NCBI GenBank assembly: GCA_944363835.1
Contig: CALVVJ010000002.1
Span: 1 to 50,801 of the forward strand
DNA from: an uncultured Bacilli bacterium
GTDB lineage: Bacteria > Bacillota_I > Bacilli_A > RF39 > UBA660
Direction of reading: 5' to 3'
DNA length: 50,801 bases
Shown: positions 1 to 50,801 of the stretch, one piece after another
Layout of the letters: every line of letters starts with the position of its first letter
Numbering within the stretch: the stretch's first letter is position 1
Translations under genes and position numbers: made by a program
Notes under the pieces: generated by a model
Told to the model about the DNA's origin: nothing
Databases searched by the model: none
Seen by the model: only the letters and a program-made list of their open reading frames with translations

Positions 1-225
1 CAGTATAATTATGAAGACATATATTTGTTGTATTTCTTACGTATTCTTGGTTAATCACTATGTAGTCATAATATTAGTAATACTAGCAATTAGTCTCTCA
101 TCATGAATATTATTTTGATATAAAATTCTTCCATTATCCAAATCCATGACAATACTACTACTAGCACTTATTGCTCCAACTTTTAAAGGAAATAACAAAA
201 ATAATAAAAAAATTAACTTTTTCAT
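1..225 (-). pseudogene. 5' part of an S11 D-Ala-D-Ala carboxypeptidase-like gene, apparently disrupted; runs off the window
   Basis: ATG at 223-225. Translation is MKKLIFLLFLLFPLKVGAISASSSIVMDLDNGRILYQNNIHDERLIASITNIMTT, then TAG at 58-60. Family-like sequence (DYIVINQEYVRNTT...) continues in another frame down to position 1. The expected SxxK active-site motif reads SITN. Confidence 0.4.
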
Positions 226-247
226 ACGATTACCCCTATAAAAAGAT

Positions 248-1096
248 ATGAATTACGTGATAAAATATGTTTATGGAGGGGAGTTTATGGTTATACCTTA
301 TTCGAAATTTTATGGTAAAGTTTTAAAAAAACTAGTTTTAGAAGCAGAAGACTTTACTTACGATGATATATTGACTTACAAATTCCTATGCAATGCTTAT
401 AGAAATTTCCCAAATGATATTGATGAAAATAAATTTAAAGAATATATCGAAGCCACTTTTGAATTACCAGATCAAGTTTGTTTCTACATCTTAGTCTCTA
501 AACTAGGTAATACTTTATTTGAAAAAGATATCTATTACATTTCCGAACTATGTACTTCCTTGACCATCAAAGAAGTTTCACCCCAACATTACTTACCTTA
601 TGCCCGATTTTTTCTAAATGAACCAATATACTCCTTAATAATAAATATCAACGAAAACGTTTATCAACATGACTATTTATCAATTTTTGGAGCTATCATA
701 ACCTATTTTAATATAACCGATTTATCTGAAAGTGACTATAATAGAATAATTAAATTACTTAAAAAAATGCTAAATCAAGAATATCTAGTATTATTCCAAC
801 ACAGTTCTACTTTAGAAGATATTTACATAACATTATACAAAAAAATGCTTGAAATAAACAAAAATGGTTTTCCATTTACTCAAGCAGATTTCATAACAGT
901 TCAAACCTTAAAAAAATATCTAGCAACCAATGATCCTGAATTAATAAATGCCTTAAAAGAACGATTACTAGCTAGCGAAAACAATGCTTTTGATGCCTTA
1001 AATATAATCAGAAGTTGTTTAAAAATCATAAAAAAATACAATGAAAAAATTATTCCTTTAGAATTGTCAAGGAGAAAACATTATGAAAAAAAATAA
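248..1096 (+). CDS. hypothetical protein (tandem paralog A)
   Basis: 282-aa ORF. Shares the FPND motif and overall layout with the next ORF, which it overlaps by 14 nt. Confidence 0.6.
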   Translation: MNYVIKYVYGGEFMVIPYSKFYGKVLKKLVLEAEDFTYDDILTYKFLCNAYRNFPNDIDENKFKEYIEATFELPDQVCFYILVSKLGNTLFEKDIYYISELCTSLTIKEVSPQHYLPYARFFLNEPIYSLIININENVYQHDYLSIFGAIITYFNITDLSESDYNRIIKLLKKMLNQEYLVLFQHSSTLEDIYITLYKKMLEINKNGFPFTQADFITVQTLKKYLATNDPELINALKERLLASENNAFDALNIIRSCLKIIKKYNEKIIPLELSRRKHYEKK

Positions 1097-1886
1097 AATT
1101 ATCGATTACTTTCAGTTTAATCTATTACGCCTTAAAAAACTTGTTAATAACAACGCAGATATGAAAGATGAAATCTATCTGATTATGTTTAACCATTGCA
1201 TCGATAGTTTCCCTAATGACCCTTGGTTTGCTATCAAAGACTCTTTTTTAAATCACTTAGAATACCGCGACCCCAACTGGATTTTAATCTATACTATTAT
1301 TGCTTATAAAATAGGACCATCTTTTACTGAAGCTTCTCCCATATTTATTGAAGATCTTGTAAATAATCTAATCACTTATAAAATAAAACCCCTTAAATTA
1401 CATAAATGTGCTACTTTTTTTACTGAAAAACCGCTTTCAGATACTATAACTTACGCCTTAGAAATGAAAGGAATACCTCCAAAATATATTATTAGATTAG
1501 TCTTAGAAAATTTTGATCCAGCAATCCTTAATCATCAAACTAAACATGAGATTTATGCTACAATTAAAAATTTTATCTCCGAATTTTCTTTTCAAATTTT
1601 TGATGGTAACTATAGTTTCTTCAATATTTATAAATGCTTAAAAAGAATTTGGGACAATTACTTAATTTTAGAATTACCTAGCTTAAACTTTCAAGATATC
1701 GAACTACTATTAAGTTTTAACGAACTACCTAGTGAAGAATTAAAAAGAAAAGCTGAAAGAGACTTTGCAGCCATAGAAAAAAAAGATGCAAGCATCTCTC
1801 AAAAATTTTCTGATTGTCTTCTTATTATAACTAAATACTCATATGAATTACCTAAATATGTTCCCCAACTTAATTTGAAATCTTAA
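1083..1886 (+). CDS. hypothetical protein (tandem paralog B)
   Basis: 267-aa ORF with loose similarity to the preceding ORF (e.g. ...SFPNDPW...). The overlapping start suggests an operon. Confidence 0.6.
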   Translation: MKKNKIIDYFQFNLLRLKKLVNNNADMKDEIYLIMFNHCIDSFPNDPWFAIKDSFLNHLEYRDPNWILIYTIIAYKIGPSFTEASPIFIEDLVNNLITYKIKPLKLHKCATFFTEKPLSDTITYALEMKGIPPKYIIRLVLENFDPAILNHQTKHEIYATIKNFISEFSFQIFDGNYSFFNIYKCLKRIWDNYLILELPSLNFQDIELLLSFNELPSEELKRKAERDFAAIEKKDASISQKFSDCLLIITKYSYELPKYVPQLNLKS

Positions 1887-1888
1887 TA

Positions 1889-2449
1889 TTATGCTTGGTC
1901 ATAATTATATATACCATGAATTTTTTCTAAATCCTCTTGACTCAATTCTAATATTTGCCAATTGCCATCATCATTCTTTTCCAAATTAAATGTTATAGTA
2001 TATTCTACTGTATCATTATTATCTTGCATTTGTTCTAACTTATAATCCATGAATTTCGAACTATCGTAATTACCTTCTTCATCATTAAATTCTTCACTAT
2101 GTTCATTTAAATATTGAGTAGCATCCTTCTGTGGTTTATATAAATCATATACAGTTATCTTTGCTTCAACTACTGCTGTATCTCCATCATATTCTTCATT
2201 CACAATTTCATAATTCAAATCGGAATATTGTTTTTTCAAAATATCACGATATTTTTCTTTTTGTTCTTCATTCAAATCAGTTTCAGCATCGACAACTTCA
2301 TCTAAGTCTCCCAAAACATTAGCACTTAAATTACGATATTGATCTAAAAATTCTTCCACTCTATTTCGGGCTGTCATTTGCATACAACTACAACCAACTA
2401 AAGCTAATGAAAATACCATAACTAACATTATTTTTACTATTTTTTTCAT
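1889..2449 (-). CDS. putative lipoprotein
   Basis: N-terminus MKKIVKIMLVMVFSLALVGCS has a signal peptide plus lipobox Cys. The mature part is acidic. Confidence 0.7.
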   Translation of the reverse strand: MKKIVKIMLVMVFSLALVGCSCMQMTARNRVEEFLDQYRNLSANVLGDLDEVVDAETDLNEEQKEKYRDILKKQYSDLNYEIVNEEYDGDTAVVEAKITVYDLYKPQKDATQYLNEHSEEFNDEEGNYDSSKFMDYKLEQMQDNNDTVEYTITFNLEKNDDGNWQILELSQEDLEKIHGIYNYDQA

Positions 2450-2493
2450 CTACTACCATCCTTACAATAATAGCATTTCCAATATATCCAATT

Positions 2494-3123
2494 TTATACA
2501 TTATTATAACTAAGTTTAATTAAATCATATACTTTTAATTCTCTTTCTGTAATTTCTCCCTTTAATCTATCTTGCATATCTTGTAACATTTCTGCCACAT
2601 TATTTTTGCTTTTCCAAAACCATTCATTATACAAAAAAACTATTTTTTCCCATTCCTTTTTCTTATATAACATATTAATTTCTAAACTTATAAAATCTTT
2701 AATCTTCTTTTCCATCCTTAAATCTTTATTATAACCTATCTTTTTTATAACCTTATAATCTAACTTATACATTGGAATAGAATAAAGAAATTCTAAAACA
2801 CCACATTCATCACTAACAGTCAAAAAACTTCTAGCAATAGTTGCACCATTCGAAGCAAACTCTAACACAATTGCCCCATTCTTACTAACAAACAAAGCCA
2901 CATACTGCAAAGTATCCTTTTTTAACTTTGTTTTATTCAAAATACTTTCTAAAAAATACTTTGAGACAACTATTTCATTATTGATAATTTCTTTTAAAAC
3001 CTTTGTAGTAACTTGAAAAACCGGAATTTTTTTAACTAATTCCACACTATCATTTTCATCCCACTCGTAAAACATATAGTTATTTTCTTGAAAATTTACT
3101 GTTATATCGTAATAAAAGTTCAT
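2494..3123 (-). CDS. hypothetical protein
   Basis: 209-aa ORF with no motif I recognise. Confidence 0.55.
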   Translation of the reverse strand: MNFYYDITVNFQENNYMFYEWDENDSVELVKKIPVFQVTTKVLKEIINNEIVVSKYFLESILNKTKLKKDTLQYVALFVSKNGAIVLEFASNGATIARSFLTVSDECGVLEFLYSIPMYKLDYKVIKKIGYNKDLRMEKKIKDFISLEINMLYKKKEWEKIVFLYNEWFWKSKNNVAEMLQDMQDRLKGEITERELKVYDLIKLSYNNV

Positions 3124-3319
3124 CTTTTATAATCCGCCCCATTCCTTTATAAATAAATAATATTCCTAATAAAATAAAAATGATAAAACCTTTACTAATA
3201 ATAAAATAAACAAATTCTAAAAAAGTATACCCAATTACCAATAAATTTAAATAAATAATTATAAAAAACAAACTAATACTTATAAATATTATTCCTAATA
3301 ATAAATAAAATATTCTCAT
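3080..3319 (-). CDS. small hydrophobic membrane protein
   Basis: 79-aa ORF with two or three predicted TM stretches. It overlaps the downstream gene start by 44 nt. Confidence 0.45.
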   Translation of the reverse strand: MRIFYLLLGIIFISISLFFIIIYLNLLVIGYTFLEFVYFIISKGFIIFILLGILFIYKGMGRIIKDELLLRYNSKFSRK

Positions 3320-3356
3320 ACTAAAATATATATGTTAAAATAAATAAGGTGATGTT

Positions 3357-3974
3357 ATGAAAAAAATACTTACAAGTCTTTTAATTTTATGCAGTCTATT
3401 TTTATTAAGTGGTTGTTCTAAAGATAACGAGCAAGAAATAACTGACAATCCTATAGTTACCATGGAAATAGCAAACTATGGAACAATAAAGATCGAGTTA
3501 TATCCCGAATATGCTCCAAATACTGTTGCTAACTTTGTCAATTTAATTGAAAAAGGATTTTATGACGGTCTAACATTCCATCGCCTAGTTCCAGGCTTTG
3601 TCTTACAAGGTGGTGACCCTGAAGGCAATGGAACCGGAGGACCAGGTTATACAATCGATGGTGAATTCAAAGCAAATGACTATGAAAAAAACACTCTAAG
3701 TCATGATAAAGGCGTGATTTCCATGGCTAGAAGTAGTGATTATGATTCTGCTGGCAGTCAATTTTTTATCGTTTTAGATGATTCTGCCAAAGCATCTTTA
3801 GATAATCTTTATGCTGGCTTTGGTAAAGTTATCGAAGGCATAGACATAATCGAAGAAATCGAAGAATCTGAAGAAACCGAAAATAATATAACTGGAGCAC
3901 TCGCTGAAAATATTACCATAACTAAAGTTACTGTTGATACTTTTGGCTATGACTATGAAGTTAAAAAGAATTAA
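3357..3974 (+). CDS. cyclophilin-type peptidyl-prolyl cis-trans isomerase, lipoprotein
   Basis: Lipobox LLSGCS. Cyclophilin motifs FHRLVPGFVLQGGDP and SMARS...GSQFFI. GGTGA RBS before the ATG. Confidence 0.9.
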   Translation: MKKILTSLLILCSLFLLSGCSKDNEQEITDNPIVTMEIANYGTIKIELYPEYAPNTVANFVNLIEKGFYDGLTFHRLVPGFVLQGGDPEGNGTGGPGYTIDGEFKANDYEKNTLSHDKGVISMARSSDYDSAGSQFFIVLDDSAKASLDNLYAGFGKVIEGIDIIEEIEESEETENNITGALAENITITKVTVDTFGYDYEVKKN

Positions 3975-4801
3975 ATTGCTGGTTTATCAAATGCTATATC
4001 AGCAATTTTTTTCTGTGACAAATTATCATGTATTTGTTCTAATAAGGCCATACAATCTTTTAAAGCTAAATTATAAAGTTTATTAAACTCTTTCAAATAT
4101 TCTTCTCTAACTTTCATTTTTTCTTTTTCTTTATATTTTAAGGCTAAAAAACCGAACTTTTGCTGATCGGCGCAACTAAATGTATCTATAATTTTATAAG
4201 CAATTTTCTTTATTCCTAATTTATCTTTTCTATATATCCTTATAAAACCTTTCATATTACTAATTCCTTCACTAAATAAATCTCCCATATTGGTAATATT
4301 ATATATTTTTTCAAATATCCTATTTAAACTATCAATGCTATCTTTTCCTATTTTAACTTTAGGAATACTATACTTATAAGGATTCATAACTATTACATCG
4401 ATAATGCTTTCTAACATTTCATGCTTGCCATTATTTTGCCAAGTCATCATATCATTCTTATCAAAATAAAACATACTATTTATCCAAGGATGAATATGAG
4501 AATCTAATACATGATGAGCAATATAACCATAGAGTAAATATTCTAATTCTTCATTGTCAGTTTTAAGTATTTCTTCTTGCCAACATTTAACTAACTTAGC
4601 AAAATTATCTTTGGCTATTATCTTAGCCATTGCACTTTGTTTACCAAATTTTTTAAAGTTTCTAAGCTTAATAAAAAATAACAAATCATGACCTTGACCT
4701 GCAATTAAGAATAGTTCTTTTGGTTTGTCAAAACCTAAATTTACCGACAAATCTTCCATAAACTTAAAGTGAGAAAACGTTCCTGCCATAATGCACCTCA
4801 T
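3971..4801 (-). CDS. zinc-dependent phospholipase C-like family protein
   Basis: His-rich motifs (FSHFKF, GQGHD, IAHHVLDSHIHP) resemble the Zn-dependent PLC fold. The start may instead be the internal ATG at 4789, preceded by GAGGTG. Confidence 0.5.
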   Translation of the reverse strand: MRCIMAGTFSHFKFMEDLSVNLGFDKPKELFLIAGQGHDLLFFIKLRNFKKFGKQSAMAKIIAKDNFAKLVKCWQEEILKTDNEELEYLLYGYIAHHVLDSHIHPWINSMFYFDKNDMMTWQNNGKHEMLESIIDVIVMNPYKYSIPKVKIGKDSIDSLNRIFEKIYNITNMGDLFSEGISNMKGFIRIYRKDKLGIKKIAYKIIDTFSCADQQKFGFLALKYKEKEKMKVREEYLKEFNKLYNLALKDCMALLEQIHDNLSQKKIADIAFDKPAI

Positions 4802-4858
4802 TAAATAAATTATAGTGCATTTTTTTAAATATTGCTATATAATTATATTGGTGATAAT

Positions 4859-5668
4859 ATGAACATTATAACTTATCTAATTTTAGGAATAATTCAAGGT
4901 ATAACAGAACCATTACCAATATCTAGTAGTGGTCATATATTTTTATTCAAAAATATATTCAATACAACCATGTTTGACAGCCTAAACTTTGAAATAGTTT
5001 CTAATTTCGGCTCATTTATTGCTATATTTATTATCTTTTGGAAAGACATAAAAGAACTTATAGTTGCCTTCTTTAGTTATATTTTCAAAAAAGAAACTAG
5101 AAAAGACAATTTAGCTAAGTTTAAATATTGTTTATTCGTCATTATAAGTACTATTCCTGTTGGAATAACTGGATTTATTTTCAAAGATAAATTAGAAAGC
5201 ATGTATTCCTTAAATGGCTTAGCTATAGCCTTTTTAATAACTGCCCTTGCTTTATTCATCGTTCGCAATATGAAAGGTTCTAAAAATGATTATGATATAA
5301 CTTTAAAAGATGCTATTCTTATCGGACTTCTTCAAGCTGTAACAATTATACCGGGAATAAGTCGAAGTGGAACTGTTTTAGTAGCATGCCTTCTATGTGG
5401 TTTAAAAAGAGATACAGCACTAAAATACACCTTTATTCTTTATTTCCCTGTTAGTGTTGCTACTATGATTCTAGGAGTTAGTGATTTAGTTAATACTGCT
5501 GAATTATCGAACATGCTAGTTCCATATCTAATAGGTATGATTGCTGCTGGCATTGTTACTTATTTTTCTTATCGTTGGCTTAGTAACTGGGTTAAAAATG
5601 GTAAGCTTTGGAAATTTTCCATCTACTGTGTAATCTTAGCAATATTTATATTTATATATTTTAGATAA
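4859..5668 (+). CDS. uppP: undecaprenyl-diphosphate phosphatase
   Basis: BacA/UppP motifs GIIQGITEPLPISSSGH and PGISRSG; polytopic membrane protein. The ORF-track TTG start at 4832 would include a TATAAT box (4838-4843), so the ATG at 4859 is preferred. Confidence 0.9.
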   Translation: MNIITYLILGIIQGITEPLPISSSGHIFLFKNIFNTTMFDSLNFEIVSNFGSFIAIFIIFWKDIKELIVAFFSYIFKKETRKDNLAKFKYCLFVIISTIPVGITGFIFKDKLESMYSLNGLAIAFLITALALFIVRNMKGSKNDYDITLKDAILIGLLQAVTIIPGISRSGTVLVACLLCGLKRDTALKYTFILYFPVSVATMILGVSDLVNTAELSNMLVPYLIGMIAAGIVTYFSYRWLSNWVKNGKLWKFSIYCVILAIFIFIYFR

Positions 5669-5692
5669 TTGAAAAAGTGGTGTCAGTTTTGA

Positions 5693-6679
5693 ATGAAGAA
5701 AAGAAAGAAAAAACTAAAGTTAAAATTTATTCTAGTATTTATCCTTTTTATGATTGGTTTAATTTGTTATATTTCCTATGCACTTCAAAAAAGAGCAGAG
5801 GCTATCGCTGAATTAGAAAGACAATATGAAGAACTTAGGATTGAAAAAGAAAAAAAAGAAGCCTATAACGCTTGTCTAGAAGAACCATATAAAGATGCCA
5901 TCATCGACGATTTATTCAATGAACTCTTAGCAACCTTAGATTCATCAAATATATCCATTTATTTTGAAGAGATAAACAATGACTATACATTTACCTTTAA
6001 TGAAAACAAAAATCAATATGCCGCTTCTATAATCAAATTATATGCTGCTTCTTATTTATTAGATAATGCTAGAAATGGTAATATTAATTTAAATGATACA
6101 ATCACTTATACTTCCAACTACGTCTCTATTGCTGGTTTAAAACTTAAAACTAGAACCGTTGGAGAAGAAATAACCATAAGTGACTTGATTGATTATAGCA
6201 TATCCGTAAGTGACAATGGCGCATACAGAATGCTTAGTAATTACATTGGAGTAGAAACACTAAAAGAATATGCTAAAAATACTCTAGATGTCAATTTAAC
6301 GATTACAGAAAGTGATAGATTCGGCACTTTAGATGTTACAGACACTAATAAACTTCTAAATCATATATATGAATTCATTCAAACAGATGACGAATATACT
6401 GATTTATTAGTTAATGCCATGAATAACACCTATTATAATGGGCTTAATTTCGACAATATTACATTCCTTCACAAATACGGTTACTATGGTTATTATTTCA
6501 ATAACATCGGTATTTATAATTCCGATAATCCATATTTAATATCCATCTTTACTCTTTATGGTAACCCTGATGAAGGAGCATTAACTAAAGTAAATGAAAT
6601 AAGCAAACAAATATACAATATCTATAATACCAACCTAGAATTAAAAGAAGACTATTGCTATAGTCTTGCTTATGAATAG
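5693..6679 (+). CDS. membrane-anchored serine hydrolase (class A beta-lactamase / PBP-like)
   Basis: N-terminal TM anchor. SxxK (SIIK) and SDN (SVSDNG) motifs in the expected order. Confidence 0.65.
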   Translation: MKKRKKKLKLKFILVFILFMIGLICYISYALQKRAEAIAELERQYEELRIEKEKKEAYNACLEEPYKDAIIDDLFNELLATLDSSNISIYFEEINNDYTFTFNENKNQYAASIIKLYAASYLLDNARNGNINLNDTITYTSNYVSIAGLKLKTRTVGEEITISDLIDYSISVSDNGAYRMLSNYIGVETLKEYAKNTLDVNLTITESDRFGTLDVTDTNKLLNHIYEFIQTDDEYTDLLVNAMNNTYYNGLNFDNITFLHKYGYYGYYFNNIGIYNSDNPYLISIFTLYGNPDEGALTKVNEISKQIYNIYNTNLELKEDYCYSLAYE

Positions 6680-6713
6680 AATACCATGTGTATTCTTTTT
6701 AATTTATTTAAAA

Positions 6714-7854
6714 TCATGCAATTCTGTAAGGATCTATTTGAGTACCGGAACCAGACATGTATTCAACATCAGAGTTTAGGTAAAATACAGTCCTAACATT
6801 ATAAGAAGCCTGACTATATAAATAATTAGACCAAATTTCGCCAACATCATTTATATATAAAGCATTTGTAACATCGCTTTCGAAACGACCTCCTGAAACA
6901 ATAGTCCATTCAAAAATACCTGTATATAACCAATTAGAAGATGCATAAATACTATATCCAGATCCCAATGATGTTGACCAAGAATTTGGAGTTCCTGCAT
7001 ATCCATAATCATGCATATACATTAAGCCTATTTTTCTTTGAGTGGTTGATGTTTGATTTATTTCATTATTATATGTTTCCTTTACGGTTGCACCAAAAAA
7101 GCATCCTCCTGTATGCCATATTGCATTTTCAATATAACTTGACCAATTTCCTAATCCATTTAAATAAGTTCCATTAAGTACATCATTATTTAATGTAGCT
7201 ACACTCCACCGATCAACAACAGCCATATCAGATGAACCATAATAATAAGAACCAATACTAGAATATTTTATTATTTTTACTTCATTATTAAAAACACCAA
7301 TAATTCTATATAAATATTCATCAGAACAATTAGTAACATCAGTCCCAAAACATATGTAATTATTTGGATTTGCTCCCGCATAGCGATAACTATTATCTCC
7401 GGCTTCTTGATACGAATATATTCCTACACCATCATGATAATATATATCGTTTACTCCATCTACTTGATATAATGCCTTAATATAATCTGCTAAATAAATC
7501 GTTTCAACTCCAATATCAATAAACATAACATTTATCACTGCTGTTAGTTTGCAATACTACTTTTTTAGTTTCACTATTCCAAGATAAACTTCCACCATTT
7601 TCACATTTTGATAACTCTGTATTAAATGTATATCCCTCATATGGCCAAGAAGTATCACTTACAATTTGATATTCCCCACTACCTTCTGAAGTTTCATACA
7701 TCATAGTTAAGGCATTAGTATTTACATTTTTTTTACTACTTACATCATTTTCTACAATTAATTTATCATTACTGCTATTTACACTACTATAAATCAAACA
7801 ACTTAATCCCAATATTAATAACACACTACTTACCAACAAAATCTTCTTATTCAT
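6714..7854 (-). pseudogene. secreted protein of unknown function, paralog of 13295..14875, split by a frameshift
   Basis: Two ORFs (7516..7854 carrying a signal anchor, and 6714..7538) overlap in different frames. The C-terminal part matches the paralog (YRYAGANPNNYICFG, LYRIIG, WHTGG, IGLMYMHDYGYA, FYLNSDVEYMSGSGTQIDPYRI). The frames join if one T is removed from the T-run at 7521-7523. Confidence 0.55.
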
Positions 7855-7902
7855 AGTACCACCATAACTACATTTTAAAACCTATAAAATAATTACAATT
7901 GA

Positions 7903-7952
7903 ATTTACACCTTATAGGGTGTAAATCTAATACATTTAATTAGATGTATTAG
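7903..7952. promoter_or_regulatory. two adjacent perfect 9-bp inverted repeats (candidate operators) in a divergent promoter region
   Basis: ATTTACACC-6nt-GGTGTAAAT at 7903-7926 is followed directly by CTAATACAT-8nt-ATGTATTAG at 7927-7952. They lie between the paralog gene and the XRE gene. Confidence 0.5.
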
Positions 7953-7974
7953 AAAATATTACTAAGTGGTAAGA

Positions 7975-8205
7975 ATGTATTATAATAGAATTAGAGAAGT
8001 TAGAGAAGATAAAGGCTACACACAAAAAGATATTGCTAAAGTTTTAAATACAACTCAACAACAATATTCCAAATATGAATTAGGTATTCAAATAATCCCC
8101 TTAGAAAAAATAAATATTTTAGCTAACTTATATCAAACATCCATAGACTATCTTATAGGTAGAACTGATGTAAGAAAGCCATACCCTAAATCAATACTAA
8201 AATAA
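7975..8205 (+). CDS. XRE-family helix-turn-helix transcriptional regulator
   Basis: HTH_3 signature: IREVREDKGYTQKDIAKVLNTTQQQYSKYELG...L..LA..Y..S.DYL.G. The ATG at 7975 is preferred over the GTG at 7966. Confidence 0.8.
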   Translation: MYYNRIREVREDKGYTQKDIAKVLNTTQQQYSKYELGIQIIPLEKINILANLYQTSIDYLIGRTDVRKPYPKSILK

Positions 8206-8215
8206 CACATAAAAA

Positions 8216-8237
8216 AGGAAGAATTATTCATCTTCCT
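8216..8237 (-). terminator. hairpin terminator, probably for the minus-strand two-component operon
   Basis: AGGAAGA-8nt-TCTTCCT. An A-run on the plus side gives a T-run after the hairpin on the minus strand. Confidence 0.45.
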
Positions 8238-8387
8238 ATAAAGTGTGAGTTTTGAGTTTATATGTTAATTGTGTATAGTTTGTATGTTTTATAATACAAT
8301 ATTCTTTATCTTATTTGCATCCCTCCTTCATTACACTTACATCATACTTTAGAATTATGAAGTTTTTGTGTTAGAAGTATGAAATTC

Positions 8388-9779
8388 CTATATTTTTATC
8401 TTAAAATAGAAAGTTGTACCTTTTTTTAACACACTCTTGACACCATATTCGTAATTATGCAACTCCAGTATTTGTTTAACTATTGACAAACCTAAACCTG
8501 TCGAAACAACATTACGTTTATGATTCTTATCATTTTTATAATATTTATCCCAAATATAAGGTATCTCTTCTTCTTTTATACCTTTACCAGTATCTATTAT
8601 TTCTACAAGATAATATTTCTTATGTTTTGTAACTCTAATTGTCACTTTCTTATCATCACCAGTATAATTAATCGCGTTATTAACTAAATTATAAATAACT
8701 TGATTAATTTTTTTCTTATCGGCTTTAATCATAGCTGTTTCTGGTTCTTCAACATTTATTGTATATTTCTCTGTTTCTTTAATTATTTGATATTTCTTGA
8801 CAATCGAATTTATTTCACTAACTAAATCAAATTTTTCCAATTTCAAAACATCAGCATTAGACTGCATCTTTGATAAATCAAGTATATCATTAACTAATAC
8901 TGTCAAACGATCTGTTTCATCAACAATAATCCCTAAATGTTCATTCATTTTATCCTTATCTTTATAAGATATATCTCTAATCATTTCAGCATAAGCCTTA
9001 ATCATTGTAAGAGGAGTCTTCAAATCATGAGAAACATTTGCCATTAAATCCCTTCGAAGTTCATCAGTTTTTGCCATTTCTTTCTGTGCTTGGGATAAAG
9101 TCTCTGCTAATTCATCTATTTCTTTAATCCCCGACTCTTTGAATTCAACATCTGAATTTCCACTACCAAGTTTTCTAGCCTTCTTAGTAATTTCTGTAAT
9201 CGGATCAGTAATCTTAGAAGATAAGAAAATTGAAATAATTACCGCAATAAAAATACCCAAAATACAAACATACATAAGTTGTCTTTTAATAATAAGAGTA
9301 AATTCTGAAATATCTTCCAAATTAGAATATATAAACATATAATTACTATTTGTTTTTAAACCGTACATTAAAGCTGAAACATGCTTAGCGTCATTGACAA
9401 ATTGATAAGATTTAAAACTTGATTCAGAATCTATAAATTGCAACATTAATTCTCTAGCTTGTGTATTGCTCGAACTTAAAGGACAACCATTCATATTAGC
9501 ATTATATGTAGCAATAATACCTGTATCACTAGTTATAGCAATACAAACTTCATTTTGATAAGCAACATCTTGTAATAATGTACCTATCTCTTCAGCACTA
9601 GCATTCTTAAGAGAACTAACAATACTATCCATATTATTTATTTGCTCTTTTTCATAATAAAAATCAAATATTGATATTTGACAAATCCATAATAAAACAA
9701 TAATTACAATATTAAAAGTAAGTAAATATATTAAAGTCTTAGCTTGAATACTAGTTTTCTTTTTGTTCTTCATATTCAA
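8388..9779 (-). CDS. sensor histidine kinase
   Basis: Two TM segments plus a HAMP-like linker. H-box SHDLKTPLT, N-box NLVNNAINYT, G-boxes DTGKGI and GLGLSIV. Confidence 0.9.
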   Translation of the reverse strand: MNMKNKKKTSIQAKTLIYLLTFNIVIIVLLWICQISIFDFYYEKEQINNMDSIVSSLKNASAEEIGTLLQDVAYQNEVCIAITSDTGIIATYNANMNGCPLSSSNTQARELMLQFIDSESSFKSYQFVNDAKHVSALMYGLKTNSNYMFIYSNLEDISEFTLIIKRQLMYVCILGIFIAVIISIFLSSKITDPITEITKKARKLGSGNSDVEFKESGIKEIDELAETLSQAQKEMAKTDELRRDLMANVSHDLKTPLTMIKAYAEMIRDISYKDKDKMNEHLGIIVDETDRLTVLVNDILDLSKMQSNADVLKLEKFDLVSEINSIVKKYQIIKETEKYTINVEEPETAMIKADKKKINQVIYNLVNNAINYTGDDKKVTIRVTKHKKYYLVEIIDTGKGIKEEEIPYIWDKYYKNDKNHKRNVVSTGLGLSIVKQILELHNYEYGVKSVLKKGTTFYFKIKI

Positions 9780-10425
9780 ATTTATAACCCATTCCTCGAA
9801 CAGTTACTATCATATTCTTATATTTACCTAAATGCTTTCGTAAAGTTTTAACATGTGTATCTATTGTTCTATCATCACCATAAAAATCATAACCCCATAT
9901 ATTACTTAACAAATTCTCTCTCGATAAAGCAATATTTTTATTGTCAATAAAATACTTAAGTAAATCATATTCTTTGGGTGTCAAATAAATCTTTTTACCA
10001 TCTACATAAACATCATGGGCAATATTATCTAACTTTATCCCCTTGATTTCATAAATGTCTTCCGTAGTATCTTTTCTTTTAGTGACAGCCTTAATTCTAG
10101 CCACTAACTCTTTAGGACTAAAAGGTTTAGTAACATAATCATCTATTCCTAAATCAAATCCAATAAGTTTATCGTATTCTTCACCACGAGCTGAAAGCAT
10201 GATAAAAGGAATATCTTTAATCTTTTTTATTTCTCTACAAGCTGTATACCCATCCATCTTTGGCATCATTATATCCATAATAATAATATCAAAATTTCCT
10301 TCCTTAACTTTCTCGATAGCCTCTAAACCATTTTCAGCTTCCACTACATTCATTTTTTCTAATAACAAATATTCTTTAATTACATCTCTTATTAATTTTT
10401 CATCATCTACTACTAAAACATTCAT
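9751..10425 (-). CDS. OmpR/PhoB-type response regulator
   Basis: Receiver motifs (VLVVDDE, DIIIMDIMMPKMDG, KP) and a winged-helix C-terminus (TVRGMGYKF). The ATG at 10425 follows GGGTGA; the ORF-track GTG at 10437 overlaps that RBS. Confidence 0.9.
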   Translation of the reverse strand: MNVLVVDDEKLIRDVIKEYLLLEKMNVVEAENGLEAIEKVKEGNFDIIIMDIMMPKMDGYTACREIKKIKDIPFIMLSARGEEYDKLIGFDLGIDDYVTKPFSPKELVARIKAVTKRKDTTEDIYEIKGIKLDNIAHDVYVDGKKIYLTPKEYDLLKYFIDNKNIALSRENLLSNIWGYDFYGDDRTIDTHVKTLRKHLGKYKNMIVTVRGMGYKFEYEEQKEN

Positions 10426-10477
10426 GAAATCACCCACTTAAAATTATATATATTAATTGTGAAAATGATATGAAATA

Positions 10478-10873
10478 TTATTTTAATTGCAAACTTTCAT
10501 CCGGATAAGGAATATGTCTTACAATATCTTCTTTATTTTCAATACAACTAGTTACTTCAATATCCTTTTCTTTAAAACGGAATTTATCAATAGAATAAAA
10601 TCTTTTATGAAATATCTCATCAATCTCACTATATATATCTATACCTTCATCTACATATTCTATCCTTGAATCAAAAGCCTTATTTTTATCTTGCTCATAC
10701 ACTAAACCATTAGCAGTTACTACCCCGTCAATATTTCTCAAACTCATTTGAATTAAATCCCCATCTTTAAAAGCATAAAAATTACTAATCAAATATCTAA
10801 GTCTTCTCGCTTCTTCCAATGATATATTTAAATAAGGAAACAATCTTTCTTCTTCATAAATATTATTAAACAT
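10478..10873 (-). CDS. hypothetical protein
   Basis: 131-aa ORF with no recognised motif. Confidence 0.5.
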   Translation of the reverse strand: MFNNIYEEERLFPYLNISLEEARRLRYLISNFYAFKDGDLIQMSLRNIDGVVTANGLVYEQDKNKAFDSRIEYVDEGIDIYSEIDEIFHKRFYSIDKFRFKEKDIEVTSCIENKEDIVRHIPYPDESLQLK

Positions 10874-10918
10874 AACATATCACCTTCTCTATTATATCAT
10901 AATTTCATTAAAAGAAAA

Positions 10919-10941
10919 AAAGATGACATCATATCATCTTT
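10919..10941 (-). terminator. rho-independent terminator after the ytxH-like gene
   Basis: AAAGATGA-7nt-TCATCTTT, followed on the minus strand by TTTTTTTCTTTT. Confidence 0.6.
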
Positions 10942-10949
10942 AATAACAA

Positions 10950-11351
10950 TTATTCTTCTTCCAACTTAGCTACGATTTTCTTTAATGCATTAGCAGTTGC
11001 TTCTTTTAGTTCTCTAGTTGTTTTTTCTAATACTGGAGTACCTTTTTCAACAGCTAACTTATAAAGTTCTTCTGCTTTCTTTTGGATTTTTTTAGCTTTT
11101 TGCTTAGCAACTTTTAAAACCTTTTCCTTGTCTAAATCTTTTAATTGTTCTTGAAGTTCATTAACTTTCTTAACAATCATTTCCTTTACATCTTCAGCTT
11201 TAAGTTGTTTAGCTTGTTCAATTACTTCTCCTATTTTCTTTTTAATATCTGCTCTAGTTTCTTTACCAGACTTAGGAGCAAACAATATTCCTAAACCAGC
11301 CCCAACAGCTGCCCCCGCTAAAAACTTTCCAACTCCACTATTCTTCTTCAT
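10950..11351 (-). CDS. YtxH-domain protein
   Basis: GKFLAGAAVGAGLGILFAPKSGKETR followed by a long Lys/Glu coiled region. The start is set at the internal ATG (MKKNSG...), 14 nt into the upstream gene. Confidence 0.8.
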   Translation of the reverse strand: MKKNSGVGKFLAGAAVGAGLGILFAPKSGKETRADIKKKIGEVIEQAKQLKAEDVKEMIVKKVNELQEQLKDLDKEKVLKVAKQKAKKIQKKAEELYKLAVEKGTPVLEKTTRELKEATANALKKIVAKLEEE

Positions 11352-11634
11352 AATCATCATCCTTTCTCTTCTTTTTTCTAAATAATAATTTACTAAATAA
11401 ATTGCCAGCAACTTCGACAATCTTATCTGTAAATCCTGCAATCTTATCGGTTGTAAAATCTATCAAATTAAACACAGAATTTAAAGATTCTACTTTTTCA
11501 TTAACATTATCAACTACTTTTTCAACCTTATTCATAGTTATTATAGTCTTAATTCCTAAAACTATGCCAACAATTAATAATATAATTAACAAAATATAAA
11601 TTATTAAAGGTAAAAAAGCTAGCCAAAATTCCAT
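11338..11634 (-). CDS. DUF948-like membrane protein
   Basis: Single N-terminal TM then a helical region (VEKVVDNVNEKVESLNSV...). The DUF948/YtxH adjacency is common in Bacillota. Confidence 0.65.
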   Translation of the reverse strand: MEFWLAFLPLIIYILLIILLIVGIVLGIKTIITMNKVEKVVDNVNEKVESLNSVFNLIDFTTDKIAGFTDKIVEVAGNLFSKLLFRKKKRKDDDYEEE

Positions 11635-12581
11635 TAATAATCACCATCCTCTCTATTATCATACATTGAATCGATTAAATCAAATAAATCATTTTCCAAT
11701 GTATCATCATCTTCTTCATCTAATTTAGGACTGTTATCTTTCTTTGTATCAACTATTTCTTCTAAATCTTCATCGACTTTTTCATAATCATTAGTAGTTT
11801 TTTGTGGTTCTTCTACTGGTGGTTTTTTATCTAATTTTATTTCTACATCAGCAGTATCTTCTAATAATTCATCAATAGTTTTTACCTTTTGTTTCTTTTC
11901 CTCAGCATTTTCCTTTAATTTAACTGTAACTGTTTCTTCATAAAAAGTTTCTTTAGGTTGTTCTTCCAAAGTTTCAACTTCTCCAAAAGCCTTTTTTCTA
12001 ACACTATTAAAGTCTAAATTATTACTTGCATATTCTTCTGTCTTATCTTTTATATCTTCGATTTTATAATCTTCATTAAGAATTCCATATACTGGTGAAA
12101 TTATTGGAGAAGGCTTAAACTTTTTCTTTTCAACAACTTCCCTTGTTTCTGTTCTTTCATAACGTCCAAAGTCATACTTCTTTTCTATTTTCTTTTTCTT
12201 TTCATACTCTAAAACATTTGTTGAACTCTTTGGTTTAGTTTGTTGTCTTGAAAATGAACTAGAAAATTCTTCTTCATCAAAATCCGGAAACGGAAAAGTA
12301 TTTTCTGACTTAAACAATTCTCTTTCATTAATAGTATTATAATTTCTCGATGAAGTATCCACAGCAACACCAACATTACTATTTGGAGTAGAGACTCTAG
12401 TTTGTTCCCTTAAAGGCGGTTCGATTTTGGGTTCTACCTTTCTTTGTGGTTCAATCTTTTCAGCTATTGGTCTAGATGGTTCTACTTTTTTTACTTCTTT
12501 CTTTTCTATATTCTTGGCTTCAGTTTCTGAAACTTCTTCATCTTCGAATAATATATCTTTTATTTTACTAAATAATCCCAT
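11634..12581 (-). CDS. acidic low-complexity protein with an N-terminal amphipathic helix
   Basis: N-terminus MGLFSKIKDILFEDEE. Long Lys/Glu/Pro-rich body and an acidic tail (DLFDLIDSMYDNREDGDY). No catalytic motif. Confidence 0.55.
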   Translation of the reverse strand: MGLFSKIKDILFEDEEVSETEAKNIEKKEVKKVEPSRPIAEKIEPQRKVEPKIEPPLREQTRVSTPNSNVGVAVDTSSRNYNTINERELFKSENTFPFPDFDEEEFSSSFSRQQTKPKSSTNVLEYEKKKKIEKKYDFGRYERTETREVVEKKKFKPSPIISPVYGILNEDYKIEDIKDKTEEYASNNLDFNSVRKKAFGEVETLEEQPKETFYEETVTVKLKENAEEKKQKVKTIDELLEDTADVEIKLDKKPPVEEPQKTTNDYEKVDEDLEEIVDTKKDNSPKLDEEDDDTLENDLFDLIDSMYDNREDGDY

Positions 12582-12596
12582 AGTGTTTCACCTTTC

Positions 12597-13235
12597 TTAA
12601 TTTAATAAATCTGTATCTGGTATTTCTTCTTCAACAGATCCAAAATCATCAGTATCGACTTCAATATAATCACTATCATTATTGCTATTATTAAAGATAT
12701 CAAACTCTTCTTCAGCAAAATTAAGCACATTATCTTCTAACAAATTAGTAATTACACTATTATTATACACAATACTTTTCAAAATGCTTATAGCAGACAG
12801 CATCACTTCATTAATATGAGCCTCATCTACTATTACTTCTATTTTAGCATAATTATACATAATTTCAACTAAATATTTATCATTTTCATGTAAATTTATT
12901 TCTGCATAACCAAAATAATCACCATTTGTAATTCCACTAGAATAAATACTATCAGAATTAATTTCATAATCATACTTTACTTGATTAATATAACTTACTA
13001 CATCTACATATAAATAATAAGTATTTTTACCATCATCTAATATTTCATTAAATAAAGTACTATCGTTTACTTGCATCCCCCTCGGCAAATAGTATTTATA
13101 TCCAGTTCTATATGTATTAGTTCTAGAACTTTCTGTTCCAAAGTTTTGAATAATTTCATCATAAGTTAATTCATTTATATTTGTACAACCCGTTATTAAG
13201 AATATTAAACCAATAATTAGCAATACTTTTTTCAT
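12597..13235 (-). CDS. putative lipoprotein
   Basis: MKKVLLIIGLIFLITGCTN: signal peptide plus lipobox. Confidence 0.75.
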   Translation of the reverse strand: MKKVLLIIGLIFLITGCTNINELTYDEIIQNFGTESSRTNTYRTGYKYYLPRGMQVNDSTLFNEILDDGKNTYYLYVDVVSYINQVKYDYEINSDSIYSSGITNGDYFGYAEINLHENDKYLVEIMYNYAKIEVIVDEAHINEVMLSAISILKSIVYNNSVITNLLEDNVLNFAEEEFDIFNNSNNDSDYIEVDTDDFGSVEEEIPDTDLLN

Positions 13236-13294
13236 TTAATATCTCCTCGCAATACTAATTATACCAAAAAAATCGCTACTTATAAAGTAGCAAC

Positions 13295-14875
13295 TTATTG
13301 AATCCGATAAGGGTCCTTTTCTGTACCTGTACCAGATACATAACTCACATCTGAATTAAGGTAAAATACTGGTCTTACAGTAAAACCACTGCTAGCTGCA
13401 AGACTATAACTTACAAGCCCCGAATCACGAATTATAAAAACATAAAATGTATCTAAAGAATAAGGTATTATTGTCCATTCTGACAATCCCATTAACATCC
13501 AATTATTTTCAGCTATTTCTAAAACATTATAAGAAACAATATCTTCTGTCCAAGCATCTTGACTAGCAGCATAACCATAGTCTGATACATACATCAATCC
13601 TATTTTAGCTTTATAAGTTACAGCATTATTTCCAAAAACCACATTATTTCTTTCTCCATCATAAAACTCTTTTGCTGTATATGTTACATCATCCATTCCC
13701 CCTAAATGCCAAATCGTATTGGCGATTAAATTACTCCAATCGGTGCCTAAGTAATTAACATAATTAGTATTTAAATTTAATGTATTAAATACGCTTGTTT
13801 CCCAATTATTTGACCCCATCAAACTTACCGTTGTGTCATAATTCCACCTATATGTAAGAACAGAATTAATTATCATATTTCCTTTATAATTAACCATAGT
13901 ACCAGTATATGGCCCCAAATAATCTCTCCCATCAATTCCCAACATTTTACTATTTACATAATCATTTTTTATAAGCTTTACTTGATATAAAGAATCACAA
14001 TCTTCATCAAACAATCCTATAATACGATATAAACTATCATTGGGACACGTTATTTCATTTGACCCAAAACACACATAATTATTGGGATTAGCACCGCTAT
14101 ATCGATATGACTTATCTAAAGCACCATTAGATAAGTCTACATTATGATAATATAACCCACTAATATTATTAATGTCTCTTTCATTTAATTGTATTATACA
14201 ATTTGCTAAGTTTTCACCATTTTGACATACATCTGCTAATGTTGGAGCCCTATCATATGACTTAATAGCAACTCCTGCCTTAAACACTTGATTCATAGTA
14301 TCATTCGTTACTGATTCATCAATAAATAAATATAAATCATAAGTAACACTTCCTTGCAATGGTATATCAGCATTATATAATTTATAAATAGTTTTAAATG
14401 TTCCATTTATACCGATATTAAGTTGATTTTGTTCATCCACATTAAATTCTGATAAAGCATTTTCTGCTTCACTTAGTATTCCTTCAACTAGTGCTTCTTT
14501 TGAAGCATGTTCAGTAATTACATAATGCACTGAACTATCACTTAAAGTATTCGTATTTAATGTTGCTAAATACATATTGAAACCAACATAGCTTTCACAA
14601 TCACTAGTAACAGTAAAAGTATATGGATCTGTTTGCATACCCTTATTTCTACTAACAGGATAACTATTTTCAAGTAATATAGCATCTCCGCCATCTTCCA
14701 AAGTTATTTTAGCACAGCTAGACAAACTTACTTCCGTAACTGAATTAGAATCAATATTTGCTTGCATAAATGAATAAGTTACTCCAAGCACAATACATAT
14801 AACTATTAATATTGATAATACCGACAATGTTATAATTCTACTTTTTTGAGACATACTTCTATTACCTACTTTCAT
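13295..14875 (-). CDS. secreted or membrane-anchored protein of unknown function (intact paralog of 6714..7854)
   Basis: 526 aa with an N-terminal signal anchor. Shares YRYSGANPNNYVCFG, LYRIIG, WHLGG, IGLMYVSDYGYA and FYLNSDVSYVSGTGTEKDPYRI with the other copy. Confidence 0.75.
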   Translation of the reverse strand: MKVGNRSMSQKSRIITLSVLSILIVICIVLGVTYSFMQANIDSNSVTEVSLSSCAKITLEDGGDAILLENSYPVSRNKGMQTDPYTFTVTSDCESYVGFNMYLATLNTNTLSDSSVHYVITEHASKEALVEGILSEAENALSEFNVDEQNQLNIGINGTFKTIYKLYNADIPLQGSVTYDLYLFIDESVTNDTMNQVFKAGVAIKSYDRAPTLADVCQNGENLANCIIQLNERDINNISGLYYHNVDLSNGALDKSYRYSGANPNNYVCFGSNEITCPNDSLYRIIGLFDEDCDSLYQVKLIKNDYVNSKMLGIDGRDYLGPYTGTMVNYKGNMIINSVLTYRWNYDTTVSLMGSNNWETSVFNTLNLNTNYVNYLGTDWSNLIANTIWHLGGMDDVTYTAKEFYDGERNNVVFGNNAVTYKAKIGLMYVSDYGYAASQDAWTEDIVSYNVLEIAENNWMLMGLSEWTIIPYSLDTFYVFIIRDSGLVSYSLAASSGFTVRPVFYLNSDVSYVSGTGTEKDPYRIQ

Positions 14876-14964
14876 ATCAAGTATATCACATTTTGCTCGT
14901 ATTTAGTTCACTTTTGTTTAATTTTTTTTATTTAATGAGAAAATGCTCTTGAAAGAAGGGTAAT

Positions 14965-15417
14965 ATGCAATCAACACGCCTAGAAGAATTACGAGAAGAA
15001 CACAATTTAACCAAAAAAGAAATTGCCAAAATTTTAAAAGTAAGCACCTCGATTTATTGTCGATGGGAAAATGATAAAGATTCTATTCCAACAACAAGAT
15101 TAAATGAATTAGCCAATTTTTATAAAATTAACATTGATTATATTTTAAAATTAACTAACAAAAAAATTTCAATGCAAGAACATAATATTAACAAAAAAAT
15201 AGTATCTGAAAGAACTAGAGAATTAAGAACAGATATGAAATATACCCTTAGAGATATTGCCAAAATATTAAATACCACCAGTTCCACTTGGTGTGCATAT
15301 GAAACTGGTAAAACTTTGATTTTATCTTCTTTTTTAATAAAAATATGCCAAGCAAGCAATACTTCTGCTGATTGGCTATTAGGAAGAACTAATATTAAAA
15401 AAAATGTTGATAATTAG
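14965..15417 (+). CDS. XRE-family regulator with two tandem HTH domains
   Basis: Two HTH_3-like units: LREEHNLTKKEIAKILKVSTSIYCRWEN...DYIL and LRTDMKYTLRDIAKILNTTSSTWCAYETG...ADWLLGR. Confidence 0.8.
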   Translation: MQSTRLEELREEHNLTKKEIAKILKVSTSIYCRWENDKDSIPTTRLNELANFYKINIDYILKLTNKKISMQEHNINKKIVSERTRELRTDMKYTLRDIAKILNTTSSTWCAYETGKTLILSSFLIKICQASNTSADWLLGRTNIKKNVDN

Positions 15418-15437
15418 TTGCTTACTAACATCAACAT
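15404..15437. repeat. 34-nt hairpin-forming direct repeat, left copy (bidirectional terminator)
   Basis: ATGTTGATAATTAGTTGCTTACTAACATCAACAT matches 16709-16742 at 33 of 34 positions, and the A/T-rich flanks are similar. Outer stem ATGTTGAT/ATCAACAT, inner stem TTAGT/ACTAA. Confidence 0.85.
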
Positions 15438-16288
15438 TATTTATTTTCAAGTTGTTTTTCTTCTATATATTTATAACTCAATGCATTATCACTAACAACT
15501 ACAGATTCACCAAGTCTAGCTTCAATATCTTTTCTGGTATTACTTGCTACTTGCCCGCCTTCTTTAGCAATTTTTCTATTTTCATTTAAACCAATTGGCT
15601 TATGTTTTTTAGCCAGTTCTCTAGCAGTTAATTCTCCAATATCAGCAAGAGCTATTTCAATATCACTCATATTATCTCTTAAAGATTCTTTTCTAAGGCC
15701 TTTAAATTCTTTATACTCCTTAGCAGTCATTCCTGACCATTCTTTATAAATATCATTAGTTAAAATGGCATACTCAATATTACTTTCAATACCACCAGCT
15801 TTCCACACATCAGTTAATTTCTTTCTCTCCTGTATCCCTTTAATTCTTTTAGCAATCCAATCTTCATCATAGCCTTTTGCACGATATGTATCAACAGCCC
15901 TTTGCACAGTTAAAGAAGGATCAAAAACTTCATCAATTCGTTCACTACCAAGTCTTGCTAACCATTGCTTAATTGGTTCTGCATTTTTTGATGGAATGGA
16001 CTCAATAATACGAAACATTCCCTCAATATCAGTTACATCAGTTAAACGATATTTGCCATCTTTAGCTTTAAGTTTCAAAGCGTGACAATTTGTCACGGTT
16101 TCATTTCCTTCTGCTTTTAATCGTTGTTTAAGTTTTCGCCAATAAGCAGTACAATCTTTACTTTGTGATAAAACTCCTACAACATCCACAACACTAACAT
16201 AATACTTTTCTTCTTCCTTATTCCATACCGTCCTAATTTCTTCACTATTAAATAATTTATTAATTAAATACATTTTATCTTGATTCAC
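15437..16288 (-). CDS. Bro-N domain protein (antirepressor / DinD-like)
   Basis: Bro-N-like N-terminal region (VVDVVGVLSQSKDCTAYWRKLKQRL...KYRLTDV...IIESIPSKNAEPIKQWL). The probable start is the GTG at 16288, 7 nt after AAGGAGG; the ORF-track ATG is at 16306. Confidence 0.7.
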   Translation of the reverse strand: MNQDKMYLINKLFNSEEIRTVWNKEEEKYYVSVVDVVGVLSQSKDCTAYWRKLKQRLKAEGNETVTNCHALKLKAKDGKYRLTDVTDIEGMFRIIESIPSKNAEPIKQWLARLGSERIDEVFDPSLTVQRAVDTYRAKGYDEDWIAKRIKGIQERKKLTDVWKAGGIESNIEYAILTNDIYKEWSGMTAKEYKEFKGLRKESLRDNMSDIEIALADIGELTARELAKKHKPIGLNENRKIAKEGGQVASNTRKDIEARLGESVVVSDNALSYKYIEEKQLENK

Positions 16289-16306
16289 AAAACCACCCTC
16301 CTTCAT

Positions 16307-16639
16307 TTATTTTTCTTTTGAATCTAGATATACTCTCATAATAGAAGTAAACAAATCTTCTTTCTCTTCACTAGATAACTCATTACTATTAAATAATATT
16401 CTTGCTTTCTCTATCAAATCTAAGCAAGAATCAGATGTTTCCACCATAAAAAAGTAACTCATATCCACTTTAAAAAACTCACATATTTTCTCTAATTGTC
16501 TTAAACTCAAATTTCTTCTTCCGTTTTCTAAATTAGAAACTTGTCCTTTACTTAAATCTAAAAATTGTGCTAAATCATCTTGGGTTATACCTCTTTTAGT
16601 ACGCAACAATTTTAATTTTCCCCCTAAATCAGAATACAC
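16307..16639 (-). CDS. XRE-family HTH regulator
   Basis: LRTKRGITQDDLAQFLDLSKGQVSNLENGRRNLSLRQL. Its stop codon abuts the Bro-N ORF. Confidence 0.75.
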   Translation of the reverse strand: MYSDLGGKLKLLRTKRGITQDDLAQFLDLSKGQVSNLENGRRNLSLRQLEKICEFFKVDMSYFFMVETSDSCLDLIEKARILFNSNELSSEEKEDLFTSIMRVYLDSKEK

Positions 16640-16708
16640 ATTACCACTGCCTTTCTGAATACATTATAGTAAATATATTTCAAATAGTAAATAATTTTTG
16701 CAAAAAAT

Positions 16709-16742
16709 ATGTTGATAATTAGTTACTTACTAACATCAACAT
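16709..16742. repeat. 34-nt hairpin-forming direct repeat, right copy (bidirectional terminator)
   Basis: ATGTTGATAATTAGTTACTTACTAACATCAACAT. It overlaps the 3' end of trmB, just as the left copy overlaps the 3' end of 14965..15417. Confidence 0.85.
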
Positions 16743-17325
16743 ATTTTATTTTTATACCATCCTTACTAAACTTTTCTTCATATTCTGTTTCTACATTATC
16801 TATATTTTCACTATGTAAGTCATAACTTATTCTATTTATTTTATAACCATATTCTTTAAATGAATTTAAACTATATTCAAATAATTTATCATTATCCGTT
16901 TTCATTATTATATGTGGTCTTCCCTTAAACAATTTATCATAGCTTTCTAAAAAATTTCTAGAAGTAAGTCTTCTTTTTTCATGCCTATCTTTTGGCCAAG
17001 GATCTGAAAAATTAAGATATATAGTATCAACTTTACCCTCTAATACCTCACTTAAATTCTTAGCATCCATAATAAGAATACGCAAATTACTAGGTTTATA
17101 TTCTCTAATCTTTTTTATTGCAACACTAGCAACACTAGAATATTTTTCCACACCAATAAAGTTTATATCAGGATACTTTAAAGCCATTTCCAAAATGAAC
17201 TTTCCCTTACCCATACCAATTTCTAAATGTATAGGTGCATCATTATTAAAACCATCATAAAAAAAATCACAAGAATTAATTACTTCATCTTTATCTTTGG
17301 GATTACGCATCCGCATTATAACCAC
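16723..17325 (-). CDS. trmB: tRNA (guanine46-N7)-methyltransferase
   Basis: SAM motif LEIGMGKGKF and the TrmB signature LNFSDPWPK. Confidence 0.9.
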   Translation of the reverse strand: MVIMRMRNPKDKDEVINSCDFFYDGFNNDAPIHLEIGMGKGKFILEMALKYPDINFIGVEKYSSVASVAIKKIREYKPSNLRILIMDAKNLSEVLEGKVDTIYLNFSDPWPKDRHEKRRLTSRNFLESYDKLFKGRPHIIMKTDNDKLFEYSLNSFKEYGYKINRISYDLHSENIDNVETEYEEKFSKDGIKIKYVDVSK

Positions 17326-17365
17326 TTCCTAAAACTATCATATACTATTTGTAGGAGGAAAACAT

Positions 17366-17689
17366 ATGAAAAAAACAAGAAATTCATTTTTTACAGAAGC
17401 TAACATGTCTTATTCAGGATACAGCCCTAATGTTCCTAATATGATGCCCAATAATATACCTTACCAAGCCCAAACTAGTTATAATTCCTTTTATTCCGGG
17501 CCTAATAACATGCCAACAAATATACCTTACCCACAAACATATCCCCAAAGTGACAATATTGAAAACCGACTTGCTAAAATAGAAAGACAAATTAATCGCC
17601 TGGAACACCGTATCAGTAAATTAGAATCAACTAATACAACTTATATTACCGAAGAAATAGATACTTCTGGCAATATGTATATGCTTTAG
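17366..17689 (+). CDS. Pro/Asn/Tyr-rich protein with a C-terminal coiled coil
   Basis: Internal repeat PNMMPNNIPYQ / PNNMPTNIPYPQ, then heptad-like LAKIERQINRLEHRISKLES. AGGAGG RBS. Confidence 0.6.
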   Translation: MKKTRNSFFTEANMSYSGYSPNVPNMMPNNIPYQAQTSYNSFYSGPNNMPTNIPYPQTYPQSDNIENRLAKIERQINRLEHRISKLESTNTTYITEEIDTSGNMYML

Positions 17690-17856
17690 TTATAAATAAT
17701 TAAAGCACTAAAACAATAAATCTGATCTTCACCACAAACAGCAATTGCCACTTGATACTTGATATCTATTATATCAAACTCTCCAGAATTTAGAAAGCCA
17801 TTAATAGAGTTTTCTAAATCTTTTTCATGTGATTCATCAAATACTTTTACTTTCAT
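17686..17856 (-). CDS. Cse60-like small sporulation protein
   Basis: MKVKVFDESHEKDLENSINGFL...DIKYQV...QIYCFSALIIY resembles the B. subtilis Cse60/YteV family. The internal ATG at 17856 follows GGGTGA. Confidence 0.6.
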   Translation of the reverse strand: MKVKVFDESHEKDLENSINGFLNSGEFDIIDIKYQVAIAVCGEDQIYCFSALIIYN

Positions 17857-17958
17857 TTTATCACCCATACATCTTATGTTTTCAAATTTAAAAATAATGT
17901 CGAATTTGCCAAAACTACTTATTTTTGTTATAATAGCAACCAATTAAAGGGGGATAAC

Positions 17959-18723
17959 ATGTTAAATTTAAAAAAAGAAGAAATTGAATCTCTACCTCAA
18001 TTTAAACGTGGCCTTTATTGGGGGCCAAATAATACATTATATAAAATAATAAGAACTAACGAAAAAGATAATCGAGATGATTTCTATTTATATGTTAATA
18101 GTCTTAAAAACATCAAAGGCTTAGTCTTACCAATAGACTTAATAAAAGATGAGCATATCTACGGCTATCAACTACCATATATACCCGATAGCAAAAATAT
18201 CGATGAATTACTAGAAGGAAAAAGTTCACAATTAGATACAATAGCGATTATGAAAAGTATTTTTGAAGCTATAAGAGAAATTAACAACCACTTAGTTTTA
18301 GGAGATGTTAGAAACACAAACATTTTAATACACAATAATACTGCTCTATTTATCGATTGGGATTTTGGCAAAAAAACTACTAGTAAAAAAAACTTACTTG
18401 TATGTTATTGTATTGCCATAAATAAACATATAGTTCCCGATTCTAAATTGAGTGATATCTTAAAAGTTTTATTATCTGCTTTAAGTATCTATTATAATAT
18501 AGATATGGAAAAGTATTTTTCCAATAAAGACTTATTAGATTTATTTAAAATATTAAAATACATCAAAGCTAATCCAGCTCTACTTTACTATATAGAATAC
18601 TTAATTGAAAAAGCTAAGTGTCAAGACGACAAACTAGATTTACAATTCTCTGATATCGCCGATTATATCGAACCCCCAAGTTCTAAAGAAATAAAAAGAT
18701 TAGCGCGTGCTTTACCACACTAA
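17959..18723 (+). CDS. kinase-fold protein (APH / CotS / Kdo-kinase-like)
   Basis: Catalytic-loop-like GDVRNTNIL (Asp and Asn kept, the usual His is Leu), followed by FIDWDFG. Confidence 0.55.
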   Translation: MLNLKKEEIESLPQFKRGLYWGPNNTLYKIIRTNEKDNRDDFYLYVNSLKNIKGLVLPIDLIKDEHIYGYQLPYIPDSKNIDELLEGKSSQLDTIAIMKSIFEAIREINNHLVLGDVRNTNILIHNNTALFIDWDFGKKTTSKKNLLVCYCIAINKHIVPDSKLSDILKVLLSALSIYYNIDMEKYFSNKDLLDLFKILKYIKANPALLYYIEYLIEKAKCQDDKLDLQFSDIADYIEPPSSKEIKRLARALPH

Positions 18724-18729
18724 TCATTT

Positions 18730-21540
18730 TTATTTTACAACAATATTGACAATTCTTCCTGGTATGACAATTATTTTGACAATCTCCTTACCATCAATAT
18801 GTCTCTTTACATTTTCTTCATTCAAAGCTTTACTCTTAATGCTTTCTTCATCTTCATTAATAGAAATTTTTATTGAAGCTCGAAGTTTACCATTTACTTG
18901 TACACCAATTTCCTTTTCATCATCAATCGTTTTTGCTTCATCATATTTCGGCCAAATGCTTTCACATATTGGTTTATAACCCAATTCTTCATTCAACTCT
19001 TCAGTAATATGTGGAGCAATTGGATTAAGCAAAGTAAGCAATACATGATAATCTTCTCTAGTAATATTTTCTAATTCATCATAAGCATTTGTTAAAATCA
19101 TCAAAGTTGATATCGCTGTATTAAATGACATTGTAACTAAATCGTTTTGTACTTTCTTAATACTTTTGTGAATTATTTTTTCTAAATTCTTGGAATAATT
19201 ATCTCCATCAACTACTTTATCTTTCAAACGAATTACTTTATCTAGAAATCTCTTACATCCCTTTAATGAATCTGTATTCCATGGGCAATCACTTTGATAA
19301 TCTCCCATAAACATTTCATAAACTCGCAATGTATCTGCTCCAAATTCATTAACAATATCATCAGGATTTACTACATTACCTTTAGATTTACTCATCTTTT
19401 GATTATCACTACCAAGTACCATACCATGACTTACTCTTGTCCAAATCATTTCTTTACTTGGAACTAAACCAATATTATATAAAAATTGGACCCAGAATCT
19501 TGCATATAATAAGTGTCTTGCTGTATGTTCCATACCACCATTATACCAATCGACTCTTCGCCAATATTTCATCGCATCCATTCCCGCAAATTCTTTATCG
19601 TTATGTGGATCCATAAATCTTAAGAAATACCAACTTGATCCAGCCCAATTTGGCATTGTATCCGTTTCTCTTTTGGCAGGTCCTCCACATTTTGGACAAG
19701 TTGTATTCACCCAATCCGTAATCTTAGCTAGCGGACTTTCTCCATTGTCTGTAGGTTCATATTCCGCAACATCAGGAAGTAATAATGGCAAATCTTCTTC
19801 ATGCATCGGTTGCCAACCGCAATGTTCACAATAAATCATTGGAATTGGTTCACCCCAGAATCTTTGTCTTGAGAAAATCCAATCACGCATTTTATAATTA
19901 ACTTGTTTTTTACCACACTTATGTTCTTCTAAAAATTCTAACATCTTATTAATTGCATCTTCTTTATTTAAACCATCTAAGAATTCTGAATTAATATGTA
20001 TACCATCGCCTTCCATAGCTCCAGGTTTCATTGCATATTCAAAAGTTTTCTTATGAAGTCCATCGTTTACTTCTGCCATAATAGTACTCTTATCTACCCA
20101 TTCCAAATCAAATTTTTCATCATCATCCAAATTTTGATTATCTTGTTTATTACTTTTTAATTTAAATAAGAAACCTGTAGATTCTATATTAAAGTACTTA
20201 TCTTTATTGTAAGCATAATAATGATGATTTATCTTAGGAAGTTCGCAAACTAATTCAATATCTTTATATCCTGTTTCTTCTCCAATTTCTCGTTTAGCAC
20301 ACTCTATTGCCGTTTCTCCATCTTTAATAGTTCCTCCAATAAACAAACGGCCTCCCATTTCATGCCAATTAATTGTCAAATATTTATCATTATCTTCATC
20401 ATACAATATTGCTACAATCGAATTTTTCTTAGTTTCCCCTTCATGAGGCATTCCTGTTACTTCTTCCAATACTTGAATAATTGGAATATTGAATTTCATA
20501 GCAAACTCATAATCTCGTTCATCATGAGCAGGAACTGCCATAATAGCTCCAGTACCATAACTAGCAAGAACATAATCACTTATATAAATAGGTATTTTAA
20601 CCCCATTCACTGGATTAATAGCATAAGCCCCAGTAAAAACACCTGTTTTTTCCTTATTAAGTTCCGTTCTTTCCATTTCGTTTTTTAATAAGCAAGCTTC
20701 TTTATAGGCCTCTACTTCTTTTTTATGTTCATCAGCAGTTATTACATCCACTAATTTATGTTCTGGTGCAAGTACACAATAAGTTGCTCCAAATAAAGTG
20801 TCACATCTCGTTGTAAACACCGTAAACTCTTCTTCATGACCATCTATTTTAAATGTTACTTCTGCTCCAATCGACTTACCAATCCAATTAATTTGCCCAA
20901 GTTTTACCTTTTCCGCAAAGTTAGTATCATCTAATCCCTTAAGCAAATCTTCTGAATAATCACTCATTCGAAGCATCCATTGACTTTTTTCCTTCTGAAC
21001 AACTTGGGTACCACATCTTTCACATACTCCTCCAGCTGCATCTTCATTAGACAAAACTGTTTTACAATTTGGACACCAATTTACAGGAACTGTATCTTTA
21101 TAAGCCATTCCATGTTTATAAAATTCTAGAAATTGCCATTGTGTCCATTTATAATATTCAGGATCTGTCGTTGAAAATTCTCTATCCCAATCAAAGGAAA
21201 AACCTAAAGTTTGCATTTGTCTTTTAAATGTTTTAATATTTTCCTTTACAGCTTCTTTCGGATGAATATGATTCTTTATCGCATATTGTTCTGCTGGAGC
21301 CCCAAAAGCATCCCATCCCATTGGAAACAAAACATTATATCCTTGCATCCGCATCATTCTAGCCATTGCATCTTGGGCTGTATAACTCCGAACATGTCCA
21401 ACATGAAGCCCTGAACCAGATGGATAAGGAAATTCCACCAAAATATAATAAGGTTCTTTATTACTTCCCGTAACTGCCTCAAAACTTTTATGTTCTTCCC
21501 AATATTTTTGCCATTTTTTTTCTATTTTTTTACTATTCAT
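18730..21540 (-). CDS. leuS: leucine--tRNA ligase with an inserted Nudix-box domain
   Basis: HIGH (LHVGHVRSY), KMSKS (QKMSKSKGN), CP1 motifs TTRCDTLFG and GTGAIMAVPAHDERDYEFA, and YKMRDWIFSRQRFWGEPIP. At 936 aa it has an extra ~150-aa block that includes GTIKDGETAIECAKREIGEETGY. Confidence 0.95.
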   Translation of the reverse strand: MNSKKIEKKWQKYWEEHKSFEAVTGSNKEPYYILVEFPYPSGSGLHVGHVRSYTAQDAMARMMRMQGYNVLFPMGWDAFGAPAEQYAIKNHIHPKEAVKENIKTFKRQMQTLGFSFDWDREFSTTDPEYYKWTQWQFLEFYKHGMAYKDTVPVNWCPNCKTVLSNEDAAGGVCERCGTQVVQKEKSQWMLRMSDYSEDLLKGLDDTNFAEKVKLGQINWIGKSIGAEVTFKIDGHEEEFTVFTTRCDTLFGATYCVLAPEHKLVDVITADEHKKEVEAYKEACLLKNEMERTELNKEKTGVFTGAYAINPVNGVKIPIYISDYVLASYGTGAIMAVPAHDERDYEFAMKFNIPIIQVLEEVTGMPHEGETKKNSIVAILYDEDNDKYLTINWHEMGGRLFIGGTIKDGETAIECAKREIGEETGYKDIELVCELPKINHHYYAYNKDKYFNIESTGFLFKLKSNKQDNQNLDDDEKFDLEWVDKSTIMAEVNDGLHKKTFEYAMKPGAMEGDGIHINSEFLDGLNKEDAINKMLEFLEEHKCGKKQVNYKMRDWIFSRQRFWGEPIPMIYCEHCGWQPMHEEDLPLLLPDVAEYEPTDNGESPLAKITDWVNTTCPKCGGPAKRETDTMPNWAGSSWYFLRFMDPHNDKEFAGMDAMKYWRRVDWYNGGMEHTARHLLYARFWVQFLYNIGLVPSKEMIWTRVSHGMVLGSDNQKMSKSKGNVVNPDDIVNEFGADTLRVYEMFMGDYQSDCPWNTDSLKGCKRFLDKVIRLKDKVVDGDNYSKNLEKIIHKSIKKVQNDLVTMSFNTAISTLMILTNAYDELENITREDYHVLLTLLNPIAPHITEELNEELGYKPICESIWPKYDEAKTIDDEKEIGVQVNGKLRASIKISINEDEESIKSKALNEENVKRHIDGKEIVKIIVIPGRIVNIVVK

Positions 21541-21769
21541 CTTTCTTCCAACCTTTCTTAACTAAATGTCTACCTAATAATTCATATAATGCATAAATAA
21601 GTCCAAATAAGAGGACAAATCCTAAAAGTATTTGAAAAGGTAAATCCCAAGGAATACTATAAATTACCACAAATACAAAAGAAATAATAAATGCATTAAT
21701 GAGAGATGATAATATGAATACATAATTAAGATTCATTTTATTAACATCGAGTTTAAACTTGGGAATCAA
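21533..21769 (-). CDS. small membrane protein; probably the distal part of a TAG-interrupted gene starting at 21931
   Basis: 78-aa ORF with two TM segments and no visible RBS. It is in frame with the RBS-preceded 22-codon ORF 21863..21931. It overlaps the leuS start by 8 nt. Confidence 0.5.
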   Translation of the reverse strand: MIPKFKLDVNKMNLNYVFILSSLINAFIISFVFVVIYSIPWDLPFQILLGFVLLFGLIYALYELLGRHLVKKGWKKDE

Positions 21770-21942
21770 TATTGAAAAACCAATAAAATCTTCTAGTTTT
21801 TTATTTCTTTTTTTCTTCTTTACCTTTGAAATATTTTTATACCCTCTTTTTAAAACCCAAAACTAATTAACTAAACATATCATTATAAATAAAGATCCAC
21901 CCCAAATTAAGGTTAAAACAAATTCATTCATAACTACCTCCC

Positions 21943-22134
21943 AAAAATAAAAAAGATGGTTCCTAAAGGACGAGTTTTCCCGTGGTACCACCTTAATTGC
22001 TTCTTTAATAATTGATAAGGAAATTACCCCAATACATCCAAAAGCAAGTTCAATTATTATGTTCATTAGTTTCCACCAACCACTAATTCTCTATTAAAAC
22101 AATCATAATTTACTACTCTTTTTTCATCTGCTTG
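21943..22134 (-). promoter_or_regulatory. T-box riboswitch leader, Leu (CUU) specifier
   Basis: On the minus strand: Stem I start GCAGATGAAAAAAGAGTAG; AGAGA plus the distal GTGGTTGGTGGAAAC; specifier context GAA-CUU-G (CUU at 22046-22048); T-box AAGGTGGTACCACGG (about 21979-21996). Terminator GGTGGTACC...GGAACCATC is followed by TTTTTTATTTTT (21943-21992). Confidence 0.8.
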
Positions 22135-22140
22135 TAACAT

Positions 22141-22169
22141 ATTATATTAGATTTCTGCTAAGTATTCAA
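22141..22169 (-). promoter_or_regulatory. sigma-A-type promoter for the T-box/leuS unit
   Basis: Minus strand TTGAAT (22164-22169), 17 nt, TATAAT (22141-22146). It overlaps the last codons and stop of the GH31 gene. Confidence 0.55.
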
Positions 22170-24555
22170 GTAGTTTTATAAACATTCTTACAAATCTTCT
22201 ATCTAATCCATGTAATTTTTTTATTCTAATTCTCTTTACTTTTATATCTAAATCACTAAAGAATATATTAGCTATCTCTTCTTTTAATTTAGTTGTTATT
22301 TTTAAATCACTAATAATAGAATTAACATCTTCATTAATAATTCTAACTGCATTAATTTCAATGTCTTTTCCTTTACAATTAACTGTTAATTGTTTTGTCG
22401 TATCGACATTTTTTATATCAACTACAAAATCGTTTTCATCTTCATAGCATTCATACTCTAAATTAGCCATTTCTCCGTTTAAAAATATTTCTACGCTATC
22501 AGCAGTTCTTGTATTTCTAAAACGAATTTTATAATCCCTCAATCTTGGAATTATTTCTGTTTTTCCTTCTGTTGGATGAATAATTAATGTATAGTTATTT
22601 TGTAAATAATTATAATCTATATCCGTAACTATATAATACCCTTCTTCATGTAATTTAGTTATACCATCATCTTCATATAATTTAAAGACGTTACTTTGTC
22701 CCGGAAATACATTTATTTCCATACTTCGTGGAACATTCGTATCATTAATATTTTTTTCCAAATTAGCCAATGGTATTATTGCTCCAGCTCGAGCAAATAT
22801 TGGATATTCTTCTTCTTTATAAAACACTACATATCTTTTATTACCTACAAACTTTTTTCCCGTTTTAAAATCATACCAAATACCTTTGGGCAAAAATACT
22901 CTTTCGATTGACCTATTCATTGTAATATCTTTTGGCTTAGTAATTGGAGCAATAAATAATTCTTTTCCAAAATAATACTCATTCCGATAAGTTGGTTCAT
23001 CGTAAATTTCCGGATAAGTATAATATATCGGTTGGATTAAAGGCCTACCTGTTTTATGATACTCATACGCTGCCGTATATAAATATGGAATAAGCCTTTG
23101 ACGAAGCCAACAATACTCACGAGCAATCGTAAATGTTTTTACATCCCACATCCAAGGCTCTCTTTTGTAATAAACTCCTCTTTTAGCACTAAATCTAAAT
23201 ATTGGACTAAAAGTTGAAAACTGAACGTATCGCAGATACAACTCGCTATCTTCAATTCCATCTTTATATCCCCCAACATCATGACTCCACCAAGAAACTC
23301 CTTTGTTCGCAGCCATTGAATTATAAAAAGGCAAAAACTTAAGAGTATCCCAAGAAACAATAGTTTCTCCCGAATATAAGATTCCCGCCCGATGCGGCGC
23401 AACTAATGGACTACGTGTCAAAACTAAAGGTCTTGTGTTTTTTATTCTATCAAAATCTTTATTATAATAATATTGTAAAACCTGTATAGTATCTAAATCT
23501 TTTTTATAATCCAACCAAAACAAATCGACACCAACATCCAACAATGGATCGATTAAATGTTTTACATATGCTGCCATAAAATTTTTATCAAAAGCATTAA
23601 AAGGAATTGTTACCCCATCTGCTACATTTAATTCCTCCGCAACATTTAAATATCTTTCTTCTTCTTTTCTTACACCTTCACTAGGATCTATATTAAGACC
23701 TATTCTTACACCTCGATCATGCATATATTTTATAAAATCTGCTGGATTTGGGAATAAATCTCGATTAAAAGAAAACCCGGTGCGATATAAATTATAATCT
23801 TTAGGATCTTTGATATGCCAAAATTCACTTAATAATAATACTGATAAAGGAATTTGATATCTATTAAACGCTTTAATTAATGATTTAGAATCATCAAATC
23901 CATATATTTTTTCTCTATTCCACCATATTCCTAAAGAATATCTAGGAATTAATGGCGGATATCCAGTTAACATGAAATAATCCCTTAAACACATACCAAA
24001 ATCTCTTTTATACATGAATAGATAAAGGTCTACTTTATTTACATCTGGTTTTTTCATAAAACCACTAGCATCTATTTCAAAATTACCAGAATCATCAATT
24101 GAAACAAAACCATCAGTTGAATATAACCCTTTATCAAGTCTTACTCTACCTTTATAATCATCTAAACTTATAGCTCCACCTTTAAAATTACGAGCCTCTG
24201 CTTGACCATAAAACCACATCTTATCAGTATTTAGTAACACTACCTTCAAATTAGAATCTGGAGCAAACTTTGGCCCTAAAAATGGCTTGTTCTTCAAATA
24301 TTGTAACATAAAATAACTAGTAGTAATTACTAAATAAGTTTGATCTTGTTCTACCTTAAATTGTGGAACACTAAACTTTCGATTCCTAACTAAAGTTGTC
24401 AAATCATCAGAAAAATGTCCATCAACACTATATTCAAGACGAACCAATCTTTCACTTAAAACAGTAATTCGATAATTTTGTCCTCGAAACACAGCCCGTT
24501 CATTAGCTTCTGACTTAGTTAAATCTGGAGCAAAATGGGCATCAAAACTAGCCAT
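22147..24555 (-). CDS. glycoside hydrolase family 31 (alpha-glucosidase / alpha-xylosidase-like)
   Basis: GH31-like blocks GVDLFWLDY (nucleophile region) and WWSHDVGGY, at a size typical of the family. The ATG at 24555 is preferred over the TTG at 24558. Confidence 0.75.
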   Translation of the reverse strand: MASFDAHFAPDLTKSEANERAVFRGQNYRITVLSERLVRLEYSVDGHFSDDLTTLVRNRKFSVPQFKVEQDQTYLVITTSYFMLQYLKNKPFLGPKFAPDSNLKVVLLNTDKMWFYGQAEARNFKGGAISLDDYKGRVRLDKGLYSTDGFVSIDDSGNFEIDASGFMKKPDVNKVDLYLFMYKRDFGMCLRDYFMLTGYPPLIPRYSLGIWWNREKIYGFDDSKSLIKAFNRYQIPLSVLLLSEFWHIKDPKDYNLYRTGFSFNRDLFPNPADFIKYMHDRGVRIGLNIDPSEGVRKEEERYLNVAEELNVADGVTIPFNAFDKNFMAAYVKHLIDPLLDVGVDLFWLDYKKDLDTIQVLQYYYNKDFDRIKNTRPLVLTRSPLVAPHRAGILYSGETIVSWDTLKFLPFYNSMAANKGVSWWSHDVGGYKDGIEDSELYLRYVQFSTFSPIFRFSAKRGVYYKREPWMWDVKTFTIAREYCWLRQRLIPYLYTAAYEYHKTGRPLIQPIYYTYPEIYDEPTYRNEYYFGKELFIAPITKPKDITMNRSIERVFLPKGIWYDFKTGKKFVGNKRYVVFYKEEEYPIFARAGAIIPLANLEKNINDTNVPRSMEINVFPGQSNVFKLYEDDGITKLHEEGYYIVTDIDYNYLQNNYTLIIHPTEGKTEIIPRLRDYKIRFRNTRTADSVEIFLNGEMANLEYECYEDENDFVVDIKNVDTTKQLTVNCKGKDIEINAVRIINEDVNSIISDLKITTKLKEEIANIFFSDLDIKVKRIRIKKLHGLDRRFVRMFIKLLEYLAEI

Positions 24556-24587
24556 CAAACTTCACCCTTTTCTCTATTAGAATATTA

Positions 24588-25676
24588 TCATTTTTCTTGG
24601 TATTTATCAATTATTTCTTTTAAAAATTCATCACTTTCAAAATAATCTATCTTCATTGCTTGCTTAACTTTTTTTAAAGTACCTTGAGCATATTCTCGAG
24701 CATCTTTTGTTCCTTTTTCTAAAACTCGATAAACATACTCAATATTTTGACTCAACGCTTCCCGTCTTTCTCTTATTGGTTTTAATAATTCTTGTAAAAT
24801 ATTATTCAAGAATTTCTTAATAACCATATCTCCAAGACCTCCCCTTTGATAATGGGCTTTGAGTTCATCTAAATTCTTATACTCCGGCAAATACTTTACA
24901 AAATCTTCATCTTTAGCAAAAACATCTAAATATGTAAATACTACATTACCTTCAACTTGCCCTGGATCGTCAACTTTAATATGATTTGGATCTGTATACA
25001 TACTCATTACTTTCTTTTTAATTGTTTCCGCATCATCTGCTAAATAGATACAATTACCTAAGGATTTACTCATCTTTGCTTTTCCATCAGTCCCAGGTAA
25101 CCGTTGTTCTACTTCACTATCTGGTATTTTCGCCTCAGGCATTACTAAAGTTTCACCATAAATGTTATTAAAACTATGAACAATCTCTCTAGTTTGTTCA
25201 ATCATTGGTAATTGATCTACTCCAACTGGCACACAAGTAGCATCAAATGCAGTAATATCTGCTGCTTGACTTATAGGATAATTTAAAAATCCCACTGGGA
25301 TACTTTTCTCAAATCCCCGTAATCCGATTTCATTTTTTACTGTTGGATTTCTTTGCAATCTACTCAAAGTTACCAAATTCATATAATAAAATGTAAGTTC
25401 CGTAAGTTCACTAACTTCTGATTGAACTAAAATTGTAGTCTTTTCTGGATCTATTCCTACCGCCAAATAATCTAATGCCACTTCCATAACATTATCCCTT
25501 ACTTTACTAGGATTATCAAAATTATCTGTTAAAGCCTGAGCATCAGCTATCATAATATATATTTTGTCAAATTCTCCACTATTTTGTAAAGCAACTCTAT
25601 TTTTTAAAGAGCCAACATAATGTCCTAAATGTAAACGTCCTGTAGGACGATCTCCAGTTAATATAATCTTTTTCAT
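24588..25676 (-). CDS. trpS: tryptophan--tRNA ligase
   Basis: [19 protein letters not shown] (HIGH region) and KMSKS. The ATG at 25676 follows GGAGG; the ORF-track ATG at 25688 overlaps that RBS. Confidence 0.85.
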
Positions 25677-25779
25677 TGCAACCTCCATATTTACAATATT
25701 ATAACATGAGAAAACAAGAAAAACTATTGTAAAATTATAACTCGTGTTATAATAAACTTATATCGAAGGAGGTTTTTAC

Positions 25780-27156
25780 ATGTTATATGAAATAGATTCA
25801 CGTAAAATTAAGAAAGGGCAAATATTTGTAGCTCTAAAAGGACACACCGTTGATGGCCATGATTATATCAAACAAGCCATTGAAAATGGTGCAGCCAAAG
25901 TTATCGCTGAAAAGGAAGTAGAATGCTCTGTTCCACTAGAAGTTGTTCCCTCAACTGAAGAATACTTAAAACATGCTTTAGTTAAAGAATACAAAGATAA
26001 AGTTAACAAATTAAAAATAATAGGAATAACAGGAACTAATGGTAAAACAACCACTGCCTATCTTACTTATCAATTATTAAATTTGCTTGGTGAGAAATGT
26101 GGATATATTGGTACCTTAGGATTTAAATATAAAGACCTATCTAATGAAACTGACAATACAACACCAAATATACTAGTACTTTACAATTTATTGCTCAAAC
26201 TTGTCGACGAAGGATGTCAAACAGTTGTCATGGAAATAAGTTCTCATGCTCTAGCATTTGAACGTATCTATGGACTACATTTAGATATCGTTGCCTTCAC
26301 CAACCTAACTGAAGACCATCTAGATTATCATAAAACTATGGAAAATTATCTAAACGCTAAACTAAAAATCTTAGATTATTTAGTTCCAAACGGAGGACTT
26401 ATCGTCAATGGGGATGATGAAGCTAGCCAAAAATTCATTGATAAATTTCAAAAAGGTATTCGCCTAGGTTTCAAACCGGAATATGATTACTTTATTAAAA
26501 AAACAAATATAACACCAGCTGAAACTGATATCGACTTTGTTTACAACAACAAAGATTATCATGTTACAACTAATTTGACAAGCAAATTTAATGTTTACAA
26601 CTATATTACAGCTTTAGCTATAGTTCATTCCCTAGGTTATAACGTTGATAGCATCATTACTGAAACAAATAAACTTCATGCTCCAAAAGGTCGATGCGAA
26701 ACTCATAAAGTAAATGGTGGCTACGCTGTAATCGATTATGCCCATACTCCAGATGCTGTTGAAAAAGTAATTGAGGCTTATAATGAACTTAAAACTAATC
26801 GTGTCATTACAATTGTTGGATGTGGTGGAGATCGCGACCCAATTAAAAGACCAATTATGGGAAGAATTGCTACTGAATTAAGTGATTACGCTATCCTTAC
26901 AAGTGATAATCCAAGAACTGAAGATCCTGCTAAAATTATGGAAGATATTTTAAAAGGTGTAACGACTAATAACTATGAAGTTGAACTTGATCGCCGCACT
27001 GCTATTAAAAAAGGGATTGAAATGCTTGAACCAGAAGATATTTTATTAATTCTTGGCAAAGGACATGAAGACTATCAAATTATTGGACACACTAAAATAC
27101 ACCTAGATGATGCTGAAGAAGTGGAAAATTGGAAAGAAGAACACAAAAAAAATTAA
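25780..27156 (+). CDS. murE: UDP-N-acetylmuramoyl-L-alanyl-D-glutamate--2,6-diaminopimelate ligase
   Basis: Mur ligase P-loop GITGTNGKTTT. The DNPR motif (LTSDNPRTEDP) is associated with meso-DAP specificity. AGGAGG RBS. Confidence 0.9.
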   Translation: MLYEIDSRKIKKGQIFVALKGHTVDGHDYIKQAIENGAAKVIAEKEVECSVPLEVVPSTEEYLKHALVKEYKDKVNKLKIIGITGTNGKTTTAYLTYQLLNLLGEKCGYIGTLGFKYKDLSNETDNTTPNILVLYNLLLKLVDEGCQTVVMEISSHALAFERIYGLHLDIVAFTNLTEDHLDYHKTMENYLNAKLKILDYLVPNGGLIVNGDDEASQKFIDKFQKGIRLGFKPEYDYFIKKTNITPAETDIDFVYNNKDYHVTTNLTSKFNVYNYITALAIVHSLGYNVDSIITETNKLHAPKGRCETHKVNGGYAVIDYAHTPDAVEKVIEAYNELKTNRVITIVGCGGDRDPIKRPIMGRIATELSDYAILTSDNPRTEDPAKIMEDILKGVTTNNYEVELDRRTAIKKGIEMLEPEDILLILGKGHEDYQIIGHTKIHLDDAEEVENWKEEHKKN

Positions 27157-27164
27157 GAAAAGTA

Positions 27165-27194
27165 TTGCAAAATATAAGCTTCATGTGATATAAT
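27165..27194 (+). promoter_or_regulatory. promoter of tRNA-Gly
   Basis: TTGCAA (27165-27170), 18 nt, TATAAT (27189-27194), with an upstream TG. Confidence 0.6.
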
Positions 27195-27212
27195 CTTTCA
27201 CGTGAAGCCAAT

Positions 27213-27286
27213 GCAGGTGTAGTTTAATGGTAGAATAAGAGCCTTCCAAGCTCCTGACGTGAGTTCGATTCTCATCACCTGCTCCA
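27213..27286 (+). tRNA. tRNA-Gly (anticodon UCC), CCA encoded
   Basis: Acceptor stem GCAGGTG/CACCTGC, D-arm GTTTAATGGTAGAA, anticodon loop CTTCCAA, T-arm GAGTTCGATTCTC, 3' TCCA. Confidence 0.9.
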
Positions 27287-27295
27287 TTTGAAAAC

Positions 27296-27325
27296 AACTT
27301 ACGGACTGTAAAATGTCCGTAAGTT
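27296..27325. terminator. bidirectional rho-independent terminator
   Basis: AACTTACGGAC-8nt-GTCCGTAAGTT followed by TTATTTT. It lies between the tRNA and the convergent gene. Confidence 0.8.
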
Positions 27326-28432
27326 TTATTTTCTATTAATTATTATTAAAGGAATATATATTTCATCATCACTATAACCAGCATGTTGTGAAAAAAGTTT
27401 TGAATTATTCTTTGTAACCAATGCTTTATTAGAGTTAGTTGCAATAGCAATAAAATCCCCAATAGCACTTTTAAATAAAGGATTTTCCACACCATCTCCA
27501 AATAATTTACTATTAATTATCTCTTCTTTAGTATACAAATTAAAATATTCTCCGAAAAGTTTACTAAATAACTTCGCAAATTTATCTTGCATTCCATCAT
27601 TTACTTTAAACGAAACCGCTCTTTCTTCAAGTGATGGAGTTCTTTCTAACATAGACATCAATTCTGGATAATCATCAAGCAAAATATTATCAACAACTAT
27701 ATGTCCATGATCTGCAATAACAAAAACTATCGTATCATCTAGATTCGCGCACAATTTTTCAACCTTTTCACTCCTTTTATTAATAAGTTTTATTACCTCA
27801 TTACTATCTGGCCCCAAATTATGCATTGTATAATCAGGTTCTTCATCATAAGCATAAATATATTTTTTCCCTTTACTTTTACATTCTTCTTCAATAATAC
27901 CTAACATATCATCTAAATCTTTATAATGATTATCTCCAAAAGGGAACAAAGAAACTGCCCTATACTTTCCTATATCATTAATTTCTTCAGTAATCTCTTT
28001 ATAATTAAAATACCTCTTCTTAACGGCAGTAAAACCTTCATTATACTTTCCATCTTCTTTATTTGTTCCAAAAAACATCTTTATTGTTTTATCGAGTGGT
28101 TCAATATATGTATACCACCCCAAATAACCATGTTCCACTGGATTAAGGCCTGTTCTCATTGAAATAGTTGCTGCTGTAGTTGTTGCTGGAAAAACAGTAG
28201 TTATCTCCCTAACCATATTCTTAAGAAAAAAAGCATCTTTATCTAAAGCCCTTTTAAGTATTCTAGAACCCATTCCATCAAATAAAATCACTACTACATT
28301 TTTAGGTTTTTTTTCATTCAACAACCTATCAACATATTCTAAAGTATTATGCTTATATTCTAAACCAAAATATTTTCTAATAGAACATGCTAAGTTAGTA
28401 ATGCATTCATTATAATTATTCTTTATATTCAT
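27326..28432 (-). CDS. alkaline-phosphatase-superfamily protein (nucleotide pyrophosphatase / phosphodiesterase-like)
   Basis: Metal and nucleophile motifs VVILFDGMG, PATTTAATISMRTG and VIADHGH. Confidence 0.7.
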   Translation of the reverse strand: MNIKNNYNECITNLACSIRKYFGLEYKHNTLEYVDRLLNEKKPKNVVVILFDGMGSRILKRALDKDAFFLKNMVREITTVFPATTTAATISMRTGLNPVEHGYLGWYTYIEPLDKTIKMFFGTNKEDGKYNEGFTAVKKRYFNYKEITEEINDIGKYRAVSLFPFGDNHYKDLDDMLGIIEEECKSKGKKYIYAYDEEPDYTMHNLGPDSNEVIKLINKRSEKVEKLCANLDDTIVFVIADHGHIVVDNILLDDYPELMSMLERTPSLEERAVSFKVNDGMQDKFAKLFSKLFGEYFNLYTKEEIINSKLFGDGVENPLFKSAIGDFIAIATNSNKALVTKNNSKLFSQHAGYSDDEIYIPLIIINRK

Positions 28433-28551
28433 AAGTCCTCCCTAATTATCTAAAGTTTACCACATAATTTTTAATTTTACCATTTAAAACCATCTTTACG
28501 CTAACATAAAAATATGTTATTATCTAGTTATGATAGAAAGGAAGAAAACTT

Positions 28552-30204
28552 ATGGAAAATGAAACACCAAACATTACACCAGAAAACACAACTAATACTG
28601 AAAAAAGCAATAAAAAAAAGAAAATTATTATCATCATACTCATCGCTGTCGTTTTAATAATTGCAGCCATACTAGCCTTTTACTTTTTTGTAATTAAGGA
28701 TGATGACAAAAAGCCAGAAAAACCAGAGACTAATAAAGAAGTAGAAGTTATTAATGCCAACTCACCTTATGAAATAACAAGCAACGACTTAGAAGATTTT
28801 GACTTATATTTTTTGCAATTAGAAAATAAAAAAGTTAATAAAATCTATAGTCCGCTTTCAATAAAATATGCTTTAGAAATGCTAGCAGAAGGAGCCAATG
28901 GTAAAACAAAAGAACAAATAACTAATATTTTAGGCAAATACGAAAGCAAAAAATATATTAATAGCAACAATATGTCATTTGCTAATGCTTTATTTATTAA
29001 AAACTCTTATAAAAATTCAATAAAAGCATCTTATACAAACACTTTAAAAAATACTTATAATGCTGAAATACTTTATGACAATTTTGAAAACACCGACGCT
29101 TTAAATGCTTGGATAAACAAAAAAACATTTGGCCTAATTAATAATCTGTTTAATGATATATCTGACTTTGATTTTATCCTAGTTAATTCTTTAGCAATTG
29201 ATATGGAATGGATAAATAAAATCCAAAACCAATACGAAGATTACTTAGTAAAATTTCCTCATGAAAAGAAACTACACCATTATGAAAATGAAACATACGA
29301 ATCATCTTATACTTTCTACATCGAAGCTTTAAATTCTAGCCGTTATCATAAACTAGATTTTGAAAATCTCAACTGCCAAGTAAAATCGGTTGAAATCGGT
29401 GCTGTTGCTAATAAATATGATATTGTAAATATCTTAGGTAAAAATAACATCAAACAAACCGTAGCGAATGCTTATGAAAAATACATAAGTGAAAATCCAG
29501 ACTATCCTTATGATGTTTATGGTGAATCTACTAGTGATTTTGACTCTTGGTTTGAATTATATCTAAAAAGATTAGATAGCAATTACGGTCATATAAGTTC
29601 ATCAACTGATTTTCAATTTTACACTGATGAAAATACTAAAGTATTTGCTAAAGATTTAAAAGAGTATAACGGAACAACTTTACAATATATAGGTATAATG
29701 CCTACAAACATGGATTTAGAAAATTATATCGCTGAATTAGATGCTGACAAAGTAAATAATTTAATTAATAGTTTAAAAACAATCGAACTAAATAGTTTTA
29801 AAGATAATGTAATCACAGAAATAACTGGCTACATTCCCATGTTTCAATTTGAATATGAATTAGATATAGTTAACGATTTAAAAAAATTAGGAATTACTAG
29901 TGTTTTTGATAATACTGCTGATTTATCAAATATAACCGAAGATGATACCTATATTGCTGATGCCAAACACAAAACTAATATAGAATTTTCTAACGATGGT
30001 ATAAAAGCTGCATCCGCTTTAGGTACCGGTGGTACTGGAGAAGCAATCAGTGGATTTGATTATTTATTTGATGTACCTATAGAACAAATTGACTTAACAT
30101 TCAATAAACCTTATCTTTTCATAATTAGAGATAAAGATACCGGAGAAGTATGGTTTACTGGAACAGTATATGAACCATCAAAATATACTGAACAACAATA
30201 TTGA
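28552..30204 (+). CDS. membrane-anchored serpin-family protein
   Basis: N-terminal KKKK plus a TM anchor. Serpin N-terminal block IYSPLSIKYALEMLAEGANGKTKEQI, hinge-like DGIKAASALGTGG, and C-terminal block FNKPYLFIIRDKDTGEVWFTGTVYEP. Confidence 0.85.
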   Translation: MENETPNITPENTTNTEKSNKKKKIIIIILIAVVLIIAAILAFYFFVIKDDDKKPEKPETNKEVEVINANSPYEITSNDLEDFDLYFLQLENKKVNKIYSPLSIKYALEMLAEGANGKTKEQITNILGKYESKKYINSNNMSFANALFIKNSYKNSIKASYTNTLKNTYNAEILYDNFENTDALNAWINKKTFGLINNLFNDISDFDFILVNSLAIDMEWINKIQNQYEDYLVKFPHEKKLHHYENETYESSYTFYIEALNSSRYHKLDFENLNCQVKSVEIGAVANKYDIVNILGKNNIKQTVANAYEKYISENPDYPYDVYGESTSDFDSWFELYLKRLDSNYGHISSSTDFQFYTDENTKVFAKDLKEYNGTTLQYIGIMPTNMDLENYIAELDADKVNNLINSLKTIELNSFKDNVITEITGYIPMFQFEYELDIVNDLKKLGITSVFDNTADLSNITEDDTYIADAKHKTNIEFSNDGIKAASALGTGGTGEAISGFDYLFDVPIEQIDLTFNKPYLFIIRDKDTGEVWFTGTVYEPSKYTEQQY

Positions 30205-30223
30205 TTTGACCAATATTGTTGTT
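30191..30223 (+). terminator. terminator hairpin overlapping the serpin stop codon
   Basis: AACAACAATATTG-7nt-CAATATTGTTGTT, running into TT. Confidence 0.65.
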
Positions 30224-30255
30224 TTAAATATGATATAATATTAACAGGTGATAGT

Positions 30256-31050
30256 ATGAACATTTATCAATGTCTTAATGACATAACCAAATATATCGAT
30301 GAACACTTAGAAGAAAAAATCGATTATGAAAAATTAGCTAAATTTATGGGGGTCAATTCTTATACAATGCAAAGGGTTTTCACTATGCTTTGTAATATTC
30401 CTATCGGAGAATATATAAGAAAAAGAAGACTATCGAACGCTGGTGTAGATTTATATGAAAATAATACTAAAGTTATCGATATTGCTCTAAAATACAATTA
30501 TGATAATGCTACATCATTCTCTAGAGCATTTGAAAATTTTCATGGTATTAAACCCAGTCAAGTTACCAAAGAAACCAAATTAAAAATTTTTCCTCGCATC
30601 ACTTTTGCAGAAAATATCCAAAACTATAAAGAAATAACTTATGAAATAATTGAACTACCAGAAATGCATCTATTTGGCATATCTACTCCTAGTAGCAAAG
30701 AAACTATTGAAAAAGATGCCCCAACCTTTTTCAAACAAACATATCAAAAATACAAAAAAATCTACGGTGATATCGATTTTGGCATGATTTCTTATGATAA
30801 AGATAGAGAAAATGTTCAAAAATACTATTGTCTTTACAAAAAATATATACCTAATTTTGAAAAAATTACAATTTCTTCTAGTAAATGGCTAAAATTTCGC
30901 ATAAATTCTCAAGAAGCTCCAGATATAAGAAAAGCATCTCAAGATTTTTATACCAAAATTTTCCCAACATCACCATATAATCTGCGAGAATTACCCGAAC
31001 TAGAACACTATCATGACAATATTACTGATTTTCTTATAGCAATTTATTAG
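30256..31050 (+). CDS. AraC-family regulator with a GyrI-like effector-binding domain
   Basis: HTH_18-like N-terminus (YNYDNATSFSRAFENFHGIKPSQ). About 150 C-terminal aa are typical of GyrI-like/SOUL-type fusions. Confidence 0.8.
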   Translation: MNIYQCLNDITKYIDEHLEEKIDYEKLAKFMGVNSYTMQRVFTMLCNIPIGEYIRKRRLSNAGVDLYENNTKVIDIALKYNYDNATSFSRAFENFHGIKPSQVTKETKLKIFPRITFAENIQNYKEITYEIIELPEMHLFGISTPSSKETIEKDAPTFFKQTYQKYKKIYGDIDFGMISYDKDRENVQKYYCLYKKYIPNFEKITISSSKWLKFRINSQEAPDIRKASQDFYTKIFPTSPYNLRELPELEHYHDNITDFLIAIY

Positions 31051-31086
31051 ACTGACAAAATTGATTTATAAATTGTCAGTTTTTTT
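31051..31086 (+). terminator. rho-independent terminator
   Basis: ACTGACAA-14nt-TTGTCAGT followed by TTTTTTATTTTT. Confidence 0.7.
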
Positions 31087-31132
31087 ATTTTTCCCTCTGT
31101 TATAATTTATCTATAAAAAGGGGGAATAAAAA

Positions 31133-32959
31133 ATGTATACTTATGAAATTTATTTAACAAAAAAATATATACCTAAAAAAGAATGGTTACAATTTATTCA
31201 AACAATTTCCAACTATGCTGGAATTCTTAAAGCGTCACAAATAATAGTAGTTAATAACCAAAATAAATTACAATATTTTCTTAAAATAAATAGACAATTA
31301 CCACCTACTATTAATGGGCTAGATTCATTTTTATTAAAATCCACTACTACTTTAACAGAACCTAAAAAAAGTCTAACATGTCCCATAATTCACTCGATTG
31401 ATAGTAATATTATCGACTTAATCAATTATAATGAAATTAAAAACAAAGGTAATTTAATATTTTTAAACATCACATTTTTAAAACTTTATAAAGATAAAAT
31501 ATTATCTCGTACTAACTATTATGTTAATAAAAATAACCAAATAAAAAAATATCATATAATATTAGGAATACCCGCTAATTTATTAGAAATAAATTTTGAA
31601 AATAACAAAAGATACTTTTACAAATCTATTCCTAAATATTTAGATATAAATAAATTACTACCTTACTTAAGTCCTGATGAGACCAATGCTTTGTTAAAGG
31701 TTAGCACATTTCCTTACTTACCGAATGATCAATACTTAAAAATTACTAACTTTAGTTTTGCCAAACACTCATTAATCATTGGAGCATCTGGATCAGGAAA
31801 ATCAAAATTTATAAGTAAATTAATTTACAATATTACACAAACTAATCCCACCAAAAAAAATTATCGTGTAGTTTTAATTGACCCACATGCCAATTTAGAA
31901 AACGATATCGGAGGTTTAGGACAAGTAATTGATTTTGTTAGCAAATCAATTAATCTTTTTGTTGAAAAATCTACTAACACTTTAGCACAAACTGAACTTT
32001 TACTTGACTTATTTAAAAACCTTATCGCTGATCAATACAACTCTAAATTAGAAAGAGTATTAAGATACTCTATTAACACACTACTCATTTACCAAAACTT
32101 TAATTTTACTAATCTAAAAAAGTTAATTCTCGATATCGATTTTCGTAATCACCTACTTAACACCTTAAAAGACAAACTACCTACCAGTATCATCAACTTC
32201 TTCCTAGCGGACTTTAATGAATTAAAAACCAAATCATATACCGAAGCCATTTCCCCAATAATTAGTTTTATCGATGAATTAGAAATGCTACCAGCATTAA
32301 ATGAAAACACTAGTAACATATCACTGGAAAATACATTGTCTCAAAATTATTTAACTATATTTTCCTTAGATCAAACTAAATTAGAAACTAAAATAACTAA
32401 AACAATTACAAGCCTAATAATGAATCAGATGCTAACACTAATTAGAACCAAAAGTGTTGTTGAGCCTATAATATTCATCATCGATGAAGTAGCAATTATC
32501 GAAAATCCCATTCTTACTCGATTCTTATCTGAAGCACGTAAATATAACCTATCATTAATTTTAGTTAGTCAATATTTTGATCAATTGTCACCTAATTTAA
32601 AAAATGCTATATTTGCAAACACAAGTAACTACTACATATTTAGAACATCAAAGTTAGATGCTACAACTCTTGTAGACAACTTAAATATCAAAATACCTTT
32701 AAATAATACCAGAGAAAATAAAATAGAACTATTAAGCAACTTAAACAATCGTGAATGTATTGTTCGTATTGAAAAAAACGGTAATTTACTTTCTGCTTTT
32801 AAAGCTACAACCTTAAATTATCAAGGCATTCCATACATTAAAAAGAAAAAAACTTTTTCCCAAACAAAAAATAGTTTTTTTAAAGAAAAATCAATTAATT
32901 TCAGCATAAAAACCAACACAACCCCCAAAGATTTAATAATTCCCAATGAAAGCGAGTGA
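31133..32959 (+). CDS. HerA/FtsK-superfamily P-loop ATPase (DUF87-like) with an unassigned ~200-aa N-terminal region
   Basis: Walker A GASGSGKSKF, a HerA-like DPHANLE block, Walker B IIFIIDEVA, then ARKYNLSLILVSQ and NYYIFRTS. TATAAT at 31101-31106 and a GGGGGA RBS. Confidence 0.7.
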   Translation: MYTYEIYLTKKYIPKKEWLQFIQTISNYAGILKASQIIVVNNQNKLQYFLKINRQLPPTINGLDSFLLKSTTTLTEPKKSLTCPIIHSIDSNIIDLINYNEIKNKGNLIFLNITFLKLYKDKILSRTNYYVNKNNQIKKYHIILGIPANLLEINFENNKRYFYKSIPKYLDINKLLPYLSPDETNALLKVSTFPYLPNDQYLKITNFSFAKHSLIIGASGSGKSKFISKLIYNITQTNPTKKNYRVVLIDPHANLENDIGGLGQVIDFVSKSINLFVEKSTNTLAQTELLLDLFKNLIADQYNSKLERVLRYSINTLLIYQNFNFTNLKKLILDIDFRNHLLNTLKDKLPTSIINFFLADFNELKTKSYTEAISPIISFIDELEMLPALNENTSNISLENTLSQNYLTIFSLDQTKLETKITKTITSLIMNQMLTLIRTKSVVEPIIFIIDEVAIIENPILTRFLSEARKYNLSLILVSQYFDQLSPNLKNAIFANTSNYYIFRTSKLDATTLVDNLNIKIPLNNTRENKIELLSNLNNRECIVRIEKNGNLLSAFKATTLNYQGIPYIKKKKTFSQTKNSFFKEKSINFSIKTNTTPKDLIIPNESE

Positions 32960-32964
32960 TAATT

Positions 32965-33663
32965 ATGAATGAAAACTTAGCTTTAGAAATAGCAAACAAA
33001 ATATTTAACAATGTATTTTCTCAAGATAATCCCTATACATTACAAGAATTATTAGAAAAATTAGCCTTCGATATAAAATTACCCAAGTTAGTTTACGATT
33101 CCACAACTAATGAAGCAACTTGGAGTAATTCAAGTAACAGTCTTAAATTTATAACTAACACCAACATGATAAAAAAAGAGACAACTATAGGTTGGATGCA
33201 ACATCCAAAAAAATTAACCAATTTAGATGAAATAATAACCAGCTGGAATAACATTAATTTCACTACTACAGAACGCATATATGATTCATTAAATGTTCTA
33301 AAAAGCGATACAGTATATTCTTCCGAAAACGTTTATAATTCTAATGACTCAAGAGAATGTAAGAATATTATTTATTGTAATTCTTGTGGCAACTGCGAAT
33401 ATACTTTAGCCTGTCAAAGATCTACTAATTGTACCTTTTGTATTCGAACAGATGACTCTCAAAACTGCAGCAATTCTTACAACATTATTTGCTCTAACAA
33501 AATAATAAACTCATTATTTATCCAAGATTGCTCTGATTTATATGAATGTATGTTTTGTGCACATATTTCCTCTAAAAAATATTGTATTGCTAACATGCAA
33601 CTTTCAAAAGAAGAATATTACAAAATAAAAAAAGAAATAATTACTTGGATTTTATCATTCTAA
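32965..33663 (+). CDS. Cys-rich protein of unknown function
   Basis: The start lies 6 nt after the ATPase stop (an alternative GTG at 32956 overlaps it). All 13 Cys fall within residues about 135-210 of the ORF-track protein, in short C-x2-C / C-x-N style repeats. Confidence 0.6.
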   Translation: MNENLALEIANKIFNNVFSQDNPYTLQELLEKLAFDIKLPKLVYDSTTNEATWSNSSNSLKFITNTNMIKKETTIGWMQHPKKLTNLDEIITSWNNINFTTTERIYDSLNVLKSDTVYSSENVYNSNDSRECKNIIYCNSCGNCEYTLACQRSTNCTFCIRTDDSQNCSNSYNIICSNKIINSLFIQDCSDLYECMFCAHISSKKYCIANMQLSKEEYYKIKKEIITWILSF

Positions 33664-33814
33664 AAAAGCACTTACAAAAATTTAAAAAATATGCTATAAT
33701 GAACAACGCAACACAAAGTTAAGGTATTAATTGGAAACGAACATTATGAAAATAATGACTAACGAACAACACTAACAATGTCGTTCTATTTATTTTTAGA
33801 AAGGAGTTTTAATT

Positions 33815-34288
33815 ATGCCAAAAACTAAATTTCAAGATTTCATTTATACTATAATTATGGTAATTATTATGGTATATGGTATGGTTTGTTACAATATTTC
33901 TATTAACATTGGAGAACTAAATAATCACGTATTTTTAGAGGCCTTAAAAGAATTACCAATAATGGGAGTAATTGCCTTTATTTTAGAATTCTTTATCGTT
34001 GGCCACTTAGCTAAATATCTAGCTTTCAAAATAGTTGATCCTAAATGTGATAAACCAATTATGATTACATTAGCCATATCTGCTATCATAGTATGCATTA
34101 TGTGTCCCGTTATGAGTTTCATCGGTAGTACTCTTTTTGGGTTTACTAGTATGACAAATATTATTGCCAAGTGGCTTCAAACTTGGGTTTTAAACTTTCC
34201 AATAGCTCTATGTTTTCAAATATTTTATGCTGGTCCATTAGTACGCTTAATTTTTAGATGTATTTTTAAAAAACAATTAAAAGACTAA
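33815..34288 (+). CDS. polytopic membrane protein (DUF2798-like)
   Basis: Four hydrophobic helices and an AGGAG RBS. The family assignment is tentative. Confidence 0.55.
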   Translation: MPKTKFQDFIYTIIMVIIMVYGMVCYNISINIGELNNHVFLEALKELPIMGVIAFILEFFIVGHLAKYLAFKIVDPKCDKPIMITLAISAIIVCIMCPVMSFIGSTLFGFTSMTNIIAKWLQTWVLNFPIALCFQIFYAGPLVRLIFRCIFKKQLKD

Positions 34289-34317
34289 AAAATACTTTTC
34301 GTTTTGAAAAGTATTTT

Positions 34318-34797
34318 TTATAAAATTTTTAACATTTCTATACTTCTATCAAAATAACCTAAACTTTTATATATCATATAAGCATTAGTGTTATATGCAA
34401 AAACATCAATTAATATTCCCTTACATCCCACACTCTTAAAATAATCTTCCATAGTTTGCATCAACAATTTGCCAACACCCCTACCTCGGTATTCTTTACT
34501 AACAACCAGCTCTGTAATTCTTCCTCTTTTTGGAGCTTTAAAATCATATGTCTTTTCTTCAGCATTATTAATTAAACCAATTATTAACCCCTTCACATTA
34601 CCACTTTCTACAACCAAAAATATCTTTCCTTCATACTTTTCCACATCAGCAATTGTTCTGGCAAAATATTTTTCTCGATATTCATCAGTTAATATATTAT
34701 ATCCCTCACAATCAATATCAACTATGTATTCTTGCAATTCTACCAACAAGTCTTTGACATTTTCCTTATACTTTTCATCATATTCTATAATTTTCAT
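34318..34797 (-). CDS. GNAT-family N-acetyltransferase
   Basis: Acetyl-CoA motif YRGRGVGKLLM, at a size typical of the family. Confidence 0.85.
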   Translation of the reverse strand: MKIIEYDEKYKENVKDLLVELQEYIVDIDCEGYNILTDEYREKYFARTIADVEKYEGKIFLVVESGNVKGLIIGLINNAEEKTYDFKAPKRGRITELVVSKEYRGRGVGKLLMQTMEDYFKSVGCKGILIDVFAYNTNAYMIYKSLGYFDRSIEMLKIL

Positions 34798-34938
34798 CTC
34801 TTACCTCCATCATTAACATATCTCCCTTTATTATATCAGATTCCAAATTCCGACAAAAGGCCTATTTCTTCGACAAAACATGTCAAAATCTCCTATTCCC
34901 ATATCTTTTAATATGTGCTAGTATACATTCCCAAGGAG

Positions 34939-36156
34939 ATGATTAATTTGAAAAAGTTAAAATATTTGTTAATACTTTTACTCTTAATACCTATTGGAGT
35001 AAAAGCAAGCGATACTTATTATATCGCTATGGAAAAAGATGGAGAAGTAGAATATTATCCCTATGAAATAACCAAAGTAAATCATGCCACATACTTTGCC
35101 ATTAGCCCTTTTGAAAATTATGAAATGAAAGATAAGAATTACATCAATAATTTGGCATATGCTAGTTCTTTTAATTCTACAATCGAATATGATGCCGCCA
35201 TTCAAATTTTCATTTGGCAAAACATTCATCCCGACTATAATTTTTATTTAGTTGATGAAAATTATGAGATTTACGATAATAGTGATTATATTAATAGAAT
35301 AACCAACTTATTAAGTAACCTTGATGGAGAAGTTCCTTTTAAAGATGCTACATTTAAACTAAAACCAGGTGAAGAGTTAAAGTTAAGCTCTCCCATTAAC
35401 TTAAACACTTATAATATAAATGCTGATATTCTATTAGATAATTATACAATAAGTCTACAATACGAAGATTTAGGAACATATGTTATTAATTTTACTAATA
35501 AAGATTTTCAATATTATAACGGATTAATAAATGGTACACAATTTAATTATGATCCATTTAAAATAACTATCCAAGTTGATAATTTTATCGATGTTAAAAT
35601 TAATACTTACCTTAATAATGAATTAACTTCCAATAATGTTTTAGTTTGTGACATATTTGAAAATTGTCAAAACGTAACCGAAGACACCATCCGCGTTAAA
35701 ATAGGACAATACAAATTTATTGACCAAATAACCCAAGAAGAAGTTATCTTAAACGTTAATAACAACAACAATTCGGTTACATTCAATCATTATCAAATAT
35801 TTGGTATAAAAACAACTATGCCAATTGATAAAATATGTCAAGATTCCACATGTTATCCCTTTTCGCATCAAAATGATATATACGTTTTTGATAAACCAAT
35901 AACCAATGGTTACTATGAAATATACACTAAAGGGCAAAAAGTAACATACAACTTAAACCTTCTAGAAAATTATAGTAAAGATGATAAATATGGTTTACTT
36001 TATAATATTTCTTATGAAGAAGAAATACATGAAGATATTAAAGATAATAACGATGATATTCCAGAAGAAACTATCTCCGTAAACATACCAGATACCGGTA
36101 TAGTTATCACACAAATTGACAAATATGATATCCCAAAAAGAAGATTATATTTTTAA
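34939..36156 (+). CDS. secreted protein of unknown function
   Basis: Signal peptide KKLKYLLILLLLIPIGVKA. AAGGAG sits immediately before the ATG at 34939, so the in-frame TTG at 34948 (9-nt spacing) may be the true start. Confidence 0.6.
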   Translation: MINLKKLKYLLILLLLIPIGVKASDTYYIAMEKDGEVEYYPYEITKVNHATYFAISPFENYEMKDKNYINNLAYASSFNSTIEYDAAIQIFIWQNIHPDYNFYLVDENYEIYDNSDYINRITNLLSNLDGEVPFKDATFKLKPGEELKLSSPINLNTYNINADILLDNYTISLQYEDLGTYVINFTNKDFQYYNGLINGTQFNYDPFKITIQVDNFIDVKINTYLNNELTSNNVLVCDIFENCQNVTEDTIRVKIGQYKFIDQITQEEVILNVNNNNNSVTFNHYQIFGIKTTMPIDKICQDSTCYPFSHQNDIYVFDKPITNGYYEIYTKGQKVTYNLNLLENYSKDDKYGLLYNISYEEEIHEDIKDNNDDIPEETISVNIPDTGIVITQIDKYDIPKRRLYF

Positions 36157-37139
36157 TCTTCTTTTTCATACATTTGCCAAAGTTTTTCTTTTATCGCATC
36201 TTTAGCAAAGATAAAGGGAATAGAATTTTTATTACATTTTATTAAATCATTTTCATTCAAATTAGTCCTATTTAAAATATTAATGTACTCTTTATTTATA
36301 TTTATATTTGAAACAGTATCATTGTCCGTACTAATATTTATTTTTATACCATTTTTATATAATGCTTCAATTGGATGTTTACCTTTAATAGCTTCTGTTT
36401 GATAATTGCTAGTTACACATACCTCTAATAAAACATCTCCATCTATCAATTTTTGTTGCAAAGATTTATCTTCTATTATTTTTACTCCATGACCTATTCT
36501 TTTTGTTCCCATATCGAGCGCTGCTTTAATACTTTCTACACCAGCTGCTTCTCCAGCATGAATCGTAAATGGTATCCCTAAACTTTTAGCATATCTAAAT
36601 AAAGAAGTGTAATCTTTTGTTGGATATAAAGCCTCCGCACCCGCTAAATCTAGGGCAACAACACCTTTACCTAAATATTTCTTAGCAATCTTAATAACAT
36701 TCAAATTGTCTTTGTCGCTATCTCCTCTCATTAAAGATAAAATTATTCCACCCATAATACTTGTTTCTACACTTGCTCTATTCATTCCATTTATTACTGA
36801 AATTACAGCATCATCCAAATTTAAACCTTTTTCTAAATGTTTATTCGGAGCAAATCTTACTTCAGCATAAACAACATTCATTTTAGCCAACTTTTTAAAA
36901 AGATGATAAGAAGTTTCTTCTAATCTAGCACAAGTTTGCAATAATTTACAAGCCAAATTAAACTTTTCTAAATAATCATTTAAACTATGACATTGACCAT
37001 CAACTTGCATCTTCTTAAGCATTTCTTTTTTCGTAAGATCTATACCATCTTCTTTAACCCACTTATAAGCATCATCTACATCAATTGACCCATCTAAATG
37101 CAAATGCAACACAATCTTTGGTATTTCATTTACTGTCAT
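36153..37139 (-). CDS. add: adenosine deaminase
   Basis: LHLHLDGS, FTIHAGE and ISTDND metal and catalytic motifs. The ATG at 37139 follows AGGTGA. Confidence 0.9.
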   Translation of the reverse strand: MTVNEIPKIVLHLHLDGSIDVDDAYKWVKEDGIDLTKKEMLKKMQVDGQCHSLNDYLEKFNLACKLLQTCARLEETSYHLFKKLAKMNVVYAEVRFAPNKHLEKGLNLDDAVISVINGMNRASVETSIMGGIILSLMRGDSDKDNLNVIKIAKKYLGKGVVALDLAGAEALYPTKDYTSLFRYAKSLGIPFTIHAGEAAGVESIKAALDMGTKRIGHGVKIIEDKSLQQKLIDGDVLLEVCVTSNYQTEAIKGKHPIEALYKNGIKINISTDNDTVSNININKEYINILNRTNLNENDLIKCNKNSIPFIFAKDAIKEKLWQMYEKED

Positions 37140-37205
37140 AACAATCACCTATTATATTAATAATACCACAATAGAAGTACAAAATAAAACTGTCTTTTTT
37201 TTAAT

Positions 37206-37877
37206 TTAGACAGTTTCTTTACTTTCATGTTTATCCTTTACTCGTGAAATAATTAAAGCAGTAACTCCTAAAACAACAACTAAACCTATACCAAGTGCCA
37301 CGATTATAAGTTCTTTATTATCTTCTGGTTCATAATTATCAAATTGTACAGAATCGATAATATCTTGCATCATTTTTCTTTCGTCATCATTAAATTCTTC
37401 TAATTTTTGTATACTTAAAATATAATATTGATTATCGATAATAGTAAAATAATCTATTACATAATAATCTGATTCAAAATATTCTATTCTTACATATTTA
37501 TAATCATTATCATATATTTCGTAAGAATCTGCCCCATAAGTATCCATTATACTTGTTGCGAATTCTTCTAATTCAAAATCATAATAATCTGGAAGACTTC
37601 CTACATCTTCAGTTACTGACTTATAGATAAAAAAATCATAATCCTCAGTAAAAGCATCAACATACAAATCATATTCTAAAAAATAATCTTGCATTTCTTC
37701 TACTGAAATTTCTAAATCTTCTAAATCTGAATTTCCCTCCAAATTATCTCTAGTAAAAACATACCACTCATCAGCTAAATCGAAAGATAAATCTGCACTT
37801 GGTACCTCAAACTTTGCAGCATGAACCATCAAAGGCATACCAAACATAACCAATAAACATAACACAACTTTTTTCAT
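37206..37877 (-). CDS. acidic extracytoplasmic protein with a signal peptide and a C-terminal TM anchor
   Basis: MKKVVLCLLVMFGMPLMVHA at the N-terminus and LIIVALGIGLVVVLGVTALII near the C-terminus. Confidence 0.6.
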   Translation of the reverse strand: MKKVVLCLLVMFGMPLMVHAAKFEVPSADLSFDLADEWYVFTRDNLEGNSDLEDLEISVEEMQDYFLEYDLYVDAFTEDYDFFIYKSVTEDVGSLPDYYDFELEEFATSIMDTYGADSYEIYDNDYKYVRIEYFESDYYVIDYFTIIDNQYYILSIQKLEEFNDDERKMMQDIIDSVQFDNYEPEDNKELIIVALGIGLVVVLGVTALIISRVKDKHESKETV

Positions 37878-37947
37878 AAACCACTCTCCATATCAATCAT
37901 TATATCCTAATTACCAATATTTATCTACTATTATTTACAATTTATAA

Positions 37948-38370
37948 TCACTCAAATTTAAACAAATTAAGTCCAATTTCTTCGTCAAAATATCTATCTA
38001 CCCTGCCATCAATAATATTGATAATCATTTCACAAGTAGCACTAACAATGGCTCTATTCAAGTGTCCTCCGAATACTTTACCTGTATCATCACCAGCACT
38101 CATATGTAAATGTGTATAAAATTCATCATTCATCGTATTTATTGTTCCCGTCAATGATACAATTTCATAATATCCTTTAAATTCATTACTATAATACTTC
38201 TTTTCATCAGTCTTATATACTCCCACTGTAAAATCACAAACAGCCCCTAAAGCGCTGATACTTGCTAATTTTATATTTTCTTTTAAAGCAATTTCTTTTA
38301 CTTTATCAAGTATTTCTTCCCCCTTATCAATTCTAGCAACAACAGTATTTCCAAATCTTTTATATTCCAT
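37948..38370 (-). CDS. PPC (DUF296) domain protein
   Basis: Layout typical of DUF296: ...ISALGAV..., HLHMS.G..G.V.GGHL. Confidence 0.7.
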   Translation of the reverse strand: MEYKRFGNTVVARIDKGEEILDKVKEIALKENIKLASISALGAVCDFTVGVYKTDEKKYYSNEFKGYYEIVSLTGTINTMNDEFYTHLHMSAGDDTGKVFGGHLNRAIVSATCEMIINIIDGRVDRYFDEEIGLNLFKFE

Positions 38371-38448
38371 AACTTTTCCTCCTTAATAATTATACAATAC
38401 TTGCTTATATTTTACAAAATATTTATAATACTTATGAGGTGTTTGTTA

Positions 38449-38925
38449 ATGTTAGTAACTCATGAATTATCCCCAATATACGATAAATATTCTAAAGTTT
38501 TAATTTTAGGAACAATTCCCAGTGTCAAATCTAGAGAAATAGGATTTTACTATGCACATCCCTCAAATAGATTTTGGCCCATATTAGAAAATCTATTTAA
38601 CACTAAATTATCAACTAAGGAAGAAAAAATAGAATTCTTAAATAAAAATCACATAGCTTTATGGGATGTCTTTAAATCTTGTGATATTCATGCATCAAGT
38701 GATGCTTCAATCAAAAACTATGAACTAAATGATATCAATATGATAACGAATATTGCTAATATTAAAGCTATCTTTTGCACTGGAAAAACAGCTTATACCA
38801 ATCTAATTAAAAACTATAAAACAAAAATACCAATATTTTGTCTTCCTAGTCCATCTAGTGCCAATGCAACATTTAAATTAAATGATTTAATAAAGGAATA
38901 TAACAAAATCAAAGAATATATATGA
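38449..38925 (+). CDS. UDG-superfamily DNA glycosylase (hypoxanthine/deoxyinosine-DNA glycosylase type)
   Basis: VLILGTIPS, FYYAHPSNRFW and the C-terminal LPSPSSAN motif. The ATG at 38449 follows GAGGTG. Confidence 0.65.
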   Translation: MLVTHELSPIYDKYSKVLILGTIPSVKSREIGFYYAHPSNRFWPILENLFNTKLSTKEEKIEFLNKNHIALWDVFKSCDIHASSDASIKNYELNDINMITNIANIKAIFCTGKTAYTNLIKNYKTKIPIFCLPSPSSANATFKLNDLIKEYNKIKEYI

Positions 38926-39024
38926 CATTTTGTCATGTATTTTTCTATTAAAAAATCAAAACTTATTACCACAATTTCAAATATCTTCAAAAGTTTTTGG
39001 TTGAATTGGAAAAATTCCGCCAAT

Positions 39025-39060
39025 TTAAAAGTTTTTCCAATCTACTGGAAAAACTTTTAA
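39025..39060. terminator. bidirectional terminator with a perfect 14-bp stem
   Basis: TTAAAAGTTTTTCC-8nt-GGAAAAACTTTTAA, between convergent genes. Confidence 0.8.
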
Positions 39061-39061
39061 A

Positions 39062-39664
39062 TTATCTTTTTAAACTTGCGTTTTCTTTTCTTGCATAATA
39101 TTCATCTAAAGTAATGCCTTCTTCATATAATTCACGAGCAAGTTCTAAACCAACAAATCTAAAATGCCATGGTTCAAATTGAAATCCTGTAATTTCTTCT
39201 TTACCCTTAGGATATCTTAAAACAAATCCATATTTATAAGAATTATTAGCAAGCCACACTGCTTCTTTATCTTCTTCTTTTACATCATCATCAAATACAC
39301 CATCACGATAATATGCTATATCAAAAGCTAAACCCGTTTGGTGTTCACTAGCCCCCGGCAAAGCTGCTTTTTGATATGCAGCATCACCTAATTCAGCAAT
39401 TAATTTATCTAAAACCTTTTGTTGATAATTATATGACCTATATCCACTATCGATAATAAATTCAATCCCTTCTTTTTTAGCATCTTCCATCATTTTTTGC
39501 GCAAATGGATAAATATCTCTTCTTATCATAGGTTTTAATCTAGGATCTTGATACCCATGAAAATTATTTTCATTTTGATCAGTTATAATCAAATCTTTAG
39601 GATAATAATCACTTGGAAGCAAATTTTCTTTATTAACTAAAATATCTATTGGTAAATCATTCAT
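39062..39664 (-). CDS. M15 (VanY-type) D-alanyl-D-alanine carboxypeptidase
   Basis: SGYRSY, SEHQTGLAFD and EPWHFRF zinc and catalytic motifs. Confidence 0.85.
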   Translation of the reverse strand: MNDLPIDILVNKENLLPSDYYPKDLIITDQNENNFHGYQDPRLKPMIRRDIYPFAQKMMEDAKKEGIEFIIDSGYRSYNYQQKVLDKLIAELGDAAYQKAALPGASEHQTGLAFDIAYYRDGVFDDDVKEEDKEAVWLANNSYKYGFVLRYPKGKEEITGFQFEPWHFRFVGLELARELYEEGITLDEYYARKENASLKR

Positions 39665-40875
39665 AAATTAAACTCTCCACTCTTAAATATTAATTTTTCT
39701 CCATATTTGGTTTCCGCTACTATGTTTAAATCATCAGTCCCAATCATGAAATCGACATGATTTTGCGAGTGATTTAATCCCCTTTCTCTTCTTTTTTCAA
39801 TACTTTCTACATCAGCTCCTTTTAAACATTCTGGGAAAGCATCTCCAAGTGCTATATGACAAGAGGCATTTTCATCCAAACAAGTTTCACCATAAACAAA
39901 ATTAGTTTGGGCAATCGCCGTATTCTTATCAACTAAGGCACACTCTCCTAAAAAGCAAGAATATTCATCGCTTTCAATAATTCCTTTTAATATTTCTTTT
40001 CCTACTTTTGCATCATAATCTATTACTTTACCATCTTTAAACTTAACCCAAAATTTATCCACCAAAGCTCCCCCATACATAAGAGGTTTAGATGCATAAA
40101 CAATACCTTCCGTTAATCTATAATCCGGTGAAGTAAATACTTCATAAGTTGGCATATTAACTATTACATCTTCTCCTTCATAACCAGCACATTGCCATAA
40201 TGCATCAGAAGATAATCCAATCACCAAATCTGTTCCCAAAGAATTTGTATAATGCATCTTAGTAATTTGTAACTCATTTAATTTACTTACTAACATTCTT
40301 TGCCTATCTAAAAACTTATTCCATTCTTCTATTGGATTATCTTTATCAACCATTGTACATTGACACATCAATTTAAAGTATTCATTATAAGCATCTTCTT
40401 CACTTAAATTTGGAAATTTTTCTTTAGCCCAAATCTTATTAGGAATAACTGCAATACACCAAGATATATCATTAGTCAATTGTTTTAATTTATATATTGG
40501 TTTACTAGTTCTAGACTTTAAAGATGCTGCAGTCATATTTTCCGCTGGAACATCACTAAAATATCCTGGAAATTCAGTTGATAGCATCAAGAAAGCAGCA
40601 TCTTTTTTGGCATATTCATCCCAAATGCTATCATCAAAATAATTATCGTTATTAATTTTCTCAACACTTTGAAGTAGTTTTTGATGTCTTTCTTCTTTAT
40701 CATTTCTATCTAAATAAATATCCTCAATTCCTCTAGATTTTGCAGCATTTACTAGTTTTTCTACAAAAGCATCATTATCACTATAATAATTAATAAACAA
40801 TGAATTGCTTTTTTTAAAACTCAAACATCTATTAATCAATAAATCGACGTATTTATTTTCTAATTCTTCAATCAT
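39661..40875 (-). CDS. M29-family aminopeptidase (AmpS/PepS-like)
   Basis: Size and C-terminal blocks (HIALGDAF, NHSQNHVDFMIG) are typical of M29. It overlaps the downstream gene by 4 nt. Confidence 0.8.
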   Translation of the reverse strand: MIEELENKYVDLLINRCLSFKKSNSLFINYYSDNDAFVEKLVNAAKSRGIEDIYLDRNDKEERHQKLLQSVEKINNDNYFDDSIWDEYAKKDAAFLMLSTEFPGYFSDVPAENMTAASLKSRTSKPIYKLKQLTNDISWCIAVIPNKIWAKEKFPNLSEEDAYNEYFKLMCQCTMVDKDNPIEEWNKFLDRQRMLVSKLNELQITKMHYTNSLGTDLVIGLSSDALWQCAGYEGEDVIVNMPTYEVFTSPDYRLTEGIVYASKPLMYGGALVDKFWVKFKDGKVIDYDAKVGKEILKGIIESDEYSCFLGECALVDKNTAIAQTNFVYGETCLDENASCHIALGDAFPECLKGADVESIEKRRERGLNHSQNHVDFMIGTDDLNIVAETKYGEKLIFKSGEFNL

Positions 40876-40922
40876 TTATATCACCCAATAAAAGTATAGC
40901 ACAAAAACAAGATAAAATTCTA

Positions 40923-41309
40923 TTATTCTATTGTAAATTCAGCTGCTATATGTCTATTGGTATATGGATTTTTTTCATTCGAGAAACCCTTAACTATTCT
41001 ATATTTGCCTTTTTCTAATGGACCATAAAGCCATTCCCAATCAACTTCCATAGTTAAAGTATTATCTTCTCCAACCAAGTGGCCAATAGCGTGCCAGCCA
41101 ACATCACCAGCAACTATATCTTCAAGTTCATACCACTTTCCATCTTTTTGTTTATCAATTCTATACCACTCACCATAAGTATTATTTTCTTCAGATAAAT
41201 CGGTAATAACAATTGTTGCTCCCGTATTTGTAAGGGTTCCTTCAACAATTTCCATAGTAATATTATCAGCTGGATTAAATTCTGCTTCACTAGTTTTTAA
41301 TAGTGACAT
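40923..41309 (-). CDS. beta-rich extracytoplasmic-type domain protein; the upstream anchor is out of frame
   Basis: 128-aa ORF. An in-frame hydrophobic stretch (RVIVICGILVICIIGVII) lies upstream without a start codon. The RBS-preceded ATG at 41369-41371 is one base out of frame across an A6 run. Confidence 0.6.
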   Translation of the reverse strand: MSLLKTSEAEFNPADNITMEIVEGTLTNTGATIVITDLSEENNTYGEWYRIDKQKDGKWYELEDIVAGDVGWHAIGHLVGEDNTLTMEVDWEWLYGPLEKGKYRIVKGFSNEKNPYTNRHIAAEFTIE

Positions 41310-41423
41310 TATTATAACCCCAATAATACATATAACTAGTATTCCACATATAACAATAACTCTTTTTTCATATTTCCTCCTTTTCTAAATTATAACAAAA
41401 AAGACATGTTTTAAAACACATCT

Positions 41424-42449
41424 TTATTTCTTTGGATCAACTAAAATCTTAACCGCAGCATCAGTTCCACTAGTTAATCTTTCATACGCTTCTTGGACTC
41501 TTTCTAAAGGCACAATATCATCGACAAATTTTAGCACATCTACTTGCTTACGAGATATTAAATCAATACAAGACTTAAATTCATTATAAGTATAAGCAAT
41601 TGCCCCTTGAACAACTAACTCTTTCATGACTGCCATTACCGTATATGTTGGTACGGCATCAGTTGCAACACCAACTAACACAACAATACCACCAGGTTTA
41701 ACCATAGAAATCGCACTATTAACGGCAGCTCCATTACCAACACATTCAATAACTACATCAAATCCACCATTAGTTTTAGCCATCAATTTACTAACTAAAT
41801 CCTTATCAGTCGCATCATAATACTCGTCAGCAACTTTTAAATCGACAGCCTTTTGACCTCTTGCTTTGTTTGTTTCTGTAATAGCAACATAACTTGCCCC
41901 TTCTTTTTTGGCAAATTCTGCTGATGCTAGTCCAATAATGCCAGCACCAATTACTAAGACATCATCACCAACTGCAATTCTTCCCAAATGTGCCGCATGA
42001 AGCCCAACAGCAAGTGGTTCTACCATCGCTACTTCTTCATCTTGAATATTATCAGGTACTTTAATTACCATATCACTTCGAACAGCAATTTTACTAGTTA
42101 GTCCTCCAGGATTATCTAAAGATAATCCCACTGCATGGCTCCAAGTTTCTGGACAAAATTGCACATCACCATTTCGACATGCTTCACATTTACCACACGG
42201 CGAAATTGGAAGTGCCGTTACTCTATCACCTTTAACTAAATCCAAACGGTCTCCAGGATCTACTACAACCCCAGCAAATTCATGTCCCATTACTAAACCT
42301 TTAGGTTCTCCATTTACCCAATAATGAATATCAGAACCACATATACCTGTTTTACTTACTTCAATTATTACTTTTTCTCCATCTGCTTTTGGTTCTGAAA
42401 TATCTTTTATTTCAAATTGTTTTACCCCTTTGATAGCTACAGCCTTCAT
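41424..42449 (-). CDS. zinc-dependent medium-chain alcohol / polyol dehydrogenase
   Basis: GICGSDIHYW, GHEFAGVV, structural-Zn Cys cluster CGKCEAC, and Rossmann motif GAGIIGL. Confidence 0.9.
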   Translation of the reverse strand: MKAVAIKGVKQFEIKDISEPKADGEKVIIEVSKTGICGSDIHYWVNGEPKGLVMGHEFAGVVVDPGDRLDLVKGDRVTALPISPCGKCEACRNGDVQFCPETWSHAVGLSLDNPGGLTSKIAVRSDMVIKVPDNIQDEEVAMVEPLAVGLHAAHLGRIAVGDDVLVIGAGIIGLASAEFAKKEGASYVAITETNKARGQKAVDLKVADEYYDATDKDLVSKLMAKTNGGFDVVIECVGNGAAVNSAISMVKPGGIVVLVGVATDAVPTYTVMAVMKELVVQGAIAYTYNEFKSCIDLISRKQVDVLKFVDDIVPLERVQEAYERLTSGTDAAVKILVDPKK

Positions 42450-42563
42450 AACTACCTCCTTATCATATTAATTATATCACACCTAAAAATAAACAATATA
42501 ATAACTAAATTTTTATTTACATAATATTGTCATTCATTATATAATTATGAAGGAGGAAATAAC

Positions 42564-43316
42564 ATGATTACAATAAAAAATGTAACCAAAAAATTTATTA
42601 AAACAAACAAGAAAAAAGAACGTCATGAATTTACGGCTGTAAACAATTTATCATTTGATGTTTTAGAAGGAGAAATATTAGGCATCCTTGGCCCAAATGG
42701 CGCCGGAAAAACGACGTTACTTCGCATGATTGCAGGAATTATGACACCCAACACTGGGACAATTACCATTGATGACTTAACTTATGAAGAAAATGAAACT
42801 GATATCAAAAAAATGATTGCTTATCTATCAGGCAACACTAAAATCTATGGAACAATATCTCCTTATGAACTACTTAAAATGTGTGCTGAAATTTATGATG
42901 TTCCAACTAGTGAAATTGATACTCGCATCAAAGAAATCAGCAAAATACTTAATATGGATTCATTCTTATATAATAGAATCGAAAAATTATCCACTGGCCA
43001 AACACAACGAGTAAACATTGCCAGATGCATGATTCATAATCCTAAATATTACATACTAGATGAAGCAACCAGTGGCCTAGATATTATAACTAGCCAAATA
43101 ATACTAAATTTTATAAAAGATGAAAAAGAAAAAGGCAAAACTATCCTTTATTCAACTCATTATATGGAAGAAGCGGAAAACATCTGTGATAAAATTATCA
43201 TGATTAATAAAGGAAAAATAATTACTACTGGAACTCCAGAACAAATTAAAAAAGAAACTAAAACAACTAATCTTCGCGATGCTTTCTTCGCTTTAGTAGG
43301 TGATACTCATGAATAA
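42564..43316 (+). CDS. ABC transporter ATP-binding protein (NatA-like)
   Basis: Walker A GPNGAGKTT, signature LSTGQ, Walker B ILDEATSGLD. Confidence 0.9.
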   Translation: MITIKNVTKKFIKTNKKKERHEFTAVNNLSFDVLEGEILGILGPNGAGKTTLLRMIAGIMTPNTGTITIDDLTYEENETDIKKMIAYLSGNTKIYGTISPYELLKMCAEIYDVPTSEIDTRIKEISKILNMDSFLYNRIEKLSTGQTQRVNIARCMIHNPKYYILDEATSGLDIITSQIILNFIKDEKEKGKTILYSTHYMEEAENICDKIIMINKGKIITTGTPEQIKKETKTTNLRDAFFALVGDTHE

Positions 43317-44454
43317 AACATTACTTATTTTAAAAAAGGAATTAAGAGAATTATTCCGTGATAAAAAATCATTAGCTATGATGCTAATAATACCTATTTT
43401 TATTCCTTTAATAATTATTGGTATGTCAGCACTTTTTCAAAGTCAAACAGAGGCCGATATTACCACTTATAATAAAATTGGTTTTAACTATGAATTAAGC
43501 CCAGCTGAAATTGAAATACTAGATAGTTTAGAAATAGACTATACGGTTGCTTCAACCGAAGAGTTAGAAAATAGTTTTAACAACAAAGAACTAAACAGTT
43601 ATATAACTAAAGAAAATAATAACTATATAATCAATTATGATGAAGCTAACATCGAAAGCTCCCAAGCGGCTTCCATGGCTCAAAGTTACTTAGAAAGTTA
43701 TAAATCAGTACTTGAGGCTAATTACCTAACAAATAATAATATCAATGTTGATGAATTTAATAACCTACTTACTTATGAACAAAAAAGTATTGAACAACAA
43801 AATTTCTATAGTAATTACATCGTAAATTATGCATTTCTATTTATCCTTATGGCAATAACTGTATCTGCTACATATCCAGCAACAGATGCTACTGCTGGTG
43901 AAAAAGAAAGAGGAACTTTAGAAACACTTCTAACATTTCCAATCAAAAGTAAAGACATCATTATAGGTAAGCTACTTAGTGTTACACTATCATCAATAAT
44001 AACAGGCTTACTTAGCCTAATACTAGCAATTCTTTCTATTATCTACATTCAAAATACTTTTGATATTTATAATGGTACTAACTTACTTAATGCTCCAATA
44101 ATTATTAGTTCTATAATAATTATCATCGCATTTTCTATAATGATTAGTGGTTTATGTATAGCAATAGCAAGTATGTCTAAAACATTTAAAGAAGCTCAAA
44201 GTGCTTTAACCCCTCTTACATTCATTGCATTTTTCCCAGGTATGATAGCATTCATGCTAAACATATCAAGTAATTGGTTACTATCAATAATTCCTTTTAT
44301 TAACTTTAGTATTATATTTACAGATATTACTAACGGTAATCTAAACATATTAAATTTAATACTAATGTTTACATCAACTATATTAATTATTATATTAGTA
44401 ATTTATTACATAATAAAACAATATAAGTCTGAAAAAGTATTATTTACAAACTAA
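43309..44454 (+). CDS. ABC-2 type permease (NatB-like)
   Basis: N-terminal TM, a large extracytoplasmic loop, and a C-terminal TM bundle containing GEKERGTLE. The ATG at 43309 follows AGGTGA and overlaps the natA-like stop. Confidence 0.8.
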   Translation: MNKTLLILKKELRELFRDKKSLAMMLIIPIFIPLIIIGMSALFQSQTEADITTYNKIGFNYELSPAEIEILDSLEIDYTVASTEELENSFNNKELNSYITKENNNYIINYDEANIESSQAASMAQSYLESYKSVLEANYLTNNNINVDEFNNLLTYEQKSIEQQNFYSNYIVNYAFLFILMAITVSATYPATDATAGEKERGTLETLLTFPIKSKDIIIGKLLSVTLSSIITGLLSLILAILSIIYIQNTFDIYNGTNLLNAPIIISSIIIIIAFSIMISGLCIAIASMSKTFKEAQSALTPLTFIAFFPGMIAFMLNISSNWLLSIIPFINFSIIFTDITNGNLNILNLILMFTSTILIIILVIYYIIKQYKSEKVLFTN

Positions 44455-44487
44455 AACGTCAAGTATAATAACCAACTTGACGTTTTT
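44455..44487 (+). terminator. rho-independent terminator
   Basis: AACGTCAAG-12nt-CTTGACGTT running into TTTTT. Confidence 0.8.
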
Positions 44488-44506
44488 ATAAAAAGATATA
44501 ATCTAT

Positions 44507-44998
44507 CTATTCTTCTAACAACCAACTAATTATATTTTTGTGAATTATCCCATCTCTTGAAAAATCTGTTTTATCAAGAGATAATACATATTTCGGATAA
44601 TTATCATTAATTGTGTCAAATGCTGAAAATTCTCTACCAGTAGTATCAACAACATATTGAAGTAATAAATTAAATAATAAAGTATCTTTCAAACCTAATC
44701 TATCTACAACATCTCTTAATATAATTGAATCAAATACACTATATAAGTAATCTTTTATATTATCTTCATCATTAAATTCACATCTGTTAGGAAGCCCTCC
44801 CCATTTAACATAATTCCAAAAAGTCTCTTCATCTAAAGCCTTCTTTTTTGATAAAAGTGTAAATTCTTTATATGATAAGGGATAAATATTAAATAAAACA
44901 TATCTACCCGATAAAACAGTGGATAATTCTTGTGATAACAATTTACTATTTGATCCAGTTATAAATATACTAGTATTATCTGTAGATGCTCTTAAAGA
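44507..44998 (-). pseudogene. 5'-truncated remnant of an AAA-ATPase / DUF4143-family gene
   Basis: The in-frame sequence IFITGSNSKLLSQELSTVLSGRY...PLSYKEF is the middle of that family. The P-loop half is missing, with a stop at 44999-45001 directly upstream. The C-terminal part looks shortened. Confidence 0.55.
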
Positions 44999-45003
44999 TT
45001 AAA

Positions 45004-45035
45004 AATAGTTATTTCACTTCAACGAAATAACTATT
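45004..45035 (-). terminator. terminator hairpin after dapF
   Basis: AATAGTTATTTC-8nt-GAAATAACTATT, with a T-run on the minus strand. Confidence 0.6.
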
Positions 45036-45885
45036 TGTTTCTTATTAATTTGTATTCTCCAGTAAATACTTCAGTAGCACTACCACGCATAAAAACATGA
45101 TTATCTTGCGTTAGTGTTATATATAATTCTCCTCCTTTAAGGATAACTTTTATTTCTTGATCACGCTTAAATATATTGTTATAAATTGCTGCTACAACTG
45201 AAGCGCTAGCACCTGTCCCACAAGCAAGAGTTTCTCCACTACCTCGTTCCCAAACTCGCATCTTCATTGTCTTATCATCAATTACTTCAATAAATTCCGT
45301 ATTAGTTCGTTCCGGGAATATCTGATTATTTTCAAATAATGGGCCAATACTTTCTAAATCTAAATAGTCTATTCCATCTGTAAATATTACACAGTGCGGA
45401 TTACCCATTGAAACACAAGTTATTAAATATTCTTGGTTGTTAATAACAAGAGGATAATTTATAACTTGTTCTATATCTAAATCGACTGGTATTAGTTTAG
45501 AATCTAAAATAGGACTTCCCATATCTACTGTAACAGTATTGACATTTCCTTGAATTAATTCTAAACTTAATGTTTTGATACCTGATGCCGTTTCAATAGT
45601 TAAAGGATTATTTTTAGATATTCCATGTTCATAAACATATTTACCAACACATCTTATCCCATTGCCGCACATCTTACCTTCAGACCCATCGGCATTAAAC
45701 ATCCGCATTTTAGCATCAGCCACATCACTTGGCATAATAAATATTACACCATCTCCCCCAATACCTTTATGTCTATCACTCATAGCAACAATTTCATCAA
45801 TCATATCTTCGGGAATAACACATTCTTTAAAACAATCTATATAAATATAATCGTTTCCTATTCCATGCATTTTGGTAAACTGCAT
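45031..45885 (-). CDS. dapF: diaminopimelate epimerase
   Basis: MHGIGNDY, plus both catalytic Cys motifs CGNGIRC and ACGTGASA. Confidence 0.9.
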   Translation of the reverse strand: MQFTKMHGIGNDYIYIDCFKECVIPEDMIDEIVAMSDRHKGIGGDGVIFIMPSDVADAKMRMFNADGSEGKMCGNGIRCVGKYVYEHGISKNNPLTIETASGIKTLSLELIQGNVNTVTVDMGSPILDSKLIPVDLDIEQVINYPLVINNQEYLITCVSMGNPHCVIFTDGIDYLDLESIGPLFENNQIFPERTNTEFIEVIDDKTMKMRVWERGSGETLACGTGASASVVAAIYNNIFKRDQEIKVILKGGELYITLTQDNHVFMRGSATEVFTGEYKLIRNK

Positions 45886-45886
45886 G

Positions 45887-46732
45887 TTATTTCTTACTCC
45901 TTAGTTTTTTCTTTTCTACTAACTCAATATGTGGATAAGGTATTTCAATACCTTCTTCTGGAAATCTTTTATTTATAGCATAATTAAGTTGATACATATT
46001 TTCAAATACATCACTATTATTATCTCCCCAAACCCAAGTCCGTAGTTTAATTCCATCATCCCCTAATTCTAAGACTCTTACCTTAGGAAATTCTACATCT
46101 TTATTTCTTCCTTTAGGGTTAGGATGATACAATTTTTTCATTTCTTCTTTCAATATTTTTATAGCTTTATCAACATCAGATTCATAAGATATTTCATAAT
46201 CAACTAACTTGACATTTTCATTTTCACTATAGTTAAAATTTTCAATAGTATAAGTATTCATCTCACAATTAGGAATTATAACTCTTCTGTTATTAATTGT
46301 TCTAATAATTGTATGACGCATGGTAATGTCTTCTACTGTTCCACTTACAGCCTTATCGACACATTCAATAAAATCTCCAACTTCATATGGATTACCCAAA
46401 ACAATTGCCACACTACCAAAAAAATTCTTCAAACTTTCTTGAGCAGCTAAACCAACTACAACTGACCCAATTCCTAAACCAGATAAAATAGTTACTGAAA
46501 AAGAATTAAATACATCAAATTGGGTTAAACAAATAAGTATTGCTAATGCATAAATAACAAATTTCTTAATTCTTTTAACAAACATTAATAATGTAGTTAT
46601 ATTTTTCTTTCTTTTATGTCTAATTGTTCTATTAACAACTCCATCAATTACCTTATTTAGAACAAACGCTACTGTCAAGATAATAACAACAGCAATTACT
46701 TTATCTAAATACTTTTCCACAAAATTTTCCAT
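45887..46732 (-). CDS. MscS-family mechanosensitive channel
   Basis: Three TM segments, then GLAAQESLKNFFGS...GDFI, typical of the MscS pore and beta domain. Confidence 0.85.
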   Translation of the reverse strand: MENFVEKYLDKVIAVVIILTVAFVLNKVIDGVVNRTIRHKRKKNITTLLMFVKRIKKFVIYALAILICLTQFDVFNSFSVTILSGLGIGSVVVGLAAQESLKNFFGSVAIVLGNPYEVGDFIECVDKAVSGTVEDITMRHTIIRTINNRRVIIPNCEMNTYTIENFNYSENENVKLVDYEISYESDVDKAIKILKEEMKKLYHPNPKGRNKDVEFPKVRVLELGDDGIKLRTWVWGDNNSDVFENMYQLNYAINKRFPEEGIEIPYPHIELVEKKKLRSKK

Positions 46733-46765
46733 CTAATCACCTAATATAAGTATATCAAGAAATTT

Positions 46766-46794
46766 TTGACTTTACAAATAAATACTGCTATAAT
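46766..46794 (+). promoter_or_regulatory. near-consensus sigma-A promoter
   Basis: TTGACT (46766-46771), 17 nt, TGcTATAAT (-10 at 46789-46794). Confidence 0.6.
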
Positions 46795-46823
46795 AAGTTC
46801 TAATTTACAGAAAGGGGTTAACC

Positions 46824-47594
46824 ATGACAAAATATTTAACTATTGGAACTAATCAAATACTTGCCGATTTACATCAACCAATTAGAAATGGTCAAATAAA
46901 ACCTACTGGTGGTTTATGGGCAACAATCCATGACCCTAATTACCCTAATTATAATCCTTGGATCGAAATATTATCTCTTCATCCTCACATTTTATTTTAC
47001 AAAACTTTGCACAGAAATCCCTTTTTATTGCCGGCGTCATTAATTACTCTAACTGATAACGCCAATATCTTTACTATTAGCACACCTTATCAATTAGAAT
47101 TTTTAAAAAAATATTATCCTACTAGCGATAACTGGATTGACTTTGAAAAATTAAGTCAAGATTTTGATGGATTTTTTCTCGATTTAGATAATATCATAAA
47201 AGATTTATTACCAGATGATAGAGAAAAAGTTAAGGAATTTGCTGTAAGTACTTTAATCATTTTCAATCTTAATGCTATAAAACATTATCAAGAAGCAACT
47301 GTTGACATTGTACCATTTGACTTTGAATTTGAAAACGAATTTACAGAGTACCAAATTATTGTTGATGCCCAAATAAAGCAAATATCTGAAAAAAGTAATG
47401 AATTTGCTTCGCTAATTATTAATATAAAAAATCAAGAACCAACCAACTGGCCAATCCCTGAAGATTATATAACCCAAAAATATGACACTTTATTATCGAG
47501 TTTTGCAGAAAACTATAAAGAAAAATATCACTATTCCGAACCAACAGAAACTCTAAAACAATTATTAGCTCGTCGAATCTCCCGAAGTATTTAA
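46824..47594 (+). CDS. hypothetical protein
   Basis: 256-aa ORF with a GGGG RBS and no recognised motif. Confidence 0.55.
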   Translation: MTKYLTIGTNQILADLHQPIRNGQIKPTGGLWATIHDPNYPNYNPWIEILSLHPHILFYKTLHRNPFLLPASLITLTDNANIFTISTPYQLEFLKKYYPTSDNWIDFEKLSQDFDGFFLDLDNIIKDLLPDDREKVKEFAVSTLIIFNLNAIKHYQEATVDIVPFDFEFENEFTEYQIIVDAQIKQISEKSNEFASLIINIKNQEPTNWPIPEDYITQKYDTLLSSFAENYKEKYHYSEPTETLKQLLARRISRSI

Positions 47595-48208
47595 TTAATT
47601 TTAAATACTTTTTTTATTACTAAACTAATTCCATATGCAATTAACATCATGATAACAACAGTTATTAAACTTTCTGGATGTTGAAAACTTTCCACTAAAC
47701 TAGTTCCAATAAACCCCCAAAAATAAACTAAAAATACTTTACTAATCAAAATAGCAATAAAGAACTTTTTAAAGTTCATATTGACTAAACCAGCAGCAAT
47801 ATTCATCATAAATGCCGGAGTAAAAGGAATAGATAAAATAACTGTAATTTTTGTTAAAGAAAGATTTTCAATATAATTCATACATCTAGTTAACAAATCG
47901 ATATTCTTTATTTTTTTTACTACAAAATTACGCAAAAATTTTTTTACTAAATAATAAGAAATAATACACCCTATTATTGTACAAACCCAAGATATAATAA
48001 AACCTAAGACATAACCAAAAGCAATGAAATTAATCGTTATAAAAACAAATAAAGGAAGCGGAGGAATAATCGATTCAAGCACGATAAAAAGTGAACCCAA
48101 CAAAGGCCCATACACTCCCATATTATCAATAGTGTCCATAATAAAATTATAAAAACTACTAAATACTTCTCCCATAAAAATCACTATTGTTATTATAGTA
48201 CAAAACAT
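47591..48208 (-). CDS. TVP38/TMEM64 (DedA-related) membrane protein
   Basis: Polytopic, with VLESIIPPLP early in the sequence as in the DedA/TVP38 families. The exact start is uncertain. Confidence 0.7.
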   Translation of the reverse strand: MFCTIITIVIFMGEVFSSFYNFIMDTIDNMGVYGPLLGSLFIVLESIIPPLPLFVFITINFIAFGYVLGFIISWVCTIIGCIISYYLVKKFLRNFVVKKIKNIDLLTRCMNYIENLSLTKITVILSIPFTPAFMMNIAAGLVNMNFKKFFIAILISKVFLVYFWGFIGTSLVESFQHPESLITVVIMMLIAYGISLVIKKVFKIN

Positions 48209-48235
48209 TAAAAATTACTATTATAATTATGTAAT

Positions 48236-48490
48236 TTACTTAATTACTTGTGTAACATCATAACCTAAATATTCGAGCATAGCCACTACTTTTCTACTTA
48301 AAGTTCCTTTATTACATATAATATAATATTTTTTATTTTTATCTAATACTGTTTTATAATTCATAAGCAACTTATCAGCATACATATTCTTACTATTAGG
48401 AGTAGGATTTTCTTTATAATCTAATGGGTGTTGTACATCAATTAAAATACCCATACTTGGATTATATTCACTAAACATTATTTTTTTCAT
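48236..48490 (-). CDS. single-domain rhodanese-like protein
   Basis: 84 aa with an active-site-loop-like CNKGTLSRK. Confidence 0.65.
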   Translation of the reverse strand: MKKIMFSEYNPSMGILIDVQHPLDYKENPTPNSKNMYADKLLMNYKTVLDKNKKYYIICNKGTLSRKVVAMLEYLGYDVTQVIK

Positions 48491-48542
48491 AATATCACAC
48501 TATAATTTATGTTCTAAATTGAAAAAAGAAGATGACAAACAA

Positions 48543-50765
48543 CTATTCATCATCTCCAAAAAAGTCATCAAAAAATTCATCATCACTTATAATATTATCT
48601 CCAATAACTTTACTATCACTATCGACATTAATTTTTGGTGACTCATCTTTAATATTTTCTACATTATTTTGTTTTGGTACTTCCTCAGTTTTAGCATCAA
48701 TATTTTTCTTAAAAGTATCTAAATTAAAATCTTTATTTATATTTCTAGTTTCTATTGGTTTATTAAAGAATTTATTATCACCAAACTCTTCTTTTTTCTT
48801 TGGTATTTCAATATCATCAGTTACTTTAAATAAATTTTCATTTTGCTTCTTCTTTTTTTCTGCTTCCTGACGATCCAATTCTTTAAACTTTTCATCTAAA
48901 TCTTTTAACATACTATCAATATCTAAAGAATTAAAACTACTATTAGGCATATTCATATTATTGTTTCCAAAAGTACCAAAGGAATTATCTACAGGTCTAA
49001 ATGGATTTGTAGGGCCCATACCAGCTGGTTTTACATTAGCCATCTTCTTACTTTTTTCTTCAGTAACAAATTTTTTCAAATCAAATATTTCTACTTCTTG
49101 CTTAATTCTTGATGGATATGGTTCTTCTCTTCTTTCAATTCCCCATTCCATTTTAAAATCTGGTTCTAACTTAGTTCTAAAAGGATCTGTTCTAAGTCTT
49201 TTTATTATAGCTTCAAAAAGTTTCATCTTTTGCAAATCAGTTACTGTAATAAGTGGCCTTGTTGCATTTTTATCTTTATCATCAGTTACTTTTACTTCTC
49301 CACACATCTTAGATATTTCTTCTAACGCTTTCATTTCTGTACTGATTAAGTATACTAAATTACCACAGTTCCCTTTGATAATTTCTGCTACATTATCCCC
49401 ATACACATCATTAAGTTGGGCAAAGTTTTGAATAATAAATGTAAATCTGATATCTCTGCTTCTTGCTGCAGATACCATCGCATCAACATCTTTAAGTGGT
49501 GGCATATTGGCAAATTCATCGAGAATAAAATTAGTTCTATACGGTAGCTTTCCACCATTTTCTTGTGCAACATCAATTAGTGTTTCATAACATTGTTTAA
49601 TAAAAATAGTCATCAAACTATGATATGTTTTCTTTTCATCGTGAATAATCATGAAAACTGCTGTTTTACCATTTCCAATATCCCGCATGTTAAAGTCGCT
49701 ATAAGAAAGCATTTCACTTAGAGCTTCTCCAGTTGAAAAGTTTCTTATCTTTTGCCTAAAAGTTGCAAGTAAACCACCCTTAGTATCATTCGGAGCATTG
49801 ATAGTACTTGTTGCAAATATATAAGGTGTCGATTTTTCGCCTTTAAGTCCAAAATACTCTTTTATATAATTACTTGTTGCATATCTTTCTTCCCCAACAG
49901 CACTCATATAGTTAATACTATTTAAATTAACTTCTCTTTCTTTAGCATCTTCAAATAAACCTAAAGCCAGTCCCGAAAAATAGTCTGCAGCAGATTTTTC
50001 CCAGAAATCTGATTCCGATTTATTACTTGGGTCATACAAAATATTTAATGCAACGTCATTTAAAAGTTCAATAGCTTTATCTTGATTCCCACTTGTATAA
50101 TACTTATATGGTAAAGTTAATGGATTCCAAGAATTACCTCTTTGTGGTTCCCGAAAGTTAAGAACAATTATTCTATATCCTCTTTCTTTTAAATAAGAAG
50201 CACTATATTTATATATTTCTCCTTTAGGGTCCGTAATAATCATACTTTCGCCCTTTTTAGCAAGTAAATTAACCATTGGTTTAACAATAGTTTGTGTTTT
50301 ACCACTACCAGTAGAACCAATTACCAAGTTATGATATTCTCCATTATCAACCCATATTTCTTTACCATTATTAATTAAAGGAATACCTGCAGCATCTAAT
50401 GTATCACTCAAAGGATTAACTTTAACAACATTTTCTTCACCTTTAATATCTTTTTCATTTGCCCATTTAGAATAACCATCGCTAGATTTACCTTTAAATA
50501 TCAAACCTACACCATGACTCCCTTTATCCTTTTTAAATATATAACTTGATACACTTGAAAATATTGCTACTAAAGCCCCAATAAAAAGTATTAATGTTAC
50601 TGGTAAATAAGCACCAGTAAAAGCTTTAAATGGAAGTAAACCATAAAATCTACCTTCTTGAGCTAAAGAAGACAAATTTAAAACTGCTATAGCACAAAGA
50701 TATAACAATAAACCACAATAAATACAAAATAACAAAAAGTCCTTTGGTTCAACTTTAAATTTCAT
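48543..50765 (-). CDS. VirD4/TraG-family type IV coupling protein homolog with a long low-complexity C-terminal tail
   Basis: Two N-terminal TM helices. Walker A GSTGSGKTQT, ITDPKGE, Walker B FILDEFANMPPL, RSRDIRFTFIIQNFAQL. About 190 Lys/Glu/Asp/Asn-rich C-terminal residues. Confidence 0.85.
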   Translation of the reverse strand: MKFKVEPKDFLLFCIYCGLLLYLCAIAVLNLSSLAQEGRFYGLLPFKAFTGAYLPVTLILFIGALVAIFSSVSSYIFKKDKGSHGVGLIFKGKSSDGYSKWANEKDIKGEENVVKVNPLSDTLDAAGIPLINNGKEIWVDNGEYHNLVIGSTGSGKTQTIVKPMVNLLAKKGESMIITDPKGEIYKYSASYLKERGYRIIVLNFREPQRGNSWNPLTLPYKYYTSGNQDKAIELLNDVALNILYDPSNKSESDFWEKSAADYFSGLALGLFEDAKEREVNLNSINYMSAVGEERYATSNYIKEYFGLKGEKSTPYIFATSTINAPNDTKGGLLATFRQKIRNFSTGEALSEMLSYSDFNMRDIGNGKTAVFMIIHDEKKTYHSLMTIFIKQCYETLIDVAQENGGKLPYRTNFILDEFANMPPLKDVDAMVSAARSRDIRFTFIIQNFAQLNDVYGDNVAEIIKGNCGNLVYLISTEMKALEEISKMCGEVKVTDDKDKNATRPLITVTDLQKMKLFEAIIKRLRTDPFRTKLEPDFKMEWGIERREEPYPSRIKQEVEIFDLKKFVTEEKSKKMANVKPAGMGPTNPFRPVDNSFGTFGNNNMNMPNSSFNSLDIDSMLKDLDEKFKELDRQEAEKKKKQNENLFKVTDDIEIPKKKEEFGDNKFFNKPIETRNINKDFNLDTFKKNIDAKTEEVPKQNNVENIKDESPKINVDSDSKVIGDNIISDDEFFDDFFGDDE

Positions 50766-50801
50766 AATTTGCCTTCCTTTCTTTACATATTATACATCAA
50801 A

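What the first reader, a model, noticed from the sequence alone, without database searches (positions are those of the whole stretch)
20017..20466. Complete Nudix-box domain nested inside leucyl-tRNA synthetase
**What the ORF shows.** The leuS ORF has all the LeuRS landmarks: HVGH, KMSKS, CP1 editing motifs TTRCDT and GTGAIMAVPAHDERDYEFA, and the core re-entry YKMRDWIFSRQRFWGEPIP. It is 936 aa.

**Where the extra sequence sits.** Between ...FNIPIIQVLEE and GDGIHINSEFLDGL there are about 150 residues (roughly aa 359-508). In the bacterial LeuRSs I know (E. coli, B. subtilis) this is only a short connector.

**Why it looks like Nudix.** The block contains an exact Nudix box, G-x5-E-x7-R-E-U-x-E-E-x-G-U, as GTIKDGETAIECAKREIGEETGY (nt 20269-20337). 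It is preceded by a beta-strand-like SIVAILYDEDNDKYLTINW and followed by FDLEWVDKS, which is the layout of a whole Nudix fold.

**Interpretation (inference).** A pyrophosphohydrolase module embedded in an aaRS editing domain could act on Ap4A-type by-products, on aminoacyl-adenylates, or have a regulatory role. I know of no description of such an architecture.
Basis: partly seen in the sequence, partly recalled or inferred. Interest (0 to 1): 0.8.

Follow-up and report, generated by a model that had tools for sequence, protein, structure and literature searches.

The report
Nudix hydrolase nested inside leucyl-tRNA synthetase
The enzyme that charges leucine tRNA in this gut bacterium carries a complete, conserved nucleotide-pyrophosphate-cleaving (Nudix) domain spliced into a loop of its proofreading domain; this layout is shared by over 100 related species and by many ultra-small (CPR) bacteria, and I found no paper describing it.

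Summary
leuS (18730-21540, minus strand, 936 aa) is a complete bacterial LeuRS. About 147 extra residues (aa ~361-510) replace an 11-residue connector inside the CP1 editing domain. The extra segment matches Pfam NUDIX (49 bits, cut-off 21), has an exact Nudix box and is predicted to fold as a Nudix domain (pLDDT 92.8).

It is not an assembly artefact. At least 110 species-level genomes of uncultured gut Bacilli carry the same insert, and every full-length locus examined has it nested in a ~940-codon leuS. The catalytic residues are invariant, and dN/dS (0.23) equals that of the rest of the enzyme.

More distant LeuRSs, all named ones from Patescibacteria (CPR), carry one to three related Nudix domains at three sites.

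The closest solved relatives are Ap4A/Ap6A hydrolases and RppH, and the insert has the downstream tyrosine typical of ApnA hydrolases.

My best reading is an active dinucleoside-polyphosphate hydrolase tethered to an enzyme class that makes Ap4A. Neither the substrate nor any coupling to LeuRS is tested. The main rival is a housekeeping enzyme parked in a permissive loop.

I found no literature on this architecture. A 2026 survey reports that this editing domain never hosts an insertion. I rate it a new variant of a known kind.

The parts
18730..21540 (-). leuS coding sequence, 936 aa: bacterial-type leucyl-tRNA synthetase carrying the nested Nudix domain
   Evidence: ORF. NCBIfam TIGR00396 leuS_bact scores 968.9 bits against a cut-off of 548.4. 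The T. thermophilus LeuRS match has E = 2.3e-220. The AF2 model has pLDDT 88.3 and TM 0.82-0.83 to solved LeuRS structures.
20017..20466 (-). Inserted segment, aa 359-508. The true extra sequence is about aa 361-510, relative to T. thermophilus residues 364-376.
   Evidence: pLDDT is 84-94 in the full-length model. GC 0.30 and GC3 0.17 are similar to the rest of the gene, 0.33 and 0.195.
20080..20421 (-). Pfam NUDIX domain match, aa 374-487
   Evidence: PF00293 scores 45-49 bits against a cut-off of 21.1. The model of the insert alone has pLDDT 92.8 and the order strand-strand-strand-helix-strand-strand-strand-helix-helix. Foldseek gives probability 1.00 to many Nudix structures.
20266..20334 (-). 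Nudix box G403-x5-E409-x7-R417-E418-I-x-E421-E422-x-G424-Y425
   Evidence: G403, E409, R417, E418, E421, E422 and G424 are invariant in 71 aligned clade members.
20185..20229 (-). Family-specific X-loop motif NHHYYAYNKDKYFNI (aa 438-452). Tyr441/Tyr442 lie 16-17 residues after the box, followed by Lys446.
   Evidence: Almost every residue is invariant in the clade. Across 145 related domains, 112 have an aromatic pair [FY][FY] at these positions and 130 have the Lys. This position corresponds to the X-loop Tyr marker of ApnA hydrolases.
20467..20883 (-). CP1 editing domain, N-terminal part (aa 220-358), with TTRCDT and GTGAIMAVPAHDERD editing-site motifs intact
   Evidence: PF13603 scores 208.5 bits, with aa 218-366 matching model positions 2-147 of 185. 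T243, T244, R245, D247, T248, D340 and D343 are invariant in alignment A1.
19906..20016 (-). CP1 editing domain, C-terminal part after the insert (aa 509-545), leading back into the catalytic core
   Evidence: The alignment to T. thermophilus LeuRS resumes at query 508 = residue 376.
21394..21405 (-). HVGH (HIGH) signature of the aminoacylation site
19384..19398 (-). KMSKS signature of the aminoacylation site
21963..22136 (-). T-box leader upstream of the leuS operon. The probable specifier is CUU (Leu).
   Evidence: Rfam RF00230 scores 99.1 bits against a gathering score of 93. The specifier was read from the cmscan alignment and is an inference.
21533..21769 (-). Conserved 78-aa hydrophobic small ORF between the T-box and leuS, overlapping the leuS start by 8 nt
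   Evidence: tblastn finds it at the same position in 55 of 80 related loci. It has no Pfam hit.

Best explanation
**What it is.** leuS encodes what appears to be the cell's housekeeping LeuRS, under a leucine T-box. A catalytically competent Nudix pyrophosphohydrolase domain is nested in a surface loop of its CP1 editing domain. The domain belongs to a distinct Nudix family that also exists as free-standing proteins of about 160 aa. Its nearest characterised relatives are the dinucleoside-polyphosphate (Ap4A/Ap6A) hydrolases and RppH.

**Most likely mechanism (inference).** The domain binds Mg2+/Mn2+ through E418, E421 and E422. It cleaves Ap4A/Ap4N-type dinucleoside polyphosphates asymmetrically to ATP (or NTP) plus AMP. 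These are the compounds that aminoacyl-tRNA synthetases make when ATP attacks the bound aminoacyl-adenylate. Tyr441/442 of the X-loop would stack on the base, and Lys446 would contact the phosphate chain.

**Consequence of nesting (inference).** Placing the hydrolase inside LeuRS fixes its dosage to that of a translation enzyme. It also puts it next to a source of the substrate, in organisms with small genomes.

**Shown.**
- The architecture and the predicted fold.
- The intact motif and purifying selection on it.
- The phyletic spread and the similarity ranking.

**Inferred.**
- Catalytic activity.
- The substrate.
- Any coupling to LeuRS chemistry.
For: **Domain identity.**
- The Pfam NUDIX match is above threshold.
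- AF2 predicts a Nudix fold at pLDDT 92.8.
- It is embedded in a canonical LeuRS model.

**Conservation.**
- Nudix-box residues are invariant in 71 clade members.
- They are intact in 58 of 71 site-A domains of divergent LeuRSs.
- dN/dS of the insert is 0.23, against 0.24 for CP1 and 0.21 for the core.

**Nearest relatives.**
- A profile of the family hits A. aeolicus Ap4A hydrolase 3I7U best (E = 3.6e-14). Next come CT771, 2AZW and lupin Ap4A hydrolase.
- Foldseek top hits are 2AZW, E. coli RppH (one entry bound to Ap4A, 7SP3), 3I7U (target-normalised TM 0.82, rmsd 2.6) and T. thermophilus Ap6A hydrolase Ndx1.
- Tyr441/442 lie 16-17 residues after the box. This is the X-loop position where a Tyr correlates with ApnA hydrolase activity (Dunn et al. 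1999, as summarised in PMC5389931).

**Substrate source.** Ap4A/Ap4N are produced mainly by aminoacyl-tRNA synthetases, and Nudix Ap4A hydrolases cleave them to ATP + AMP (PMC13627108).

**Recurrent link to tRNA synthetases.**
- LeuRSs carry the domain at three different sites in 1-3 copies.
- One IleRS-like protein carries it.
- A free-standing relative sits directly upstream of thrS in one lineage.

**Housekeeping role.** The T-box leader, with a probable CUU specifier, argues that this is the housekeeping LeuRS.
Against: - No enzymology exists for any member.
- Scores to curated equivalogs are far below cut-off: RppH 30.9 against 118, MutT 25 against 98. Nudix substrate specificity is notoriously hard to read from sequence.
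- E-values to non-ApnA Nudix enzymes are only a few orders of magnitude weaker.
- LeuRS is not known as a strong Ap4A producer (my own knowledge, not tested here).
- CPR LeuRSs also carry unrelated nested enzymes: Ham1/ITPase and a serine hydrolase. An IleRS-like protein carries a histidine phosphatase as well. This fits a 'permissive loop' explanation with no functional coupling.
- Five of seven sampled free-standing relatives are not near any synthetase gene.
- About 18% of embedded copies have E409 and/or R417 substituted.
- The tools returned no model coordinates or PAE, so the geometry of the Nudix site relative to the LeuRS sites is unknown.
- I could not check whether these genomes lack YqeK, ApaH or other Nudix genes.
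Confidence: 0.45

Rival explanations
1. Hitch-hiking housekeeping enzyme. The Nudix domain is an active 'house-cleaning' pyrophosphatase of some other specificity, for example oxidised or non-canonical nucleotides or ADP-ribose. It was captured in a structurally permissive CP1 loop of an essential, well-expressed gene in genome-reduced bacteria. It works independently of LeuRS, and the fusion only guarantees co-expression and retention.
For: - CPR LeuRSs carry other nested small enzymes with no obvious link to leucylation: Ham1/ITPase in P0092 and a serine hydrolase in P0100.
- An IleRS-like protein, P0063, carries Nudix plus a histidine phosphatase.
- The carriers are small-genome lineages: Patescibacteria and uncultured gut Bacilli.
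- Most free-standing relatives have unrelated neighbours.
- Divergence of the Nudix domain correlates only weakly with divergence of the LeuRS core (Spearman 0.12).
Against: - The same Nudix family, not assorted Nudix families, recurs at three sites in LeuRS, in an IleRS-like protein and next to thrS.
- Up to three copies per LeuRS is hard to explain by simple gene parking.
- The nearest characterised relatives act on ApnA, a product of tRNA synthetases.
Confidence: 0.3
2. RppH-like RNA 5'-end enzyme. The domain removes pyrophosphate or Np4-type caps from the 5' ends of RNAs, with LeuRS serving as an RNA-binding platform.
For: - E. coli RppH structures make up most of the top Foldseek hits (TM about 0.67).
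- The best NCBIfam hit, though far below cut-off, is RNA pyrophosphohydrolase, both for the insert and for the free-standing relatives.
- Dcp2 is the best single-sequence PDB hit.
Against: - Scores are far below the RppH equivalog cut-off, 30.9 against 118.
- RppH itself is an ApnA hydrolase by ancestry, so the similarity does not separate the two activities.
- There is no evident reason to tether an mRNA-decay enzyme inside the editing domain of one synthetase.
- The 3' end of the tRNA, not its 5' end, visits CP1 (established LeuRS structural knowledge).
Confidence: 0.12
3. Non-catalytic module. The Nudix fold serves as a structural, regulatory, nucleotide-sensing or tRNA/protein-binding domain, as in CFIm25 and other inactive Nudix proteins.
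For: - Some copies in multi-Nudix LeuRSs have a degenerate box (E409 to Q/D, R417 to A/M/K). This includes the single copy in the Moranbacteria enzyme P0143.
- Non-enzymatic Nudix proteins are known (PMC5389931).
Against: - In the window's clade all seven Nudix-box positions (G403, E409, R417, E418, E421, E422, G424) are invariant across 71 sequences that are 66-90% identical overall in the insert.
- Even the degenerate copies keep the three Glu of REUxEE.
- Purifying selection equals that on the catalytic core.
Confidence: 0.08
4. A new proofreading site. The Nudix domain hydrolyses misactivated aminoacyl-adenylates, or adenylate-mimicking antibiotics, released from the synthetic site.
For: The only support is its location inside the editing domain of an editing synthetase.
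Against: - Aminoacyl-adenylates are mixed acyl-phosphate anhydrides of a nucleoside monophosphate, not nucleoside diphosphate-X compounds. No Nudix enzyme is known to use them (my own knowledge).
- The canonical CP1 editing site is intact, so no gap in proofreading needs filling.
Confidence: 0.04
5. Assembly chimera, or a frameshifted juxtaposition of two genes.
For: None. A few short database 'proteins' with only the Nudix part exist.
Against: - The same nested architecture is found in 110 species-level genomes from many independent studies and assemblers.
- More than 120 protein clusters of 935-940 aa share it.
- The apparent stand-alone copy P0004 is a frameshift-ridden leuS.
- The composition of the insert matches the rest of the gene.
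Confidence: 0.01

Closest known systems
Nudix dinucleoside-polyphosphate hydrolases: A. aeolicus Ap4A hydrolase (PDB 3I7U), C. trachomatis CT771 (4ILQ), lupin Ap4A hydrolase (1F3Y), T. thermophilus Ndx1 Ap6A hydrolase (1VC8)
   Same: - Best profile-to-sequence hits in the PDB and among the best fold matches (target-normalised TM 0.79-0.82, rmsd 2.6-3.3).
- Exact Nudix box.
- An aromatic residue about 17 residues after the box, followed by a Lys that aligns with the A. aeolicus enzyme.
   Different: - Those are free-standing proteins of 126-165 aa; this one is nested inside another enzyme.
- Identity is only 19-24%.
- The invariant NHHYYAYNKDKYFNI and GGRLF motifs are specific to this family.
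- Activity has not been tested.
E. coli RppH (NudH/YgdP), RNA 5'-pyrophosphohydrolase and ApnA hydrolase
   Same: Many RppH entries are among the top Foldseek hits (TM about 0.67). RppH is the best, though sub-threshold, NCBIfam family.
   Different: - 16-18% identity, rmsd 4-5 A.
- Score 30.9 bits against the equivalog cut-off of 118.
- No nesting in a synthetase is known for RppH.
Canonical bacterial LeuRS (T. thermophilus 1H3N/2BTE, E. coli 4AQ7/4ARC, N. gonorrhoeae 6Q89)
   Same: - Full set of synthetic and editing motifs and the same domain order.
- TM 0.82-0.83.
- E = 2.3e-220 to T. thermophilus LeuRS.
   Different: - About 147 extra residues forming a Nudix domain replace an 11-residue CP1 connector.
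- The ~44-residue leucine-specific domain of T. thermophilus LeuRS is absent.
- None of the solved LeuRS sequences that matched covers the insert.
Other synthetases carrying an extra enzyme domain, for example NCBIfam NF040702 'isoleucine--tRNA ligase, N-acetyltransferase domain-containing'
   Same: A class Ia synthetase that has acquired a small catalytic domain; the family is listed among NCBIfam models.
   Different: It has a different partner domain (GNAT) and a different host (IleRS). The window protein scores only 70.5 bits against that model's cut-off of 1999. I did not examine that family further.
Dedicated bacterial Ap4A hydrolases YqeK (HD domain, Bacillota) and ApaH (Gammaproteobacteria)
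   Same: Possible functional analogues: they control the Ap4N made by tRNA synthetases (PMC13627108).
   Different: Unrelated folds and symmetric cleavage chemistry, and they are free-standing genes. Whether the carrier genomes lack them could not be tested.

Membership tests
Nudix hydrolase superfamily (Pfam PF00293) | Profile score at or above Pfam's gathering threshold | tested here: met
   45.2 bits for the whole protein and 49.1 bits for the insert alone, against 21.1.
Nudix hydrolase superfamily (Pfam PF00293) | Nudix box G-x5-E-x7-R-E-U-x-E-E-x-G-U | tested here: met
   GTIKDGETAIECAKREIGEETGY at aa 403-425. The key residues are invariant in 71 relatives.
Nudix hydrolase superfamily (Pfam PF00293) | Alpha/beta/alpha sandwich fold with the box forming a loop-helix-loop | tested here: met
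   The AF2 model has pLDDT 92.8, and helix 58-70 of the model covers the box. Foldseek gives probability 1.00 and TM up to 0.82 to solved Nudix enzymes. This is a prediction, not an experimental structure.
Nudix hydrolase superfamily (Pfam PF00293) | Metal-dependent hydrolysis of a nucleoside diphosphate-X substrate | not testable with these tools
   Needs enzymology.
Nudix ApnA (Ap4A/Ap6A) hydrolase subgroup | Tyrosine in the X-loop about 16-18 residues after the Nudix box; no ADP-ribose Pro marker and no NADH SQPWPFPxS marker | tested here: met
   Y441 and Y442 lie 16 and 17 residues after Y425, and no SQPWPFPxS is present. The marker is defined in PMC5389931, citing Dunn et al. 1999. The marker correlates with the activity but is not proof of it.
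Nudix ApnA (Ap4A/Ap6A) hydrolase subgroup | Closer to characterised ApnA hydrolases than to other Nudix subfamilies | tested here: inconclusive
   Three of the top four profile hits are Ap4A hydrolases. However, an uncharacterised Nudix (2AZW) and RppH rank equally well by fold, and the margins are small.
Nudix ApnA (Ap4A/Ap6A) hydrolase subgroup | Asymmetric cleavage of Ap4A to ATP + AMP | not testable with these tools
   Needs enzymology.
RppH (NCBIfam NF001936 and related equivalogs) | Score at or above the curated equivalog cut-off | tested here: not met
   30.9 bits against 118.
MutT 8-oxo-dGTPase (TIGR00586) | Score at or above the curated cut-off | tested here: not met
   25.2 bits against 97.9.
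Bacterial leucyl-tRNA synthetase (TIGR00396 leuS_bact) | Score at or above the curated equivalog cut-off | tested here: met
   968.9 bits against 548.4, matched in three stretches interrupted at the insert.
Bacterial leucyl-tRNA synthetase (TIGR00396 leuS_bact) | HIGH and KMSKS class I signatures | tested here: met
   HVGH at aa 46-49 and KMSKS at aa 715-719.
Bacterial leucyl-tRNA synthetase (TIGR00396 leuS_bact) | CP1 editing domain with the Thr-rich motif and the conserved Asp of GTGxxMxVPxHDxRD | tested here: met
   TTRCDT at aa 243-248 and D340/D343 are present. PF13603 scores 208.5 bits, and these residues are invariant in A1.
Bacterial leucyl-tRNA synthetase (TIGR00396 leuS_bact) | It is the organism's only, housekeeping LeuRS | tested here: inconclusive
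   A T-box leader with a probable CUU specifier lies upstream, and the gene is conserved in 110 species. The rest of the genome could not be searched for a second leuS.

The most novel reading that the evidence does not exclude
The tethered Nudix domain is functionally coupled to aminoacylation. It would act as a third hydrolytic 'clean-up' site on LeuRS that destroys Ap4N-type side products (or related adenylylated by-products) at their source and returns ATP. More broadly, the class Ia synthetases of genome-reduced bacteria (Patescibacteria and reduced gut Bacilli) would serve as scaffolds into which nucleotide house-cleaning enzymes (Nudix, Ham1/ITPase, phosphatases) are repeatedly nested. 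The CP1 editing domain would then be a host for insertions, contrary to a 2026 survey that found it is never one.
Probability: 0.2. Interest if true: 0.8.

Novelty: new variant of a known kind. Interest (0 to 1): 0.62.

Why it matters
**A doubly nested architecture.** Extra domains on aminoacyl-tRNA synthetases have repeatedly revealed new biology. Here a second catalytic domain sits inside the editing domain, which itself sits inside the catalytic domain.

**It runs against a recent survey.** A 2026 survey of 2.7 million domains recorded no case of the LeuRS editing domain acting as a host (PMC13114784).

**It is widespread and selected.**
- It is conserved under purifying selection in over 100 gut species.
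- It is widespread in CPR bacteria, in up to three copies per protein.

**If the domain is an Ap4N hydrolase.** It would physically link production and removal of the alarmone Ap4A in one polypeptide. That would give a clean experimental system, the wild type against an E-to-Q mutant, for an old question: whether synthetase-made Ap4A is a signal or a by-product.

**Annotation.** These proteins are currently named 'class I tRNA ligase family protein', or even 'RdgB/HAM1 family pyrophosphatase'.

Tried and rejected
1. **Stand-alone ancestor close to the insert.** P0004 (138 aa, Nudix only, 66% identical) looked like a free copy. Its contig shows a leuS shattered by frameshifts, so I rejected it. 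P0003 (Nudix core with unrelated flanks on a 1.5-kb contig) was not pursued and may be a chimera.

2. **Gene-neighbourhood link between the free-standing family and synthetases.** Two of seven sampled contexts place the gene directly upstream of thrS, but both share one synteny block, so they probably represent one event. The other five have unrelated neighbours. This is weak evidence only.

3. **One ancient insertion or repeated insertions.** I correlated pairwise identity of the LeuRS core with that of the Nudix domain over 27 full-length proteins. Spearman was 0.12, and both measures are near saturation, so the result is inconclusive.

4. **Geometry of the Nudix site relative to the editing and synthetic sites.** The structure tool returns no coordinates or PAE, so this could not be measured.

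5. **Curated functional assignment.** No NCBIfam equivalog is reached, either for the insert or for ten free-standing relatives.

6. **Literature.** Seven full-text searches combined LeuRS, tRNA synthetase or tRNA ligase with Nudix, Ap4A hydrolase, CPR or Patescibacteria. None found a description. The 2017 review of the Nudix clan mentions neither tRNA nor synthetase.

7. **dN/dS.** Synonymous divergence is about 1.0, near saturation, so the ratios are approximate.

Full report
**1. The observation**

The window holds a 936-codon ORF at 18730-21540 on the minus strand.
- HVGH at aa 46-49 and KMSKS at aa 715-719;
- the CP1 editing motifs TTRCDT and GTGAIMAVPAHDERD;
- the core re-entry sequence YKMRDWIFSRQRFWGEPIP.

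NCBIfam's bacterial leuS equivalog scores 968.9 bits against a cut-off of 548.4, in three stretches that break at the insert.

Translating 20017-20466 on the minus strand gives aa 359-508. Pfam NUDIX (PF00293) matches aa 374-487 with 45-49 bits (cut-off 21.1, E = 7.6e-13 for the segment alone). The Nudix box GTIKDGETAIECAKREIGEETGY is exact. It is the only such motif in the six-frame translation of the window.

**2. It is an insertion, nested inside CP1**

- Against T. thermophilus LeuRS, query residue 360 aligns with residue 364 and query 508 with residue 376. About 147 residues therefore replace an 11-residue connector.
- E. coli and N. gonorrhoeae LeuRS alignments break at the same place.
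- The Pfam editing-domain model is matched only up to position 147 of 185 before the insert, so the editing domain is split.
- The full-length AlphaFold model (pLDDT 88.3) superposes on solved LeuRSs at TM 0.82-0.83. Residues 360-510 are confidently folded (pLDDT 84-94).
- Modelled alone, the insert reaches pLDDT 92.8 and pTM 0.87, with a typical Nudix order of strands and helices. Foldseek matches hundreds of Nudix structures with probability 1.00.

**3. It is real and under selection**

- A scan of one genome per GTDB species found 110 stretches encoding the insert at 64-90% identity. Nearly all come from uncultured gut 'Bacilli' or 'Tenericutes' MAGs from rabbit, chicken, ruminant and human studies, including Ca. 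Onthocola stercoravium and Ca. Faecenecus gallistercoris.
- In all 80 retrieved loci where the gene is complete, the insert sits in a 935-957-codon frame.
- The 120 best full-length homologues (77-96% identical, 935-940 aa) all carry PF00293.
- In an alignment of 71 clade members, G403, E409, R417, E418, E421, E422 and G424 are invariant. So are GGRLF (396-400) and almost all of NHHYYAYNKDKYFNI (438-452).
- dN/dS of the insert (0.23) equals that of CP1 (0.24) and of the catalytic core (0.21). Synonymous sites are near saturation, so the values are approximate.
- GC and GC3 of the insert match the rest of the gene.
- The one apparent stand-alone close copy is a frameshifted leuS.

An assembly chimera is excluded.

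**4. Context**

- A T-box leader lies upstream at 21963-22136 on the minus strand (99.1 bits). In the covariance-model alignment, the triplet after the conserved GAA of the specifier loop is CUU, a leucine codon. This reading is my inference.
- Between the T-box and leuS lies a 78-codon hydrophobic ORF that overlaps the leuS start. It is conserved at that position in 55 of 80 related loci and has no Pfam match.
- These features point to the housekeeping LeuRS. I could not search the rest of the genome for a second copy.

**5. The phenomenon is much wider than this clade**

An exhaustive HMMER search with the insert found 367 representative clusters at E <= 0.001. Of the 147 best representatives that are not fragments already known, 88 have LeuRS sequence flanking the Nudix match, and 33 of these are 900 aa or longer.

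Pfam scans show that these proteins keep the editing domain and carry one to three Nudix domains. Mapping onto the window's numbering gives three insertion sites:
- **Site A**, the window's site, between aa ~358 and ~511;
- **Site B**, just before CP1, at aa ~205-240;
- **Site C**, at aa ~575-623.

All representatives that carry an organism name are from Patescibacteria: Ca. Moranbacteria (KKP58971.1), Ca. Paceibacterota and 'Patescibacteria group bacterium'.

The full catalytic set (G, E409, R417, E418, E421, E422) is intact in 58 of 71 site-A domains, 10 of 16 site-B domains and 3 of 4 site-C domains. The variants change E409 and/or R417 but keep the three Glu of REUxEE.

Some of these LeuRSs hold further nested enzymes: Ham1/ITPase in P0092, which NCBI names after that domain, and a serine hydrolase in P0100. 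An IleRS-like protein, P0063, holds this Nudix domain plus a histidine phosphatase.

**6. Where the domain came from**

A profile of the embedded domains retrieves a large family of free-standing Nudix proteins of 155-175 aa (E down to 1e-47, 40-50% identity). They share the family's features: a conserved Arg/Lys just before strand 1, the box, the [FY][FY]-x-x-x-K X-loop and a late Trp.

Two members lie directly upstream of thrS on the same strand, but in one shared synteny block. Five others have unrelated neighbours.

**7. What it probably does**

No curated equivalog is reached: RppH scores 30.9 bits against 118, and MutT 25 against 98. The ranking of similarities is nevertheless consistent:
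- The family profile hits A. aeolicus Ap4A hydrolase best (E = 3.6e-14). Next come CT771, an uncharacterised E. faecalis Nudix, and lupin Ap4A hydrolase.
- The fold search is led by that E. faecalis protein, E. coli RppH (including its Ap4A complex), the A. aeolicus enzyme (target-normalised TM 0.82, rmsd 2.6) and the Thermus Ap6A hydrolase.
- Tyr441/442 sit 16-17 residues after the box. This is the X-loop, where a tyrosine correlates with activity on diadenosine polyphosphates. The proline marker of ADP-ribose enzymes and the SQPWPFPxS marker of NADH enzymes occupy the same region in those subfamilies (PMC5389931).

Ap4A and other Ap4N are made chiefly by aminoacyl-tRNA synthetases, through attack of an NTP on the bound aminoacyl-adenylate. 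Nudix hydrolases cleave them to ATP + AMP (PMC13627108).

I therefore rank an ApnA/Ap4N hydrolase tethered to LeuRS as the most likely reading (confidence about 0.45). I am more confident, about 0.8, that the domain is an active pyrophosphohydrolase of some kind.

The main rival (0.3) is that CP1 loops are simply permissive sites where genome-reduced bacteria park small housekeeping enzymes. The Ham1, serine-hydrolase and phosphatase insertions speak for this. The recurrence of this one Nudix family at three LeuRS sites, in an IleRS-like protein and next to thrS speaks for a real link with synthetases.

The remaining readings are less likely, and the last is excluded:
- an RppH-like action on RNA 5' ends (0.12);
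- a non-catalytic role (0.08);
- hydrolysis of aminoacyl-adenylates (0.04);
- an assembly or frameshift artefact (0.01).

**8. Novelty**

Seven full-text searches found no description of a Nudix domain in LeuRS or any other synthetase. The 2017 review of the Nudix clan mentions neither tRNA nor synthetases.

A 2026 survey of domain insertions singles out the LeuRS editing domain (PF13603) as insertion-exclusive, with 'zero instances of host function' (PMC13114784). This protein family is a direct counter-example.

The sequences themselves are public, with NUDIX listed among their precomputed Pfam hits. They are named 'class I tRNA ligase family protein', 'leucine--tRNA ligase', or misnamed after a nested domain.

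Both component domains are well known and the composite appears undescribed, so I rate it a new variant of a known kind, with interest 0.62.

**9. Limits**

- No activity data exist.
- No model coordinates were available, so the position of the Nudix cleft relative to the LeuRS sites is unknown.
- Whole genomes could not be searched for yqeK, apaH or a second leuS.
- The number of independent insertion events is unresolved.

Noticed in passing
window 21963-22136 (-): A T-box leader (RF00230, 99.1 bits) lies about 420 nt upstream of the leuS start. In the cmscan alignment the triplet after the conserved GAA of the specifier loop is CUU (Leu).
   Followed up: partly
window 21533-21769 (-): A 78-codon ORF with a TTG start and two hydrophobic segments lies between the T-box and leuS and overlaps the leuS start by 8 nt. 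It is conserved at the same position in 55 of 80 related loci and has no Pfam match. It may be a small membrane protein co-transcribed with leuS.
   Followed up: partly
window 19384-19420 (-), around KMSKS: This LeuRS lacks the ~44-residue leucine-specific domain that T. thermophilus LeuRS carries just before KMSKS (Thermus residues 594-637 have no counterpart in the alignment).
   Followed up: no
proteins P0092, P0100, P0063 (Patescibacteria and metagenomes; not in the window): Distant LeuRS relatives carry further nested enzymes besides Nudix: Ham1/ITPase (P0092, named 'RdgB/HAM1 family' by NCBI although it is a LeuRS) and a serine hydrolase (P0100). An IleRS-like protein (P0063) carries this Nudix family plus a histidine phosphatase.
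   Followed up: partly
proteins P0014, P0018, P0025, P0028, P0030 (not in the window): LeuRSs with two or three Nudix domains have one copy whose box is degenerate (E409 to Q/D, R417 to A/K/Q), typically the copy just before CP1. This suggests a division of labour between active and structural copies.
   Followed up: partly
loci L082-L089, gene at 5001-5507 and its equivalents: Free-standing members of the same Nudix family (P0353, P0354) lie 70-90 nt upstream of thrS on the same strand. They sit in a conserved block: fpg, YgjV-like gene, Nudix, thrS, miaA.
   Followed up: partly
window 24588-25688 (-) and 22147-24558 (-): A class Ib synthetase gene (Trp/Tyr type, PF00579) and a family-31 glycoside hydrolase lie just upstream of the leuS operon on the same strand.
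   Followed up: no
window 14965-16306: An HTH_19/HTH_3 regulator (14965-15417, +) lies next to a Bro-N domain protein (15437-16306, -). This pair is typical of prophage or mobile-element remnants.
   Followed up: no
protein P0003 (1.5-kb ENA contig; not in the window): A 244-aa protein has a Nudix core 67% identical to the insert, but unrelated flanks and a precomputed ZT_dimer hit. It is probably a chimeric or misassembled contig.
   Followed up: no
database annotation of the window's clade (P0177, P0006): NCBI names these proteins 'class I tRNA ligase family protein' rather than leucine--tRNA ligase, although TIGR00396 scores far above its cut-off here.
   Followed up: no

Follow-up and report, generated by a model that had tools for sequence, protein, structure and literature searches.

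Soluble ATPases of the FtsK-HerA superfamily that carry a non-ATPase N-terminal domain are found in the HerA-NurA systems of archaea and Deinococcus and in HerA-SIR2 (Nezha) and HerA-DUF4297, in each of which a dedicated partner gene adjoins the ATPase gene. VirD4-like homologues form a further group of related motors. The Patescibacteria encode thousands of these, mostly away from virB4; one is non-essential, exaptation has been suggested, and a solenoid partner is not described in that survey (PMC12102498). The locus considered here lies in a stretch of 50,801 nucleotides (the window) from an uncultured Bacilli bacterium and pairs a motor of this superfamily with a repeat protein of a new family, which is without relatives in Pfam, NCBIfam or the PDB and is tied to one ATPase family across bacteria and archaea. 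Literature searches covering archaeal dark matter, T4P, T4SS and a Saccharibacteria Tn-seq study returned no description of the pair.

Layout of the locus and its ATPase

The two-gene operon proposed in the first-pass annotation is present as two open reading frames 5 nt apart. The locus is composed of the following features, all on the forward (+) strand.

30256-31050, +: AraC-family regulator with a GyrI-like/Cass2 effector-binding domain (Pfam HTH_18 1.2e-15, Cass2 2.4e-10, GyrI-like 9.5e-9)
31049-31094, +: hairpin (31049-31082) and U-run; 10-bp stem, dG -9.3 kcal/mol, z -2.5 versus shuffles
31101-31125, +: TATAAT -10 box (31101-31106) and GGGGG Shine-Dalgarno (31120-31124), 5' of the ATPase start codon; consensus-level, by sequence inspection
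31133-32959, +: ATPase gene, 608 aa; soluble FtsK-HerA-VirD4-superfamily ATPase with DUF87, TrwB_AAD_bind and TraG-D_C matches
31133-31750, +: family-specific N-terminal β-rich domain of the ATPase, residues ~1-206; no family match, β-strands modelled at low to moderate confidence
31781-31807, +: Walker A, GASGSGKSK, residues 217-225; G217, G220, G222 and K223 invariant in bacteria and archaea
31979-32344, +: TrwB-like all-α insertion, residues ~283-404; helices at pLDDT 80-90, TrwB_AAD_bind match, TrwB the top Foldseek match
32468-32491, +: Walker B, IIFIIDEV; D451 and E452 invariant
32965-33663, +: partner gene, 232 aa with 13 Cys; unclassified family, 5 nt 3' of the ATPase stop
32965-33264, +: N-terminal α/β domain of the partner, residues 1-100; model pLDDT 70-90, FAFDIxLP and Trp residues conserved
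33277-33603, +: predicted β-solenoid, residues ~105-213, containing all 13 Cys; every third residue belongs to a Ser/Cys-Ile/Val core ladder
33604-33660, +: C-terminal helix KEEYxxIKxxI, residues 214-232; modelled helix 215-231, E217 and Y218 conserved

Full-length homologues number in the hundreds for each protein, which places the ORF pair beyond chance, and the 5-nt gap suggests that the partner is probably translationally coupled to the ATPase. Two starts had been offered for the partner, one just after the ATPase stop and one overlapping it by 4 nt. Since Met1 at ATG 32965 is aligned in all partner homologues, the former is taken as the true start and the overlapping GTG (32956) as an ORF-caller artefact. 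The promoter and upstream terminator credited to the operon can both be seen as sequence elements, the hairpin and U-run 3' of the AraC gene forming a plausible intrinsic terminator of that gene; however, both remain at consensus level and a generic promoter scan gave no more sites than shuffled sequence.

The description of the larger protein as a HerA/FtsK-like ATPase was borne out. Its motifs (GASGSGKSKF, DPHANLE, IIFIIDEVA, LSLILVSQ and NYYIFRTS) are confirmed in the sequence, and Pfam cutoffs are exceeded by DUF87 (PF01935; 31.5 bits against 23.2, residues 209-432), TrwB_AAD_bind (29.9 against 20.5) and TraG-D_C (25.8 bits). FtsK_SpoIIIE (PF01580) scores 24.7 bits against a cutoff of 24, over 63 residues around Walker A only. 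In Foldseek searches TrwB was the top match (9e-9), with Cagβ (5e-7), HerA and VirB4 also recovered. The ATPase has 2058 homologues. Positions invariant across bacteria and archaea include, besides the Walker residues, the DPH motif, E467/R469/K470 and Q480/Q484. The structure models of the two proteins are moderate (pLDDT 68.5 and 63.8).

As first noted, about 200 residues ahead of the motor carry no assignable motif: residues 1-200 gave no HAS-barrel or other Pfam match at E<=1 and are modelled with low confidence, so that a likeness to it at the level of fold is conceivable, and this domain aligns over its full length with archaeal and Saccharimonadales orthologues. The ATPase also lacks a transmembrane (TM) segment (no 19-residue window with KD >= 1.6) and a match to T4SS-DNA_transf (PF02534) at E<=1, and it scores 15.9 bits with the NCBIfam model HerA_antiphage (NF042943), whose cutoff is 800. 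The best PADLOC match was mad8 (6.7e-18), HerA matches being weak, and PHROG returned a weak match to phrog_5156 (7e-19). Judged by its sequence, the protein is a member of a distinct, soluble orthologous family within the FtsK-HerA-VirD4 superfamily, with intact catalytic motifs.

The partner protein and its cysteines

The partner has 693 homologues, and its family at least 440 representatives at 50% clustering. Its dissimilarity to characterised families, remarked upon from the start, held in all searches: there was no significant match in Pfam, NCBIfam, PADLOC or PHROGs (phrog_15341 matched weakly at 3.9e-4), none in the PDB with either the sequence or the family profile against all PDB sequences, and none by Foldseek of the model against the PDB and BFVD. 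Matches to SIR2 (PDB, E=0.46) and RACK1 were dismissed as noise. A hexapeptide (LbH) or pentapeptide repeat protein was also rejected, as no Pfam repeat family matched the partner or 20 distant relatives and the register has a period of 3 rather than the LbH pattern. Odd-length family members, considered as a source of informative domain fusions, proved to be only decay or chimeric products or whole-unit duplications.

The partner is built, as far as its sequence can be read, of an N-terminal α/β domain, a solenoid-type repeat of ~100 residues and a conserved C-terminal cap and helix. Period-3 power is high in the family (z=74) and in the window's own protein (z=15), so that the Cys units, initially called quasi-periodic, keep a strict period-3 register. 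Register 0 is 85% S/C/I/V/L with lower entropy (p=1.6e-5). Because model confidence is low here (pLDDT <50 across the Cys-rich stretch 157-202), the solenoid fold rests on this sequence periodicity. The C-terminus is the best-conserved part of the protein, and the conserved C-cap (residues 185-213) carries C198, C207 and N210. Partners possess no signal peptide or TM segment. The window's partner appears non-enzymatic, being devoid of a catalytic signature, and we infer that its N-terminal domain serves in docking.

All 13 Cys fall at residues 132-207 (nt 33358-33585), the first 131 residues being free of them, in agreement with the original observation of a Cys-free N-terminal portion of ~130 residues. 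The accompanying suggestion of a metal-binding or disulfide-rich solenoid stands for the solenoid, on account of the period-3 register, but not for metal or disulfides. Across 37 diverse single-unit members C207 is kept in 37/37 and C198 in 35/37, and no other Cys is conserved; the remaining ladder Cys alternate with Ser, the Cys count ranges from 4 to 13, and a family-wide set of at least 3-4 conserved Cys/His ligands was not found among these members. Archaeal double-unit forms have Ala at the C207 equivalent and, in their first unit, Ser at the C198 equivalent. A Zn, Fe-S or disulfide-rich partner that relies on its 13 Cys for function is thus very unlikely, despite their packing within 76 residues. 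Within the close clade (alignment A2), five of them (C159, C168, C195, C198 and C207) are at least 90% conserved and C195-x2-C198-x-H200-x6-C207 could conceivably bind one Zn. Disulfides are also improbable because the partner, without a signal peptide, is cytoplasmic. The many Cys of the window's clade would instead be core-filling, Ser-equivalent residues, and the lesson is that a striking Cys count in one lineage may merely reflect the Ser-equivalent core ladder of a repeat fold.

Linkage, distribution and genomic context

The ATPase and partner genes are linked across bacteria and archaea. Of 31 informative bacterial loci, 29 have the ATPase gene directly 5' of the partner gene; the other two (L020 and L021) hold truncated partner remnants without an ATPase. 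An ATPase orthologue is also found beside the partner family in 11 archaeal loci. The earlier question of co-occurrence in other genomes is thereby answered positively. Bacterial pairs share a strand with a gap of -4 to +12 nt, their partners are 40-78% identical to that of the window and their neighbourhoods are unrelated. Archaeal metagenome contigs carry partner arrays of up to about 8 genes beside an orthologous ATPase, together with fused double units; of the 8 arrays whose flanks can both be seen, 7 adjoin such an orthologue (HMM E 1e-46 to 1e-54). Partner genes per ATPase number 1 in the window's clade, 3 in a Saccharimonadales-labelled lineage and up to about 8 in archaeal contigs; L025 holds three tandem paralogues. 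Archaeal contigs also contain many solitary double-unit partner genes that lack an ATPase gene within 8 kb, and partners may thus function on their own as well. Among related pairs the partner is the more conserved protein (52-78% identity, against 40-75% for the ATPase). The module is dispensable and has decayed repeatedly, its two genes together, as indicated by the L020/L021 relics and by P0323, a deletion fusion of ATPase and partner. Its range, based on a few named records, takes in gut Bacilli, Saccharibacteria-type bacteria and archaea, and is provisional because most clusters carry no taxon name.

The module sits in ordinary chromosome, next to a lineage-typical transcription factor. 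An AraC homologue precedes the ATPase in 13 related loci of the gut-Bacilli clade, across which the AraC-ATPase-partner trio is stably inherited, and regulators beside the archaeal arrays belong to the AsnC, HTH_10, TrmB and MarR groups. At 3 archaeal loci AbiEi/AbiEii pairs are interleaved with partner genes. Flanking genes differ between genomes; the neighbours of bacterial pairs (n=101) are housekeeping genes, and no defence or mobile-element enrichment was seen among 101 bacterial and 102 archaeal neighbours, leaving the initial anti-phage framing without contextual support. An association with DNA repair, considered from UvrB, RecX and LexA neighbours in the first loci, was not upheld in further loci. 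The neighbourhood had also been regarded as accessory-like and tRNA-linked, which was not borne out. The tRNA-Gly gene lies 3.9 kb upstream, and no att-like repeat, integrase or compositional (GC) break was found around the locus that would point to an island linked to the tRNA.

No relaxase, VirB4 or T4SS genes occur near the window's pair or among the 101 neighbours of related loci, related loci show no conserved membrane or channel gene next to the pair, and no T4SS context was seen around the archaeal loci. A canonical type-IV coupling protein (T4CP) is encoded in the same window, 15 kb from the pair with housekeeping genes between, and the genome may therefore also encode a T4SS. This protein has two TM segments and matches T4SS-DNA_transf at 183.9 bits, and aligns with the pair's ATPase over the Walker A region only. 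The absence of transfer genes around the pair places it outside a conjugation locus, in keeping with the first-pass annotation. That annotation had named three observations that would count against it (no co-occurrence in other genomes, a Cys-rich protein of known family and an ATPase of a conjugation clade or locus), none of which was made.

Possible roles and relationship to known systems

The explanation that we tentatively favour, by analogy, is that the operon encodes a regulated, dispensable cytoplasmic module of a motor and its adaptor or client, probably acting on nucleic acid. On the pattern of HerA-NurA, HerA-SIR2 and Cagβ-CagZ, the ATPase would form a hexameric ring with the partner docked on it by way of the partner's N-terminal domain, its conserved C-terminal cap or both. 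ATP hydrolysis would then power the ring to translocate or remodel a polymer, for which DNA is the likeliest candidate in view of the ATPase superfamily. The solenoid would be not an enzyme but an interchangeable adaptor, a specificity module or a client. Expression would be switched by the adjacent regulator, in this case the AraC protein with its small-molecule-binding GyrI-like domain. No observation singles out DNA as the substrate.

Several other explanations must be weighed. It is unlikely that the pair provides anti-phage or anti-plasmid defence of the HerA-plus-effector type, resembling HerA-SIR2/Nezha or HerA-DUF4297; in that case the solenoid protein would be a sensor or effector of a new sort. 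The structural similarity of the ATPase to defence HerAs, its weak PADLOC HerA matches, the repeated decay of a dispensable module, the amplification and divergence of partner paralogues and the interleaved archaeal AbiEi/AbiEii genes all accord with such a role. However, the neighbours show no defence or mobile-element enrichment, the HerA_antiphage score is far below cutoff, and the mad8 profile is non-specific, also matching small AAA_18 proteins. Moreover, no effector signature, whether of a nuclease, an NADase or another kind, is seen in the partner; it is more conserved than its ATPase, which is unusual for a defence effector, and the trio is inherited stably across its clade. That the pair is left over from a mobile element or provirus, as an FtsK-like packaging or transfer ATPase with a structural protein, is exceedingly improbable and already largely refuted. 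Although the weak PHROG matches of both proteins and the variable flanking genes could be read in this way, tblastn against 50,697 phage and 72,556 plasmid records gave no match, nor did a search of 2.9 million viral contigs, and the pair lies among housekeeping genes with no integrase, att repeat or compositional break.

Another proposal, distinctly unlikely in our estimation, is that the ATPase is an exapted orphan T4CP and that the solenoids, recruited through their conserved C-terminus, are substrates of an apparatus for secretion or transfer that is encoded elsewhere. Its best fold matches (TrwB and Cagβ) and TrwB-type all-α domain, the partner's conservation being highest at the C-terminus, the one-motor-many-partners pattern reminiscent of effector arrays, and the canonical T4CP that hints at a T4SS in this genome are consistent with this, as is the exaptation suggested for Patescibacteria VirD4-like homologues located away from virB4 (PMC12102498). 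Against it, the ATPase lacks both the N-terminal TM anchor and the T4SS-DNA_transf match (~184 bits) of the canonical protein, with which it has just the Walker A region in common; genes for membrane or channel proteins are not conserved alongside, the partners are without signal peptides or TM segments, and the module is also present in archaeal contigs, around which T4SS context was not seen. An orphan T4CP could bear on host-dependent lifestyles. Slightly more doubtful is the idea, again drawn by analogy, that the solenoid proteins might self-assemble end-to-end into cytoplasmic filaments or scaffolds, as bactofilin does, with the ATPase as an assembly or remodelling factor. A regular solenoid with conserved caps, a highly conserved sequence lacking a catalytic signature, and whole-unit tandem fusions and paralogue arrays suited to hetero-polymers would fit, yet neither bactofilin nor any other known filament former shows homology to the partner, the module can be dispensed with, and remodelling of a cytoskeletal polymer is not known for any FtsK/HerA-type ATPase.

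A broader conjecture, which we consider rather unlikely, is that the pair represents an unrecognised class of ATP-driven system common to reduced-genome, host-dependent prokaryotes, with a soluble VirD4/HerA-like motor whose task would be to assemble, remodel or deliver β-solenoid proteins from a diversifying repertoire. The lineages named for it are RF39-like gut Bacilli, Saccharimonadales and DPANN-type archaea. Were it true, the 'orphan T4CP' genes of Patescibacteria would gain a function and a partner.

The tentatively favoured motor and adaptor or client module can be set against the known systems. For the partner, the solenoid resembles narrow β-helix repeat proteins such as the Tenebrio antifreeze protein in its small residues (Cys, Ser) at every third position, its six-residue Cys spacing and its Asn/Ser/Thr-rich surface. 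This is a lead only, as neither the family profile against the PDB nor Foldseek detects homology, and the partner is cytoplasmic, has Ile/Val in its ladder and carries additional N- and C-terminal domains. The resemblance to MADS is confined to the P-loop ATPase similarity with mad8; identity with it was rejected, since the profile also matches unrelated small AAA_18 proteins and, of this 8-gene operon, no other mad genes lie near the pair. With the HerA systems, the locus shares a soluble ATPase whose N-terminal domain is not of ATPase type, a DPH motif that resembles HerA's and follows the Walker A strand, DUF87 above its cutoff, HerA among the Foldseek matches and a dedicated adjoining partner gene. 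It differs from them in lacking a HAS-barrel match, in falling far short of HerA_antiphage, in its TrwB-type all-α insertion, and in a partner that is not NurA, SIR2 or DUF4297 but a solenoid without a nuclease or NADase fold, present in 1 to about 8 copies and outside defence-island context. The VirD4/TrwB group, which includes Cagβ with its small binding partner CagZ, provides the best structural matches of the ATPase (TrwB and Cagβ), and the ATPase shares TrwB_AAD_bind, TraG-D_C and the all-α insertion with this group; unlike VirD4/TrwB, it has no TM anchor, T4SS-DNA_transf match or nearby relaxase or T4SS genes, and its family extends to archaeal contigs. Like most VirD4-like proteins of Patescibacteria, it is encoded away from any virB4, and if its family is among these T4SS-remote ATPases (PMC12102498), the solenoid partner would offer an experimental handle on them.

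Layout of the pair

The pair is genuine and uncharacterised, and the module pairs an ATPase of HerA/VirD4 type with a partner of its own. Both open reading frames of the first-pass annotation are in the ORF list, its five ATPase motifs were all found in the 608-aa product, and its 13 partner cysteines were counted again, all inside residues 132-207. That annotation had set the partner start either 6 nt after the ATPase stop or overlapping it by 4 nt; the genes do adjoin, but the homologues' start coincides in every alignment with Met1 of the ATG form, which puts the start 5 nt past the stop codon. As for the promoter and terminator that it had proposed, the TATAAT box and, 3' of the gene upstream of the ATPase, a 10-bp hairpin with a U-run are there as consensus-level signals; sites predicted by a generic promoter scan were not enriched over shuffled sequences.

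31101-31106, + strand: TATAAT, read from the sequence, consensus-level
31120-31124, + strand: GGGGG Shine-Dalgarno, read from the sequence, consensus-level
31133-32959, + strand: ATPase ORF, 608 aa (ORF list)
32965-33663, + strand: partner ORF, 232 aa from ATG 32965, 235 aa from GTG (ORF list)

Linkage, loss and copy number

The partner occurs in 23 related loci of species-representative genomes, a weak and partial 24th match being left out. By tblastn and ORF clustering, every locus that has upstream DNA carries the ATPase directly before the partner on the same strand, and only three gene clusters recur at related loci: the partner, the ATPase and a regulator of AraC/GyrI-like type, the last at 13 loci. 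Partners of 40-51% identity keep the same gene order, the intergenic distance being -4 to +12 nt, despite very different neighbourhoods that include UvrB/GatCAB, RecX, a LexA-like gene and DeoC. The predicted co-occurrence is supported, the ATPase being immediately upstream in 29 of the 31 informative bacterial loci. Both exceptions are partner remnants, the second with an assembly gap upstream:

L020, 8001-8516: N-terminally truncated partner, without ATPase
L021, 8001-8447: N-terminally truncated partner, without ATPase

In a related protein (P0323), the ATPase N-terminus runs as far as Walker A and then continues into the final 68 residues of a partner, the product of an internal deletion across both genes. 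On the strength of this linkage, the truncated relics and the deletion, the pair is dispensable and acts as a single unit whose two genes disappear together.

Decayed forms were also seen among P0322, P0268 and P0243, including partner C-termini fused to unrelated ORFs. In two loci (L025 and L026), one ATPase is followed by three tandem partner paralogues of 50-67% mutual identity with 6 Cys each; one member of this cluster is labelled Candidatus Saccharimonadales. Family members of ~525 aa are two whole units fused head-to-tail, one of them belonging to a Candidatus Micrarchaeota archaeon. A scan of metagenomes with such forms as seeds gave 76 loci, in which up to 7-8 partner genes follow one another in arrays that mix single and double units. 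ATPase orthologues (E 1e-46 to 1e-54) adjoin arrays in 11 metagenome loci, and where both flanks of an array can be seen they are present in 7 of 8 cases. Many double-unit genes that stand alone lack an ATPase inside 8 kb. This one-motor-many-partners series argues for partners that act as exchangeable adaptors or clients and against a role as fixed catalytic subunits.

Recurrent neighbours in the metagenome loci are the archaeal-type regulators TrmB, AsnC and HTH_10. In three of the archaeal metagenome loci, AbiEi/AbiEii toxin-antitoxin pairs lie between or beside genes of the partner family:

L033, 3970-5323: AbiEi/AbiEii pair
L041, 3728-5076: AbiEi/AbiEii pair
L056, 9107-10329: AbiEi/AbiEii pair

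The window's clade, which we take to be 'RF39-like', comprises AT-rich gut MAGs labelled uncultured Bacilli or Tenericutes, Mycoplasma sp. CAG:776 and Ca. Onthousia. The module shows an apparent bias to reduced-genome lineages, with few named records behind it. AT-rich contigs carrying the Bacilli-type trio of AraC regulator, ATPase and partner (L001, L003, L006, L010, L013, L018) bear the title 'uncultured Muribaculaceae bacterium', probably a wrong label for these MAGs, which makes the titles of records a poor guide to taxonomy here.

Motor and partner families

The ATPase scores above the Pfam cutoffs for DUF87/HerA (31.5 bits), TrwB_AAD_bind (29.9) and TraG-D_C (25.8), with a borderline match to FtsK_SpoIIIE; its NCBIfam matches are confined to the P-loop and score far under cutoffs. 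AlphaFold gives a model of moderate quality (pLDDT 63.8), its core and a helical insertion (residues 283-404) reaching 80-90, and Foldseek ranked TrwB first (9e-9), followed by Cagbeta, HerA, VirB4 and the SIR2-HerA and DUF4297-HerA complexes. An alignment of the window ATPase that takes in orthologues of a Saccharimonadales-type lineage, of other bacteria and of archaeal contigs gives 23-39% identity over the full length, including the N-terminal domain. Walker A, a HerA-like D250-P251-H252, Walker B D451-E452, E467/R469/K470, Q480/Y481/Q484 and an R-E-C-x-x-R motif are invariant, and no family member has a TM segment. A canonical coupling protein at the window edge served as control:

48543-50765, - strand: type-IV coupling protein of VirD4/TraG type, T4SS-DNA_transf 6.8e-54, two TM helices at the N-terminus

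Its similarity to the ATPase is confined to the Walker A region, and the ATPase family HMM does not detect it. These findings place the ATPase in a separate soluble family between HerA and VirD4. The control's visible neighbours (DapF-like, MscS-like, DedA-like) look like housekeeping genes by eye; any T4SS or relaxase would be past the window end.

The partner belongs to a new, widespread family present in both domains, with 693 matches in a word-indexed search and 440 representatives at 50% clustering in an exhaustive one; named members are always annotated 'hypothetical protein'. Pfam, NCBIfam and PADLOC gave no match for it, PHROG just a marginal one; sequence and profile searches of the PDB found nothing, nor did Foldseek against PDB and BFVD. 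The proposed solenoid is backed by a period-3 Ser/Cys signal (z=15 for the window protein alone, z=74 family-wide). In the ladder register, S, C, I, V or L make up 85% of residues and entropy is 1.40 bits, the other two registers having 2.0-2.4 (p=1.6e-5); the register that follows is Asn- and Asp-rich. AlphaFold gives short strands in the repeat region, with acceptable confidence for residues 1-150 and poor confidence for 157-202. The partner would comprise an N-terminal alpha/beta domain, a narrow beta-solenoid of ~100 residues with a Ser/Cys-Ile/Val core, a C-terminal cap and a helix, the fold being inferred from this periodicity. The cap is the most conserved segment (F197, C198, C207, I208, N210, Q212), followed by the helix. 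The solenoid presumably resembles the Cys/Ser-cored beetle antifreeze helix, a likeness rather than homology. One 552-aa member (P0375), the only non-duplication architecture observed, has a Cys-rich repeat region with CxxC...CxxC zinc-ribbon-like motifs at both ends.

Genomic setting and possible roles

Around the pair lie genes for a GH31 glycosidase, an aminoacyl-tRNA synthetase, a Mur ligase, tRNA-Gly, a phosphodiesterase, a serpin, AraC, DUF2798, GNAT and adenosine deaminase. Features of note in the window:

18730-21540, - strand: leucyl-tRNA synthetase, 936 aa, NUDIX insert at residues 374-487 (1.2e-11) just after the editing domain
21963-22136, - strand: T-box leader preceding the synthetase gene
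28552-30204, + strand: serpin, 550 aa, hydrophobic anchor in its N-terminal part (residues ~25-43, KD peak 3.7)
33664-33814, + strand: ~150-nt leader of the DUF2798 membrane-protein gene, TG-extended TATAAT (33671-33700), GAACGA...TCGTTC hairpin and U-run
34915-36156, + strand: 413-aa protein, signal-like N-terminus, no Pfam match

The NUDIX insertion seems unusual, and the anchored serpin would be membrane-tethered in this gut Bacilli MAG lineage. The leader matched no Rfam family and folds no better than shuffles, and the 413-aa protein has a counterpart at 46% identity close to the pair in L002. The best PADLOC match of the ATPase, mad8, was rejected as its identity and carries no weight, because the same profile (PDLC04140) catches unrelated small AAA_18 proteins. 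It matched four unrelated neighbour proteins, including one AAA_18 protein of 161 aa, appears to be a generic P-loop detector and could yield false defence calls.

The module is shown to be conserved, tightly linked, chromosomal and dispensable, a motor plus solenoid with a transcription factor alongside. The ATPase would assemble into a hexamer on which the partner docks, and ATP-driven work may be done on a polymer, probably nucleic acid. A defence system, the framing first suggested, is the foremost of the alternatives; it is not supported and is itself improbable. Scans of 101 bacterial and 102 archaeal neighbours in related loci turned up housekeeping genes, with no defence, integrase or conjugation family recurring. 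That the module is the remnant of a mobile element is very improbable indeed; GC content is flat across the window, which holds no att-like repeat of the tRNA, and neither protein matched phage records, plasmid records or IMG/VR contigs.

A metal or disulfide protein, as the cysteines had suggested, is not supported and is distinctly unlikely. Only M1, C207 and N210 are invariant among 37 aligned, diverse single-unit members, the window's other Cys positions being Ser in most relatives (position 138, C in 11 and S in 25; position 150, C in 9 and S in 23), and counts run from 4 to 13 per member. A filament or scaffold, with which the solenoid and the partner arrays may be compatible, is a slightly better candidate and still unlikely. 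Marginally ahead of it, and likewise unlikely, is an exapted coupling protein that would supply a secretion apparatus encoded elsewhere. The nearest published observation to the pair is a Patescibacteria survey of 5,713 VirD4-like homologues, nearly all apart from virB4, one of which was non-essential and for which exaptation was proposed (PMC12102498); no partner is mentioned there.
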